Part shown: piece by piece, positions 1-64,000 of the stretch
Position numbering within the stretch: the first letter of the stretch is position 1
How the letters are laid out: the number at the start of each line of letters is the position of its first letter
Source: Neophaeotheca triangularis
Taxonomy: Eukaryota
Reading direction: 5' to 3'
Length of the DNA stretch: 64,000 nucleotides
NCBI GenBank assembly: GCA_054600435.1
Contig: BAAIJX010000019.1
Location: forward strand, 310,001-374,000
The notes under the pieces: generated by a model
What the model was told of the DNA's origin: nothing
Databases searched by the model: none
What the model saw: the letters and a program-made list of their open reading frames with translations, nothing else
Position numbers and translations under genes: made by a program

Positions 1-549
1 TCCGTCAGGCCCGCGAGTAAGGATGCGAAAGTGAAGCTTCAAAGTAGTGAAGCTGTAACGAGAGGATATCATAGCTGTGTAGCATCCGCCGCGCAACCTG
101 ATGATGCCGTCCTCGCAGATCGTGCTGCACAATTGGTCCTTATGTCAAGGTTGGTGCGTGTCGCGGGGTGACATCTTGAATTTGCAATCATCAATACGTA
201 AGAAAAGGCCGTCCGAAGACTAGGTAGATTCTGCATCGTTCGTTAGTGACGTTTCATATAGTCCTCATGCTTATCTCTTTCGAAGAATCTCGTCCGGCGT
301 TCTCGCGAATTGTCGAGGGTAAAGGAGATAAAGAAAGCTAGAGCCTCAACTTACGATCCTGATGTCTTTAGTTGGGCGATGGCTATCATGCTAACGTGCC
401 GTTTTCGTCTCTCAGGGGAGCCAGAAGGCTTTATGACGGCGACGATGACCTTCTATCATCGACGCACAGCTTTTATCATGCTTCCGGGAGCACTAGCAGA
501 TCACTTTGCTCGGATGCGCCAATATTATCCTGTAGCTTCCTACTCGTGC

Positions 550-888
550 TCAAATGTAGCGAAATATGTTGTTCCTTACGCTCCTCTTGCCCAGCCCAGA
601 GACAGCCTGCCCATCCTCAAACTCAAGTCCTGCTTCGCCACCTTCTCCGGAAAGACCGGACATCTTCTGCTTGAGTTCTTCGTCTGCTTGAGCCATAGAC
701 TTGCGGGGCTCCTTTTTCGGCTTTTCCTCTCCCTCGTTGCTTTCGTTGGCGTGCTGTTGCGGGTTGGCTGTCTTTTGCTCCTCTGTTTTGGAAGCTGCAG
801 TCGAGTCTGTTGCAGCGGTACGAGAGGCTGCCAAGCGCGAGGCTACAACATTCGGTCGCATCACGTTACGAGCAACGGTGGAGGCCAT
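550..888 (-). CDS. Small hypothetical protein (112 aa), possibly mitochondrial
   Basis: ATG-started ORF divergent from CEF1. N-terminus is Arg/Ala/Ser-rich like a presequence. C-terminus GLSGEGGEAGLEFEDGQ...KRSVRNNIFRYI resembles conserved fungal hypothetical proteins (from recall, not searched). Confidence 0.65.
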   Translation of the reverse strand: MASTVARNVMRPNVVASRLAASRTAATDSTAASKTEEQKTANPQQHANESNEGEEKPKKEPRKSMAQADEELKQKMSGLSGEGGEAGLEFEDGQAVSGLGKRSVRNNIFRYI

Positions 889-1128
889 GATAATGAGGTC
901 AGACCTTCGGGTTTGAGATAACCCAAGTAATGGTAGTGAAGAAGTTGTACCTGTTGTACATCAGCAAAGGCGAAGCATTAAGATGTTGAAGCTCTTATCG
1001 CCCAACATCACGTGTTGATAAGAGCCTGGCTTGGCATTAACTTTGTTACCTCGACTTTGAAGGCAAGCAGCTCCCTTCGGTTCAACGCGACGACATTTAA
1101 CTCTCGCACCACTTGAGAGACCACCGAT

Positions 1129-3465
1129 ATGCCCGTCGTCAAAGGAGGAGTCTGGACAAATATCGAGGATGAGATTCTCAAGGCTTCAGTGTCCAAATAC
1201 GGGTTGAACCAATGGGCGCGTGTGTCTTCACTCCTCAACCGCAAAACCGCAAAGCAGTGCAAGGCGCGATGGGCAGAATGGCTGGATCCGGCGATCCGCA
1301 AGATCGAGTGGAGTCGCGAGGAGGACGAGAAGCTGCTTCATTTGGCAAAGCTTATGCCCACGCAATGGCGAACAATTGCTCCCATCGTCGGTCGCACAGC
1401 CACGCAGTGTCTGGAGCGCTATCAAAAGTTGCTTGATGAGGCGGAGGCAAGGGAGAGCAACGAATTTGGTCTTGGAGGTCCAGAGGGCGGCGAGGCAGCT
1501 CCACCAAGCGCCGACGATGTGCGCAAACTCAGGCCGGGCGAGTTGGACCCAGACCCGGAGAGCAAGCCTGCTAGGCCGGATACTGTGGACATGGATGAAG
1601 ACGAGAAGGAGATGCTTTCAGAAGCTCGTGCGAGGTTGGCAAACACACAGGGTAAGAAGGCGAAGAGAAAGGCCCGAGAACGTCAGCTGGAGGAGAGTAG
1701 ACGCCTAGCGGTTTTGCAAAAGCGCAGGGAGCTCAAGAGTGCCGGAATCAACATCAAAGTCACGACGAAGAAGAAGGGTCAGATGGATTACAATGCCGAC
1801 ATTCCATTCGAGAAAGCGCCTGCGCCTGGTTTTCACGATACTCAAGATGAGATGAAGCAGAACGAGCGTGAGCGGGAAATGTTTGATCCGCGCAAGCAGC
1901 AGCTAGCGAACAAGCGCAAGGCCGACGCACAAGACGAAGGCCAGGATAGTAATAAGAAGCAAAAAGGCAACAAGGACAGCGGTGCAGCGGCAGCTGCTGC
2001 CGCTGCGAAGGCCGCTCAAGCTCAGCGTGTTCGCGAGGCCGAGCAGAGCAGCAAACGCCGAGGTCTGGTTCTGCCCGCGCCTCAGGTAAGCGAAAGCGAG
2101 CTTGAAGATATCGTCAAGATGGGCATGTCTGGGGAACGAGCAACTGCGCAAGCTCAGGATGCCGACAATGACACTACTCGTGGCTTGATCAGCAACTACA
2201 ACAGGACCGTGGGTGCTACCCCTATGCGCACGCCCATGGCTGCCAAAGGGGAGGACACCATCGCGAACGAGCTCCGAAATGCGAAAGCAAGAGCGGGAAA
2301 CCAGTCTGTTCTGCTAGGCGGTGAGACTGCTGGCGTTGACGAAGGCTCCAACACCACTGGCTACGGTAGCTTGGCGCCTGGCCAGCAAGCTGTCTCAACA
2401 CCCAATCCGATGGCCACACCTCGTGTTGGCATGGGTGCGACTCCTCAACAAGGCGGCCCCTCTGCGACGCCCATGCGGACGCCTCGCGACAACTTCAAAC
2501 TCAACCAGGACGGATCCATGCAATTAGTCGGACAGACCCCGAAAGAGATGAGAATGCGTGAGATGGCAATGCGCGGCTCATTGCAAGACAAGCTAGCGAG
2601 CCTTCCTAAGGCCAAGCAGGTTGACTACGATCTGGAGCTGCCGGAGGAACGTGAAGAAGCTGGAGGTACCGCTTCTCTCTCGGAAGAAGACGCCGCCGCA
2701 CGCGACAAGCGCCTCGCAGCTCAAGCCCAAGCTCAAGCGATGGCCGATTTCCGCCGCCAATCCCAGGTCGTTCAGAAAGGCCTCCCTAGACCGAAAGTCG
2801 TCGACGCACAAGCCATGCTCAAAGCGGCCGGCGACCTTCCTGACGCCATCGAGCAAAACATCGCAACCGGCATGTCCCGCCTGATGGCCAACGACGGTCT
2901 CAAATTCGGCGGCACGCGCGTGCAAGGCCAAGTTGGCCCCACTGACGATCTGAGCGAAGAGCAAATGAGCAACGCGCGAACAGAGGTGTTGCTGCAACTG
3001 CAAGCTGACTCAAGCGCGGACAACAGCTCCGAAGGCTTCCGTACGGCTTTCGCTTCCGAATGGCAAAAAGCCCACAGGGACCAAATCATACCCGGTCTCG
3101 CCGGCTACGCTGAAGACGAAGCCGACGAGCAACAGATTCTCGTCTCCGCTTTCGACAGAGTGCAAGACGACATCTCGGCGTTGTCAGAGAAGGGTGAGAA
3201 GCTGCAGAAGAAGCTTATGGTGCACCATGGGGGCTACATGAACCGGCAGAAGGTTTTGGCGGGGAAATTGGGCGAGGCTTGGACGTTTTTGAGAGATGTG
3301 GAGAGGGAGTCTCAGACTACGAGGTATGTTCAGATGCTCGAGAGGGCCGCAGTGGGGGAGCGGTTGGAGAAGCTGAGGGAGCAGGTTGCGCTCGTCAGTC
3401 GGAGGGAGAGGGAGGCGCAGGAGGTATTCAGGCTGAGGAAACAGGAGCTGGAGAGGCTGGGTTGA
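1129..3465 (+). CDS. CEF1: Pre-mRNA splicing factor Cef1/Cdc5 (Myb-repeat NTC component)
   Basis: N-terminus MPVVKGGVWTNIEDEILKASVSKYGLNQWARVSSLL plus a second Myb repeat. Contains EMLSEARARLANTQGKKAKRKARE. Intronless, 778 aa. Confidence 0.97.
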   Translation: MPVVKGGVWTNIEDEILKASVSKYGLNQWARVSSLLNRKTAKQCKARWAEWLDPAIRKIEWSREEDEKLLHLAKLMPTQWRTIAPIVGRTATQCLERYQKLLDEAEARESNEFGLGGPEGGEAAPPSADDVRKLRPGELDPDPESKPARPDTVDMDEDEKEMLSEARARLANTQGKKAKRKARERQLEESRRLAVLQKRRELKSAGINIKVTTKKKGQMDYNADIPFEKAPAPGFHDTQDEMKQNEREREMFDPRKQQLANKRKADAQDEGQDSNKKQKGNKDSGAAAAAAAAKAAQAQRVREAEQSSKRRGLVLPAPQVSESELEDIVKMGMSGERATAQAQDADNDTTRGLISNYNRTVGATPMRTPMAAKGEDTIANELRNAKARAGNQSVLLGGETAGVDEGSNTTGYGSLAPGQQAVSTPNPMATPRVGMGATPQQGGPSATPMRTPRDNFKLNQDGSMQLVGQTPKEMRMREMAMRGSLQDKLASLPKAKQVDYDLELPEEREEAGGTASLSEEDAAARDKRLAAQAQAQAMADFRRQSQVVQKGLPRPKVVDAQAMLKAAGDLPDAIEQNIATGMSRLMANDGLKFGGTRVQGQVGPTDDLSEEQMSNARTEVLLQLQADSSADNSSEGFRTAFASEWQKAHRDQIIPGLAGYAEDEADEQQILVSAFDRVQDDISALSEKGEKLQKKLMVHHGGYMNRQKVLAGKLGEAWTFLRDVERESQTTRYVQMLERAAVGERLEKLREQVALVSRREREAQEVFRLRKQELERLG

Positions 3466-4133
3466 ATTGCGTGAAGACTTGGGGAGCATGGGTCGAGGTT
3501 TAGGAGGGCCTCTTGCCATGGGCGCAACGAGCAAAAACGAATGTACATTTGAGACGGGTAGAATGCTGGCACCAGCGCCAACAGTTCGAGCGAATCGCCG
3601 TGGTACGCAAGCAATTCAGATAGGCATACCACAGCTGAATCGTTGCTTCAAAAGCTTTAGCGACCAACATTTCAATGTTCCAGCCGTAAGCAGCAGAGAT
3701 GGCGGAATTGCCAGTTCAGTCTGCCGATGCAGGTGGGAGTTTCGACGGCTCGACGGCCCGCGAGACCGGCCATCGCAATTTCCTCTTTGAGACTTGCCGC
3801 CGCCCCCGCCGCCCTTTGCCCAGACGTCCTCTCTGTTCCCCACGGATGCCCCAACATTCGAACTTTAGTTAATAGCTGCACTTTGCCCAGCTGTGAAGAA
3901 CAAAATGTAGGTGATAGTCCGAGTCTTGCTTTCCTGTCCATCTCTTCTTCTACTCTACCTTTCCTCATGGCGTTCTCGGTGTGAATCCGACGTTCGGTAT
4001 ATTGTTTATAAGAGCCAGACCGTTGTTGTTCGCCACCGACCGAGAGATCTACCACACATATCCCACTGAGGCAACGTAACTACCGCTCGACTCGAGTTGA
4101 TCAATTACTGAATCCCAGCGAAATACCGCCGAC

Positions 4134-5636
4134 ATGGGCCGCAACAGTACCTCCTCGACGGCAGTAGTCGAGCCCATGGAACTACAAACCCCGCCCGCCT
4201 CCAAACAAACTGCACCCCAACTCTCCACTTCCGGCTCTCGCACGCGCTCAACAGGGGGCCGCAGCCTCGCCAGCACTACAGACAGCCAGCATGAACGGCG
4301 AGAGCAAAACCCAACCGACCGCAACGAAACCCTCCCCTCGCCCACCACAGCCCCAGAAGAAGCGCAGGAAACCTGGAAGACGCCAAAAATAAATCTCTAC
4401 CGTGTGCCCGCCACCTTCTGGGCCTTTGTGATCATGGGCATGAACGACGCTACCTACGGCGCCATCATCCCGTACCTCGAAGACTACTACAACCTCTCTT
4501 ACATCGTCGTGTCCCTCATCTTCCTTTCGCCCTTCGTCGGCTACAACCTCTCGGCCTTGCTCAACAACTATGTTCACCTCAAACTCGGCCAACGAGGTGT
4601 CGCTTTCATCGGCCCTTTCTGCCACGTAATTGCTTACCTGATCATCGCCCTGCACCCGCCTTACCCTGTTCTAGTCATCTCTTTCATGCTTGCTGGCTTC
4701 GGCAATGGGATCGAGGACGCTGGCTGGAATGCTTGGATCGGCGTGATGCAGAACGCCAACGAGATGCTGGGTTTTCTGCACGCCTTCTACGGCGCGGGAG
4801 CCACGGTGGCGCCGCTCATTGCGACTACGATGATCACGCAGGGTGGCCTGCAGTGGTATACTTGGTATTACTGCATGGTGGGCTTTGCATGCATTGAGCT
4901 CGCAACAAGCTTGCACGCTTTCTGGGGAGCTACGGGAGCCGTGTACCGTGAAGCCAACCCTCGGACGAGCGATGGTAATGGGAGCAGACTGCGGGAAGCT
5001 TGTCTCAAATTGCCCGCGGCACGCACTACATGGCTAGCTTCGCTGTTTCTGCTTGGGTACGTGGGAATTGAAGTCGCATTGGGGGGCTGGATCGTGCAGT
5101 TCATGATTCAAGTCCGCGACGGCGAGCCCTTTGCCAGCGGTATGGCGGCAACAGGTTTCTGGTTGGGCATTACAGTCGGAAGGATTGTGCTGGGATTCGT
5201 TACGCCAAGGATTGGCGAGAAATTGGCCATTTGCGTAAGTCCCACTGCACCCAACACTACTTATCAACGCCCGCTGACATTGATCCAACAACAGATCTAC
5301 CTACCCATTGCCATAGCCCTCCAGCTAATCTTCTGGCTGGTGCCGCAATTCTACGTCTCCGCCGTCGCCGTCGCCTTGCAGGGCTTCGTCCTTGGACCCC
5401 TCTTTCCCGCCGCCGTAGTCGCCGTCACCAGGATTCTGCCAAAGCATCTCCACGTCAGCAGTATCGGTTTTGCGGCGGCTTTTGGTGGAAGCGGTGGCGC
5501 GATTTTCCCTTTTGCCGTGGGCGCGATTGCGCAGGCGAGGGGCGTGCAGGTTTTGCAGCCGATTATTCTGGCGCTGCTTTGTGTTATTACGGGGCTTTGG
5601 TTGGGTTTGCCTAGGTTGGGAAAGAAGAGGGAATAG
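4134..5636 (+). CDS. MFS transporter (BSC6/fucose-permease-like)
   Basis: About 12 hydrophobic segments and a GMNDATYGAIIPYLE motif. Exons 4134-5234 and 5295-5636. Intron 5235-5294 (GTAAGT..CTGAC..CAG, 60 nt, in frame). Confidence 0.88.
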   Translation: MGRNSTSSTAVVEPMELQTPPASKQTAPQLSTSGSRTRSTGGRSLASTTDSQHERREQNPTDRNETLPSPTTAPEEAQETWKTPKINLYRVPATFWAFVIMGMNDATYGAIIPYLEDYYNLSYIVVSLIFLSPFVGYNLSALLNNYVHLKLGQRGVAFIGPFCHVIAYLIIALHPPYPVLVISFMLAGFGNGIEDAGWNAWIGVMQNANEMLGFLHAFYGAGATVAPLIATTMITQGGLQWYTWYYCMVGFACIELATSLHAFWGATGAVYREANPRTSDGNGSRLREACLKLPAARTTWLASLFLLGYVGIEVALGGWIVQFMIQVRDGEPFASGMAATGFWLGITVGRIVLGFVTPRIGEKLAICVSPTAPNTTYQRPLTLIQQQIYLPIAIALQLIFWLVPQFYVSAVAVALQGFVLGPLFPAAVVAVTRILPKHLHVSSIGFAAAFGGSGGAIFPFAVGAIAQARGVQVLQPIILALLCVITGLWLGLPRLGKKRE

Positions 5637-6176
5637 TTATGGGAAGAAAGAAGGGGAAAGCAGGAAGCAGGTGTGTTTGCCACTGATGGTTTGCTACGGT
5701 GCTCTGTACAGCGATGCGTTTGATTATATATATGTATGCCTTAGGCACGAGGAAACGACATAATTAAACCCCGTCTATACCCGATCTGTAACGGAGCGTA
5801 GATTGCTCGACGTCATTGGCGTGTCTGTAGTGCAAGCCACGTGCGGGACATTGTCTAGGCGAAAGCATACGGCTATCATGTACTCAAGTAGCCTTTAAGC
5901 GACAACTCTACCTTATATCTCAGGACACATTGGCCGGTAGCAAGTGTACCTGGTCTGCTCTTCGCGTCGCAACCTCACTTCGACCACTCAACTCACTTCT
6001 CCATTTCCCCGCTATTTCCTTCTAGCACCACCATTCCCCGAGTTGCATACCGCTGCAGCCAAACTACCAAACACGCCGAGGCTTGATAGCTGCGCTTGTG
6101 TGACCGCATGCTGTCTTGAACGCGGTGAGGGTGACGCGATAACTGCTAGGCTCGCCCAGGGTCGCGCCAACCAGCC

Positions 6177-9100
6177 ATGGCACGCAAGGCGAAGCAGAGG
6201 ATAAGCTACGGTACGTCCTTGAGCTCATGCAGAATTACGACCCATAGCTCCCTACTGACCACCCTTGCTATTCCCCAGTCCTACCCCTGGCGAACGAAAC
6301 TCACGGCCACCGCCTCGGCGTCAATGGCCTAGCCGTCGACGAAAACAGCAGCATCCTCTACTCAGGCGGCCGCGACGGCGTCATCTGCGCCTGGGACCTC
6401 CACCTCGACCTCCAGAACAACCCCTTCACCCAAGACGAGAACCTCATAGACGCCAACCCCCCTCCTCCGCCCGCCACAACCTGTCGTCGTCAAGTCCAAG
6501 CTCACACCCACTGGATCAACGACATTGCTCTCGCGCACTCAAACCGCGCTCTCGTTTCTGCGAGTTCCGATATCACCGTTAAAGTCTGGCGGCCTGCTGC
6601 CGAAGACCGTTTACCCCCGCAGTCCATAGGCTTACATAGTGATTATGTCAAGACGCTTGCCGTGCCGACTGCGCACTCCGATTGGGTTGCCAGCGGTGGG
6701 CTGGATAGGCGCATTTGTCTCTGGGATCTAAATGGTGGAGGGCAGAAACTCAGCATCGATGTCTCCGAGGACGAGGCGGGGAGTATGCAGAATAAGGACA
6801 AGGGGAGTGTGTACGCGCTCGCGGCTACGAATTCTGTTTTGGCAAACGGCGGGCCTGAGAGCACGGTTCGGTTGTGGGACACGAAGAGCGGGAAGCGCAT
6901 TACCAAGCTCGTAGGACATACGGACAACATCAGGGACGTGTTGGTCAGTGAGGACGGACATACGATTATGACTGCGAGCTCCGATCGGACCGTCAAGGTG
7001 TGGAGTGTCACGGCTGGACGTTGCATGTACACGCTTACGATGCATGATTCGAGCGTCTGGAGTTTGTTTTCTACCGACCCGCAGCTCTCGATCTTTTACT
7101 CGACTGATCGGCAGGGGCTCGTGGCTAAAACTGATACGAGAGGGACGGTGGAGCTGGATGAGGGGTTGTCTGTTGCGGTTTGTCAGGAGCACGAGGGCGT
7201 TCATAGTATGATCGCTTCTGGGGGCAATATCTGGACCGCGACGAGCAGACCGAGTATCAATCGCTGGGCAGATGTCAATACCGAGGACGCTGAAATTGAG
7301 CTGCCGGAGAATTACAAGATGCACCGGGCCAGCATCTCGACTGCTAGCAAGGCTAGGATTCCGAGTCCGCCTCCGCCACGGGGATCCACCAGTTCGCCGC
7401 CGCCTACCGGAATCAATGGCGAGAAGTCGAGGAAGATCCCGTTGAAGCACATGTTGCGGCTGAGCAATACTGCTTACTTTCCAACGCCAATCATGTCGCC
7501 AGACGCAGATTCCTCCACGAGCCCCGAGCTGGTCGTCTCGCAGCCAGTGCATTCAACACCGGTACACGCGATCGAGGGCCAGAACGGGTTGATCAAGCAC
7601 GTCATGCTCAACGACCGTAAGCGCATCCTAACCACGGACACTGCCGGCGAGGTCATGATGTGGGATCTGCTCAAGTGCGTGCCCATCAAGTCCTTTGGCA
7701 AACGCCATCTCGAGGATGTCAAAGATGAGGTGACGACTGCGGCTACGGTTGCCAATTGGTGCTCTGTCGACACGCGGACGGGCAGCGTGACAGTAGTCTT
7801 GGATGATAATACGGCTTTCGACGCCGAAATGTATGTGGATGAGCTGGACCTGGACGATGATATCGAGTTCAGGGAGGATCAACGCATCAATCTCGGAAAG
7901 TGGGTGCTGAGGTACTTGTTTTCGAACTTGATCACCGAGCAGATCAGGCGTGATCAGGTGTTTAGGAGGGAGCTGTTGAAGAAGAAGGAAGAGCAGCAGA
8001 GATTACAGCGCGAGAATGCCCCCACGAGTATTCAACTTCCTGGCGCTGGGACAAATGGGTGGAACGAAGCTGCTTCTGGTCCCCCTTCGGCCAACACTGT
8101 TCGACAGGGCCCTTGGAGCAACGGCGGCAAACCGACGACTCCGGGACTGGCTATCGGGTTGGCGACACCCAACGTTTCCACCTTCAGCTCGCCTGTAAGA
8201 ACATCGGCCGGAGCCAACGCTCTCTCTTCGACAGCCGAAGAAGGCGCTCCTCTCGAAAAACGAGTCTCCCAGCAGTCATCGCTCCCGTCCGGCCAACCGC
8301 GCCCCTCCACCGACCGCAACAGCGACTATTTCTCCGCCAACCGCAATCCTATAAACGACTCAAAATCCCCCGCAACCCCCAGCGAAGCCGATGGCGCGAC
8401 CACCCCCAGCGGTGGAGACGCTTCCGAAACCAAAGAAACCCCATCCAAATTCGGCAAAAAGTTCCGCATGAACATGTCTTTCAAAAACATGTCCAAATCC
8501 CTCAGCCGCACGTCCGACTCCACCAGCAAAGACACCACCTCCAACCCCAAGCCAGCCGCTGTGGAAGAAACAAAAGAAGAAGCCGAATCCGACTCCCACA
8601 GCACGCAAACCTCCAATTCGCGCAGCACCGAAGACAACCTCCTAGGCGTGGTGCAAAAACTCCGCTTCGCCTACGAAGACTCTCTGCAGGCTCAACTCCA
8701 AAACTCGCAAGCTTTCGACAACGGCCTGCCCGTCCCAGAACCCGGACCCATTGACATCCCTTCCTCCATCAATCCCTCCCTTCCCGCCGAAACCCCCGTT
8801 CTCAAACCCCCGCTTCACACGACAATCCTGATCCAAGAGGACCGCCCGGAAGCCGGCGGCGTCGCAGATCTCTTCGAAGGCACTGTGGGCGCTTTGGGCT
8901 TGCCCGAAACCACCGACCGCGTGGAGAAGGTTGCTCCAGCTTGGTTGGGAGAGGTCTTGCTCCGAAACCAAGTCCCCGCGAAGGACATTGTTAAGATCTC
9001 TTTCGTTCTCGAGCCCATGGCAGGTAGTGGGCTGCCGAGCATTGCGGCTGATGGCAATAACCGCCTCAATGCTAATCGTATGTTGAGGGCGAGGAAGATT

Positions 9101-9617
9101 CTAGGCTATGTGGCTGAGAGGGTGGAGCCGGGGTACACGGATGAGGTTCGCGAGAGGGATAGAGCGGAGGGCAAGGAGGTGTTGAGGGTTGAAGAATACT
9201 TGGAACTGTGGTGCCAAGGGCAGGTGAGTTGACATCCATCCCCTCTTCTTTTTATCCTCAGGCGGAACATACAGGATTGCTAACTTCTCGGTATCACACC
9301 AGGTCGTGCCCCCGACGATGACTCTCGCGACCATGCGCGCGCACCTCTGGCGCGGCGGCGGCGATATCGTTCTCTACTACAAGCCTACCGGGCGGCGCGA
9401 ACTCAGTATGCGGGCGCCGCCACCGCCTCCCCCACAAGCGCCAGCGGGCCCTCAGGTCCAGCCTCTTAACCCCTTGACCGCTACCTCTTCCGGCCCGAGC
9501 ACTGGGCCCGGCATGAATGCCGCCGAAGCCCGCATCGCCGGCATGCAGGGCGATGGCAACAGCAACAACTCTGGTACAGTAGAGCAGCAGCAGCAGCAGC
9601 CGCCGCAAGCGCAATAA
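6177..9617 (+). CDS. WD40-repeat protein, WDR48/UAF1 (Duf1/Bun107)-like deubiquitinase cofactor
   Basis: Exons 6177-6210, 6279-9223 and 9303-9617. Introns are GTACGT..CTGAC..CAG and GTGAGT..CTAAC..CAG. The spliced product reads [32 protein letters not shown], then WD repeats ([15 protein letters not shown]), [27 protein letters not shown] and a [25 protein letters not shown]-domain. Confidence 0.9.
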
Positions 9618-12551
9618 CACCGACTAGCCAGCTAGCTAGCTACCCCACTACTGCAGAATTCTAGCCGAGCAACAAATCATAGCTAACACTCTCTGTTCAC
9701 CCGGCTAGCCGACGAAATAACTCCTTGCATCCAACAAAACCGCGCCCTCCTCTACGTCCCAGCGGGTCTGGATCCCCGCTGGGGCGTCGAGCCCCCCGTT
9801 TCCGCGGCGAGGCGCGTGAGTTTCGCCCCTGGCACCGCTCCCGCTCCCGCTCCTTCCTCCGGGGGTGGGAGTCGTCGCCGCCGCGGCAGAAGTGCTGACG
9901 CGGGTGACGGCTGGGATCTGGGGATCCGGGCGGGCTTGGGGTTGGGGTTGGGGGTGGATGGGGGGTTTTGGGGGGACGGGGAGGAGTGGGAGTTGTATCG
10001 ACGGAGGGAGGGGGAGAGGAAGGAGAGGAAGGCCCAGGGGGAGGCTGGGGAGGGGGAGGGGAAGAGGGGTCTGTGGCGGAGGGTGCGTGGGTGGAGGGGT
10101 TGGGGGTCTTAGTACGTCAGTAGATGATGTATTGAGAGAGTTCCGGTGTCCCTGGCTAGATTTGAGGGGGTTCAAACGACGTTGTGTAGGTCTCATGGCT
10201 AGTCGGGTTTGCTTTATGCTGCTGGCGGGATTGGCGCTGGGGACGGTGAGGTAAGGCGCCAGGACGAGTTGTGTTGGCCTGCTTGACAGAGGGCTGTTTG
10301 CTGGATAGGTGGGGTTTCGATTCTTCAGGTCTCTCGGTGCCCTCTCCTGGCGGTCTTTGTCCATTGCTCCGGGGATAAGTTACTCTGGTTCCTGGCCTCT
10401 CAGGAATCATGAAGTATCTCCCTGCGCTCATGAGCGTTGCTTCCCTCAGGGCGTCGATACGCCTGGGATGTAGGAGATGGAAATTACCAAAGGTGATATC
10501 TTTCGTTTCCCAACAAGACTGTTGCGGATATGGCCGGCTATCGCTCTTTGCTTTCCAAACAGATCAATCAGCTCCCAATTTCTCTCCCGAAGATCAAAAC
10601 GCAATTCCGAGCTGCATACACGACGCAGCACTCGCCAAGTGAGCAACGATCAGGCCCCTCACCCCTTAACCGCGGCAGGCATCACAACGGCCCAGATGTC
10701 AAAAAATCTCATCGAAACATGGGCTGTCCCGGCTGGCAGGTATATAACTTCCTCTAGGAAGCCAACTCTTGTTCGCAACAACGGGCCTTTAGAGGAGCTA
10801 ATGTATGGCGATCTCCGTGCCCCAGCCGTGCTCTAACCGGTCTGTTCTTCCAGCACGAGGAAGACTCGGGTCAAGTGGTGGCTAGGAAGGCGATTAGGTC
10901 TGCCGGGAGATGAGATTGATATCCAATCGGAGCGGGATGGCGAGACCCTGGTGGGTTGGGTTGGTTTTCCGGTAAGGCAATGCTCTTGTTCTGTATCTTG
11001 AAGGGTCAGGTGTGCGGCTCGTTGCTGATCGAGGTTCTAGCTCGCTGGGCTAGACGATAGAGGCGCCGGGGACTGTGTGGTTTTCGTCGATTTCTAGGAC
11101 TGTTTCTTCCCCGGTGAATGCGAAATGGATTGACATGGTTGCTGTTACAGGAGCCTCGGTCTGTGGGGAATCGTTACCTCTTTCACTGCTCGAGTAGGCT
11201 GTTTCATCGGCTGACTAGCTGGCTCGCTGGGATCGGCGCCGTGGTCTTCGTTAGGCGGGCCAACAACCTTGGAGAGCAAGACGAAACCGTTTGCAAGCAC
11301 AAGCGAACGAACCAGAGCCAGGGCAACGCTATTCAAGGGACAGACGCCATGATTAGAACTCAGGGGAAGCACCATCGGAGAAGACGAGGAGAATATTGCT
11401 GCGGAAGAGAGCACCATTGAAGACAACGAGCAGGCGATCGAAAGACTCCAATCGGAGTATGCGCGTAACCGTCGTCGTACCAAAGTTTCCAGCGTTTCCG
11501 CTCCCATTTGCCGCGGGAAAGGGGAGGCCAAGACGTATTCTTCTTTCTTAGTGAGTTCGCTCCGGTTTCGTCGTCGCAGCGAAGTACCACCTCCCAGCCT
11601 TCTCACCCACGCACACGCAACAGCGTCGATTTTTCTAGCTGCTCGACCCCCCAACCCCCCTTCCTCCAAAAAAAAAAAAAAAAAAAGTAACTTGCCCGCC
11701 GCAGTGCTCGATTCGCTGCCCCCGTAGTCCAACGAGGACTCTAGTTCAGTCAGAGTGGTAATCAGTTCTCTCAGCTGCGAAAGACCACTTCGACACAACA
11801 AAATCCATCTCATTCCAACTACGCCGTTCTCTGTCCAGGTGGATTCCAGTTTCCAGGTTTCTAGTCTCTCAATTCCTAGTTCCACCAAGTCAAAACCAGA
11901 CAAATGTCCAACAAAGCCCCGATAACTACTTTACAAAAAGCAAAACGTGTCCTTTTCCCCCTAAAATTTCTTCTTCTTCTCGCAGAGTAACGGGGCGGCG
12001 CGACACTGCTAAAAGCCAAACCGGGAGCGGCGCGAGCGGAACGAGGGAGGGGGTGGGGAGGTTCGGTGTAGAGTTGTCGTTTATGGGAAGGTGGCTGCGG
12101 GTTATGGGATTGCTGGTGGAAGAAGCGCCGGGGAGAGTCGCGCTGGGTGTTGGGTTTCGGCCAAAGGGGCGCTCGCGGCGGATTGAGCTGGCGGGTCCTC
12201 GGGGGATGATGGGGGTTGGTCGCCAGTGCGTATACTGGTGCAGGGTGGCGGGCTCTGGATGCGAGACAGCGTCGTTCCTTGGCGAGGAGCTGGGAGCAGC
12301 GAGCTTGGCGATGAGCATGGTGAAGTGAAAGATCTATCTGCCTACCTCCCTACCTACCTACCTACTCATCTGTCTGGCATAGGTCGAATGAGGAGGTTGA
12401 GTGCAGATGTCGGAATTCGCGAAGATCTAGTTGGAACTTTTCGGATTACAGACGATTAGACTAGGAGTTGAACATAGAACCACCCGAGCACTGGACAAGC
12501 AAGCAAGCAATCCTTACCTCTTCTCCTCTATCTGCTCCCTCCTCACCAACC

Positions 12552-14367
12552 CTACCTCTTCTCCTCCCTCTGCTCCCTCCTCACCAACTCCCTAACCCCC
12601 TCCCAATCCGCCTTAGCCTCACTACACCTCTTCTCCATCTTCTCCAAGCCCAAAAACTGCTCGGGCAATACCTTTTCAAAAGCAAAACCCTCCTCAGCCT
12701 TGAGAGCCAACTCAACGGCATTGGCGAATTTAGCCGGATGCGCGGTGGCCAGACTGACATGCTGGAGGGAACTGTCCCGTTGGTAAGCGGTCGCGGCGGA
12801 AATGGACCGTAGAGAGGCGGCAACGCCGATGGCGCTGTGCGGGTCTAGGATGTAGTGAGTGTTATCGGCGAGGGTGCCGGTGGTGCCGAGGTTGCGCTTT
12901 GCGGCGGCTGGGAGCGTCCAGTTGTAGACGTGCTTGATGGTCTCGAGGGTTTCCGTGTCGCTGACGCGTTCGGAGGCGAAGGTTTCTTTGGCGGCGCTGA
13001 GGATGGGGTCATTGACGGCGAAACCGCCCGAGTTCTTGAGCTGGTCTAGCCAGGTTTTGACGCTTTGGCCGGCGTTGGCGCGGCGGGTTTGGGTGTTGGT
13101 TGTGCTGGTGTCGGTGCGGTAGGCGAGGTACCAGAGGAGGCGCTCGAAATTGGAGGAGACGAGGATGTCCATTGCCGGGGCGAGGGTTTCCTTGACGCCT
13201 GAAGGGTGGGCTTTGGAGCCGTCGTTGGGGAAGCCGCCGATGGAGCCTTGAGGGGACTCTTTCTTGGACTCGTGCTTCTCGTAGCGACCTGTCTGCCAGA
13301 AACGGTGGAGGATGTCATTTTCGTTGGTCGCGATGACGAGTTTGTCGTTTGGGAGGCCCATGCGAGAGGCAAAGTAGCCTGCGAGGATGTCGCCAAAGTT
13401 GCCGGTGGGGACAACGAAGCGGACGGAAGGGTCAGAGGTGGAGGTGTTGCGGCAGACGGAAAAGTAGGCATGGAAGTAGTAGGTCATTTGGGCTAGGATA
13501 CGAGCCCAATTGATGCTGTTGACGGCTGCGAGGCGGTGGGTGGAGTTCATGTCTGGGTCGGCGAAAAGGGCTTTGACAATGTCCTAAACATCTCCATTAG
13601 CTCCGAATCTAACCTCCTGCTTGAAGATTAGGTGTGTAACTCACCTGGCAATCATCAAACGTCCCCTCAACAGCAATGTTGTGTACATTCGCATCCAAGA
13701 CGGTCGTCATCTGCGCTTCCTGTATGGGGCTGACTTTGCCCTTGGGATGCATGATAAAGACACTGACATCCTTCTTCCCCCTCAGACCATAGATGGCGGC
13801 ACTTCCAGTATCACCGCTCGTCGCACCAATGACAGTGAGGTGTTGTCGGCTCTTGTCGTCATCGGCCTTGTCTTTGTTGCGTCTGGTGAGGAAGTACTCG
13901 AACAGGTTGCCCAAGAATTGCAGCGCGACATCCTTGAAAGCGAAAGTAGGACCGTGGAAGAGTTCCAGCAAATGCAAGTTCTTGCTTTCATCGAGCGTGT
14001 TCAACGGGGTGACGGTGTCGGTCCTGAAAGTGCCATAGCTCTTCTTGATGATATCCCTGAGGTCGTCGCGAGGGATTTCGGTCTCGCTGATGTAGAGGCT
14101 GAAGATTTCAAAGGCCAGCTGCTCAAAGGACAAGTCGCGCCATTTGGATTGCCAGTCGGAGGGTAGTGAGGGGATTTCTTCCGGGATGAAGAGGCCGCCG
14201 TCGTTGGCGAGGCCCTTGAGGACTACGTCTTCAAAGGAGAGCTGGCTGGCTTCTCAGCGTAAGCCCCAATGCTGTCAATGTCTTACTTGTTATATGCCAA
14301 CTTGACCTACATCGTAAGAGCCACCGCGGGTGCTGAGGTAGCGTTGAGAGGGGTTGATTGAGGCCAT
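12552..14367 (-). CDS. THR4: Threonine synthase
   Basis: Exons 14367-14311, 14241-13645 and 13583-12552. Motifs RYLSTRG, LELFHGPTFAFKDVALQF (PLP lysine), GATSGDTGSAA, AVNSINWARILAQ, VPTGNFGDILAG and LATAHPAKF. Confidence 0.97.
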
Positions 14368-14811
14368 GTTTTGGTAGGTGGAGGTGGTGGAGGTGGTGTT
14401 GTTATTGTCTCGCGCTACAGCAATTCTTCAGTCCTGCTGTATGCTTGCTCTCAATCGAGTACTTGGGTAGTAATCGCAACGAGATATGACTTCGTGACTC
14501 TCTCGCAGTCGCAACAAAAAAGTAGTGGCACGTGGAGGGGTCCAATTCGGTTCCAGACGATACTTTCCCGTCCGTGCCCCTTCCGGTATCGGCCCTTGCC
14601 CTTAAGGTACCTTACTTTTTGTTCCTGCATGAATGACGGAGACTACCTACCTTACCTTACCTTGAAGCTTCGAGGTCGAGCTTCGAGGTGATATCAAGAT
14701 AGTCATACAAATCATTCTACACTATACCCTTGTACCTCGACAGTTCGACCATTCCACCTCCACCATGACCAGGTAGCCTTACCAAAAAGCCTCTCACCAA
14801 ACATCCACAGC

Positions 14812-14841
14812 TCGCCCTCGCCCTCGCCCTCGCCCTCGCCC
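14812..14841 (+). repeat. (TCGCCC)n hexamer tandem repeat just upstream of the PET8 start codon
   Basis: About 5 copies read directly from the sequence. Confidence 0.85.
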
Positions 14842-14844
14842 CCA

Positions 14845-15809
14845 ATGGCCTCCCAAGACCAAACTCAGCGCGACCCGCTAATCAAATCCTCCTACACCCG
14901 CTCACTCCTTGTATGCGTCACGCACACAACTCCACGAAACACCCAAGACACCCCAACTAATCCACCCAGGCAGGCGGCATAGCAGGCACAACAGTCGACA
15001 CCTCGCTCTACCCACTGGACACGCTCAAAACCCGGCTCCAATCCTCACGCGGTTTTCTAGCCTCGGGCGGTTTCCGTGGAGTCTACAACGGCATCGGCAG
15101 CGCCGTCGTAGGCAGTGCACCGGGCGCCGCGCTCTTCTTCGTAACCTACGAGAGCGTGAAGAAGAGTCTCGATCATAATAACAACAACAGCGACAACGGC
15201 AACAACCATGGCAGCAGCAGCAGCAGCAACGGCGGCAAAGCAGCCGCCAGCCACATGCTCGCGGCCAGCTTAGGAGAAGTGGCCGCTTGCGCGGTCAGAG
15301 TGCCGACGGAAGTCGTCAAGCAGCGCGCCCAAGCAAAGCAGTCACCGAGCTCGCTCGCCGCCCTGAGGGCCATTCTCGCTCAACGCCAGACTCTAGGCCA
15401 TGCCGCCGTGGGCCGCGAGCTCTACCGCGGTTGGGGCATCACAGTGCTCCGCGAAGTGCCCTTCACCGTGATCCAATTCCCGCTATGGGAAGCGATGAAG
15501 GCGTCGTACAACGGACGCAGCGGGCGGCGCGAAACTCCCGCGCTCCCGTCGGCGCTGTTTGGGAGTCTGAGCGGTGCCGTGGCCGCGGGCCTCACGACGC
15601 CGCTGGATGTGCTGAAGACGCGGATGATGCTTTCGACCGGGGCGGAGCGGGAGGGAGTTTGGGATTTGACCGCGAGGCTTTGGAGGGAAGAGGGCGCCCG
15701 GGCGTTTTTCAAGGGCCTAGGCCCGAGGACTATGTGGATTTCTATTGGCGGGGCCGTGTTCTTGGGTAGTTATCAGGCTGCGTCGAATGCGTTGGGCGGG
15801 AGGGGGTGA
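14845..15809 (+). CDS. PET8: Mitochondrial S-adenosylmethionine carrier
   Basis: Exons 14845-14910 and 14970-15809. Intron is GTATGC..CTAAT..CAG. Three carrier signatures: YPLDTLKTRLQ, VPTEVVKQRAQ and TPLDVLKTRMM. REVPFTVIQFPLWE is typical of Pet8/Sam5. Confidence 0.93.
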
Positions 15810-16347
15810 GGGATGGAGAGAAGGGAAGTTTGGGGTGAAGAAAAGCAACGGTGGCGGGGTGATGGGTCGAGTGGAATGCTTGTGTATATACCTGGAAAGT
15901 GACTGATTTACGAAATTATTATATCTTGCCACGGCTGTGAACGTGAAGATCGAACTCGGGCATCTAGCATCCATCATCCGCAGCTCGCATCGACGCCTAC
16001 AACCGAGAGGGCTCATGGGTTCAGCAAGAAAAAGATTATCCAACTTGAGAAGCTCACCAATCTGAGCAATAATGATCTTCTCTCATAGAGTCAGTCCCCC
16101 TCTCAACCTTAAGACAGCTTTCCACGCTTTCAACAAGCAATACAAAGCTACATGTACAGAGTACACCTCAGATTCCAACTCCACCCAGCGCCTCGAGCTA
16201 GCTGTATTCCACTGTCCCCAACCCCCAAAAAACCCCTCATCCAGGCTACTAAACATCCGCCAATACATTGCCAACGTAGACCGCATCCCTGCCGCCCGCT
16301 TCATCAGACCCCATCCCAAAGCCCTCCCCCCTGCAAGCCCCACGACT

Positions 16348-17120
16348 TCACTTCTTCGACCCCCTCTCCCTCTGCGCCTTCTGCGCAGTCTCCTGCTGCA
16401 ATTTCTCCGGCCCCTTGCCCGAATCCTCCAGCTCGCCGCGATCGGCTTTCACCCCGCTCTCGCTGTCGGACGCCAATTCCTCGTGCCATTGCCCTTTACC
16501 CTGCGCTTGCTCTTTGAGCTGGGCTTGCTTCTCTTGCTCGGCTCGCTGGGGGCGGGTTTCGTCGTCTGTGAGGGGGGAAAGAGGGGGGTTAGTTTGGAGA
16601 CGAGTGGTTTTGTGAGTTGGGAACTAGGGAAAGAGGTGGGGGGCGGGGAGTGGTGGGGGCTATTTGCGCGGGTGTTTTGTTCTAGGGAGCGTGCGCTGGT
16701 CTCGTTCGTCCCCGAACTTTTCTTTCTTCTTTTCCCTCCCATTGCACGAGCGATTCCAAGATCCGGCCTGTCCAGCCTTTTTCTTTTCCTCTTGGCGGCT
16801 GCCAACCAGAACGCAGCTGGAGCGCGCTATTCCCGTGCCCTCGGCTCTCGTCTCCCGTCCCCTCATCCATCGACTATGCTCCCCCCACCTCTGTACACCA
16901 GACTTCGCACGACACGGTCTACTTCCCCCACCCCCCGTCGCGCTCAAGCCCCCTGGAAAACGCCAAAAGCAAAGGAAGAAGACAAAAAGCATGCAAACTC
17001 ACGGATTTGACTCTCCTTGCCCACGCCCAAGCGAGCAGTCGTCTGGAAAGCGCGCCTGCTGGTGCCGAAAGTGCGGGGAGTCGAGCGGAGCATCGTGCTG
17101 GTGGGTTGGAGGCGGAACAT
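16348..17120 (-). CDS. Small mitochondrial-type hypothetical protein (~112 aa), missed by the ORF track
   Basis: Exon 1 is 17120-17003 (MFRLQPTSTMLRSTPRTFGTSRRAFQTTARLGVGKESQI, presequence-like). Intron 17002-16566 (GTGAGT..CTAAC..CAG). Exon 2 is 16565-16348 (HDETRPQRAEQEKQAQLKEQAQGKGQWHEELASDSESGVKADRGE...). Phases join correctly. Confidence 0.82.
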
Positions 17121-19359
17121 GGCTTTTTCGCTTTTCGAGTCTGTGACCTGTTGTTTGTGGGAGCGAGGGTGTGTCGGGACCGAGATGGTTTGGTTGGGTT
17201 GGCAAGGAGTCTGGTAGGTGGTTTGAGGGTCTGGTGGTTTGCTTTATTTCCTTGTGTGTGTGGGTTGGGTAGGTGTAGAAGGGAGATTTGGGGAGAAAGG
17301 CTGCTAAGGTATGGGACAAGATAGAAGGACTAGAACGCAGCCTAACTAGGGTAAGGTGCTGTAGCTTACTTCACTCAGCAGCCGTCAGTCAGTCAGTGCT
17401 TCAGGTTCGTCCCTTCCGCTTCCGTTCACCCTCGGCTCACAGTCACAGAGAGCACCAATTTTGAGACTTTCACTTTGGGAGCCTAGAGCTCAAGCCCGCC
17501 GGAATCGGCTACGTGCGTCATCTAGCAAAGGGGGGCTTACGATTGGCTAACCTGCATAACGGAAATACCCGAATTTGCCCTACGCATTCCATACTTTTAC
17601 TGAAAGCAACCCGCGATCGACCAACTGCAACTGCAACGCTGTGGAATGCGCCCGCGAGTATGCAATTGCAACGTCTTCGCTGCTATGACAATGCTAGGGC
17701 AAGATCGCAACACCACTGTCATTAGTGAAGGGAACAGTCCAGGACCATGCCAGCCAGCCAGCCAGCCAATGAGGCGCAGCCGGTTGCGATGGTGTCCGGC
17801 GAGGGTCAGAGTTGGGGTTCAAGACCACGGGCCTCCTTGTATGGGTACGACGCAAACGATAGTTGAAAACTTCGCGATGACTTGGCTTTGAGGTGCGTGT
17901 GGAGGGGAGAAAGCTGTTCAGCACTTTGCTCAGCGTGAGGGCTTTTCCAAAGGGTGATGTGGCGGGCTTTCCAACTCTCTGGCAATGTAAGGGAGGTGGG
18001 TAGGGGTTGTGTCTAGTATGGGTGGATATCTGAGGCTTTTGGGCTTGGAATTGACACTGTCGGATGCACCTGGTTACAGCCTCGTGCTTACTGGGTACCT
18101 ACTCTGACATCCGGTCTAGACATGGCACTGCACTCGCTTGGGGGCAGTGTAAATTGAGGTGCGAATGGTCAGTGACGTTTCCACAGAAGTGATGAGCACC
18201 GTTTGGAATGGCACTGAGACGACGCAATAGCCGCCGATCCTTCACCCATTGCACAGTTCGCAGGCACTCGAAAAGAAGAATCGACAACACAGCCAAAGCC
18301 GCAAGACTCGATGGAATGTAGAAAAAGACGAAAAATTCTAGACATTGAGTGGTATCTCCTATAGCCAGCCCCGCCCAGGCCCCTAAAAAGCGAGCCAGAC
18401 ATCCAATCCCTTTCCCACCCCATCCCCTCGTCCCATAACTCGCGCCAGCTTTCCCGCCAGCGAGCCTAGACACCAAAGAACGAGAGTAGTGAAACGAGGT
18501 GAGAGATGTACAGGCACCCTCCCCGAGCAAACGAAGAAAAAGAAAAACCAATGCCTCATCTCCTAGGAGGTAAGCAGCGCAGAAGATCCGGTAGCAGCAA
18601 AGCAGAGCAAAGCAAAACGGTTAATTTTCCCCCGCGCCAAATAGAAGATCAGACGTCCCCTACCCATTCAAAAACTTCCGCGTCCAGTGTGAATATCCAG
18701 CGTCTTTGGGGAAAAAGCAAAAGATAAAGAGACCTCCATCAATCCCTCGTTTTTGGTATTTCCAGCCAGGCCAACTAAAACAAGTTCAAGCAGTGCTAAG
18801 CGCCAGAAAGAGAAGGGAAGAAGAACCCATTGCTAAGCTTCGATTCCTCTCTCCATCCCAAGACTCCGCGCACACGCAGAAAGAGAAATAAGAGATCAAC
18901 GCCTTTCGGGGCCGTTCACATGCGTTTCGTTCAATGTTCTTGTGTCGCTCGCTCGTTTTGCTAGGTCTGGAGGTGTAGAAAAAATGCAGTGCGGTAGCAA
19001 TGGATAGCAGAGGGTAGTCGCTCGCCAAAGAGGAAAACAGATGTGCTGTAAAAGTCGAAGAAAGCGGGATATCGAAGTCAAAAGAAGCACGCTTCATCAG
19101 ATATGCTGCTGCAACGCCGTTATTTTCTTAGTTTTTGTCGTTTTTTGGAAGATGTTGCCGTGGTTTCGTATCCGTAGTGCCGTGTCCGGAGGGTATCAGA
19201 GAAGTTGATTGAGTCGTCAAGTGCGCAAAGATGGTCTTGTACAAGAAAGTTCGAATCGCGGAAATACCTCGCCCGGGCTAAAAGGGTAAGAATGACGTCG
19301 ATGCAGTGCAAGCAGTAGGTAGGTACACGTTTGAAGAAGGTGCTTAGGTGGCTTCGCAT

Positions 19360-20043
19360 CTACCACCTCCTAGGCATGTACTGCTGCTGCATACCCCTGC
19401 CAGGCGAGACGCTGAGCGGGGGGCTCGCAACGGAGCGCGTCGAAGGGTCGACAATGGGTATCGCATTGCGGGTGCGCTGCGCCATTGGCTGGTGCAGTTT
19501 CATGGCCTGCTGCTGCTGATGCGTGAAACCAGCGGGCGAGGGTCCGTAAGCGTTGTTGGCGTGAGCAGCCGCTCCGGAGAGAAGGAAAGATGGGGTAGGT
19601 TGGACTTGGGTTTGCAGCGGGGAGGACTCGGGAGATCCCGAGGAGAGAGAGCTGCGGTCGGAGGCGGACGAGGAGTGGATAGATTGGAGCTGGAAGAGGA
19701 GGTTAGTTTTGCGTTTCGGGGGAGTATTGAAGTAGAATGCGCGTACATCGTCCTCGGTCAACAGGTGGAAAGGACAAAACATCTCGTCGTCGTCAAACTC
19801 GAAGCTCTTGGCCGCTTCCAGCCGCTGCAGGTATTCAGAATACGCCGGCTGCTGTTGCTGCTGATGGGAGGATTCCGGCAACTGCTCTTTCGGACTTCTT
19901 TGCGCTTTGAACTGCCTGTGCGCGTTTTGAGAAGCGATTCTTGGGCCCCGACGGCTGCGGCCGTGGTGGTTGTTATTGTGCGAATGCGACGAGTGCGACG
20001 GCATTGTCGGGTAGTGTGGCGCGCCGTAGTGGTAGCCAGACAT
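19360..20043 (-). CDS. Hypothetical protein, Ser/Gln-rich, probably conserved in fungi
   Basis: ATG at 20043 (MSGYHYGAPHY). Core LEAAKSFEFDDDEMFCPFHLLTEDD. Intron 19746-19690 (GTACGC..CTAAC..CAG, 57 nt). C-terminus RTRNAIPIVDP. Confidence 0.8.
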   Translation of the reverse strand: MSGYHYGAPHYPTMPSHSSHSHNNNHHGRSRRGPRIASQNAHRQFKAQRSPKEQLPESSHQQQQQPAYSEYLQRLEAAKSFEFDDDEMFCPFHLLTEDDVRAFYFNTPPKRKTNLLFQLQSIHSSSASDRSSLSSGSPESSPLQTQVQPTPSFLLSGAAAHANNAYGPSPAGFTHQQQQAMKLHQPMAQRTRNAIPIVDPSTRSVASPPLSVSPGRGMQQQYMPRRW

Positions 20044-20105
20044 GGTGTTGAAGTTGTGGGTGGGAGTTGTAAAAGTTCTTTGTTTGCGTGACGGAATGGT
20101 TGCGG

Positions 20106-20430
20106 GTGTGTGTGTGTGTGTGTGTGTGGTCGAGGTTGGTTGTTGGAGGAGTCGGCAAGTTGGAAGCGGGTAACAAAGGACGACAACAAAGCCAAGCGAG
20201 TCGGTGGGGATGTGGCGATAGCGTGGGTACACGTGGAGTCTTTACAATGGCGATGCGGTAGGTAGGGTAGTAGTATGCTCTAGAGAAAGAAGAATGCGTG
20301 GTGGTGGTGGTGGTGGTGGTGGTTAGTCGAATAGTTGTATACAGAGGAGGCTGGACGGTGGTGGTTGTAATGGTGAGTGGTGGTGACAGGAGGACGAATG
20401 CGGTGGTGTGTGTGTGTGTGTGCGTGTGTG
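20106..20430. repeat. Microsatellite cluster: (GT)n 20106-20127, (GGT)n 20298-20323, (GT)n 20406-20430
   Basis: Read directly. Lies in the upstream or 5' leader region of the 20043 gene. Confidence 0.9.
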
Positions 20431-21308
20431 GACGAGGAGGAGACGGGACGGCGAGGAAAGCACGGCCCACAGACTGGCGCTTATTCGAGAAGGAGCGAGC
20501 AGGGCTAGACTCAATCGGTTCAAGTGAAATGACGCTTTCACGCTAGGTACGGTATGCTACTATGCTTGCTCGACTCGCCCCAAACACGGCAAAACTTCCC
20601 TGAGCTTCTGTGTATCAAGTCTATCAAGTCTTTCTGTTGGATAGATATTATTCGGCTATAACAATAAAATGCCTTCAATCATGCCCAGCCTCTTAATCGC
20701 AACTCTGTAGCAAACCGAGACCCGACGTCTTGATACGAGTCGAGTAGTCTGTCCTCGATTGGCGCGCGCTATTCCCGCTTTACCGAAGCCGCCAACACAA
20801 CACCGCGGATCGCCACTTTCGCATACCTTACCTCACCGTAGGTACCGACGTACCGTAAGCCAACCTTGGGACTTGAGACCCAAGACCACGTGCAGCTAGC
20901 CCTGTTTTCAGTCTAGCCTAGTCCGCAATCACCGGCATACACCGCCGCCCTGTCGAGTCGTCTCATGTCTCATGTCTCCTGCTTCAGGCACCGTGCATAT
21001 GTATGAGGGGGTACTAGACTATTAGCCGTGGTTACTTCCAGACTGCTCAACACCACAAGTCTATGGCGTGGCGGAGTATTTTCGTAGCTATTGGTGTATA
21101 TGCATGGTGTCTCGGGCTTTGAACCGCGGCTTGAGCGTCGAAGCGAGTCCAAAAGAGCACGCCCGCTCGAGCATGTACATACAACAGCAAAACCTCAACC
21201 TCGCCGGGGAGTAGAATCATAATACCTCGCTATGCGCCAAACGCTCTACTTTCCAAGCCAGACACCGTCCTGACTTTCATGGATATCAACACACTCATGA
21301 CGCCCCTT

Positions 21309-22103
21309 CTACTTCAACACAGCAATCAACAAGACCAAAATCACCACCAATATGGCAATGGTAACCCAACTCCAGTTCTCCTTGCTCTTCCTCGCAACCC
21401 TCCCTAACCTCCCTCGTGCCCTATCCAACGTACTCTGATGCCTATCAACCCCAGCCTCGACATCCCCCAACATGACACCCTGCTCATCAAGCTCATTACC
21501 CATTTCGATGCCCAAAAGCCTCTGACGGCCTATACTCTGGCCCAGCACATCAAGCTGCTCGTCCTGGTCGCGCAAACGCTCATTATGGTGAGCGTAGACT
21601 TGCTGGTTGTCGAAATCGCTGTGATCGGTGCTGGGGTCGTCGCTGTAACCCCCGCCGCCGCCTTGGGAAGCAAAGAGCGCCGATCTGTTGGCCGTGTCTT
21701 CTTCGTCGGGTTCGTCGCGATAGGGCTGTGTGGAAGGGTCTGCCGGGTTGTCGCGGAAGCGGACGCTCTTGTTCCTGCCTAGTCTTGCTGTTGGCCGGTC
21801 GGTCTTGCTTTCGCTGTCGTATTGCCCTTGTACATCCTCTGCCTCTGCCTCCGCCACAGCTGCTGTTGGCGCTTCCTCGCCATAGTGCTGCTTGTAGAGG
21901 TCTCGATACTCTGCGCGTAATCTTGCGAGGCTGGGATCGCGGTTCCCGCTTCGTGAGAGCTCGTTTATGCCTTCGTGGAGCGTTGTGAGGGAGCGGGAGA
22001 TGTTGGTGTTATTCGAGGGGTCGAGTTGCGCTTCGAGGAGGGAAAGTTTCAGGTGGTCGGCTAGGAGGGAGAGTTGATGGGGTGATGTTGTTGGAGGGGC
22101 CAT
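21309..22103 (-). CDS. SYN8: Qc-SNARE, syntaxin-8/Syn8-like
   Basis: N-terminal LLADHLKLSLLE. SNARE heptads LRDQDEQLDVLGQSIGRQRLLGIEMGNELDEQGVMLGDVE. C-terminal transmembrane anchor. Confidence 0.8.
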   Translation of the reverse strand: MAPPTTSPHQLSLLADHLKLSLLEAQLDPSNNTNISRSLTTLHEGINELSRSGNRDPSLARLRAEYRDLYKQHYGEEAPTAAVAEAEAEDVQGQYDSESKTDRPTARLGRNKSVRFRDNPADPSTQPYRDEPDEEDTANRSALFASQGGGGGYSDDPSTDHSDFDNQQVYAHHNERLRDQDEQLDVLGQSIGRQRLLGIEMGNELDEQGVMLGDVEAGVDRHQSTLDRARGRLGRVARKSKENWSWVTIAILVVILVLLIAVLK

Positions 22104-22835
22104 GATGGTAAGGTACTATGTAGTCTGGCTGTCGGGACGTTTCTCGTGGCGCTGAGGCCTGGCGTGATAGGTTTGCGAGGTCTTCGGTGAGGAGTGGTGT
22201 TCCTTGTTTCGGGAGCGGTAGCGATATTGCTATCTGCCCTGTTTATCTCCTGTGTCTGACTGTGAGGCGACTTGTGACGAGTGTGGATGGGTATAACGTA
22301 TTGCTTTCAATGTTGCTCTCTGCCTTCACCTTTAGATGTCTCTCGTCTCGAGCACGTGCCATCTGCCGTGCTAGAAAGAACAAGGAACGAGCCGCACCTC
22401 AGACATGCATGCGACGCGACCTGCCGGCCCCCGCATCCCACTTTCTGTTCAGCCTCCCGTCAATCCAGTCCTCCAGCTGAGTCTGGACTTCCATCTCCCT
22501 CGGATGCAATCAATCTTCACTTGTCGAGTCGGATATTGTACGAGTTCCGGATGGCGACAAGCCTTATATACGCCAAATGATCTGGATCTGTCAGTTCTCC
22601 CTTTGAAGCAGGACTCCAAGCATCCCAGAGTCAAAGCGAACAACAACGGACGTTCAGCCGGGTTGCACACTGAAACGAGCACGCTTTCGAGAACGGCTTC
22701 GAGAACACTTTCTGGGACTGGAATACAGTGCAAAAACGCTACAGACGATTCATCAGTGGCAGTGGCCTTCGAGAACGCATTACCAACGACCGACGGTGGG
22801 CGACGTACTCTACACAAGCCATAACTTGCCCTACC

Positions 22836-24494
22836 ATGTCGAGACCCAATTCATCGCGGCAACGACGGAGTCTCCCAACAGTATACGGCATGGAACATTC
22901 CAACAGCAACAATAACACCCCACCGCGCCCCTCCTCCATGTCCCCCCGCCCTACCGACGAATCCTCACGTGGTCGCCCATCCTCAAGTATGAGTACACAA
23001 ATGACCATTCGGGGCATGCGCCGACTCGAAAGACGCATGAACATGGAGGAGAATCAACACAGAGCCTCAAGGGCACTAGCAGCCAGTATCAATCCATCTG
23101 TCGATTTGCGGTCCCTTGACTACGTCTCGAGCTACGACAATAATCTCATGTGTGCCATCTGTCGGTGTCCATACGTCGATCCCGTCGTCTTGACCGAATG
23201 TGATCACGTCTTCTGTCGGGACTGCATTCGTCAGACTTGGACGGGGACTTCACACAGCGCGCTTGGACCTAGAGGCGATTGTCCGTCTTGTCGGACGCCA
23301 GCCAAGTTGGGTCCCCGAGGAGCGACAAGTAAGATTTTAGTCAACTTGGTCGACGATCTCGATGTCAAATGCCCAAAGAGCGAAGAGGGATGTACCGCTA
23401 CCATCAAAAGAGGCCAAGTCCAAGACCACGTTTCCATTTACTGTCCCTACGCCCAAGTTGCATGTCCAGACGAAAATTGCGACCTCACCGTCTCTCGAAA
23501 GCAAATCCTGGCCCACGACGGCTGCCTCCATTACGGCGTCAGCTGCCTCGACTGCCACGAAGACATGCCTGCGGCCGAACTCGAAACGCATTGGAAATTA
23601 CACTGCCCCGATAGAAAAGCGTCCTGCGAGCAATGCCACGAGCAGATCTTCTACCGCTCCCTCACCAACCACAAACAGTCCACCTGCCCAGCAACAACCA
23701 TCCCTTGCCCCGGCAAAACCCTCGGCTGTACCACCCTCAGCAACCGCCACGACGCCTCGCAGCACGCGCAAACCTGCTCACTCGCAAAAATGGCCCCAAT
23801 CTTCGCAGCGCAAGCCCAACGCCTCGACGAACAAGCAACAGCACAAAAGCTCATGAGCCGCGAACTCGAAACCCTACGCACAGGCTTCTCCAGCATCCAA
23901 AATCTATTCCAAAATCAAACCGACAACCTATCCCCCGACGCCTCTAACGCGGACGAAACCCGCATCCCGCTACTCCTCCCCGCCAATTCTTCCGCAACCA
24001 ACCCCTCCCACCCATCAGTCTTTCCCTTTCCCCCAATGAACCCCGAAACCCACCACGAAGAGTCCCCCTACTCCTCCCCCCACCACCATCTCCTCCACTT
24101 GCACGAATCCCTCCGCGACGAAGTCGCCCGCATCACTTCCACCCTCTCCGACCTTGAAGGCCGCAACTCCATGGAGCGGCTCAACGACAACCTCCGCATC
24201 CGCGACGAAATGGCGTATCTAGGCGCTCGCGTCGAGGGACTAGGGCGGCAGGTGCAGTGGCTCACGAGCGCGCAGTTGATGCGGCGGCAGCAGGGGTCTG
24301 GTCGTGGGGAGGGAGGTGGGGAGGCCGGTGGGGTTGGAGAGGTAGTGAGTGCGGTTGGGGAGGTAATGAGGGGTGTTAGGGGTGTTGTTGGGGGTGGGGC
24401 AGGGAGCGAGGGGTCGGGAGAGGGTCCTGTGGCTCAGGGTCGGGCGGCACCTATGCGGAGGGGGGCTAGTGAGGAGGGTAGGACGAAATTGTAG
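22836..24494 (+). CDS. RING finger / TRAF-type zinc-finger protein (putative E3 ligase)
   Basis: C3HC4 RING (CAICRCPYVDPVVLTECDHVFCRDC...CPSC) followed by TRAF-type zinc fingers (HVSIYCPY..CP, HWKLHCP, HKQSTCP) and a coiled coil. First ATG is 22836; the start is uncertain. Confidence 0.88.
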   Translation: MSRPNSSRQRRSLPTVYGMEHSNSNNNTPPRPSSMSPRPTDESSRGRPSSSMSTQMTIRGMRRLERRMNMEENQHRASRALAASINPSVDLRSLDYVSSYDNNLMCAICRCPYVDPVVLTECDHVFCRDCIRQTWTGTSHSALGPRGDCPSCRTPAKLGPRGATSKILVNLVDDLDVKCPKSEEGCTATIKRGQVQDHVSIYCPYAQVACPDENCDLTVSRKQILAHDGCLHYGVSCLDCHEDMPAAELETHWKLHCPDRKASCEQCHEQIFYRSLTNHKQSTCPATTIPCPGKTLGCTTLSNRHDASQHAQTCSLAKMAPIFAAQAQRLDEQATAQKLMSRELETLRTGFSSIQNLFQNQTDNLSPDASNADETRIPLLLPANSSATNPSHPSVFPFPPMNPETHHEESPYSSPHHHLLHLHESLRDEVARITSTLSDLEGRNSMERLNDNLRIRDEMAYLGARVEGLGRQVQWLTSAQLMRRQQGSGRGEGGGEAGGVGEVVSAVGEVMRGVRGVVGGGAGSEGSGEGPVAQGRAAPMRRGASEEGRTKL

Positions 24495-25436
24495 TTGTTG
24501 CCTCCGCGTGCTTTTATCAACGCATGTCGAAGCTGTACCTCACGACGACGGAATTCACGCGTTTTGCATCTTGAGGAACGGTTCACTTCCTCAGCAATGA
24601 TCTGCTCTCCTCCCCTTTCATCTGCTCCGTTGCTCTCATTCATCCCCCTAGCCTTACCACGATACGATGGGCGTGATAGATACTCGCCGCATAACAGCGC
24701 CCTGTCCTAATATTCGAACACTAGGCAACCCCGCATTCCTTACAGACCAGCCAATCAATTAACCCCCGCTTTCAGGATCGCACGCTCGCCGCCTTGGGCC
24801 ATGAGATTCTGACTTCACCTCAACCGATCCCCTGGGGTACTTCTTTGACCACTGTCGCGAACATCAGCTGACAACTCTCGTACGGTGTCTCGAGAGCAAG
24901 ATCCACACCACATTCGCCGCAGCTCGTGTGCGAGAGGGTTGCGTGTGGCAAGTTTGGGTTTCTCAGCTGCGCCGGAACGGCCGCCTCGACGTGCACCGCA
25001 CTGCGGCATTTTGTAGGCTTGATGGAGACGGCGCCGAGAACTACGTCCACGGACAAGGGCTGGACGAAGAAAATCCCCATGTCGAGACACTAGCGCTGCA
25101 GTTGGGGCTACGAGCAAGACCTCCTCCCCCTAGGCTTTGTCCGGAGACTGTATAGACTTCTTTGTCGAAGTCGTCGACTTGCCCCAATGCGGGCTTTAAC
25201 ATCCCAAATGCGGCGATGGACAGGTCTATTGTACTTTTGTGAGGGAGTTCGGGGGTGGTTCACAAAGGTAGGTCGGGGCGGGAGTTGGGGAGTCGGGGTT
25301 TCTTGTCTTCTTGTTTCGTTGCTTTCTGCCACACGTATTATCGCGTTAGGGGCTTTGCCGTGGTATTCTTTTTCTTATCGCTGTTGCTATCATCGAGAAC
25401 GATTGAGATTGCTGCCTAGAGATTAACGATTGCGCG

Positions 25437-28400
25437 ATGGAATCGCATAACTCCAGGAGCCAGCCGGTTGCTGAGAAGCCCGAGTCGGACGAGTCGTCCA
25501 ATAGAGTGGGAGGCGAGTCTCAAACTCAGCTGAATACCAACACTGATGCCCCGGACGAGTCGCTGGGGCAGGGGAACGATGACTCCATGGCTCTGGCGAG
25601 CGCTGGGACGCCAGAACTGGAGGAGGCATCGGGTAAGCTCGATAACGACTCGCCGGCTCAGCAGACTACTACAGCAGGCGATTCCGACCAGCTCGAGAGT
25701 GGGCTTACACCTGAGTCCGTTAGCGATTTTGAGGACGACTCGGGTCGACCGAGGGAAGATTCCATGGCCAAGCCAGAGAAACCGCCAAACCAGCTGGAGG
25801 GCGAAGCCTCCGCTCATCCCTTCATTACGACGAGCGATGCAGATGCGGAAGTGGAGTTAGATCAACGGGAGGACAGGTCGACGGCTCCGCAAACTACTCC
25901 AACGAGCCGCTCGGACGCATCGCCGGACAAACCGAATGTCACCTCTACAACTCAGCGAACCACGCTCAAGCCAGGCAATGCGAACGCATCTTCGAACGAG
26001 CCAAAGAGAAAGAGAACGCCGCTCTTCAACGCGAAACCAAGATCGCGCAGCCCCCTACGCCACGCCGGCGACGAGAGCTCCCCTGTCGAGACTGACGTCA
26101 ACCCCGACAGGAGCGATTTGAGCGGCATTCTACCCTTGCGCGAGGAGGAAGAAACCAAGACAGATTCCGCCGAAGCTGCTGCTCAACAACCAGAAAGTCA
26201 AGGCAATTGGTCAGCCGCGGAGCCTTTCGAGAGACCTTCGTCGCGTGCTGGATTCCGAGATGGGGAGGAAAGGGATGTCGCGGCAAATGAGGACCGAGAG
26301 GTTGAAGCAAAGGATGCAGACCCTGCCGCAGAAACCGAAGGCGAAGCCCAAGAACGGGTCGCTGCAGAGGTGGCTCAGACATCAACAGCGCCTTCTCAGC
26401 GACCTAAAAGGCTGCTTGAGGTCAAAGACGACATTCTCGCTGATCAGTTGCAGAGGGAAGAGGCTGCTACCACGAGTCCTGATAGTCCTACTCCAGTTCT
26501 GCAGATCGAGCACGGAGAGCTCCATGGCTTCAAATACCGGCCAAAGAAGCCTTTGCGCACACGGACTTCTCTCCAGGACCAGGGCGCCAAAGAGAAAGCC
26601 AGAGAATCTCTCTGGAAGAGCCGCCTTCAATTAGCTGTCACGAATGCGACAAAATCGAACCCCGGACTAACTAGCAAGCTGCCTCCGGGTTTCAACTGGG
26701 CCTCCTTTAGACACGTGAACAAACTCCTCAAGGAGTACGTCGAGGAAGAAGAGTATCGATACAACTATTTCAAGATGGAGTTGAATCGCGCGAGAAAGCT
26801 CGCCGGGGAGCTCCAGACTGAGAATTCCGAGCTTCAGGGGAAATATTCCCAGGTGCGAGGAAAGTTGGACGAGCTGAGAGATGACTATGAGTTTCTCGAG
26901 GAGGACTTGGAGAAGGCCACCGAGGCCGCAGACTCGGTTTACAAGTCTGGCGCCGAAACCCGGCAACGGCTCGAGTCGGATCGGGAAATGTTCGAAGAGC
27001 AGACGGCCGCGCTCACCGAGGAACGCGACCGGTACATGCGGGAGCTTGAGGCTTGGAAGGGCGAAGCAGAGGCTCGAGCCAAAGGAAACCAGCGGATGAA
27101 GGCCGATTTCACCGAGCAAGTGGCCGAGCGCCAACGGGAGATTGAGGTGCAGAATGCTGCCATCGAGCGTTTCCAAGGGCTCACGGAGTGGCAGAAGACG
27201 AAACTCGCCGAGTGTGAGAAGGAACAGGCTACCACGCAAGCTCAGAAGGAGGACCTCGAGCAGAAGCTTGCTGCGAAGAAGTCTCCTGTCTCGGCTGGTG
27301 CTGATGTCAAGTCTGGTCAAGCTTGGGAGAAGCCTTTGACGGAGGCTGACGAGGGAAATCGACAGGGAGAGGCTGGCGACGTAGACCGTGAACCGGCACG
27401 TTGGATCATGCGGGATGCCGAAGAGCTTGTTGGATGGTTGCGAAAGCAGATCGCGGAGCTCTCGGCATCTTTGGACGGACAGATTGCGGAGAACGAGCAG
27501 CTCAGGGTGAGAATCTGCGATCTTGAGGGCAACACGAACGACGGGGAGAGCGATGCTGGCGAACAAGACCGCAAGCCTGGACGTTGGACCCTGAAGGATG
27601 CTGAAGATGCTGTTGAGTGGTCGCGGAAGGCGATGCAGGAGATGTCGGAAACCTTGAACGGACAATTCGCGGAAAATGAGCAGCTCAGAGCAGAGATCAA
27701 TAGGCTCGAGGCGATCAGAAAGGGCAAAGGCAAGATCAGGAACCCCAGATCGATTGAGATCTATCCCGGGGCGAAGATCCAACATGAACATCTCGTTCGA
27801 ACCATTCGCGAAAAGGACGACCAGATCAAAGAGATGACTGAGAAGAAAGACAAGCTCAGCGAAGACTATACCAGCACCATGGATGATAAGATTGAGTTGC
27901 GACGAAAAATCGAGCAGCTTGAAGCTACGTACGAAACCGACACCAAGAAAGCCACCGCAGAGAAGGATTCCCGCCAGCTTACCGTTGACGACCTTCGACA
28001 AACCAGTGGCAAATCCAACACCGGCAGGACCATGTCACATTCCACTATGGCGGTATCGCGTACCGAAGCGCTTCAACGTATGGCGGAGCTCTATGAGGAA
28101 AACCGTCAGTTAGCCGCGGAGCTTGATGAAATCGAGGACGAACTCGACAAGACCGCCAGAGACAGAGACGAAGCCCGGTTCCTCATGGACGAAATTCACG
28201 CTCAAAAGCTAGACTTGGAACAGCGAGACTTGCCCGCTGAGCTGAAGGCAGACAACGAGAAGCTCACCCGCGACAATGCCAGTCTGAAGATGCAGCTTTG
28301 GGAGACGCGGATTAAGAATGGTCCGCAGCACGAGGAACGGGAAGATGACTCTGCACGTTCCACGACTGCTGAGGCTTCCGTAGACGATCCGCGCGACCGT

Positions 28401-29471
28401 GAACTCGAGGAACTTCGGACAGAGGTTGCTCGCCACCGTAGACGAGACGACGAGCGAGCCACGGAAAACCTGGCTTTCACGAGACGGGTTGACGATCGCT
28501 ACGAGGCGCTGAAGCAGGAGTGGCAGACGTATTACATTAATCAGTCAGGCGAATGGCGTGTTAACCAAGCGCAGTTGGTCGCGCGCAACCGGGAGTTGGA
28601 CAATCGAATCACAGAATTGCAGCATCATCTTCACGCCAGAGTAGGGGAAGTGCAAAACCTTGGCCAGCGTGTGCAAGACCTTGTTGCTGAAGGACACAAC
28701 TTGAGAAGCCTACTTGCCACATCCGAGGCCTCTTTGCAAGCGATGTCGCCGGTGGAAAAATCCGATAACACGGCCCTTGCCACTGACACCACCCACGTCC
28801 AAGAGCTCAGAGCCGCCAACGAGCGCCTGAGGGGACAAGTCGCCGCTCTCGAGTCCGCAAAAACCAAAACACCACCATCAGCAGAACCAGCCGCCTCCGC
28901 CCCCGACACCAGCCGGCTCGAAAAGCTCGAAGCAGAACTTGAAGACGCCAACACGCTCATCGAGTCCCTCAACAACCAACTCAACGAAAAAGCCACCGCC
29001 CTCGAAGCCCTCACAACCGCGACGCCACCCGCAGCAGCCACCCCGGCAACCAGCACAGAACAGACCACAAACTTCGGCCCCAAAACCCCCCTCCCCAAAC
29101 CAACAAGCACCCAATCCGAACCCATCGACCTCGTCGGCACAGCCAGGATCCCTAACCACCGCAAAAAACGCCCCAAAACCACCAACACCGCCTCCACCCC
29201 CACCAGCTCCTCCGAAGAACCCCCCACACTCAAACCCCCCCTCCCCCCAACCGGCACGCGCGAGTCCATCCTCCCCGCCCACGCCGCTCTACCGCACCAC
29301 AACGTCGTCCCGAGAATCGACGTCGTCGGCATGTCGGCCGAGGCTTTCGAGGCTTGGAGCGAGGCTTGGGACGCTAGGCATTTGCGCAGGACGAGGTGGT
29401 TGGCGGAGAGGTTTGGGGCGGAGGTTGTGGTGGGTTTGAGGGCTGGGGAGGGGATGTGGGGGTTTGTTTAG
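25437..29471 (+). CDS. Large intronless coiled-coil protein (1344 aa), function unknown
   Basis: Long ATG-started ORF with an acidic disordered N-terminus, extensive heptad-rich E/K/L/R segments and a Pro/Thr-rich tail. Confidence 0.8.
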   Translation: MESHNSRSQPVAEKPESDESSNRVGGESQTQLNTNTDAPDESLGQGNDDSMALASAGTPELEEASGKLDNDSPAQQTTTAGDSDQLESGLTPESVSDFEDDSGRPREDSMAKPEKPPNQLEGEASAHPFITTSDADAEVELDQREDRSTAPQTTPTSRSDASPDKPNVTSTTQRTTLKPGNANASSNEPKRKRTPLFNAKPRSRSPLRHAGDESSPVETDVNPDRSDLSGILPLREEEETKTDSAEAAAQQPESQGNWSAAEPFERPSSRAGFRDGEERDVAANEDREVEAKDADPAAETEGEAQERVAAEVAQTSTAPSQRPKRLLEVKDDILADQLQREEAATTSPDSPTPVLQIEHGELHGFKYRPKKPLRTRTSLQDQGAKEKARESLWKSRLQLAVTNATKSNPGLTSKLPPGFNWASFRHVNKLLKEYVEEEEYRYNYFKMELNRARKLAGELQTENSELQGKYSQVRGKLDELRDDYEFLEEDLEKATEAADSVYKSGAETRQRLESDREMFEEQTAALTEERDRYMRELEAWKGEAEARAKGNQRMKADFTEQVAERQREIEVQNAAIERFQGLTEWQKTKLAECEKEQATTQAQKEDLEQKLAAKKSPVSAGADVKSGQAWEKPLTEADEGNRQGEAGDVDREPARWIMRDAEELVGWLRKQIAELSASLDGQIAENEQLRVRICDLEGNTNDGESDAGEQDRKPGRWTLKDAEDAVEWSRKAMQEMSETLNGQFAENEQLRAEINRLEAIRKGKGKIRNPRSIEIYPGAKIQHEHLVRTIREKDDQIKEMTEKKDKLSEDYTSTMDDKIELRRKIEQLEATYETDTKKATAEKDSRQLTVDDLRQTSGKSNTGRTMSHSTMAVSRTEALQRMAELYEENRQLAAELDEIEDELDKTARDRDEARFLMDEIHAQKLDLEQRDLPAELKADNEKLTRDNASLKMQLWETRIKNGPQHEEREDDSARSTTAEASVDDPRDRELEELRTEVARHRRRDDERATENLAFTRRVDDRYEALKQEWQTYYINQSGEWRVNQAQLVARNRELDNRITELQHHLHARVGEVQNLGQRVQDLVAEGHNLRSLLATSEASLQAMSPVEKSDNTALATDTTHVQELRAANERLRGQVAALESAKTKTPPSAEPAASAPDTSRLEKLEAELEDANTLIESLNNQLNEKATALEALTTATPPAAATPATSTEQTTNFGPKTPLPKPTSTQSEPIDLVGTARIPNHRKKRPKTTNTASTPTSSSEEPPTLKPPLPPTGTRESILPAHAALPHHNVVPRIDVVGMSAEAFEAWSEAWDARHLRRTRWLAERFGAEVVVGLRAGEGMWGFV

Positions 29472-31142
29472 GGGGTGGGGGAGGTTGGGGGATGGGATTA
29501 GATGGGGGATGGGGGTTGGGGATTGGGAGTTGGGGATGGGATTCGAGGCGTTGTGGGGGAGGGTGCATGAGGGGAGGGGGGTGGGTTGTGTTGTCTTTTT
29601 TTTTTTTTCTGGAAGTTTTTCGTTTGGTTTGGGTTTGGGTTTGGGTTATGGTTGATCTTTGTTGTTGTCGATCTTTTGTGCTTATGTTTCAGGGATCAGA
29701 AGGCTGGAGTTTGGCTGGAGTCAGGTTTCTATTTTATTATCTCGTCGGTCATATATTCTTGGAATCTACGCTCTCGGCTATTGAATGGTATGTTGCTTCA
29801 TCACTTCTTCAATCATAACCTTATCGGACGTTACACAATCCCTCTCAGTATAGGTACATCTCTATGCCTAAGGCTCTGTTCAGTCAGTGTACTTGGCCCA
29901 GAACAGCGACGTCGCTAGATAGTAGTGAAAGTGCTTTGGCAACCGTCACGACGGGCACGGAATCTTGCTTAGAGATGAGGTGGGTAGTCGTCGAGCGAGC
30001 TGTAAGGGGTACTGGTTTACGTGCCCTTACCAACACGGGACCGAAAATTTTCACCTAGTACCTGAAGTTGCTGAAGTGAAGTTCCTAGCACCACCTCACT
30101 TTGCGATGACATGAACTCAACATGGAGGCCATGCAGGGCGCGTCGATCATTTGCCCGAGCTACCTCCTGGCAAGCCGATAGGACAGGGTAGGGGCGATAT
30201 CGGCCCGAAGGCATAACAGTACCCCGCCAACAACACCTACCTAGCACTCTTATAATTACCTACTGTAAGCTCGGTGAGAGAAGGGCGATCTGGGTAGACC
30301 CGATCTCGGCTGAACGGAATCTCATGGACACATCAGCTACCTCAGCTGGGTAACCTTGGAAGGTAGGTACCTTGTTATGTACTGTACGTATCGATACTGC
30401 TGTTGCCGTATTGGGACGCACCATTCGCCGTCTCAAACCCCAAAGGTAGAGAGTGACGAGGCAGAGAAAGTACTAGTGAAAGGCGAAGAATGAAAAATTC
30501 TCAAGAAAAGTCACGTTGCTAGTTAAAGCGAGCCTACCGGTCGCCCGCGCGTCTTGCCGCAGTAGCAGCGCACCCTCAGGCACGAGCATCTCTTGAATGG
30601 CTGGGCATCCCCTCCAATATTAGTACGAGCATCTAGTGGTAGTAATCGCAGTATCAAACCCATTCACACTCGGCCCATCCTCCGAGTGAGTTTACTTGTA
30701 CGATACTACTACTACTACTCTTCCTCTACATACTTCTACTGTATACTCCTCTACATACTACTGACACCGCCTACTACGCAACATACATTCAATCCTCCCT
30801 CTCCCTCTCTCCCTCTCTCTCTCCAACTACTGCTCCACACTTTATTGTCGTGCCATCTCCTTCGCTAGAGGAAAAAGTCAAGTCTCGAGTCAGCATCATC
30901 GTGAACGAAAGCCAGCGTTGCCCCACCATCTACCTCCAACCACGGACGGGATTGCACCTCCAGCATATCACAACTACACTACTGGACCTCTCGCCCTTAT
31001 CCCACACCGCTCACCTACCCTTGCATACAGCACCGCCATCGAATACACCCCCCCGCTCCCTCAATCCCCATCGCGCCTTGGCCAAACCTGCCGTACGCGC
31101 AAGTCTCGTCCCACCTGACTCAGGCCGGTCAGCAAAGTGGCC

Positions 31143-33416
31143 ATGGCCTCACCAATGGAAAACCCCGACATGGAGCAGCAGGGTGTACGCTTCTCTTCGC
31201 ATAATCAGGAAATAGAGCCCGAAGAGAGTTTGCGAACCGTCGAAACACTCACAGGCAAGGACAAGGAGAAGAGTCAAAAAAGAAAAGATTTGAACCCAGA
31301 GGCTGAACAGGAACTCCAGCAGCTGAAGACTACACTTAAGAATAACATTCAGTCATCGCGGATGCAACATCATGCTTTCGAGCCCATCTCCTTGCCATCT
31401 TCCCGCCCAGGTTCGCAGCCGATATCCAGAGTCGCGTCTGGAACAAACACCCCCAGCAGAAGACACCTGCCAGCTGGCTCTGCAGGCCCTTCACCAAAAC
31501 CCTCCCCCCCCGCTTCTACCGTCCATTCGCCGCCCCTCACTCCAGCAGCTACGCACTCTAGAGATGGAAAAACCGCGATCGCGCATGCTCAACAGGTCAA
31601 GCCTCCGGCGCCGGATGTCATGACACCTCAACGGTCACAGTCACCTCTGAGGGAGGACAATCGATCAATACCGAACAGGCCAGCTCCGACATCGGCTCCG
31701 TCTGATCCCAATGCCGCAGTATCGACTTTACCCAAGCAAGGACCCAAGTTTTCCATTGGGTCGACTGGTGAGTCTCAGCCTGGCTCGCAAGAAGTGAGTC
31801 CTGATGCCACGCCGTCGAGTACCGCTCCTGGCTCTCCCGCTGTCAAGCCCGCTACACCCTCCTCCGAACGAGACGATCCGTATGCGAGGAGTAAGAGGCA
31901 ACCACCCACAAGAAATGTGGACTCGATAGACGCGCGATTCAGATTTGGTAGCAGGGACCCAAAGCAGGGCTATTCGTCTTCAGGTACATCGGCCGTCTCT
32001 CTACCTCCACTAGGCGGGCTGCCGGGAAGTGCGCGAGGTAGCAGTACGAATCTAGCCGGTCAGGGTCATGAGGAGAAGAAGGGAGGCTTCTTCAGCAGCA
32101 AGAAGCACGATGACTCGTCTACGACACTGCACGAAAAACACCACTCCAGCTCCAAATCCAACCTAAAGCGATTCTTCAAGTTTGGTGACCACAAGAGCAA
32201 GGACAAGGACAAGGAGAAGCACAAGCACGAGTCAGGCGACGGGTCTCGGACACCACCCAACGGCGCAGCGCAGCCTAGCGTGCCCTTTGCCGACGATCAT
32301 GGTCTGGCGACCAAATACGGCAAGTTTGGGAAAATGCTGGGATCCGGCGCAGGAGGCTCTGTCCGTTTGATGAAGCGGACAGGAGATGGTACGACTTTCG
32401 CAGTCAAGCAGTTCCGTGACAAACACAGCTATGAGAGCGAACGCGAGTACAACAAGAAAGTCACGGCCGAGTTTTGCATTGGCTCGACTCTCCACCACGG
32501 CAACATAATCGAAACCATTGACATTGTGCACGAAAAGGGTAAATGGTACGAAGTCATGGAGTACGCGCCTTACGACCTCTTCGCGACTGTCATGACCGGA
32601 AAGATGTCGCGGGATGAAGTTACGTGCAGTACTCTGCAGATTCTATCCGGCGTGCTCTACCTTCACTCCATGGGTCTGGCGCATCGGGATTTGAAACTAG
32701 ACAACGTCGTCATCAACGAACACGGCATCATGAAATTGATCGATTTCGGTAGCGCCGTCGTCTTCCGCTATCCATTCGAAAACGACATTGTGCTCGCGAG
32801 TGGTAAGTCCAACTTCCCCTTCCCACCCTCACCTTCATCCCACCCCATCAACTTGCTAACCACTGCATCTCCAACAGGCGTCGTAGGTTCCGATCCCTAC
32901 CTAGCCCCCGAAGTCTACGACAACTCCCGCTACGATCCCCGCCCGGCCGACATCTGGTCCATCGCCATCATCTTCTGCTGCATGACGCTCCGTCGCTTCC
33001 CATGGAAAGCCCCCCGACTCTCTGACAACTCCTACCGCCTCTTCGTCTCGCCTCCCGATCCAGACCAAGAGCGCCTTCTCGCCGAACATCAGCACCAACG
33101 CAAAAGTCTGGCAGCTGATGGTTCCCACTCTTCGCAACAACAAAACTCCAGTGGTGGTGGTGGTGGTGGTGGAGGTGGAGGTGAGGCCCCAACGATCAAA
33201 GGCCCTCTCCGCCTTTTGAGGCTGCTTCCCCGCGAGAGCAGGAGTATTATCGGCAGGATGTTGGATTTGGACCCTCGGAGAAGGGCGACCATGGAGGAGA
33301 TTTTGGCGGATCCGTGGGTGCAGAATGCGTTGGTCTGTAAGCAGGAAGAAGGTGGCGTTGTGGAGAGGGCGCCGGGGCACGATCATGTTTTGCAGCCTAG
33401 CAGTGGAGGGAAGTAG
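31143..33416 (+). CDS. Ser/Thr protein kinase, HAL4/SAT4 (NPR/HAL) family
   Basis: Motifs GSGAGGSV, FAVKQF, KKVTAEFCIGSTLHHGNII, HRDLKLDN, DFG and GSDPYLAPE. Intron 32803-32877 (GTAAGT..CTAAC..CAG, 75 nt). Confidence 0.93.
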   Translation: MASPMENPDMEQQGVRFSSHNQEIEPEESLRTVETLTGKDKEKSQKRKDLNPEAEQELQQLKTTLKNNIQSSRMQHHAFEPISLPSSRPGSQPISRVASGTNTPSRRHLPAGSAGPSPKPSPPASTVHSPPLTPAATHSRDGKTAIAHAQQVKPPAPDVMTPQRSQSPLREDNRSIPNRPAPTSAPSDPNAAVSTLPKQGPKFSIGSTGESQPGSQEVSPDATPSSTAPGSPAVKPATPSSERDDPYARSKRQPPTRNVDSIDARFRFGSRDPKQGYSSSGTSAVSLPPLGGLPGSARGSSTNLAGQGHEEKKGGFFSSKKHDDSSTTLHEKHHSSSKSNLKRFFKFGDHKSKDKDKEKHKHESGDGSRTPPNGAAQPSVPFADDHGLATKYGKFGKMLGSGAGGSVRLMKRTGDGTTFAVKQFRDKHSYESEREYNKKVTAEFCIGSTLHHGNIIETIDIVHEKGKWYEVMEYAPYDLFATVMTGKMSRDEVTCSTLQILSGVLYLHSMGLAHRDLKLDNVVINEHGIMKLIDFGSAVVFRYPFENDIVLASGKSNFPFPPSPSSHPINLLTTASPTGVVGSDPYLAPEVYDNSRYDPRPADIWSIAIIFCCMTLRRFPWKAPRLSDNSYRLFVSPPDPDQERLLAEHQHQRKSLAADGSHSSQQQNSSGGGGGGGGGGEAPTIKGPLRLLRLLPRESRSIIGRMLDLDPRRRATMEEILADPWVQNALVCKQEEGGVVERAPGHDHVLQPSSGGK

Positions 33417-34230
33417 GGGGGTTAATATCAGTAGGGCGAAGAACTGTTTCCAAGCTAGTTGTTTTAAAAGATTGGCACGGAGAACTAAATCCCTCACAAG
33501 GACTGACTACGCGGGTGACGGAGGAGGTGGGGGAGAAGAGGTGGAAAAAAAGATTTCTATACACAAGCCACGGCGATGCATTGCAAAAGATGCATCTCGA
33601 GTTCTGTTCTACTCTTCACTCATCGGGCGTTTCTTCAATTGATATCGAGGGGTTGGGTGGGTGGGTGGGTGGGTGGGTGGGGCTTTCCACGATGTTTACG
33701 CCTGAGCGGAGCTCGCGGGAAAATCAAAGGCTGCGAAAGACAGAATGAACGGTCTTGTTGGCGGTTTTTTTTCTTTTTCTTCTTCTTTTTTTCTTCTTTC
33801 CTTTGAGTCGAGCGTGTGGGTTCGGGGGTTATGGGTCGTGGGTCGTGGGTCGTGGGGGTGTAGATGGATTGCTGGTGTGATTTTATATGATATGATGTGA
33901 CGTGGCAAGACAAGACAAGACAAGACACTACAACGGTCAAGGATGGGATTAGAGTGGTGGCGGTGGTGGGGTGTGTGGCTTGTCATTTTGATCCTTCGCT
34001 CGATGGGGGCTTTGCCGATTGCTGGAGAGAGAGAGAGAGAGTTGTATGTTGCTGTTTTGGGAGTATGGGTTTTGAATCGGGGGGCGTCGTGGAGAGATTG
34101 GGATTTCTTGTAAACAAAAAGGCGGGAGGGGGAGGGGGAGGGGTTTTTTTTTGCTGGTGAGGGAGGTGGGATGGAGTGGGTGGATAGGGGTGGTTGTGTT
34201 TTTGTCTGCTGTTTTGCGTACGTGCTGTTG

Positions 34231-34270
34231 CTACTATTGTTATCACTCTTACTACTACTACTACTATTAT

Positions 34271-34308
<38 letters not shown>

Positions 34309-34363
34309 TTACTACTACTACTATTACTACTATTACTACTCTTACTACTCTTACTACTACTAT
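34231..34363. repeat. Long imperfect (TAC/TAT)n trinucleotide microsatellite
   Basis: Read directly. It produces the spurious poly-Y, poly-L, poly-T and poly-S ORFs in the track. Confidence 0.95.
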
Positions 34364-35771
34364 GGCAAGAATATAATAATACCCCTCCGTCCGTCTGTCT
34401 TTCTCTCCCTCCTCTCTCGGCCAGGTCTGTTTCTTGCACCCCTATCCCTTACTTACCTACTTACCTACTTACTAGGGACCTGTCGTTATCTCTCTCTACT
34501 TTATAGGAGCACGCCACCTTCTTCTACTTAAGAGAGACTGTTCGATAACACGCGGGAGATAAGTCTCCTAGAAGCTAATACGGCGTTGGCGTTTCACATC
34601 GAGCTACCTTACCCCACGCTACCGACGCCGGGGTACATCATATAGTTAGTAGTAAGGTACTTTGCTATCGTCCTATCATTGATTGACCGACTACATACCT
34701 TCTTCGCTCTCCCTACTATCCATTCATGACGAGTGAAGATAATCGTCCGTCGAAACTGTGTCGTTGATCGATCACTTCTCTAAATAACGTTACAGCGTAG
34801 ACGCTTATCTAACGAGGTACCTACGTGTCGAGCTTGTCTGACGAGTGGTAGGGATGTGATGTGAACCCCTCCTCTACTGTAGGTACTTTGGAGATAAGCG
34901 AGCGTTGGAGGTCGTGTCTACGTGTGTCGGGATCGACCGGTAAAGAGGAGAGAGCGCGCCAATCGAAAATTCATCGCGGCTAAGAAATGCTGTTATTTGC
35001 TGATTAAGGTAATTGTGTTATATCCTTTCTGTTTGCGCAATTAATGATGATTAATGGAGCTTTCTTCTCGACCGCGAAAGGGGAGGAAAACTTTGTTAAC
35101 ATTTTCTTCCTTCTCGTCGGTCGTCAGTAGTTTAAGGGGGTAGATGATATGAGAGACGGGCTTCCCTTGACTTCTCTATCTCGCGCAGCTGCAGTTGTAA
35201 CTTGTAAGATAGGTAGGTAGGTACCTGCTAGTCACACTGCATGTGCATCACACGATAAGAGAGGGAGCTTTTCTTCCAACATCCTATCACTTCACCTCTC
35301 TTGTAGGCTGTACCCTCTACAAGTAGCAAGCTCTCGGCCTTGTTCTTCTCTAGACCAGTCGTTGTCTATCGTCGACGATGATTGCTAACCGATTACTGCT
35401 ATTATCAAACGGTGTATGTACATGACTATATGTATCTATGTTGTTTGGTAGCTTCTAGGGACGATCCGGAAAGCCTCCCACTACCTCCTACCGGTACTTG
35501 AACATCCTAACAAGTCTGACGATTCATGTCATGACCGTGGACGTGGACTTTTCACTACTAGCTGATCCTTCGTGACCGCATCGAATCAACTCATCAGTAA
35601 CCTCTCCTACCTTGCCTTACCCGCTCTTTGTTCACGACTTGCAGACTCTTCACTTGATGCTAGTCGAGCTTGGATTTTCTCTTCACATCGCCTCCATACC
35701 TTCCTTGCAATACTAAACGTCGAGATTTCATCCTTCCTATCAACAAGCTTGGTAATGTTGGAGCACGCGGC

Positions 35772-37150
35772 ATGGGGCGGATTCAATACCGTGTAGCCAA
35801 CGGCTCGACCTCGACCTCGATCTCAACCTCGACCTCGACCTCGACCTCAACCTCGACCTCAACCTCGACCTCAACCTCGACCTCATGTCTTGACAGCAAT
35901 GCTGCTACTCCCTGCCATACCACTGGACATTTCCATCCCGCTTCGCCTTCTTCGTACTTTACCAAAGAATATCTGAGTGCTCACACCCCATCACACATCG
36001 CTGTCCACCAAGTTGAACCCATTCGATCGAGTCTATCGGCGTGGGAGGATGAAATCCTGCTACGGCAGAACCCTAAAGGCAATGCTGCTCGAAAGGTCGG
36101 GCAAAAGATTCCCGGTTTTGAGACGAGTGCTGGTAACATTTCATCCCTCTAGTCTGTCTAGTAAAGAATTTACCTTCTGACGAGTCATCTCCACTAGCCT
36201 TCTTCACTTCCCTCCGCACAAATCTCCGACTTAGCACTAGTCCTCCACCTTCACCGACCTCCACACCACCAAGTTTGGTCAACTCCGCCACATCACTACC
36301 GCCACCCTCCCCACTATCCTTCCCAGCCGAGCTCCCACCACCAGACACCACCTCCTCACTCCTCCACACCCCCAAACTCACGACAACCCTAGCAACAACG
36401 CCTGCCGAAAAAGCCGCAGCCCTAGCTCTAATCTCCGCCAGCCTAACCCACAAACGCACAGAAGCGACCCGAGCCCTACTCCTCCACCCCCTCAACCTAA
36501 CCCTCCTCCTCCTCCTCCTAACCCTCCTCTACCACTCTCTCCCCCCAACCCTCTCCATCCCTCTAACCAGCATCCTCCTCTCCATCCCCATCCCCCCTTA
36601 CCTCTACCTAGCCCACCACCAAACCCAACCCTACGCCACCCGCGCCTCCACCCTCAACCCCTCCTTCCTCACCCCCACCGACGAAATCTTCACAACCCTC
36701 CTCCCCGCCCCCCCATCCCCCCAACGCCCAATCGCAACCCTCATCCTCCGCCCCCAACCCCTCCCCAACTTCAAATCCAAAGGCAACACCCCCCTCTCCA
36801 CCGCCCACCGCAAATCCCGCAACCGTCCCCGCTACTACCAAATCCGAGCCTGGACTGTCGAGCCCGCTTACAGGCGACGAGGGCTGGGCAGGAAATTGCT
36901 GGAGACTGCTGTCGAGACTGCGTGTAGGAGGGGTGGGGAAGGGGTTGTTTTTTCCTCGGAGCAGGTTTTTGCGTGTGCGGGTCGGTGGTTGGGGGGGTTT
37001 GCCGGTTGGGGTTTAGGGGTTAAGGGGGAGGGGGAGTGGGCCGGGAGGGTTTTGGGGGAGGTTTTGGAGGGGTGGGGTGGAGGGAGGAGTGGCAGTGGCA
37101 GTGGAAGTGCGGGCTACAGGCCTGGACATGGGAAGAGGAGGTCGAGGTGA
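35772..37150 (+). CDS. GNAT-family acetyltransferase-like membrane protein
   Basis: The 36275 ORF has no Met. Proposed exon 1 is 35772-36132, intron 36133-36197 (GTAACA..CTGAC..TAG), exon 2 36198-37150, joined in phase (G+CC). Motif A IRAWTVEPAYRRRGLGRKLLE; hydrophobic segment LLHPLNLTLLLLLL. Confidence 0.7.
35805..35884 (+). repeat. (TCGACC/TCAACC)n hexamer repeat, ~13 units, encoding (Ser-Thr)n in the proposed exon 1
   Basis: Read directly. Confidence 0.9.
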
Positions 37151-38199
37151 ATGGCCGGTTTTGCTATAGAGCGTGTCTCTTTTCCACGCTCGCTTTGTTT
37201 CGACACCGTACCTGAAGACGGCGAAATTTTTACCTCCTACTCCGACTGTGCGCAATTTCGCGAAAACCGCCTAAGTCTCTGTCGCTCACGCCGGGAGATT
37301 CAACCGCCGTCGAGTCTCTCACCTCTCTCGTCCCCTTCGGTCCCCCGCCCGAGACTTTCGCACTTTCGCTCCCCTAGCGCCTTGACTCCCCATCCCGCCG
37401 CCCTCCTCGAGTCAAAACGAGCAAGTAGCTGCACCCTTTTCCGCTACGAGGAGATAGATCACCCCTCACCGGCCACATTCATACACCACGCCCGCTCTCC
37501 CCGGCGGCTCGATACGCTTCCCCGCCCCTAACCCTCAACGTCACTTCCCCGCCAAGCATAGCCAAGGGGGGGGGGGGGGGGTAGGGTAGACGAAATTCCA
37601 GCAATTCGGGTTTCCGTATCCTCCATCCCTCAAGCCATCCGCGCTGCGGACGTGTCGTTCTACTACGACCGCCTCTTGCAGTGGTTAGGGAGGTTTCGAG
37701 TTGCTACTGAAGCGCGGGAAGCGGGTTTCAAGGGGGGTGTATAGGCTATAGTGTGTCGAGTCACCTCATCGTCTTGGATGGCGAGGCGAAGTGACTGGGG
37801 TGGATGGAATGAATGAACGGACGGACGGACGGTTGAGTGGCGGAGGTGTGTTGTCTGAGGGTATCCGCGAGGGTTGCTTTGGGGGCGGGGGGGCGTTGCT
37901 TCTTTTTTTCGTAAGTCGCGGGAGACGAAACGCCGGTTGGGGACTTTGCAGGAAAGTTTCCAGACTCCCGCTAGGGATATTGCTGCTTAGTCGCGGTCTT
38001 GTTATAGACTGTCAAGCAGGGGAACTTCGACTCCACGGGACGGTAGGGATGTTGAAGTCTACCGCCGGGGATGGAAACGACAGTCGCGAATCTAGGATTT
38101 CTCTTACTCGTTCGGCTAGGCGTGCTATCCTAGTGGAATTTTACTCCTGTTGTCCTGAATGGTGAGCGATAGACTGCTCGACATGAGGGGAGAAGGGCC

Positions 38200-39460
38200 G
38201 CTAGTACGTAAGGGAGGCTCTACTTGATACTTAAGACCGAAGACTAGCGATCGTCGGTCGGGGTACAGGCTTATATACATTCGCTCGTACTGTCACGGCT
38301 ACGCTCGCAGCGCGCTGCTCGTATCCGCAATTCGGCGGGACTGTGTTGTCGGGGCGGCAATATGGGAACCGAAGGGGAGGTATAGGAAGTGAAGCCTGAG
38401 ATGTTATCTTAGGGAAACCGACAATTTTCACTCAAGCGATATAGGACCGGGACTTAGCGCCTCGACCGGCTATCGAGGAATGTAATTTTCATATCATTAT
38501 CCTCGACGATTGAACGTTTCTAAGATTAGTTCTTCTGAAGAGATTAAGAGGCTAGTAGCTTGAACTTCCCAACTCTTTTTCGTTCCTCGTCACTAGGAAT
38601 GAGAGAAGGTAGCGAAAGCAGCGTATAGCATTAACGCATCCCCTTAGCGAGCTACTAGTAGGTCCGATACGGTCTCTACGAGTCTTGTCGAGCGGTAGTT
38701 GTAGAGTATCTATGTAATCCTAGGACGAGTGTCTATACTAGAGTCTAGAAAGACGACCGCTTTCATATCTACGGGCTATATTGCGGTACTCTCGAAGTAT
38801 CGACCTACGTAACATTAAGTGTAAACGAGAGACTAGCGGACGGACTAGGAGGCGAGGTAATAATGGTACTGTCAACCTACCTCGGTCTTTCTTCCCGGCG
38901 ACAATGTAGGCTTTACATGCTTTCTACTACATCTTTCGTTTAAGGCATAGGGCGCTATTTGCTACTAGCATGTATGCTCCGAAAGAGAACGCCTGTCCCC
39001 CTCTTTCGACGGTAACATTCGAGCCGCGATATAACTAGAACCGTACTGTATATACTAGACAGTACTCCTACCCCGTGTTGGCCTGCCTACCCATACCACT
39101 TTATCGTATAACCTACTTAATATCATGTGAAACGGTAAGCCAAGTGATCCCCTATCTCTAGCCTAACCTCTACGAGACAACCGTTCCCGATACCTTCCCA
39201 GACTATGACCTAGGTCTACAACACTTCGACTCGTCTCGCCGTCGAGCGACCCTAGTGACGCGTAGCTACAGAGACAACATTAAAAATAAGAGCGCGAAGA
39301 ATAGAGACAATAGAAACATCAACGACTTACCAAGCCCGAAGCCCGCGGCCTCTTACCCCTCTTCTACTTCCCCTACCTCCCCGGCCTCTAGTAAGCTAGG
39401 AAATTCTTTACTAGTAGATCGCTTTTCCCTCCTAAGACGGAGTTGCTAGAGCTAGTGACC
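38200..39460. mobile_element. RIP-like degenerate repeat or transposon relic
   Basis: No ORFs. Strong TpA excess with CpA/TpG depletion: a hand count over 38641-38820 gave about 25 TpA against about 7 CpA+TpG. Family not identifiable. Confidence 0.6.
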
Positions 39461-41236
39461 GGCGAGAGGAACACGCCCGAAGCAAGGCGCGGCACTAGTA
39501 GACGTACATGTGATCTGACTATCGGTGGTTAGTCTACTTGGAGCAATGGCTGTGGTAAAAGGGGTTGAAAAGTTTTATATCCAAGTTGCGTGGCACGTGC
39601 GTCTTTTGCGTCGAACGCCTTTAGCAGCAATGAAAGCAACGAGAGCTATTCAAGCAACGTTGGCGACGGAATAACACTGAAGACAGCCCGTCGAGCCCGG
39701 AGCCTAACGAGCTCATCCTCTCCTTTCTTCTTCCTCGGCCTAAAGATGATCTATTGCCGCCCGCGCTCCCACCGTGATTCTTTTAGAAAGAAGGTAGAAC
39801 AAAAGATAGAGCCGAAAAGAGAGGGCCTGGATAACAGAAATCGTAAATCCTACAAACCTAACAGGAGCGAAAGAGGAAAACCACCTCACCACACCTACAG
39901 CTTCACCCTACAACCGCACCTCCCAAGATCAATCAGTCAAAGACAAGTGAAACCGGCGGCCGTCTCCGTAACTTGTACCTACGTACGTTATCTACGTCAT
40001 CTCCGTCATCGTCGTCGTCGTTGTTATTGCATCACCGCCATCACCGCTTTCAATCATGCGGCAACCCTCGCGGCACAAGACTCAGCAACTCTTACTGCAT
40101 AGTATCTGATCTGACGGACAGCCGAAAAGACCTAAATTCCCCCCGGGTCGATGGCCGAGTAAACTACATGGACAGCGGCTTGCCGCTTGCTCTTTTCGGC
40201 ATCGCGAGTTCACCAAAACTCCGCAGAACTACCGCGCTCGCGTGTTTGTTTGCGAGGCTATCATGCCACGCTCGTTTAAGAGGCCGCTCTCCGTGCGGAT
40301 GCTTTTTTGCTACCCTGAGTCGGATCGTTTCTGGTATAGTGGCGAAGCAAGGCGAGGGGAGGTTTTGCGCTCGTGTTCGATAGCTTGGGGATGTCGTGAT
40401 TTCGCTGCGGTCGTGTTGGATGCTTGCTGGGGTAAGGCGACGGCACTGGGGTCGGGGTTCTTGGGATTGCTCGAGCGGTGGAGTTGGGATATCTTGAGGA
40501 GGCGGCTGTGTCGGGAAAGGCTGGGCGGGCAGAATTGTACCGGCGTTTCTTTTAAAAGTGGCCGTGGGATCGAGAGAATGCTGTGTCCGAGGTTATGAGA
40601 GGATAGGCGAAAGCGGCGGTGCGGCTGGTTTGGAAGGAAACTGCCAGGGGAGAATGGGGGTTTTTGAGCGTCGTGTTAGGCTTTTCGGGTATCTATGTCC
40701 CTGAGGTGTGGGATTGTTTTTGCATGAATTTATTAATGCGCTCGTAATACGTGTCTCGTGGTGGCCAATTTTGCTGCGTAGGAGAAGCGTTCCTCGGTGT
40801 TAGAGACGTGGCGCTGGTTTGGCGTGCATGCTTTCGAAGCGTCGTAGCTGAATCGTGTCAAAGTGGCATTCGACACTGGCAAAGCACCATGTATGGTGGG
40901 TTATATTGGGCTTGACAGTCGGATGGTGCTTCGGCCGTGACGACGGGACGTTATCGATGAAGGAGGAGCAGTAAAGAACAGTTGTGGATGATTCGAACTT
41001 TTCGATTGGCAGTGGCGACGCTTGATAGAGCAGAGATGCTTGGTTCTGCACGTGTCGCATTGATGTAGGCGTTGTTAAGGTCGCAGGAAGCAGCATAATA
41101 CTTAAAGGTCCGGTCCGGTTCGGTGTTGGTCGCAATCCAAGCATTGCAGCAGCGAGTGACGATGGAGATTGGTGGAAGCCATGTAGGTCGGAGCGAGCGC
41201 GACGCCACGGCGACAGTGAAGTGATTTCCTCCACCC

Positions 41237-41560
41237 TCACCAAGCAGAAGACCTCTCATCATAATCTCTCCCCTCCTCATACCCCATGCCACTGGGCGCC
41301 ATATACGGGACTTGCGCGGGATAGCCATAAGCGCGCTGCAGCGTGTCCTTGTTGCGGAAGCGCACCTCGCGCATGTAGTTGACTTGGTCCATTTGTGCTT
41401 CGCGGTTGTCCTGCATGTCGGCGTTGTTGAGGCGGCGACGGTAGTTGTGGGAAATTCCCCAGCCTATGGCAATGGCGGCGGCGGCGCCGATGATGACTAG
41501 GAAGATGACGAGTTCGGGGGCCATTGTCATTTCTTCCATGCGGCGGTGGAGGGTGGGCAT
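41237..41560 (-). CDS. Small single-pass membrane protein (107 aa)
   Basis: ATG-started ORF in good context (AAGATG). One transmembrane helix, LVIFLVIIGAAAAIAIGWGI, followed by RRR and QVNYMREVRFRN. Confidence 0.7.
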   Translation of the reverse strand: MPTLHRRMEEMTMAPELVIFLVIIGAAAAIAIGWGISHNYRRRLNNADMQDNREAQMDQVNYMREVRFRNKDTLQRAYGYPAQVPYMAPSGMGYEEGRDYDERSSAW

Positions 41561-43178
41561 CTTGGCGGTGTTTTGTACGGGGGGTTGGTTTTTGGAGTTG
41601 GCTGTTTATTTGTTTGTCGAGGAGAAGAGGTCGCGGGTGAAAGTATGGTAGTGGTGTGTGTTGTGAGAGAGAGTGAAAAGAGTGAGAGTGAGGAATGGGA
41701 AACACGCTAAGAGTCAGATGAGGAGAGGAGGAGGGAAGTGAGGTGGAAGAGGAAGAAGATGGTGGGAGGGGAGGGGGCTTACCTAGGTAGTTGGAATACC
41801 TTACATACCTACCTTAAAGTTACAGTACAGTACATGTGCTACATTCCTAAGGATGTTTGTTACTTGCAGCTACATTGCATAGTACGTACAGTGAGCAGGC
41901 AGGCAGGATTGGAGGGGCCTCGTCAGCTCTTCCACGTCAAGATCAAGATCAAGAGCTCTGCCCAGATGCGGGTGGAGGTGGTAGTAATGTGCGACATCCA
42001 AGACGCGCCATGCCATGCAAATCATCCATGGATCAGGTGACGAGACCGTACCTAACGTATCTTCACTCCTAGATGGTTGGTTGGTTGGTTGGTTGGTGGC
42101 TTGCTTGCTTGTTTGTTTCCAGGTGATGTCTGCATACACTTTCCACTTTCCGCCGCTTGCTTGCGTGGCCCGCAAAACGCCCAGCAACACTGCCACTACT
42201 CCAGGGCTCCCAATGCTTGAGCTGACTCAGCATACAGTATCGCCAACCTCATCGCCGTGAGCATACACAACTTACATAAGCCTTTCAAGGGTTGCAAGTG
42301 GTCCCATCTTCCGAGTAGCGACGATCAAACAATAGTGCTGTCGGCATCCTAACCATGACCCATTCACGAGGCTCTCCCCGGACCATCTAGTCTACGAAAC
42401 GAGGATATCTTCGCAATGAAACAACCCCTCACAAAAGCGAAGACACCAAGCTCTCCATTCGGTACAGTCCCAAAGGAAGCTGACTTCCCCATCGAAAAAA
42501 CCCAAGAATCTGCCCAGAGCAGCCGCCTAGGCGTGGGTTTCTGTCTACCTCTCAGTTCGTAAGGAGCCGCCATCAAACTTTCCGTCCACGAGAATGGAAA
42601 CGCGTGAACTTGGGTGGCTACATGAGGTATCGATGGCAGCAAAAATAAGCCTTCAAACAGCCCCCCCCCCCCTCGACCTGGACGACCAAATGTATGGCGG
42701 CAATGATGTCGACTCAAGAATCACGACAGACCTTAGATTGCTTGCAATCTTCCACAGCTCGAGCGATGTAAAAACCCGCATCACCACGCCTCGTGCTCAA
42801 ACCCCAACCCTCCAAGACTTCCACTCCGTCGAGCGCAACAGCAATAAGCAGGCTTATGCAATTCAACCACGGGCCTCATGGCCTCTACTCGGCATAATCA
42901 TAACAGGCAAGGGCGTCGCCGCGCCTTGATGTGTCTACTGCGAGTACCACCGAGGCCGGCTTGGCTTTGAAGAGGTGCTTGGCCACTAGGGAAATATCGC
43001 GAAAGGTAGGAAAGCGAAGTCTGGACAGTGTTTTGTTGATTTGCGATTCGACATTAAGGGAACCTATCTTATGCTATCGTATCCTATCCTATCCTATCAG
43101 TCTTCTCTCCTTTGCTTTCGCTATGCAGCAATACAATTATCCCTTCCTATCCTCTCAGAAATTAAACTGACAAAGCTT

Positions 43179-44858
43179 CTACAACTGGTAAACAGCGCTA
43201 GGACCGACATCGCCAAACTCCTCCTTGGCGTTGGGGTTGTCGATGCCAAAGTAAGCAATCTGGTTCTCAGCGTAGTCGTGAACGGTCAAAGTCGCAAAAG
43301 GAGTGTCGAACTGCGTCGAGTAGCCCCAAGAAACGGTGTAAGCCGAGTCGGAGTCCTGGCACTGCTGCTCGGCAAAGTTTTCAACGTCGGCTTTGCCGCC
43401 GTCGCGGTGGATGCTGCACTGCGTCTGGTAGACGTTGCTGTCGATGGCGAAGCTGTAGTCGCAGCCGTCGTCGGTGCAGTCGCGCGTGAAGTCGCGGAGC
43501 GTCCAGGTGTAGTCGGTCTTTTGGAGTCCGCCGTCGGTGGAGACTTTGTTTGTGGCGGGCGTGGGCTTGGGGCTGGAGGCGGAGGCGCCGGTCGAGGTCG
43601 CGGCTGGGGAGGTGGAGCAGGCGGTGGGTGTCTCGAATTCTGAGGCCAGGTAGGGGTTGTAGCCGAGGCATCCGGCGTAGTCGGCGACGCAGCCGGCGCG
43701 GGTGTTGCTCAGGTCTTCGCGGCAGGCGTCGAACTCGTCGTTGCACTGCTGGGCGCAGTCGGTGCTGTCGGTGCTGCCGGAAGCGGTGGAGGTGGCCTTG
43801 TTGGCAGCAGCGGTGGTAGTGGCGGCCGGGGAGGCAGAGCAGGCGGTGGGAGTCTCGAATTCCTCAGCGAGGTAAGGGTTGTAGCCGAGGCATCCAGCGT
43901 AGTCGGCGACGCAACCAGCGCGGGTGTTGCTCAGGTCTTCGCGGCAGGCGTCAAACTCGTCGTTGCACTGCTGGGCGCAGTCTCCGGTGCCGGAAGCGGT
44001 GGAAGTGGCCTGGTTAGCGGCGGTGGTGGTGGTGGCAGCCGGGGCCTTAGAGCAAGCAGTGGGGGTCTCGAACTCCTCGGCGAGGTAAGGGTTGTAGCCG
44101 AGGCATCCGGCGTAGTCGGCGACGCAACCAGCGCGGGTGTTGCTCAGGTCCTCACGGCAGGCATCGAATTCGTCGTTGCACTGCTGGGCGCAGTCTCCGG
44201 TGCCGGAAGCGGTAGAAGTGGCTTGGGTGGCAGCAGTGGTGGTAGCGGCCGGGGCTTGAGAGCAAGCGGTGGGGGTCACAAGGGAGCCCTCGTCATCGTA
44301 AGGCAAGTAGCCGAGGCAGGAGCTGAAGTCGGAAGCGCACTGAGCTCGGGTGTTGCTGGTGTCGCTCTGGCATTCCCTGTACTCGGTGAGGCAGTTGTCG
44401 GCGCACTCGCTGGTGCCAGCCGCAGTCGTGGTAGCAGCCGGAGCCTGGGAGCAAGCGGTGGGTGTCACAAGCGAACCCTCATCGTCGTAAGGCAAGTAGC
44501 CGAGGCAGGAGCTGAAGTCGGAAGCGCACTGAGCTCGGGTGTTGCTAGTGTCGCCCTGGCATTCCCTGTACTCGGTGAGGCAGTTGTCGGCGCACTCGCT
44601 AGTGCCGGCCGCAGTGGTGGTGGCAGCCGGAGCCTGAGAGCAAGCGGTGGGGGTTACTAGAGAGCCCTCATCGTTGTAAGGCAGGTAGCCGAGGCAGGAG
44701 CTGAAGTCGGAAGCGCACTGAGCGCGGGTGTTGCTGGTGTCGCTCTGGCAGGACCTGTATTCTTGCAGACAGTTGTCGGCGCAGTCGTCACGCTTGAAGA
44801 CTGGGGAGGCGTAAGCAGAGGAGAGCGCAAGGCTCAGGGCGAAGAAGCGAGTAGACAT
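43179..44858 (-). CDS. Secreted Cys-rich tandem-repeat protein with a C-terminal surface-protein-1/AA1-like domain
   Basis: Signal peptide MSTRFFALSLALSSAYA and a KR site. Six 6-Cys repeats with Thr/Ala linkers. C-terminal 4-Cys domain WTLRDFTRDC..CDYSFAID..YTVSWGYS; its family assignment is from recall. Confidence 0.88.
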   Translation of the reverse strand: MSTRFFALSLALSSAYASPVFKRDDCADNCLQEYRSCQSDTSNTRAQCASDFSSCLGYLPYNDEGSLVTPTACSQAPAATTTAAGTSECADNCLTEYRECQGDTSNTRAQCASDFSSCLGYLPYDDEGSLVTPTACSQAPAATTTAAGTSECADNCLTEYRECQSDTSNTRAQCASDFSSCLGYLPYDDEGSLVTPTACSQAPAATTTAATQATSTASGTGDCAQQCNDEFDACREDLSNTRAGCVADYAGCLGYNPYLAEEFETPTACSKAPAATTTTAANQATSTASGTGDCAQQCNDEFDACREDLSNTRAGCVADYAGCLGYNPYLAEEFETPTACSASPAATTTAAANKATSTASGSTDSTDCAQQCNDEFDACREDLSNTRAGCVADYAGCLGYNPYLASEFETPTACSTSPAATSTGASASSPKPTPATNKVSTDGGLQKTDYTWTLRDFTRDCTDDGCDYSFAIDSNVYQTQCSIHRDGGKADVENFAEQQCQDSDSAYTVSWGYSTQFDTPFATLTVHDYAENQIAYFGIDNPNAKEEFGDVGPSAVYQL

Positions 44859-47350
44859 TATATTCGAGTTGGCGTATAGTTGGGTAGGTACCGTTGTTAT
44901 TGGAATTGATTGATGGAGAGAGAATGGAGGATGGATAGTCGTGGTCCATGGACGATGTACTTATATCCAAGTCGGCCTCGAGGCTTGGGTGTTGCTTGAG
45001 TGATTTTCCCCAGCAGCTTCCATTGTCGTCATACCACTCTCGCAGTGCAAGGGATAGGTTGACATCATGTTAGGTAGTGATACGAGCCTCTACCCGGGCC
45101 ATGCTACGCCAAAAGGCAAGGGGCCAAAGCTAGTACGGGGTCCATGAGCTCGGTACAGCACGGGGTGGTCGGTTCGACCCCTCGTATGAGTCGTATCACT
45201 CAAGCCTTGACAAGGTATGAGGTAGTTTTTCTTTATTCTTAGCAACGATGGTTGTCATTTTCCGTGTATAAGCTTAAAGGAAAAGTGTGGAATTGGGTGG
45301 AAAAGCGGAGAGTCTGGGTCCATAGGGGATAGGGCTGACATCTAGAACGTACCGAAGCCTCCCGTAATGGCCTCAAAATGTCGAAATTCCGAAGTCTTTA
45401 GAGAGGGTCGAGTTAGCTTTGGAGGCAACCTTTGCGATGGCGGCAGTACAGTAACACTCGTATGTCGAGGGGGGCTTTGAATTGCCCGTAACATATTGCA
45501 GGGCTAAAGATCGTCAGTCAATCCGCACCATGTAGACAAATACGAGGCAAATGTCTTGGCCAGCTAACTTAGTAGTACTACCTAGTAGTCTAGTAGTAAC
45601 TGCTATACCATGTAATTTGGGCGAGGCCGTCAAACGGCGACATCAACTCAAAAATAGGTACCTTACCTAAGTACCGTATAAGGTTCGATATACCTACCTC
45701 ATCGGCAGAGCAACGTGCCGACGCGCCGAACCATCCCGTGTCTTACAAGTATCGTCATAGCCAAAAATAGCTGGAGGACCGTAAGGTACCGTCTCGTCCA
45801 GCTCTCCAACGACAAAGTCAAACCCTCCATTTTCCGCGACGATTCTTCTGTTGTATGTAACTTAACTTAACGTAGATTCTGGTTGCGATCCGCTGGAAAA
45901 GTGGTTACCATCGCCCCTTTGTCGGTCCCACAACTGGCTCCCACTTCCGCCCCCGCCACTCACTACGAGGTGGTATACAAGGGTCGAGACGAACAGCCAC
46001 CGTCTGTCTATTCCGGAACCTAGGCTGGATAGCCGACCAAGCCCTGGATCATGTGCTATGAATACCCGACTCGCATGGGCAGCCAGGTGCCTGTGAAGAT
46101 GCCCGTCATCTTCTCGAGAAGCATATGGATTGCTCCGTCTGGGTGGTCGACCGACCTAACCTAGGTCCTAACCTGTAAGCGTGACCATGGCACCGAAGCG
46201 AGCCCAGTCCCTGACCATCGTGCAGCGACGCCGATGATCATGCAACACTACTTCATATCGCTTCCAGCTTTCACCTGCTCTGAGACCAATGAAGCTTCGT
46301 GTAACTACAATGCAGCATCGTGTTCACCTTGATCGCATCATCAAGCACGCCAAAGAGCGTCACGCGCTCGGAGAAACTCGGCTGGTCTCCCCAGTAACAC
46401 GATCATTCGTGGAACGGCCACAAGAGTACCATGAGTGAAAGGACCTCTACCAAAGATGCGGAATGGGACGATGATGATCGCTGATTCATTCCTGACCACC
46501 GGCAAATGCTCTTGTGAGCACTTCGCTCTTCGTTCCACCACCCGACTACTTTTACACAGTTTACTCGACTATCGACACGCGTGCGAATGCTAAGCGGCTC
46601 CATAGCGCATGCTCGCAATCCGTACATACAGCGGCAACATGAACAAGAATTCCCTCCTCTGGACCTACGTTTCTATCCACCGGGAGTCTTCGTGGAAGTG
46701 GTCAATTCTCTCGGCTGGCTGGTAGTCGGTCTACGGCACGTTCTCTTCTCACGGTGTCGTTCATGCTCACATACCGCCCAGGGAGCCGAGAGCAGCGAGA
46801 AATCAGGTAAACGTAGCGTAGCACGAGGTGAGCACCAACATGGCTTACATCCACGAATGCATTATGCTGCCCAGACTCAAGCGGATACCGAAGCTCTCGA
46901 ACACGTACAAACAGCAAATTGACGCCTAAGACAAGCATCAACCTCGCGCGGCAGGCAACACCGACTGCCGAACTCTGCTAACTGTTCGCTTCGCTTCGCC
47001 GCCTTGGCCGGCAAGACCAACTATATTCGGCTTCGATCCTTTCTGTCAGCCCCCCTTAGGAGGCGTGTCGATATAACAAGATCCACTACCGCACCAAGAC
47101 TCCCTTACCCTTCTTAGGCATTAAGTAATCCATGCCAAGATACCAGTCAAGCCGCCTTTTGCTTTTGTTGCTCGTTTTCGTCGTGATGCGTAACAGCTGA
47201 TAGCTGAGTGGTATACGAGGTATACGGAAGTGGCGAGGTACTCTGGGCGGTCCAGTCGTTTAATCATTTTGAGTGTATTTTGTCTATATTACAGCCGTTA
47301 TATAGATACAAGCATTGCACATGAGCACGTACAAATCCCGCTCCACGCTC

Positions 47351-48829
47351 TCAATCCCGTTTCTGCAACATCTTCGGCTTACCCCCAATATACACAAAAC
47401 ACAGACCCGCCGTCACGGCACAAATGCCGGCCAATACCGCATTCATGTTGCCATACCCAACACTCTGCCTCAGCTCCCCAGCCAACTCAGGTCCCAGCGT
47501 CAAGCCCGCGCTGAAAACCATACTGTTCAACCCGTAAAGCTGCGCGTACGGCCCGTCGGCGCCGAAAAAGTCCGGGTTGACTTCATAATACCGCTGCACG
47601 ACCGCGCCCGCTTCGACAATACTCGGGGCGCCGATGCCCGCGAGCCCGATACCGCAGAGACCTAGCAAGGCACCGTAGAGGATGATCTGGTCCTTGCCGC
47701 CAGCGTGGGGGAGACGCAAAAGGGCGAAGACAGGAACGAGGTAGGTGTAAGAGCCGACGGCGACCCATTTTGGACCGTAGTGGTCGACGGCCCAGCCGAA
47801 GAGGGGTCCGAGGAGGAAGTCGAAAGCGCCTAGGGGCAGGAAGAGGATGCCGGATTTGAGGCTGTCGAAGTTGAAGAGGGTTTCGGCTTCGGTGGGGACG
47901 GTGGCGTCGAAGTTGCCGAGGAGGGTGGCTTGGATGAAGGCGACGAGGAGTGCGGTTAGGAGGCGAGGGTCGGAGAGGCAGGGGAGGATGGGAATGAGGC
48001 GGCATATCTTGGGTTGGTTGGGGGAGAGCTTAAAGGAGGCGCTGTCGTCTTCTTTTTTGTTGCCGAGAAGGGGTTCTTCTTCGGGGTTTTGTTGCTCGGA
48101 GCCGTTGACGTTGTTGTTGTTCGATGAATCGTCACGAGTGTTGAGTTCGCTCTCTGTTAGATACCTGCGAGCAACTTTCTTCTCTATCACAAGTAGACGC
48201 ATGATAAAGTCTACTGCTAGGATTGCGAAGCCTATACCGAAGACACCTGGGTAGCCGGTCTTTTCATAGAGGACGCCGCCGAGGAGAGGTGCGCATAGAT
48301 TTCCGACGCTGATAAAACTGAAGATGCTCCCAATAGTCTTGCCCAAGTTCTCGGGCCCTACAGTCTCCAGACATAGAGCAAGACCGATTGTCCAGACAAA
48401 AGCGGCTGAAATGCCCTGTAGGATTCGAGCAATGGCCAGAACAGGTACACTCTCACCCAAGAATAGGAGGATGGTCGCTGCCAATAGCGCTAGCAGTCCG
48501 AGTAGAAACGGTGCTTGCCGGGTTGTCATCTTGTCCGCCAAAACACCAGCGATAGGGGAGAAGATGACGGAAGCCCCGGCGTAGGCGGCGAGCAAACCAG
48601 AAACATGGCTTTGAACGGCTTCCTTTGGTAGGCCAACGCGGTCCTGGAGCATGTACGGGAGAATTGGCACCACGAGGCCGTACAGGAAGAGATCAGTGAA
48701 GAGACCGACAGCCACCGTGGAGACGATGAAGAGGGTGTTGCTCCGCCAATGCAGACCGGCGGGTTTTTCAGAGTAGTCAGCACTGATCTGGAGGGTGTTC
48801 TTAATCTTGCTCCAGGTGGATTTGGCCAT
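47351..48829 (-). CDS. MFS transporter, vesicular amine transporter-like (DHA1)
   Basis: GLFTDLFLYGLVVPILPYML, motif A (GVLADKMTTRQAP), ARILQGISAAFVW and GPYAQLYGL. Likely start is MAKSTW at 48829. Confidence 0.9.
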   Translation of the reverse strand: MAKSTWSKIKNTLQISADYSEKPAGLHWRSNTLFIVSTVAVGLFTDLFLYGLVVPILPYMLQDRVGLPKEAVQSHVSGLLAAYAGASVIFSPIAGVLADKMTTRQAPFLLGLLALLAATILLFLGESVPVLAIARILQGISAAFVWTIGLALCLETVGPENLGKTIGSIFSFISVGNLCAPLLGGVLYEKTGYPGVFGIGFAILAVDFIMRLLVIEKKVARRYLTESELNTRDDSSNNNNVNGSEQQNPEEEPLLGNKKEDDSASFKLSPNQPKICRLIPILPCLSDPRLLTALLVAFIQATLLGNFDATVPTEAETLFNFDSLKSGILFLPLGAFDFLLGPLFGWAVDHYGPKWVAVGSYTYLVPVFALLRLPHAGGKDQIILYGALLGLCGIGLAGIGAPSIVEAGAVVQRYYEVNPDFFGADGPYAQLYGLNSMVFSAGLTLGPELAGELRQSVGYGNMNAVLAGICAVTAGLCFVYIGGKPKMLQKRD

Positions 48830-49182
48830 GATTGCGGTAGTCTCGCTGCCTCTAGGAGATGCTGCCAGGGGGGACAGTAGTAATCTCGACGGGAGGCCAA
48901 GGAGAGAAAAGACGAGATGAAGTGTTCCAACGATCGTTCGCATGACTTCATCATCTGCCAGGTACCGACTGGATCGCATATCGATCTTATCTTATCTTAT
49001 CTTCAAGACTTGTGAGGCGTTCCGTCGCTCGCGACCAACGCAACGCCCTTCACATCACCTAGCTTGCTTCACCTTCAGCGTTCACCTCTACCGACAACGC
49101 CTTGTACTCCAACCTTTACAACTGCCGCCTTCCCAATACCACCTTGCCTCAAACGGCCATAAGCTCGACCACATCTGCCAAC

Positions 49183-50105
49183 ATGGCAGAGATACAAGCG
49201 CCGGCCAACCCACCAAACAATACGTTCGTACATTGCACTCCGTACGAACGCACCTTACTCTCAGATCCCAGCTAACTCACCCACAGCGTCTATGTGAGCT
49301 CCACTCGATCTAACGCAGCTGGCCTTTGTCACAAGGAATACCCTCTGATGCAGCTAATCTAGGTCAAAAACCTCGACGAGCGCGTCAAACTCCCCGACCT
49401 GATTAGCAACCTCCGCAGCACCTTCGACGTCGTTGGTGAAGTCGTCGACATCATCGCGAAACGCAATCTCAAAGCCAAGGGCCAGGCCTTCATCGTTTTT
49501 GAAGATGCCGAGACCGCTGAAACCGCCATAGAGTCGCTGCAGGATTTCGAGTTGTTCGGAAAACCGATGAAGCTCGCGTTCGCCAAGTCGCGTTCGGACA
49601 AGACGGTGGAGCGCGAAAATGGCGCGGAAGCTTTGGAGCAGCATAAGAGAGAGAGACTCGCAGAAAAGGGTGAGCATCATTCATACTTTGCGCGTTGTAG
49701 CTATTGAGTAAGCTAATCTCGCCCTCAAATATAGACCGGAAAAAGGCCCTCGAAGAACAACAGCGCGGTTCGAACAAGCGCTCCGCCGCCCAAGCCGGCA
49801 TGGCCAACAACGCAGCCACTGCCAACAAGAAGACCACTGCCACCAACGCTATTCAGGAAGACGAGTACCTGCCGCCGAACAAGACCATCCTGCTCCGCGA
49901 CGTTGACGAGACCTATGGCAAAACCGAGCTCACAAGCCTTTTCAACCAGTTTCCAGGTTTCAAGGAAGTGCGCATGGTGCCCACGCGGCCGGGAATTGCT
50001 TTCGTCGAGTACTTTGACGAGGAGGGAAGTATTGCCGCTAAGCAGGCTTTGGGTGGAAAGTTGATCGGAAGCAAGCCGGTCAGGATTACTTATCAGAAGG
50101 CTTAG
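49183..50105 (+). CDS. U1A/U2B''(SNF)-family snRNP protein with two RRMs
   Basis: Exons 49183-49223, 49287-49293 (7 nt), 49363-49669 and 49735-50105. Spliced product MAEIQAPANPPNNTVYVKNLDERVK...KAKGQAFIVF...FGKPMKLAFAKSRSD, then RRM2 YLPPNKTILL...FKEVRMVPTRPGIAFVEY. Confidence 0.93.
49223..49250 (+). promoter_or_regulatory. U1 snRNA stem-loop II mimic (candidate U1A-binding hairpin) covering the intron-1 5' splice site
   Basis: CGTTCGTAC-ATTGCACTCC-GTACGAACG is a perfect 9-bp stem with a C-G closing pair. The loop is identical to the canonical U1A-binding loop. Confidence 0.85.
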
Positions 50106-50329
50106 GTGGGGAGTGGTTGGCGAGGTCTGTGGTGCGAGATACCCAATGGTGTGGACGGAGTGCGCTATGGAGAAGTTTTGGTCTGCGGGTCGCTCTACAG
50201 AGGAGCTCGTGCTACTGTGAAGAACAGTGAATCTTCCATGGCAATACTGAGAGGCGAAAGCTTATCCTGTATCTAGCAAAGCAGAATATTTCCCTGGCTG
50301 CATCTCATCAACACCACCCATGACTTACG

Positions 50330-51576
50330 TTACAATCTCGCCTGCGTACTCTGCTCATTCGGAGCCTTATCCACATCATCCCCATCCTCAATATGTATTT
50401 TGACAGCTCCTTTACTACGATCAATACTCGCATGCAGCGCCTCAACAGCCTCCTCGAGCTTGAAACGATGCGTAACCAAAGGTCTCAGATCCACAACCTT
50501 ATGCGCCAACAACCTCATGGCTGCGGGCCAGGAGTGATTGTAACGATTGATGAACTTGAGATCGACTTCGGCCATTGACTGCAAAGCAAAGAAAAAGAGA
50601 AAAGCCAAGTCAACAAAAGAGCCAAACCTACCGGGCAAACGCACCTAAGCGAGGGGTTGGGTTCAAGACTCACCATGTGCATAAAAGGCAAATTATCCAT
50701 CGTCTTCTTACCAACCCCAATCACCATAACCGTCCCGCCAGGTTGCGGGATCCACGCAGCAGTCACAACACTACTCTCCACTCCCGTACACTCATACACA
50801 ATCCTCGGCTGCGCCCCCAAAGCTTGTTTGACAACCTCATTCACCCTCCCCGCCGTTTCCTCAGGCCCCATCCCTCCTTCAACCCGAAAAGTCGTGCATT
50901 CCGGTACATAGCTCTTGGCAAAAGCCAGCCGCCCCTCATCCACATCCATGATGACAATCGGTCTCGCACCGCTCGCTTTGGCAATGGCCAGCGCACACAG
51001 CCCTATCGGCCCCGCGCCAGTGATGACGGCGGACTCCCCCAGTCGGATAGGCGCAAGCTCGAATCCGCGCAGCGCAACGCTGAAGGGCTCCAGCAAAGCG
51101 CCTTCGGTGTAACTCAGCGAGTCGGGCAGTTTGTGCAGGTACTCGGCCGGGTGCACGTGGTAGCGTCTGATGGAGCCATTGTGGGGAGGGGCTCCGCTGA
51201 ACTGCACGTCGCGGCAGAGATTGTAGCTGCCCGTGCTGCATTGGTAGCAGTGCTTGCACGGCACGCCGGGCTCGATGGAGACGCGGTCGCCTGGGCGCAG
51301 GTGCGTGACTGCGGAGCCCGTGTGGATGATCTCGCCCGCGCCTTCGTGGCCGAGGACGTAGGGGTGGGTTACGACGAGGGAGCCGATGCCGCCGTGGCGC
51401 CAGAAGTGTGCGTCGCTGCCGCAGATGCCGTTGGCGCGGACGCGAACGATGCAGTCGTTGGGGTTGGGGGTAAGGGGCGGTGATTCGGCGAGGTAGGCGG
51501 CGTGGTGCTCGTCTGTGTACAGGGCGGGGTTGGGGGATGGGGGTATGTAAGTTTGGGTGGTGGTGATGTTGGCCAT
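50330..51576 (-). CDS. Zn-dependent polyol dehydrogenase (L-arabinitol/xylitol/sorbitol dehydrogenase family)
   Basis: GICGSDAH, GHEGAG, structural zinc CxxCxxC..C and GAGPIG. Exons 51576-50674 and 50578-50330 join as NLPFMHM|SMAEVDLKFINRY. Confidence 0.92.
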
Positions 51577-52411
51577 GGCTTAAGTCGGGGACGGTAGGGT
51601 GAGCAGTTGTTTGGTGGAGGGTCAGGTAAATGAGTACAGAGGTATGCTACGGGTTAGGGAGGGGGATTTGGTTACGAGGTGCTTTCTGAGTGTATGCGTA
51701 CTGTGTGTAGCTATCTACATAAACCTTGGAAGTGATTACAGACAGTCACCGTGGTGGGGATTGTGGGGGTTGTCGTGGGATCCTCGGCCATTACACGTGC
51801 GACAAGTAGCGTGATAACTTTCTTTCGACTTCCTATTATTCTTGTCCAGCACGTTTCTTTTCGGTCCTTCTACTGTGGGCTTTCCCAGGAATGATGGCCT
51901 ACCGACGAGCCCAGGAAAACCATGTGCGGCCAAAACGAAAATGGCCTCACAAGCGTTCGAAGGCTGCTATGCATTCGGCACGGGGTTAAGGAATCCAGCG
52001 CCTCTTTTGATTGATCAAGGACAGTAAAAGCTGCTGCACATTGCGTGGGAAAGGTGAAAATACAGCCATTTCCACCATCACGATTCCATTAAGGCATTGA
52101 TTGATGCCCTGGAGTCCAGGAATAATATTACCCCTCTCATCTTACCGGCGTGTTACCTGCCACCTGCGACCTCTTGGGAATTTGGCTCTGTTCCTGCATA
52201 CGGGCTGTATCCTCCAGCTACTCGCTCACGCGTCATACCAGCAACGTCGTCATTCCTGCGTAAGGCCAGTTAGAGCTTTCCATTCCATTCGGAAGCTCTG
52301 CGGTCTAGCTCCTCTCACCACAACCTGAATTTAATACTGCTTTCCTTCAATAATACCTTACCTCTTTTACAACAGTTCTCACATATACTCTCCAACCACC
52401 AACCCGTCACC

Positions 52412-53704
52412 ATGTTTGCCCGCACAGGAACCCGCTCAGCCAGAGCTCTCCAGCTCCTGTCTCCATCAAGGACCGCTTTCCGCAGCCGTCAAGTTCGCTT
52501 TGCATCTGAGAATGCCTCTTCCGGCAACAGCGGTAGCAGCAACCATGCACTCATCGGCGGTCTCGCGGGTGGTGGTGCTGCCGTCGTCCTAGGCTACAGC
52601 TGGTACCACTTCTCTGGCGCCAAGACGGCGGTCAACACCATGCACCAAACCAAGCAGTACTACGACAGCGTCCACAACCAAATCAAGGGCAAATTCCAAG
52701 AACAGACCCCTCCTGCTAGCGATGCCCTCAATGCCCTCAAAGACACAGCTCTCGGCTACGCCTCTTACGTCCCGGGCGGCAAGCAATACGTCAACAAGGT
52801 CTTCGAGGACGTCGACATGATCAAGCAACAGCACGGCCCGGAGGTTGATAACATCGTGCGCGAAGCATACGGCGACCTGCGCGACCTCAGCAAAAAGGGC
52901 GGCCTGACCCTCTCCACCGCCACTGAAGCCTGGGAAATCCTTTCCAAGCACCTGCAATCGCTCGCATCCCTGGCAGGCGACGCCGCCCAAGACATCCTCA
53001 ACAACCACCCCCAGCTGAAGCAAAAGGTCGGCGGTCAAATCGATCAATTGCAGCAACTTGGCGACCGCCTTGGTCCCGAAGCCAAGAAGCAAGTCGACGA
53101 GACATGGCAGCAAATCAGCGACATCACCAAGCAAGGCCTGAGCTTTGACACGGCAGACAAGATCCGCAAGCTCGTACAGGAGAAGGCGGACAAGTTGCAG
53201 AAGATGGGTGACGAGGCTTGGGAGAAGGGCATGGAAAAGGTCACGCCGATGCTGAACCAGAAGCCCGAGGTCAAGAAACTCGTTGAGCAGAACAAGGACG
53301 CACTAAAGGGCGGGAACATCTCCGAGGCTGTCGAGAAGGTCAAGAGTGCGGCTGAATCTGGCGACACCAACGACTTGCAGAAATACGTTGAGCAGTAAGT
53401 GCTACCGTCTAGAAAACCAACTCCGACCTACCTCTAGCTGCAGTCCGTACTGACAAGATATCACTACAGAGCCAAGCAAAAGTACCAACAATACGCTTCC
53501 TCCCAAGGCTCTAGCCAGCTCTCCAGTTGGCTTTCGATGATCCCACAAGGCGGCGAAATCGTGCCTCAGCTCATGAAACTGAAGGAAGCGGCCGACAAGA
53601 AGGGTCCTGAGGCCGAGAAGCTGGCCAAGGACACCGTGGAAGAGATCAAGCAGGTTCTGGAGAAGAAGAAGGACGAGGTTGAGAAGTTGTTGAAGTCGGT
53701 ATAG
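52412..53704 (+). CDS. Apolipophorin-like helical protein with a mitochondrial-type presequence and one transmembrane segment
   Basis: Exons 52412-53394 and 53470-53704; intron GTAAGT..CTGAC..CAG. Arg/Ser-rich N-terminus, ALIGGLAGGGAAVVLGYSWYHFSG, then amphipathic helices. Confidence 0.8.
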
Positions 53705-54756
53705 AGTGGTGATGGAAGGGCCACGGTATTCGGTCAAATACTGACATGCGGAGGAGAAAAAGCTGTGTACTACTATAATGGGCCACGATGCGATGAGCTG
53801 AGCCGGGTTTTGCGGTTTTTTGCCATGTAGCATAGCGAATGTCGAGCACGCTAGTGATATCTTCTCGAATATCACTCAGTCCACTTCAACGCCAGTGCAT
53901 TGCCGGCGCAGAGGTCGCCGATACGATTTCAACTCGATAGCAACGCGCTCACGCGCGCTACGCACTGACTTGCAGACTCAAGACTGTCAGGCTCCAATCT
54001 TGCTCCTCGCCAAAGATAAGCCTTGCCGTGGGAAGACTTTGTCACTGATTCAACGACATCATACCAAGGGCAAGAGAGCACGACTACAAATGTGTAATTC
54101 TTAAAGAAATCGACCGTGATCTCCCCTGGTTGAACATCACGCTTAATGGGTTTGTCAGGAGTGAGGTTGGCTCACCCTCGATGAGGGCGTTTGCTTTCTA
54201 GCTTTCTCACTGTCTACATGTTACCCATGAGGGAAGAACTGGTCTACTGAGGGTCGTCGAGGCATCTTGACGAGCTCTCGCCTTTCGAGTTGGAAAAAGA
54301 AAAAGGTTTTCTTTCCTGGCTACAGGTATCTACTTAGTAGGCAGCGAAGTCAGTATATCCGCCAAGAAGCTTCCCCAATCAGACCTCATTCCGCTCAACT
54401 TGTGGATTGAAAGATTCGAGACGGGGTTTGTTCCTTTTGTCACGGTCCAAGGACTCGAGCAGGATCTCGCTCTAAGCGAGGTGGGTGTAGTACATGCATG
54501 TAAGCACACGTCTGGCGTGGTGAACCCACCAGCTTTTACCGAAGCTAAGGGGCGTCTCGCATGATGCATGAAGAAGAACCTTGGCCGCAAGCCTTTTCAC
54601 TCTGCACCGGGCCCTCAGCTGTCAACTTACGCCAGTTCGTTGGCTTCTTGTCGTAAGTTGCCTTGATATCACCAACGGGGCTGCTATAAGGGAACCAATT
54701 TGATACATTGTTGGGATTTGATTGTGAGCTTATGTAGCTAGCTCGTAGTTCAAACA

Positions 54757-56520
54757 TCATACCTTCTCAATCACGGTTTGGCTGTACTGGACCGGCGGTG
54801 ACGATTTCCTGCGGCTTGCGGCTTGTTTCATGAGTTCCTTCTCTTCTGCGGCAAGATTATCGCCTAGGAGCACGTCCATGTCTTCCAAGGTTTTGCCCTT
54901 TGTTTCGGGGACAAAGAGGTACGCCCAAACAGCTGCAAGAGCACACCACGAACCGTAAAAGATGTAAGTGCCAAAGCCGGCCGTCTCAATCATCGGTGGG
55001 GTGATGACGGTAAGGATCGTGTTCGCAATCCAGACTGTAGCAGTCGCGGCAGCAACGCCTTTTGACCGCATCGTTGTGCTGTAGACCTCGCTTGGTAGAG
55101 CCCATCCGAGTGGAGAGTAGGAAACGCCGTAAAAGAACATGAACAAGAAGGCCATGACGACAGCTGCCCAGCCGGCGCTCGCATTGTTCCAGTCAGGCGC
55201 CTGCGTAGCAAAGATACCGGCGATAGTCATGTAGCAAATGGAGGGAAGGATGGCCCCCCAAATGGCCAAAGGCCGACGCCCAACGATATCAATGACAAGG
55301 AAGCACACAATGACTGCCACTAGCTGGATAACGTTCATCACCCCGGAGATGATAAGGGACATTTCATAGTCGAGACCAAGCGATTGGAACAAGGTGGGTG
55401 CGTAGTAGACGAAGCTTGAAGACGGTTAGCTCTGAGCTCATATATCTCGGTTGTTTCTATGGCTTGCTTACGCGTTGACGCCCGAAAACTGCTGGAACCA
55501 AGCAACACCTAGCGCAACGACTGTGCGACGCCAGACTTTCTTCTTGAAGAGATCCAACCATTGGAGAATCTCAAGTGAGATACCAGATTTGCCGGGATGG
55601 TTCTTGCGCTCGACCGCCCTTTGAAGTTCAACCTCGGCCATGATGCCTTCACGTTCAAGATGGAGACGCTCATCTGTTTCGGGCAGACGGCGAAGTCTCG
55701 CGAGAGCCTTCAGACAGTCATCCGTACGGCCCCTCAGGCACAACCAGCGCGGAGAGTAGGGGAAGAAGTGGATCATCACACCTAGAATGGTGGAGGCGAC
55801 TAGCTGGAGCCCGAAAGGCAGGCGGAAAGCAATCTCGCCGTCCACGTTGCGCGTGCCGTAAGAGATGAAGTAAGCAATCACCACTCCTGAAACGATGCTG
55901 ATTGATTGCAGGACCAGTAGCGTTCCGCGAAGGTTCGGGGGCGAGATTTCCGAGATGTACAATGGTGCTCCAAGTGCCAAAGTCCCGGTTCCGATGCCTC
56001 CAAAGAACCGACCGAAAGCCATTGCTTCATAAGTCGGGGCTGCCGTCATGATGATACCTCCAATGTTGAAGAAGCATACCATGATGGTGATGGCCCACTT
56101 CCTGGACCACCTATCGCAGAGGTATGGCATGAAGAAGCATCCAACAAAGCAACCAGCCTGCAGGATTCCGGTGTTGAGACCTTTCCATAGCGCTGCGTTT
56201 GCCGCATCGTCTGCGAGACGAGGGAATGTTGCGTGGAATTGAGGCATGACATTGATGATGCCGATGACTCCCATGTCGTAACCGAAGGAGAAACCACCAA
56301 GCGAGGCCATGAATGCCGCGCCGAAGATGTAGGGGGAGCCTATGAGCCCTGCTATTCCGTTCTTCCCATAGGAAATGTCTTGGGCCATTGTTGCGGGTAA
56401 GTCTGCAGTTTGAACAGGCTCCATGTCAGGGGCGCTGCTTAGACGGTCGTCCTTGGCCGTACGAACATGTTCGAGGCTCGCGTTCTCGACGTGGTCGACT
56501 TGTTCGTCGGCGCGGGCCAT
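54757..56520 (-). CDS. Sugar porter family MFS transporter
   Basis: GGFSFGYDMG, PLYISEISPPNLRG, PYSPRWL, QQFSGVNAFVYYAP and VPETKGKTLE. Exons 56520-55472 and 55414-54757; intron GTAAGC..CTAAC..AAG. Confidence 0.93.
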
Positions 56521-57471
56521 GGCAATGAGGATCGAGGACTCTGATTTGCAAAGACGATTGCTAGAGGAGTGTTGAGAGATGGGCAAGGTGGAGAGGGTTA
56601 ACGATGTAGAAAAAAACGATCAAGTTTGAGGTTGAGTGAGGCGGATTATATATGTGAATGTTCGAGACGGGCTAGTCAGCGCGACGCGGCTGTCTCATTG
56701 TCACGCACACGTAGGAAGAATACATTGGCTCTGTTCAGATGCGGCAACGCGAGTCGTTTCGCTCGTTCCTCTCGCACTGGGTTGGGTGTATACCGTCTCC
56801 CAAGCGCCACAAACGATGCCATTGCTTCAAGGTTTGATCTACGAGCAACAGTGCGGGGAAAACGCGGGTTGATGCCAGGGCGGCAGATCAGACTCTCGAC
56901 TTTGGTCTCGAAGAGGTACGGGAAGTCGTTGTAGAGTATGTATCAGTCTATTAGGAGGCAGGACTTGTCGAAAGAGGCAAGATGCTCCGAAGGCAACTTT
57001 GGCCATCTTGGCACCCACGGCTTCTCATTGATCAGGGCAGCTTCTCGTATGGAACGTTTCACCTGATTACCTCTGCCAATCGTTCCGCTGGACATGAGTA
57101 TCTTACCGTTGACACACCGGGCTCTGTATTCCGCAGCACGCAGTCGACATGGCTGGGCCTACCTTGTGACGGAGCGCATCCGCTTTCGTATGCTTCCTTA
57201 GTCCTACCCAGGCACGTTCCATGCTTCGAGGAAACTTCCACCGAGAGACCATGAGCTCTTGCAATAGTAGTGCGGGTAACATCAAAGTGTAACTACAAGA
57301 GACAAGCCATGATTGATGTTCTATGTCATTCGACCCACCTCTCCTCCTTACGGTGATTCAGCACTAATATAGATAATAGGGGGACCCTTTAGCATTTTCA
57401 AGGCATTTAATCTTTACCAGTGCTCTCCCTCGTTACCATTCTACACTTTCACTGTCAACAAAGCATCTACC

Positions 57472-59016
57472 ATGTACGGCTTTCTCTCGGGAGCAGTCCT
57501 ATTACTTGGAGCCATCAGTTGGTTCATCGGCTCCCATGTCTATCGATACTTCAAAGATGAGAAAGGTCTACGTAGATATCCAAGCATGGACTTCTTCGCC
57601 GCCTTTACCAATCTGTCGTACATTGTCCTCGCCAACGGCGGCTTCCGCTCGAAGAAACTGAGGGAGCTTCACTCTCAAGGTCATCCAGTGATCCGCACCG
57701 GACCAAACTCGCTTTCCTACGGCGCCCCCGCTGCCATCAAGGACATTTATGGTCACAATACCAAGTGTACCAAGGACGAACAATACTGGACCATTGCTGG
57801 AAGTCATTTCCATCTCGCCGACGTTCCAGACAAGAAAGAGCATGCTCGCAAGCGCAAGGTACTCTCTTCTGCCTACGCCCTGAAGAATCTCGAGGACTGG
57901 GAGTACAAAGTTGCCGATACCACAAGCCGAATGATTTCACAATTCGACAAACGTTGCAACGGCGAAACGATCGATTACCGTGCCTGGTCCAATTTCTTCG
58001 CTCTGGATGCAATAGCATACATTGGTCTCAGCGCTCGACTGGGGTTCCTTGACCAGGGCGACGATCTTTGCGTATCGCTTCAACTAGATGGCTCGAAGCG
58101 ACATGTGCATTACCGAGAAGCTCTCTACGCAACATCTCAGGGCCAATCGGGCCTCGCATATTCCTACCCATGGTATAACACCCTCGTCGAGGCATCCAAA
58201 GTCGTTTCGCCAACGTATCGAAATCTCTGGAAAAAGGCCGCAAACTGGGACGGCATTTACACTCAGCTCGCCGTTGATCGACTCGAAAGATACAACGCCG
58301 GCGAGAAGCTCGACGATTTCTTCCAGGCCCTTATGCACGACAAGAACGGCGCGCCTCATAACCTCGAATGGGGCGAGATTCTTGCCGAGATCTCCATCAT
58401 GATGAATGCGGGAAGCACCACCACTGCAATCGCCCTGGCGAACGTCATGTATCAACTCCTGCAAAACCCAAAGTGCATGGAGCGTCTCCGAGGGGAAATA
58501 GATAGCGTGCTGGATGAAGACGACGAGGTTGCACCTTACGAAAAAGTCAAGTATCTGCCTTACCTCCGCGCATGTCTCGACGAAAGCCTCCGCATCTTTC
58601 CACCCACATCCCACGGTCTCTTGCGCGCAACTCCGCCAGAGGGGTCAACTGTCCTCGGCGAATATGTGCCCGGTAACGTCACTGTCTCGGCATCCGCGTA
58701 TGTCATTCACCGCGACCCGGTAGTCTTCCCGGAGCCAGACCAATACATTCCAGACCGCTGGCTAGGTGAAGCGGGCAAGGAGCTTGGTCCCTACTTCATC
58801 GCCTTCTCCGCCGGCGCAAGAGGTTGTATTGGCCGCAACATCTCGTATCTCGAACAGACGGTTGCGCTTGCCACCATGATACACCGCTACGACATCAAGT
58901 TGGCGAAGCCTGGTTTCATTCCTGAGAGGCTCGAGACCTTTAACTTGCATTTGAACGAGATGCCCATCAAGCTGAAACTTCGACAGCAGCACAAAGAGGA
59001 TTCGGTTACGCAGTAA
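57472..59016 (+). CDS. Cytochrome P450 (benzoate 4-monooxygenase-like, possibly CYP630-type)
   Basis: N-terminal transmembrane segment, I-helix AGSTTT, ESLR (ExxR), PDRW and heme motif FSAGARGCIG. Intronless. Confidence 0.93.
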   Translation: MYGFLSGAVLLLGAISWFIGSHVYRYFKDEKGLRRYPSMDFFAAFTNLSYIVLANGGFRSKKLRELHSQGHPVIRTGPNSLSYGAPAAIKDIYGHNTKCTKDEQYWTIAGSHFHLADVPDKKEHARKRKVLSSAYALKNLEDWEYKVADTTSRMISQFDKRCNGETIDYRAWSNFFALDAIAYIGLSARLGFLDQGDDLCVSLQLDGSKRHVHYREALYATSQGQSGLAYSYPWYNTLVEASKVVSPTYRNLWKKAANWDGIYTQLAVDRLERYNAGEKLDDFFQALMHDKNGAPHNLEWGEILAEISIMMNAGSTTTAIALANVMYQLLQNPKCMERLRGEIDSVLDEDDEVAPYEKVKYLPYLRACLDESLRIFPPTSHGLLRATPPEGSTVLGEYVPGNVTVSASAYVIHRDPVVFPEPDQYIPDRWLGEAGKELGPYFIAFSAGARGCIGRNISYLEQTVALATMIHRYDIKLAKPGFIPERLETFNLHLNEMPIKLKLRQQHKEDSVTQ

Positions 59017-59932
59017 CGAATTGATGCAACCAGGGCAGCACAGGAAGCCATTTCTAAGAGATGGTGATGATTTGGCGTGTCAGATTAGCGTACCAGACTA
59101 TGCAGCGTTTCCTCTCGATTTTAAGAAGAAAGCTCAGCTCAATGATAAGCCCACTGTGTGCTCATGGATCAAGGCGTTGTTGTGAACTTGTGGCTTCGGA
59201 ATCTCGATCAATCCGTAAGCTTTGTAGCAGCCCCTGGAGAGGTCGATTAGAGTGAGAACGAAAGGTTTGATAGCACGGGGTCGACTCTACGAAATGCTGC
59301 GAGTGCTCTTGCAAAGCAACTCTAGCTTCTACTATCAATACTGTAATCGTGTTATGAAAACCTATTGGTGGGGGGAGCATAGCCAGTCAGAGACCTAGGC
59401 CGCACTAAACGGCAAGTGCGGTCAGGTCGGGCACTCATGATGAGAGTTTTGGATCAACGACGTCGAGGGGGGCGATATGTGGACATGTGAGGTGATGGTC
59501 TAGTACCTAAGTTGGCTCTTCCTCAAGAGCCTACCCGCGCAGCTACTAGATGATTCATGGGGTAATTGATCCCGAGGCGTACTTCGGCGAACTACCCCCG
59601 TTTTCGGAACAACCTACCCTTCTTGTCTCTCTCGATGTTGGAACTTCTGTCCATTGCTATCTCTACAACAACAACAACGATCCACGGACGTTTACCGCAA
59701 TCACGATCAATGAAATCATGCTTGAAAATAGCTAGGTAGGTTTAGAAGTGAGTATCCGGTCCTGCTCATCTTGCTACAGTTTTTCATGCGCCAGAGCTCC
59801 CAGTATTCATTTCATTCATTACCCTCTCCTCACGACTGAACCATCCTTTCATCACTGTCGGTACACTCCCGCTGGACTGTATACTGCCTTGATCACAACC
59901 GTCCATATTTTCTTGGCTCTCCAACAGGCAAC

Positions 59933-62032
59933 ATGACCACCATGCTGTCTAGAGACCTTCCAGGATGGGCACAGCTGGCGACAGACGTGTTGCAACAAAG
60001 GTCTTACGACGATGTTGCAGCCGCCTTCGCTTTTTTGCTCGCCACCGTTGCTTATACCACAAGGGGAGCTCTGTGGGCCAGACCCGACCCTCACGCCTGG
60101 AAGCTGTATGAGCGGCCGCAACAAGCGAAAGGCGCTCTCCAGGCCACTCAGCAATCGACAGATATCGCACGACGCCTGGAGAATGCAGATGTCGCCATCC
60201 TTTGGGCCTCCCAGTCTGGTACCGCCGAAAGGTTGGCTGGCCGCCTTTCCAAAGAGCTCCGGATGCACTTTGGGGTCAAAGTGTTGCTACTAGACATCTC
60301 GGATATCGAGGCAGCAAGCTGCTCGCAGATTCCGGAGACTAAGCTGACCATCTTCCTGGCATCAACTTTCGGCGAAGGGGATCCCAGCGATAACCTGCAC
60401 GATTACTGGACTTGGATTCATGCGGCCAAGGAGGGTGTGCTCAGAAATCTTCGTTACATTGCTTTTGGACTTGGCAACTCGAACTACAAGTACTATAACC
60501 ATGTGGTAGACGTACTTGTATCGCAAATGCAAGCTCACGGAGCCCAGGCTCTCATGGAGACCGGCAAAGCTGACGATGCGAATGGGGAGACGGAAGAGCA
60601 CTTCCTGGCATGGAAGGAGCAAGTCTGCAACCTCTTCGCAACGAAACTTGGATATGCTCGCCAGGAGCCGCAGTATGAGCCCTCCCTCGCGGTCGATACG
60701 GACGACTCGCTAGAACCACAGGATCTACATTGGGGAGAACCAACGCCCGGCAAACTGGACAAATCGTCGGCATCGTCCGACATCTACAGCATACCGATCT
60801 CGCAGACTCAGGAGCTATTTCAAGATGCTAGCGACCGATGTTGTCTCCACATGGAGTTGAACATCAATCGACTCCCGCAGCTCAAATACAAGACAGGGGA
60901 TTACCTTGACGTCTGGCCTCTCAATCCTTCCGCCGAGGTGGCATGTCTGCTACGGGCCTTCGGCAAGGAAAGCGAGCGAGAGAGGCCAATCCACGTGAAA
61001 TCGCTCGATGGAACCGCAGTCAAAGTGCCCAGTCCCACCACCCTCGAAGCAATCTTTGCATCGTACCTTGAGATCTGTGCACCAGTTTCCAGAGAGCTGG
61101 TCTCAAGATTGGCCACGTTCGCCCCCGATCAGGGAGCGAAGGACTTCTTGGCTAAACTGGGACGGGACAAGGTCGCGTACACCCAGCATCTTTCCAGCAA
61201 CTACGTCAATCTCGGGCGGCTATTAGAAGGAGCTTGCGCACTTCCTGGCGCGTGGTCCGGTATACCCCTTGCGTTCGTAATCGAATCTCTTCCCACAATG
61301 AAACCCCGCCCCTATTCCATCTCTTCCTCCTCCGTTGTCAGCCCACGCCAAGTGTGCATCACTGCAGTGGTTGCCGACACCCATTTGGGCGACTCCGGGA
61401 ACCGTGTCCTCGGTCTCGCCACCAACTACCTCCAGTACGCCAAAGAAGGCTCGCACCCACGTGGCTTGACCTACGCCTTCCCGCAGACCTCACAAACCCC
61501 ACAGTCCGGCCACGTCTTCGCCAGAGTGCGGAAGTCGAATTTCAAGCTCCCAACGGTAGCCTCGGCCCCAATCCTGATGGTGGGCGCCGGCACGGGCTTA
61601 GCACCCTTCCGCGGCTTCATCCAAGAGCGGGCGAGACTGGCCGTCATGGGCCGCGACGTCGGCAAGACGAAACTGTTTTTCGGTTGCAGAAACCCGGCAC
61701 AAGATTTGATTTATGCTGAAGATTTTGCAAAGGCCGGCGAAGAGCTTGGCCCCTCTTTTTCCGTCACAAACGCTTTCTCCCGCCCTGATGCCCCCGGTAG
61801 AAACCAATACGTACAGGATGCGATGCGAGAGCAGGCTGATGCCGTGGCCGAGCAGCTTGTGGACAACAACGCTTACTTTTACATTTGTGGTTCGGCGTCT
61901 ATGGCTAGGTGTGTTGCGGACGCTGTTCGGGACATTCTTAGGTTGGAGAAAGGTTGGGATGAGGCTACGGTGGAGGCTTTTGCGGAACAGCAGAAGAGGC
62001 AGAAGAGGTGGCAGCAGGATGTCTGGGGTTAG
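59933..62032 (+). CDS. NADPH-cytochrome P450 reductase (secondary, CPR2-type)
   Basis: FMN motifs SQSGTAE, STFGEGDP and FGLGNSNY. FAD motif RPYSISSS. NADPH motifs GAGTGLAPFRGF, LFFGCR and YICG. C-terminal DVW. Confidence 0.93.
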   Translation: MTTMLSRDLPGWAQLATDVLQQRSYDDVAAAFAFLLATVAYTTRGALWARPDPHAWKLYERPQQAKGALQATQQSTDIARRLENADVAILWASQSGTAERLAGRLSKELRMHFGVKVLLLDISDIEAASCSQIPETKLTIFLASTFGEGDPSDNLHDYWTWIHAAKEGVLRNLRYIAFGLGNSNYKYYNHVVDVLVSQMQAHGAQALMETGKADDANGETEEHFLAWKEQVCNLFATKLGYARQEPQYEPSLAVDTDDSLEPQDLHWGEPTPGKLDKSSASSDIYSIPISQTQELFQDASDRCCLHMELNINRLPQLKYKTGDYLDVWPLNPSAEVACLLRAFGKESERERPIHVKSLDGTAVKVPSPTTLEAIFASYLEICAPVSRELVSRLATFAPDQGAKDFLAKLGRDKVAYTQHLSSNYVNLGRLLEGACALPGAWSGIPLAFVIESLPTMKPRPYSISSSSVVSPRQVCITAVVADTHLGDSGNRVLGLATNYLQYAKEGSHPRGLTYAFPQTSQTPQSGHVFARVRKSNFKLPTVASAPILMVGAGTGLAPFRGFIQERARLAVMGRDVGKTKLFFGCRNPAQDLIYAEDFAKAGEELGPSFSVTNAFSRPDAPGRNQYVQDAMREQADAVAEQLVDNNAYFYICGSASMARCVADAVRDILRLEKGWDEATVEAFAEQQKRQKRWQQDVWG

Positions 62033-62211
62033 TACGCACAGATTCGATAGGAATGTGAATGATAACATTTGATTTTCAGAGTACTCTGTAATCCCACTTT
62101 AGGCCCTCCTTGATTCGTTTTCCACCTCGTCCAAACCCCCTCGTACAGGCCGGCGTAGATACCCTTTTAGTCGAATCACCCACTCGGGAAGTTAGTGGGT
62201 AACGCGGTCAA

Positions 62212-63882
62212 TCACGGCCTCACAGCCCTGATCCCATCAAACGTCAAATCCTGGAAGAACGTCACACCGGCGCGGCCAGAAGTCTGCGGCTCCGCTTCAT
62301 CACGGCCACAGAAGTCCCAGTAAGCGCCGGCTTCGTCCCATTTCTCGGCGAGGACGCGGTCGTTGAACTCTTTCAAGGGGCACGACTGGCCAGGTCCGGA
62401 GTCGCAGTGGGGTACAGCTGGGGGAAGAGTTAGCAAGTCCTCGTGGGAAAAAGCTCTTGATAGTACTCACGGTAGACCGCATCGTTCAGCTTGATGCGGA
62501 GGAAGAGCTCATCATAGCAGTTGAGGCGCTCGAAAGTCACTGTACCCCGCATGGGGTTGTTGCGGCTCGAGACGTAGATCTGTAACCGTCAGCCAAGCAC
62601 ATTTTTCTCCTCCAACGTTTGCAGAACTAACCCGTGACTCGTTCATCGATGTAGGCGAAAGAGATGGCTGCTCGTCGAAAATGCCCAATCGCGCAACCAG
62701 CTGGCTAATCTGGTTGTCGTGGGTGAAAGCCACGGCTAGCGGTCCAAGAGTGCCATTGCTTCCGTCAGGCTCGTGAACTACGCTCTCTGGGCCAGAAGAC
62801 AGGATATCGACGACACCTTGGATGACTGGCAAGAACACCGAAGCGTTGTTGTAGCTTTCTGGGCCTGTTCCATACCAATAGCGCAAGTCCTGTCTGTATT
62901 CGTATTGCAAAAACTCCTCTGGCTTCAGAACACGGCAAAAAGGACTGTCACGACGCAAGATCTGGCTCTCAAACCCGCAAAGATATGCAAATTCGCTGAC
63001 GTCGGAGGCGGTCAAGTTGAAAGCGCCCTCGATGTAGGTTTGCAGTCGCTCTACAATCGGCGGGAGGTAAATGTCTTCCCATCGCTCAACGTAGCCCGCG
63101 CCGGCTTGATCGTCGTAAGCAGGACAAGAGTCCGTCGTGGCGAGCGAGTTGGCTGCGGCAGAAGGGTCGGAACCATTAATAGGGTAGACAGTCCCCAGCT
63201 CGGTACTATTGGGTCCGATATATCCACGGGCGAAGAGCCGAGCGGAATCAACGGTGCGTTCGTAGTCGTTGGCCCACAGCCTGAAAGGCTGACCATACTG
63301 GTACCAGTCGCGGTGACGAGTCCTCAGCTCAACGCCAAAGTCGTACAGCTCGTCGTAACCACCTGCAGAGAGTTGGCGGAGTTGCCGGCCCGGGTCCTCA
63401 ATGTGAGGTTGCCAGTCTGGGAGGAAGGATAGTGGACCCTCGGCCGTGAAACTCGCATTTTTCACCTAAGCTTCGTGTTAGCGGCGTCGACGGGGAGAGA
63501 AGCAGAATCCATACCTTCTCGTAGAGAGCTTCCCAACCACCGAATGCCCCAGGGTCTGGGTACCGACTACCGTGTCTACTGACGTAGACGGCCTGGTCCA
63601 GCTTACACTGTTTGGGAGGGTCAGGAGAAATACCAAAGACGTTTGGGCCTGCAGATCGGTAAGTGCGAGCCCGTTGAAGCCGCAGAAGTCGGATTCATCA
63701 GTACCTGGCGACCAAGGGCCGTTACCACCCAAATGCCTGAGGGGGTTCCATTCTGATGACTGTGTCGGGCAAGTGAGATCTGCGTAGAAGTTGGTGCCGT
63801 CGCTCGAGGCAGTCGAGGTGGTGGAGAAGAGGATTGCCCCTGCTAAGAGCATGATGTTGGACGGAAACTGCGCAGCCTTCAT
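62212..63882 (-). CDS. Secreted histidine acid phosphatase / phytase
   Basis: Exons 63882-63705, 63648-63515, 63465-62632, 62579-62471 and 62417-62212. Signal peptide, HLGGNGPW, RHGSRYP catalytic motif, FTHD, and CDSGPGQSCPL. Confidence 0.92.
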
Positions 63883-64000
63883 TTTCTCTTACAGCGAGTC
63901 TGACGAGTTGTCTTTGAGGATGTTACCAGGCTCCTCTCTTAAGCTCTTTATGTCCTTTCGACGCGGTGACCATCGTGGCCTCTCAATGTCATCGCCCACC

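Follow-up and report, generated by a model that had tools for sequence, protein, structure and literature searches.

Autoregulation by mimicry of a cognate RNA site is an established strategy, and U1A is one of the proteins that employ it. The RRM1 of U1A has as its described target the sequence AUUGCAC at the top of stem-loop II of U1 snRNA. In the published fly sequences, the U1 loop is AUUGCACCUC, closed by a C:G pair, and the U2 loop is AUUGCAGUACC, closed by a U:G pair. In vertebrates, excess free U1A is described as binding an imitation of the U1 site (PIE) within its own pre-mRNA and thereby lowering its own output: poly(A) polymerase is inhibited by a pair of U1A molecules that sit on the 3' UTR. 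Plant U1A, in turn, reportedly does not bind the 3' UTR of its own mRNA. U1A feedback by imitation of the snRNA site, a textbook example, is described for vertebrates only and at the polyadenylation step only; the reviews consulted list no other mode.

Inhibition of splicing by a protein that binds its own pre-mRNA, at a structure resembling its normal RNA site, is found for yeast RPL30, RPL22, RPS14B and RPL7B; RPL30 binds at the 5' splice site region. Both RPL7B and RPL22 have been described as genes that block their own splicing in yeast.

Here we describe a hairpin over the first splice donor of a fungal U1A-type gene, located in a 64-kb stretch of DNA (the window). The element has in common with U1 snRNA stem-loop II an AUUGCAC start, a 10-nt loop, a C:G closing pair and a variable 3' spacer; it differs in that its stem is dictated by a splice donor and that it is sited in a pre-mRNA intron rather than in an snRNA. 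In the U1 loop, the last three bases are not known to be contacted. The loop of the window is identical to that of human U1, which we take to be AUUGCACUCC, and differs from the published fly U1 loop only at these last three bases. With its AUUGCAC sequence (C at position 7) and C:G closure, the element is U1-type and not U2-type, judged against published fly loops that may differ from those of the host.

The fungal element has the same recognition motif as PIE and would follow the same logic, if fungal U1A binds it as we infer. In other respects the two differ. PIE occupies the 3' UTR, with a set spacing to the poly(A) signal, and presents two U1A boxes in internal loops, whereas the fungal element is placed at the intron-1 donor, presents a single terminal loop, and has no second match to its covariance model in the gene or the window. 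The output also differs: PIE inhibits poly(A) polymerase, whereas the predicted output of the fungal element is intron retention. Relative to the yeast ribosomal protein genes, both the protein and the motif are others, and the putative regulator here is a subunit of the snRNP that recognizes the blocked site. What appears to be new is the splicing step, the use of a single terminal hairpin made from a splice signal, and the filamentous ascomycete lineage. We found no description of a fungal U1A intron hairpin in main texts of the open literature (including PMC5829640, PMC9977717, PMC6325900, PMC5992148, PMC6884704 and PMC7049704), and U1A and snRNPs are absent from the main texts of the fungal structured-RNA surveys PMC5640933 and PMC8216456. 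The strings 'u1a' in the main text of PMC7049704 are instances of 'u1AUG'. Rfam was searched with positions 48900-50400 (E <= 10) and, at gathering scores, with the whole window; neither search gave a relevant family or a U1 gene.

The host gene and the hairpin at its first donor

The gene that carries the element starts at the ATG at 49183, not at 49184, and is organized as follows.

49183-49223, plus strand: exon 1, from ATG 49183; 13 codons plus 2 nt, MAEIQAPANPPNN-T; an RNA contig piece ends at 49223
49224-49286, plus strand: intron 1, 63 nt; donor GTTCGT, CTAAC at 49272-49276, acceptor AG at 49285-49286
49287-49293, plus strand: micro-exon, 7 nt; finishes a Thr codon, then Val-Tyr
49294-49362, plus strand: intron 2, GTGAGC ... 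CTAAT ... TAG
49363-49669, plus strand: exon 3, encoding RRM1; Pfam RRM_1
49670-49734, plus strand: intron 3, 65 nt, GT..AG; joint in an RNA contig at 49668/49734, cut +1
49735-50105, plus strand: exon 4, which codes for the linker and RRM2 and ends in the stop TAG (50103-50105)

Both large exons match Pfam RRM_1, one as an N-terminal and the other as a C-terminal RRM. When compared with solved structures, the RRM1 of exon 3 matched human U1A best (E 1.2e-19) and U2B'' next (2e-17), and the related proteins carry the source names U1A or U2B''. Judged by these sequence matches, the host is a gene for a two-RRM U1A-type protein (U1A / U2B'' / SNF family). All of the fungal orthologues that we aligned carry a lysine at the position of human Arg52, a residue that a review counts among those locking onto the loop; this substitution weighs against the proposed binding. 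The intron-2 position that sets off the micro-exon is shared by many orthologous loci.

The hairpin at the end of exon 1 is composed of three parts.

49223-49231, plus strand: 5' arm, CGTTCGTAC; covers the final base of exon 1 plus +1 to +8 of the intron
49232-49241, plus strand: loop, ATTGCACTCC, of the type found on stem-loop II of U1 snRNA; the pair C49231-G49242 closes it
49242-49250, plus strand: 3' arm, GTACGAACG, which pairs with the 5' arm

The initial annotation had described a perfect 9-bp stem, a C-G closing pair and a 10-nt loop at 49223-49250 (plus strand), and both the sequence and its folding agree with that description: the stem contains no mismatch, and the 28-nt sequence taken alone has a folding energy of -11.0 kcal/mol (z = -4.4), with 1 of 200 shuffles equally stable. 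The minimum-energy structure keeps the identical hairpin in contexts of 46 and 187 nt. Its site, 41 nt past the ATG, is the intron-1 donor, and the donor sequence GTTCGT (49224-49229) is entirely within the 5' arm. By itself, the ATTGCAC heptamer occurs in the window at chance frequency (5 copies, against 6.45 expected); only the hairpin copy (49232-49238) sits in such a structure, and a covariance model of the element has a single match in the 64-kb window.

Donor use and the effect of retaining intron 1

For evidence of donor use, we examined small-share marine metatranscriptomes, available as contigs, with a coverage that excludes 49264-49351. One 151-nt RNA contig, of depth 2, differs from the window at 6 positions in 126 nt (~95% identity), which indicates that it comes from a close relative. 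This contig contains exon 1 up to 49223, then two extra letters, and then 49358-49380 with one mismatch, a layout that is the one predicted for exon 1, the micro-exon and exon 3 in succession. A second RNA contig shows the intron-3 joint. The joint at 49223, in one depth-2 contig from a relative, indicates that the donor inside the 5' arm is the donor in use. The initial annotation had placed the entire donor (GTTCGT, 49224) in the 5' arm, and this placement is borne out by the sequence and by the contig that ends exon 1 at 49223.

We next considered the orthologous genes. The ATG, donor and acceptor could be modeled in 50 of the 54 genes that have a hairpin over the donor (the window and 49 loci; L046, L057, L058 and L078 were left out), and in these 50 the exon-1 peptide stops at the 5' arm. 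The exon-1 peptides agree with the annotated N-termini of named species: for example, the exon-1 peptide of L003, MASSMPIS, is the N-terminus of the Fusarium oxysporum protein P0004, with which L003 is also identical in RRM1. Together, the RNA contig joint and the annotated orthologue N-termini contradict the possibility, raised with the initial annotation, of a true donor situated beyond the hairpin. In most modeled genes, pairing begins with the G of the donor; the stem extends 1-2 nt into the exon in 7, and the contiguous stem begins 1-4 nt inside the donor in 6, with the remainder covered by a bulged extension in L003. The donors read GTTCGT, GTACGT, GTGCGT or GTATGT, and once GCACGT, and the introns that carry the hairpin are 52-83 nt long.

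Two other candidate donors were rejected. An in-frame GTACGA in the 3' arm, at 49242 (+18 nt), is not conserved: it is absent in L077, lies at +25 nt in L036 and is unused by the RNA contig; its presence in the window is a by-product of complementarity to GTAC. A GTAAG downstream of the hairpin in some class-A loci is not conserved.

Retention of intron 1 truncates the reading frame. In the window, the unspliced frame runs from the ATG to a TAA at 49273-49275 (ORF 49063..49275; stop at codon 30), which lies within the branch-site motif CTAAC (49272-49276). That retention of the 63-nt intron leads to this in-frame TAA before RRM1 had been proposed at the outset, and reading the frame from the ATG gives the same result. 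Similarly, retention results in a premature stop in all 50 modeled genes: the stop falls within intron 1 in 42 genes and ahead of the RRM exon in 3, and follows a frameshift, at codons 42-49, in 5. A premature stop upon retention is weak evidence, as it is expected for most short introns.

We consider it likely that unbound U1A attaches to the hairpin, thereby masking the 5' splice site, and that retention of the intron then truncates the protein. The hairpin would be a cis-regulatory copy of U1 snRNA stem-loop II whose 5' arm doubles as the intron-1 5' splice site. When U1A is in excess of the available U1 snRNA, free U1A would contact the loop and the C-G pair through RRM1 and lock the stem; the U1 snRNP could then not pair with the donor, and intron 1 would be retained. 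Translation of such a transcript would reach the TAA at 49273-49275 and yield only a peptide of ~30 residues, and the transcript itself would probably be degraded by nonsense-mediated decay. The predicted outcome is a negative feedback that couples U1A output to the level of U1 snRNA. In this scheme the hairpin, its position over the donor in use, its conservation with a covarying stem and the truncated frame are observed; binding of U1A, stabilization of the hairpin, masking of the donor, in vivo retention and decay are what we infer.

The identity of the donors also bears on the opposite possibility, positive control, in which hairpin-bound U1A helps to recruit the U1 snRNP to a poor donor. 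The usual fungal donor consensus is GTAAGT/GTACGT, from which the GTTCGT of the window departs. The 'weak donor' of the initial annotation stands for the window's class (GTTCGT) but does not extend to the other class of stem, described below, which uses GTACGT, GTGCGT or GTATGT; such ordinary-looking donors (GTACGT, GTATGT) speak against a recruitment model. Moreover, the donor is base-paired in the very complex that U1A would stabilize, the hairpin-less lineages splice the same intron, and we see no clear rationale for a stoichiometric snRNP protein to feed back positively on itself. We therefore regard positive control as very unlikely.

Conservation of the loop, the stem and their position

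A first hint of conservation came from proteins: 17 of 109 RRM1-related proteins were ORF calls extending across the stretch upstream of RRM1, and these 17 contain IAH, IAL, IAP, SLH or HCT, the three-frame translations of ATTGCAC. We then examined DNA from metagenome contigs at 80 orthologous loci, the 80 best among 272 confirmed relatives; these loci fall into the following groups.

53 of 80 loci: hairpin with an ATTGCAC-type loop, its 5' arm overlapping the intron-1 donor
1 of 80 (L037): locus cut, with the 3' arm visible
1 of 80 (L060): without intron 1; hairpin 11 nt after the intron-2 donor
2 of 80 (L061 and L065): interrupted mid-intron hairpin in intron 2, with an outer stem over the branch site; z = -2.2
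1 of 80 (L062): 4-bp hairpin ~105 nt upstream of the ATG; uncertain
18 of 80: intron 1 present, no such element
2 of 80 (L076 and L080): intron absent from this position
2 of 80 (L056 and L071): cut too short for a call

The initial annotation had anticipated an invariant AUUGCAC loop and a covarying stem among orthologues. This expectation holds for the 53 loci with the hairpin over the donor, with one distinct loop reading ATTGTAC, and fails for the 18 intron-1 loci that lack the element and the 2 that lack the intron.

To compare the elements, pairs were counted by script outward from the loop in 24 distinct hairpins. The closing pair was C-G in all 24, and the loop began with ATTGCAC in 23 and with ATTGTAC in one; the latter, found in L032, L033 and L038, we take to be the same as the second PIE box. 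The loop was 10 nt long in 19 distinct hairpins and 11 nt in 5, and its last 3-4 bases varied (TCC, ACC, ATC, TTC, CCC, AAC, ATT, ATCC, ACCC, TCCC). The stems, by comparison, comprised 5-11 bp, with energies from -10.6 to -15.8 kcal/mol, and each of pairs 2-7 occurred as 2-3 Watson-Crick types. Of 216 cells, 194 (89.8%) were paired, against a shuffle mean of 119.7 (sd 6.2), and none of 1000 shuffles scored as high; sliding the 3' partner by 1-3 columns reduced pairing to 13-53%.

Two main classes of stem account for this variation. The class of the window, GTTCGTAC/GTACGAAC, has 8-9 bp, and the second class, GTACGTGTC/GACACGTAC, has 9 bp; both are fully complementary and start at the donor, and they have no sequence in common. 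Compensatory changes are present within the second class: L077 reads GTATGTGTC/GACACATAC, a change from C-G to U-A, and L067 reads GTGCGTGTC/GACACGCA, a change from A-U to G-C, while the stem of L079 contains G-U intermediates. Both of these unrelated stems hold the donor, which argues that donor pairing itself is selected.

A count on the model-fitted alignment gave 73% paired, more than all 500 shuffles in both paired cells and covariation score, with double-change pairs not beyond the shuffles (144 of 500). This figure is lower because the model aligned the 8-bp class by the donor, which put its 3' arm out of register, and for this reason we rely on the script count from the loop. The covariance model found one site per locus and nothing further at E <= 0.001 (268,070 bases, both strands); the training sequences are bound to match, so what this result tells is that other matches are absent.

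These data bear on two readings in which U1A plays no part. In the first, the hairpin is a constitutive attenuator that acts through structure alone, and its loop is kept for another factor or for folding. A stem of about -11 to -16 kcal/mol over a donor should indeed reduce access of U1 without any protein. Such an attenuator, however, needs no invariant 7-nt loop and C-G closure above a stem whose sequence varies, and the conserved pattern is that reported for U1A-type RRM1 sites, in a host that is the U1A gene itself; we find this reading improbable. Indeed, the combination of an invariant heptamer, an invariant C:G pair, a free spacer and a free stem matches, at the level of sequence, the U1-type site pattern in the available published accounts of the U1A/SNF family. 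In the second reading, the element has no function, having arisen as a palindrome by chance, as the terminal repeat of a transposon or by insertion of a U1 fragment. The four further ATTGCAC heptamers of the window, at chance frequency, are compatible with an accidental origin, but the same position in the gene is kept in loci that group with three fungal classes, the stem shows compensatory changes, and the model has no other match in 268 kb. We reject a transposon or U1-fragment remnant on the basis of this conservation, and give the reading as a whole almost no credence.

We also asked how strictly the element is tied to the donor. The donor is in the stem in 53 of the 56 loci that have the motif, with an offset of 0 in most. 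The exceptions matter: because the hairpin of L060 begins 11 nt past the donor, sequestration of the donor in the stem is not universal, and the presence of the loop in intron 2 of L060, L061 and L065 suggests that conservation acts on the placing of a U1A site at a splicing signal. These loci speak for an alternative in which the U1A-bound hairpin represses its own mRNA sterically across a short intron, or through nuclear retention or decay, and not by locking the donor: the hairpin of L060 lies outside the donor, that of L061 and L065 is mid-intron and overlaps the branch site, and in introns of just 52-83 nt an RRM bound anywhere inside could interfere. The predominance of donor-in-stem loci, across two unrelated stem sequences, speaks against it. 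We consider repression of this kind unlikely, and favor occlusion of the donor by U1A as the mechanism.

Distribution among fungal lineages

We next placed the two stem classes and the hairpin-less loci on a quick tree built from the 102-residue RRM1 with 29 named proteins added, which has few columns and in which most forks lack resolution; the lineage assignment was checked for five of the tree's names. The stem class of the window groups with Dothideomycetes (Dissoconium, Cladosporium), and the window's own branch is long. The second stem class falls with Leotiomycetes (Lachnellula, Glarea, Mollisia) and Sordariomycetes (Fusarium, Hypoxylon). Loci that lack the hairpin cluster with Aspergillus/Penicillium, Pycnora (Candelariomycetes) and Aplosporella. 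When 16 of the hairpin-less loci were scanned end to end, no ATTGCAC or ATTGTAC was found in the upstream region or the early introns; among them, L069 carries just one ATTGCAC, located 329 nt downstream from where the RRM1 exon starts. From the 18 intron-1 loci without the element and the lack of an early site in the 16 scanned, we conclude that the circuit is dispensable in some lineages.

Taking position, conservation and distribution together, we lean toward the view that filamentous ascomycetes have a U1A homeostat that arose independently of the vertebrate 3'-UTR element, in which a mimic of U1 stem-loop II is built from a splice signal and a subunit of the U1 snRNP competes with the U1 snRNP for it. 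Such a homeostat would be old (Dothideomycetes, Leotiomycetes and Sordariomycetes), evolutionarily mobile (two unrelated stems at the intron-1 donor, copies in intron 2 and one copy at the branch site), and repeatedly lost. If so, this fungal splicing version would be a case in which the same molecular mimicry arose convergently at another step of RNA processing. Further, it would provide a small (28-nt) and genetically tractable switch, where a spliceosomal protein contends with its own snRNP for one RNA site, and a natural system for studying the matching of snRNP proteins to snRNA levels in cells, with the stem classes and the losses as ready-made natural mutants.

One such locus is L053, in which GTTCGTAC is retained at the donor while the loop and the 3' arm are gone, and which looks like a loss of the hairpin. 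Two further candidates were rejected as elements. A second ATTGCAC, just after the intron-2 donor in 4 loci (L014/16 and L029/30), does not form a significant fold. The 4-bp hairpin of L062 was likewise set aside: its relatives L047-49 carry ATCGCAC at this place, and its model score is circular, as the L062 hairpin is part of the training set of the model. Lastly, the annotated Golovinomyces protein P0086 reads TCVSLHSDT before RRM1, which is the translation of a hairpin of the second class; this read-through probably reflects a choice of gene model.

Architecture of the U1A-type gene and its surroundings

In the window gene, introns 1 and 2 are separated by a very small exon, and long open frames lie on the opposite strand to either side of the gene.

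47351-48991, - strand: long open frame, 546 codons, stop to stop
49287-49293, + strand: micro-exon, 7 nt, flanked by short introns of 63 and 69 nt
50515-51579, - strand: long open frame, 354 codons, stop to stop

One RNA contig, from a relative, is consistent with the 7-nt micro-exon. The position of intron 2, after Val-Tyr of RRM1, is common to many of the orthologous loci, and two annotated proteins, from Pycnora and Penicillium bovifimosum, read through it. Within intron 1, the branch-site motif CTAAC (49272-49276) contains the in-frame stop, TAA at 49273-49275, at which the reading frame closes when the intron is retained. The RRM1 exon (49363-49669) encodes Lys, at residue 39 of its translation, where human U1A has Arg52; this Lys is invariant across our fungal protein alignment of 40 sequences.

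Variants of the intron-1 donor hairpin

L053 and L039, orthologous loci from metagenome contigs, differ from the window at the intron-1 donor. The donor region of L053, which lies some 130 nt ahead of the RRM exon, still has the 5'-arm sequence found in the window's stem class (GTTCGTAC); the hairpin loop and 3' arm are missing, an apparent loss of the hairpin. At L039 (1434-1472), the donor within the hairpin is GCACGT, not GTACGT. Either this intron is of the GC-AG type, or the donor has shifted to a GTATGT directly 3' of the 3' arm; that shift, of +25 nt, would break the reading frame.

Loop motifs elsewhere in the gene

Related loop motifs were also found in intron 2. L061 (1440-1500) and L065 carry the loop ATTGCACATC there, on a stem that is interrupted and some 14 bp long, and whose outer part covers GCTGAC, a branch-site-like sequence; the z of the fold is -2.2. 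In L061, intron 1 is without the hairpin. At L060, where intron 1 is absent, a hairpin starts shortly past the intron-2 donor, and its fold was not significant against shuffles (z = -0.44).

L060, 20-75: hairpin, loop ATTGCACACC, stem of 4 bp, bulge and 4 bp, starting 11 nt past the intron-2 donor

Besides the intron-1 hairpin, L014/L016 and L029/L030 have a second ATTGCAC 8-11 nt past the intron-2 donor, 52 and 61 nt before the RRM exon, respectively; no local structure around these second copies was significant. Finally, one locus carries a hairpin upstream of the coding region.

L062, 34-71: hairpin, 4 bp, loop ATTGCACAAC, roughly 105 nt 5' of the ATG, with a CCAAT motif after it

This hairpin could be a 5'-UTR site or a chance occurrence; in the upstream regions of its close relatives (L047-L049), the position of the loop is occupied by ATCGCACAAC.
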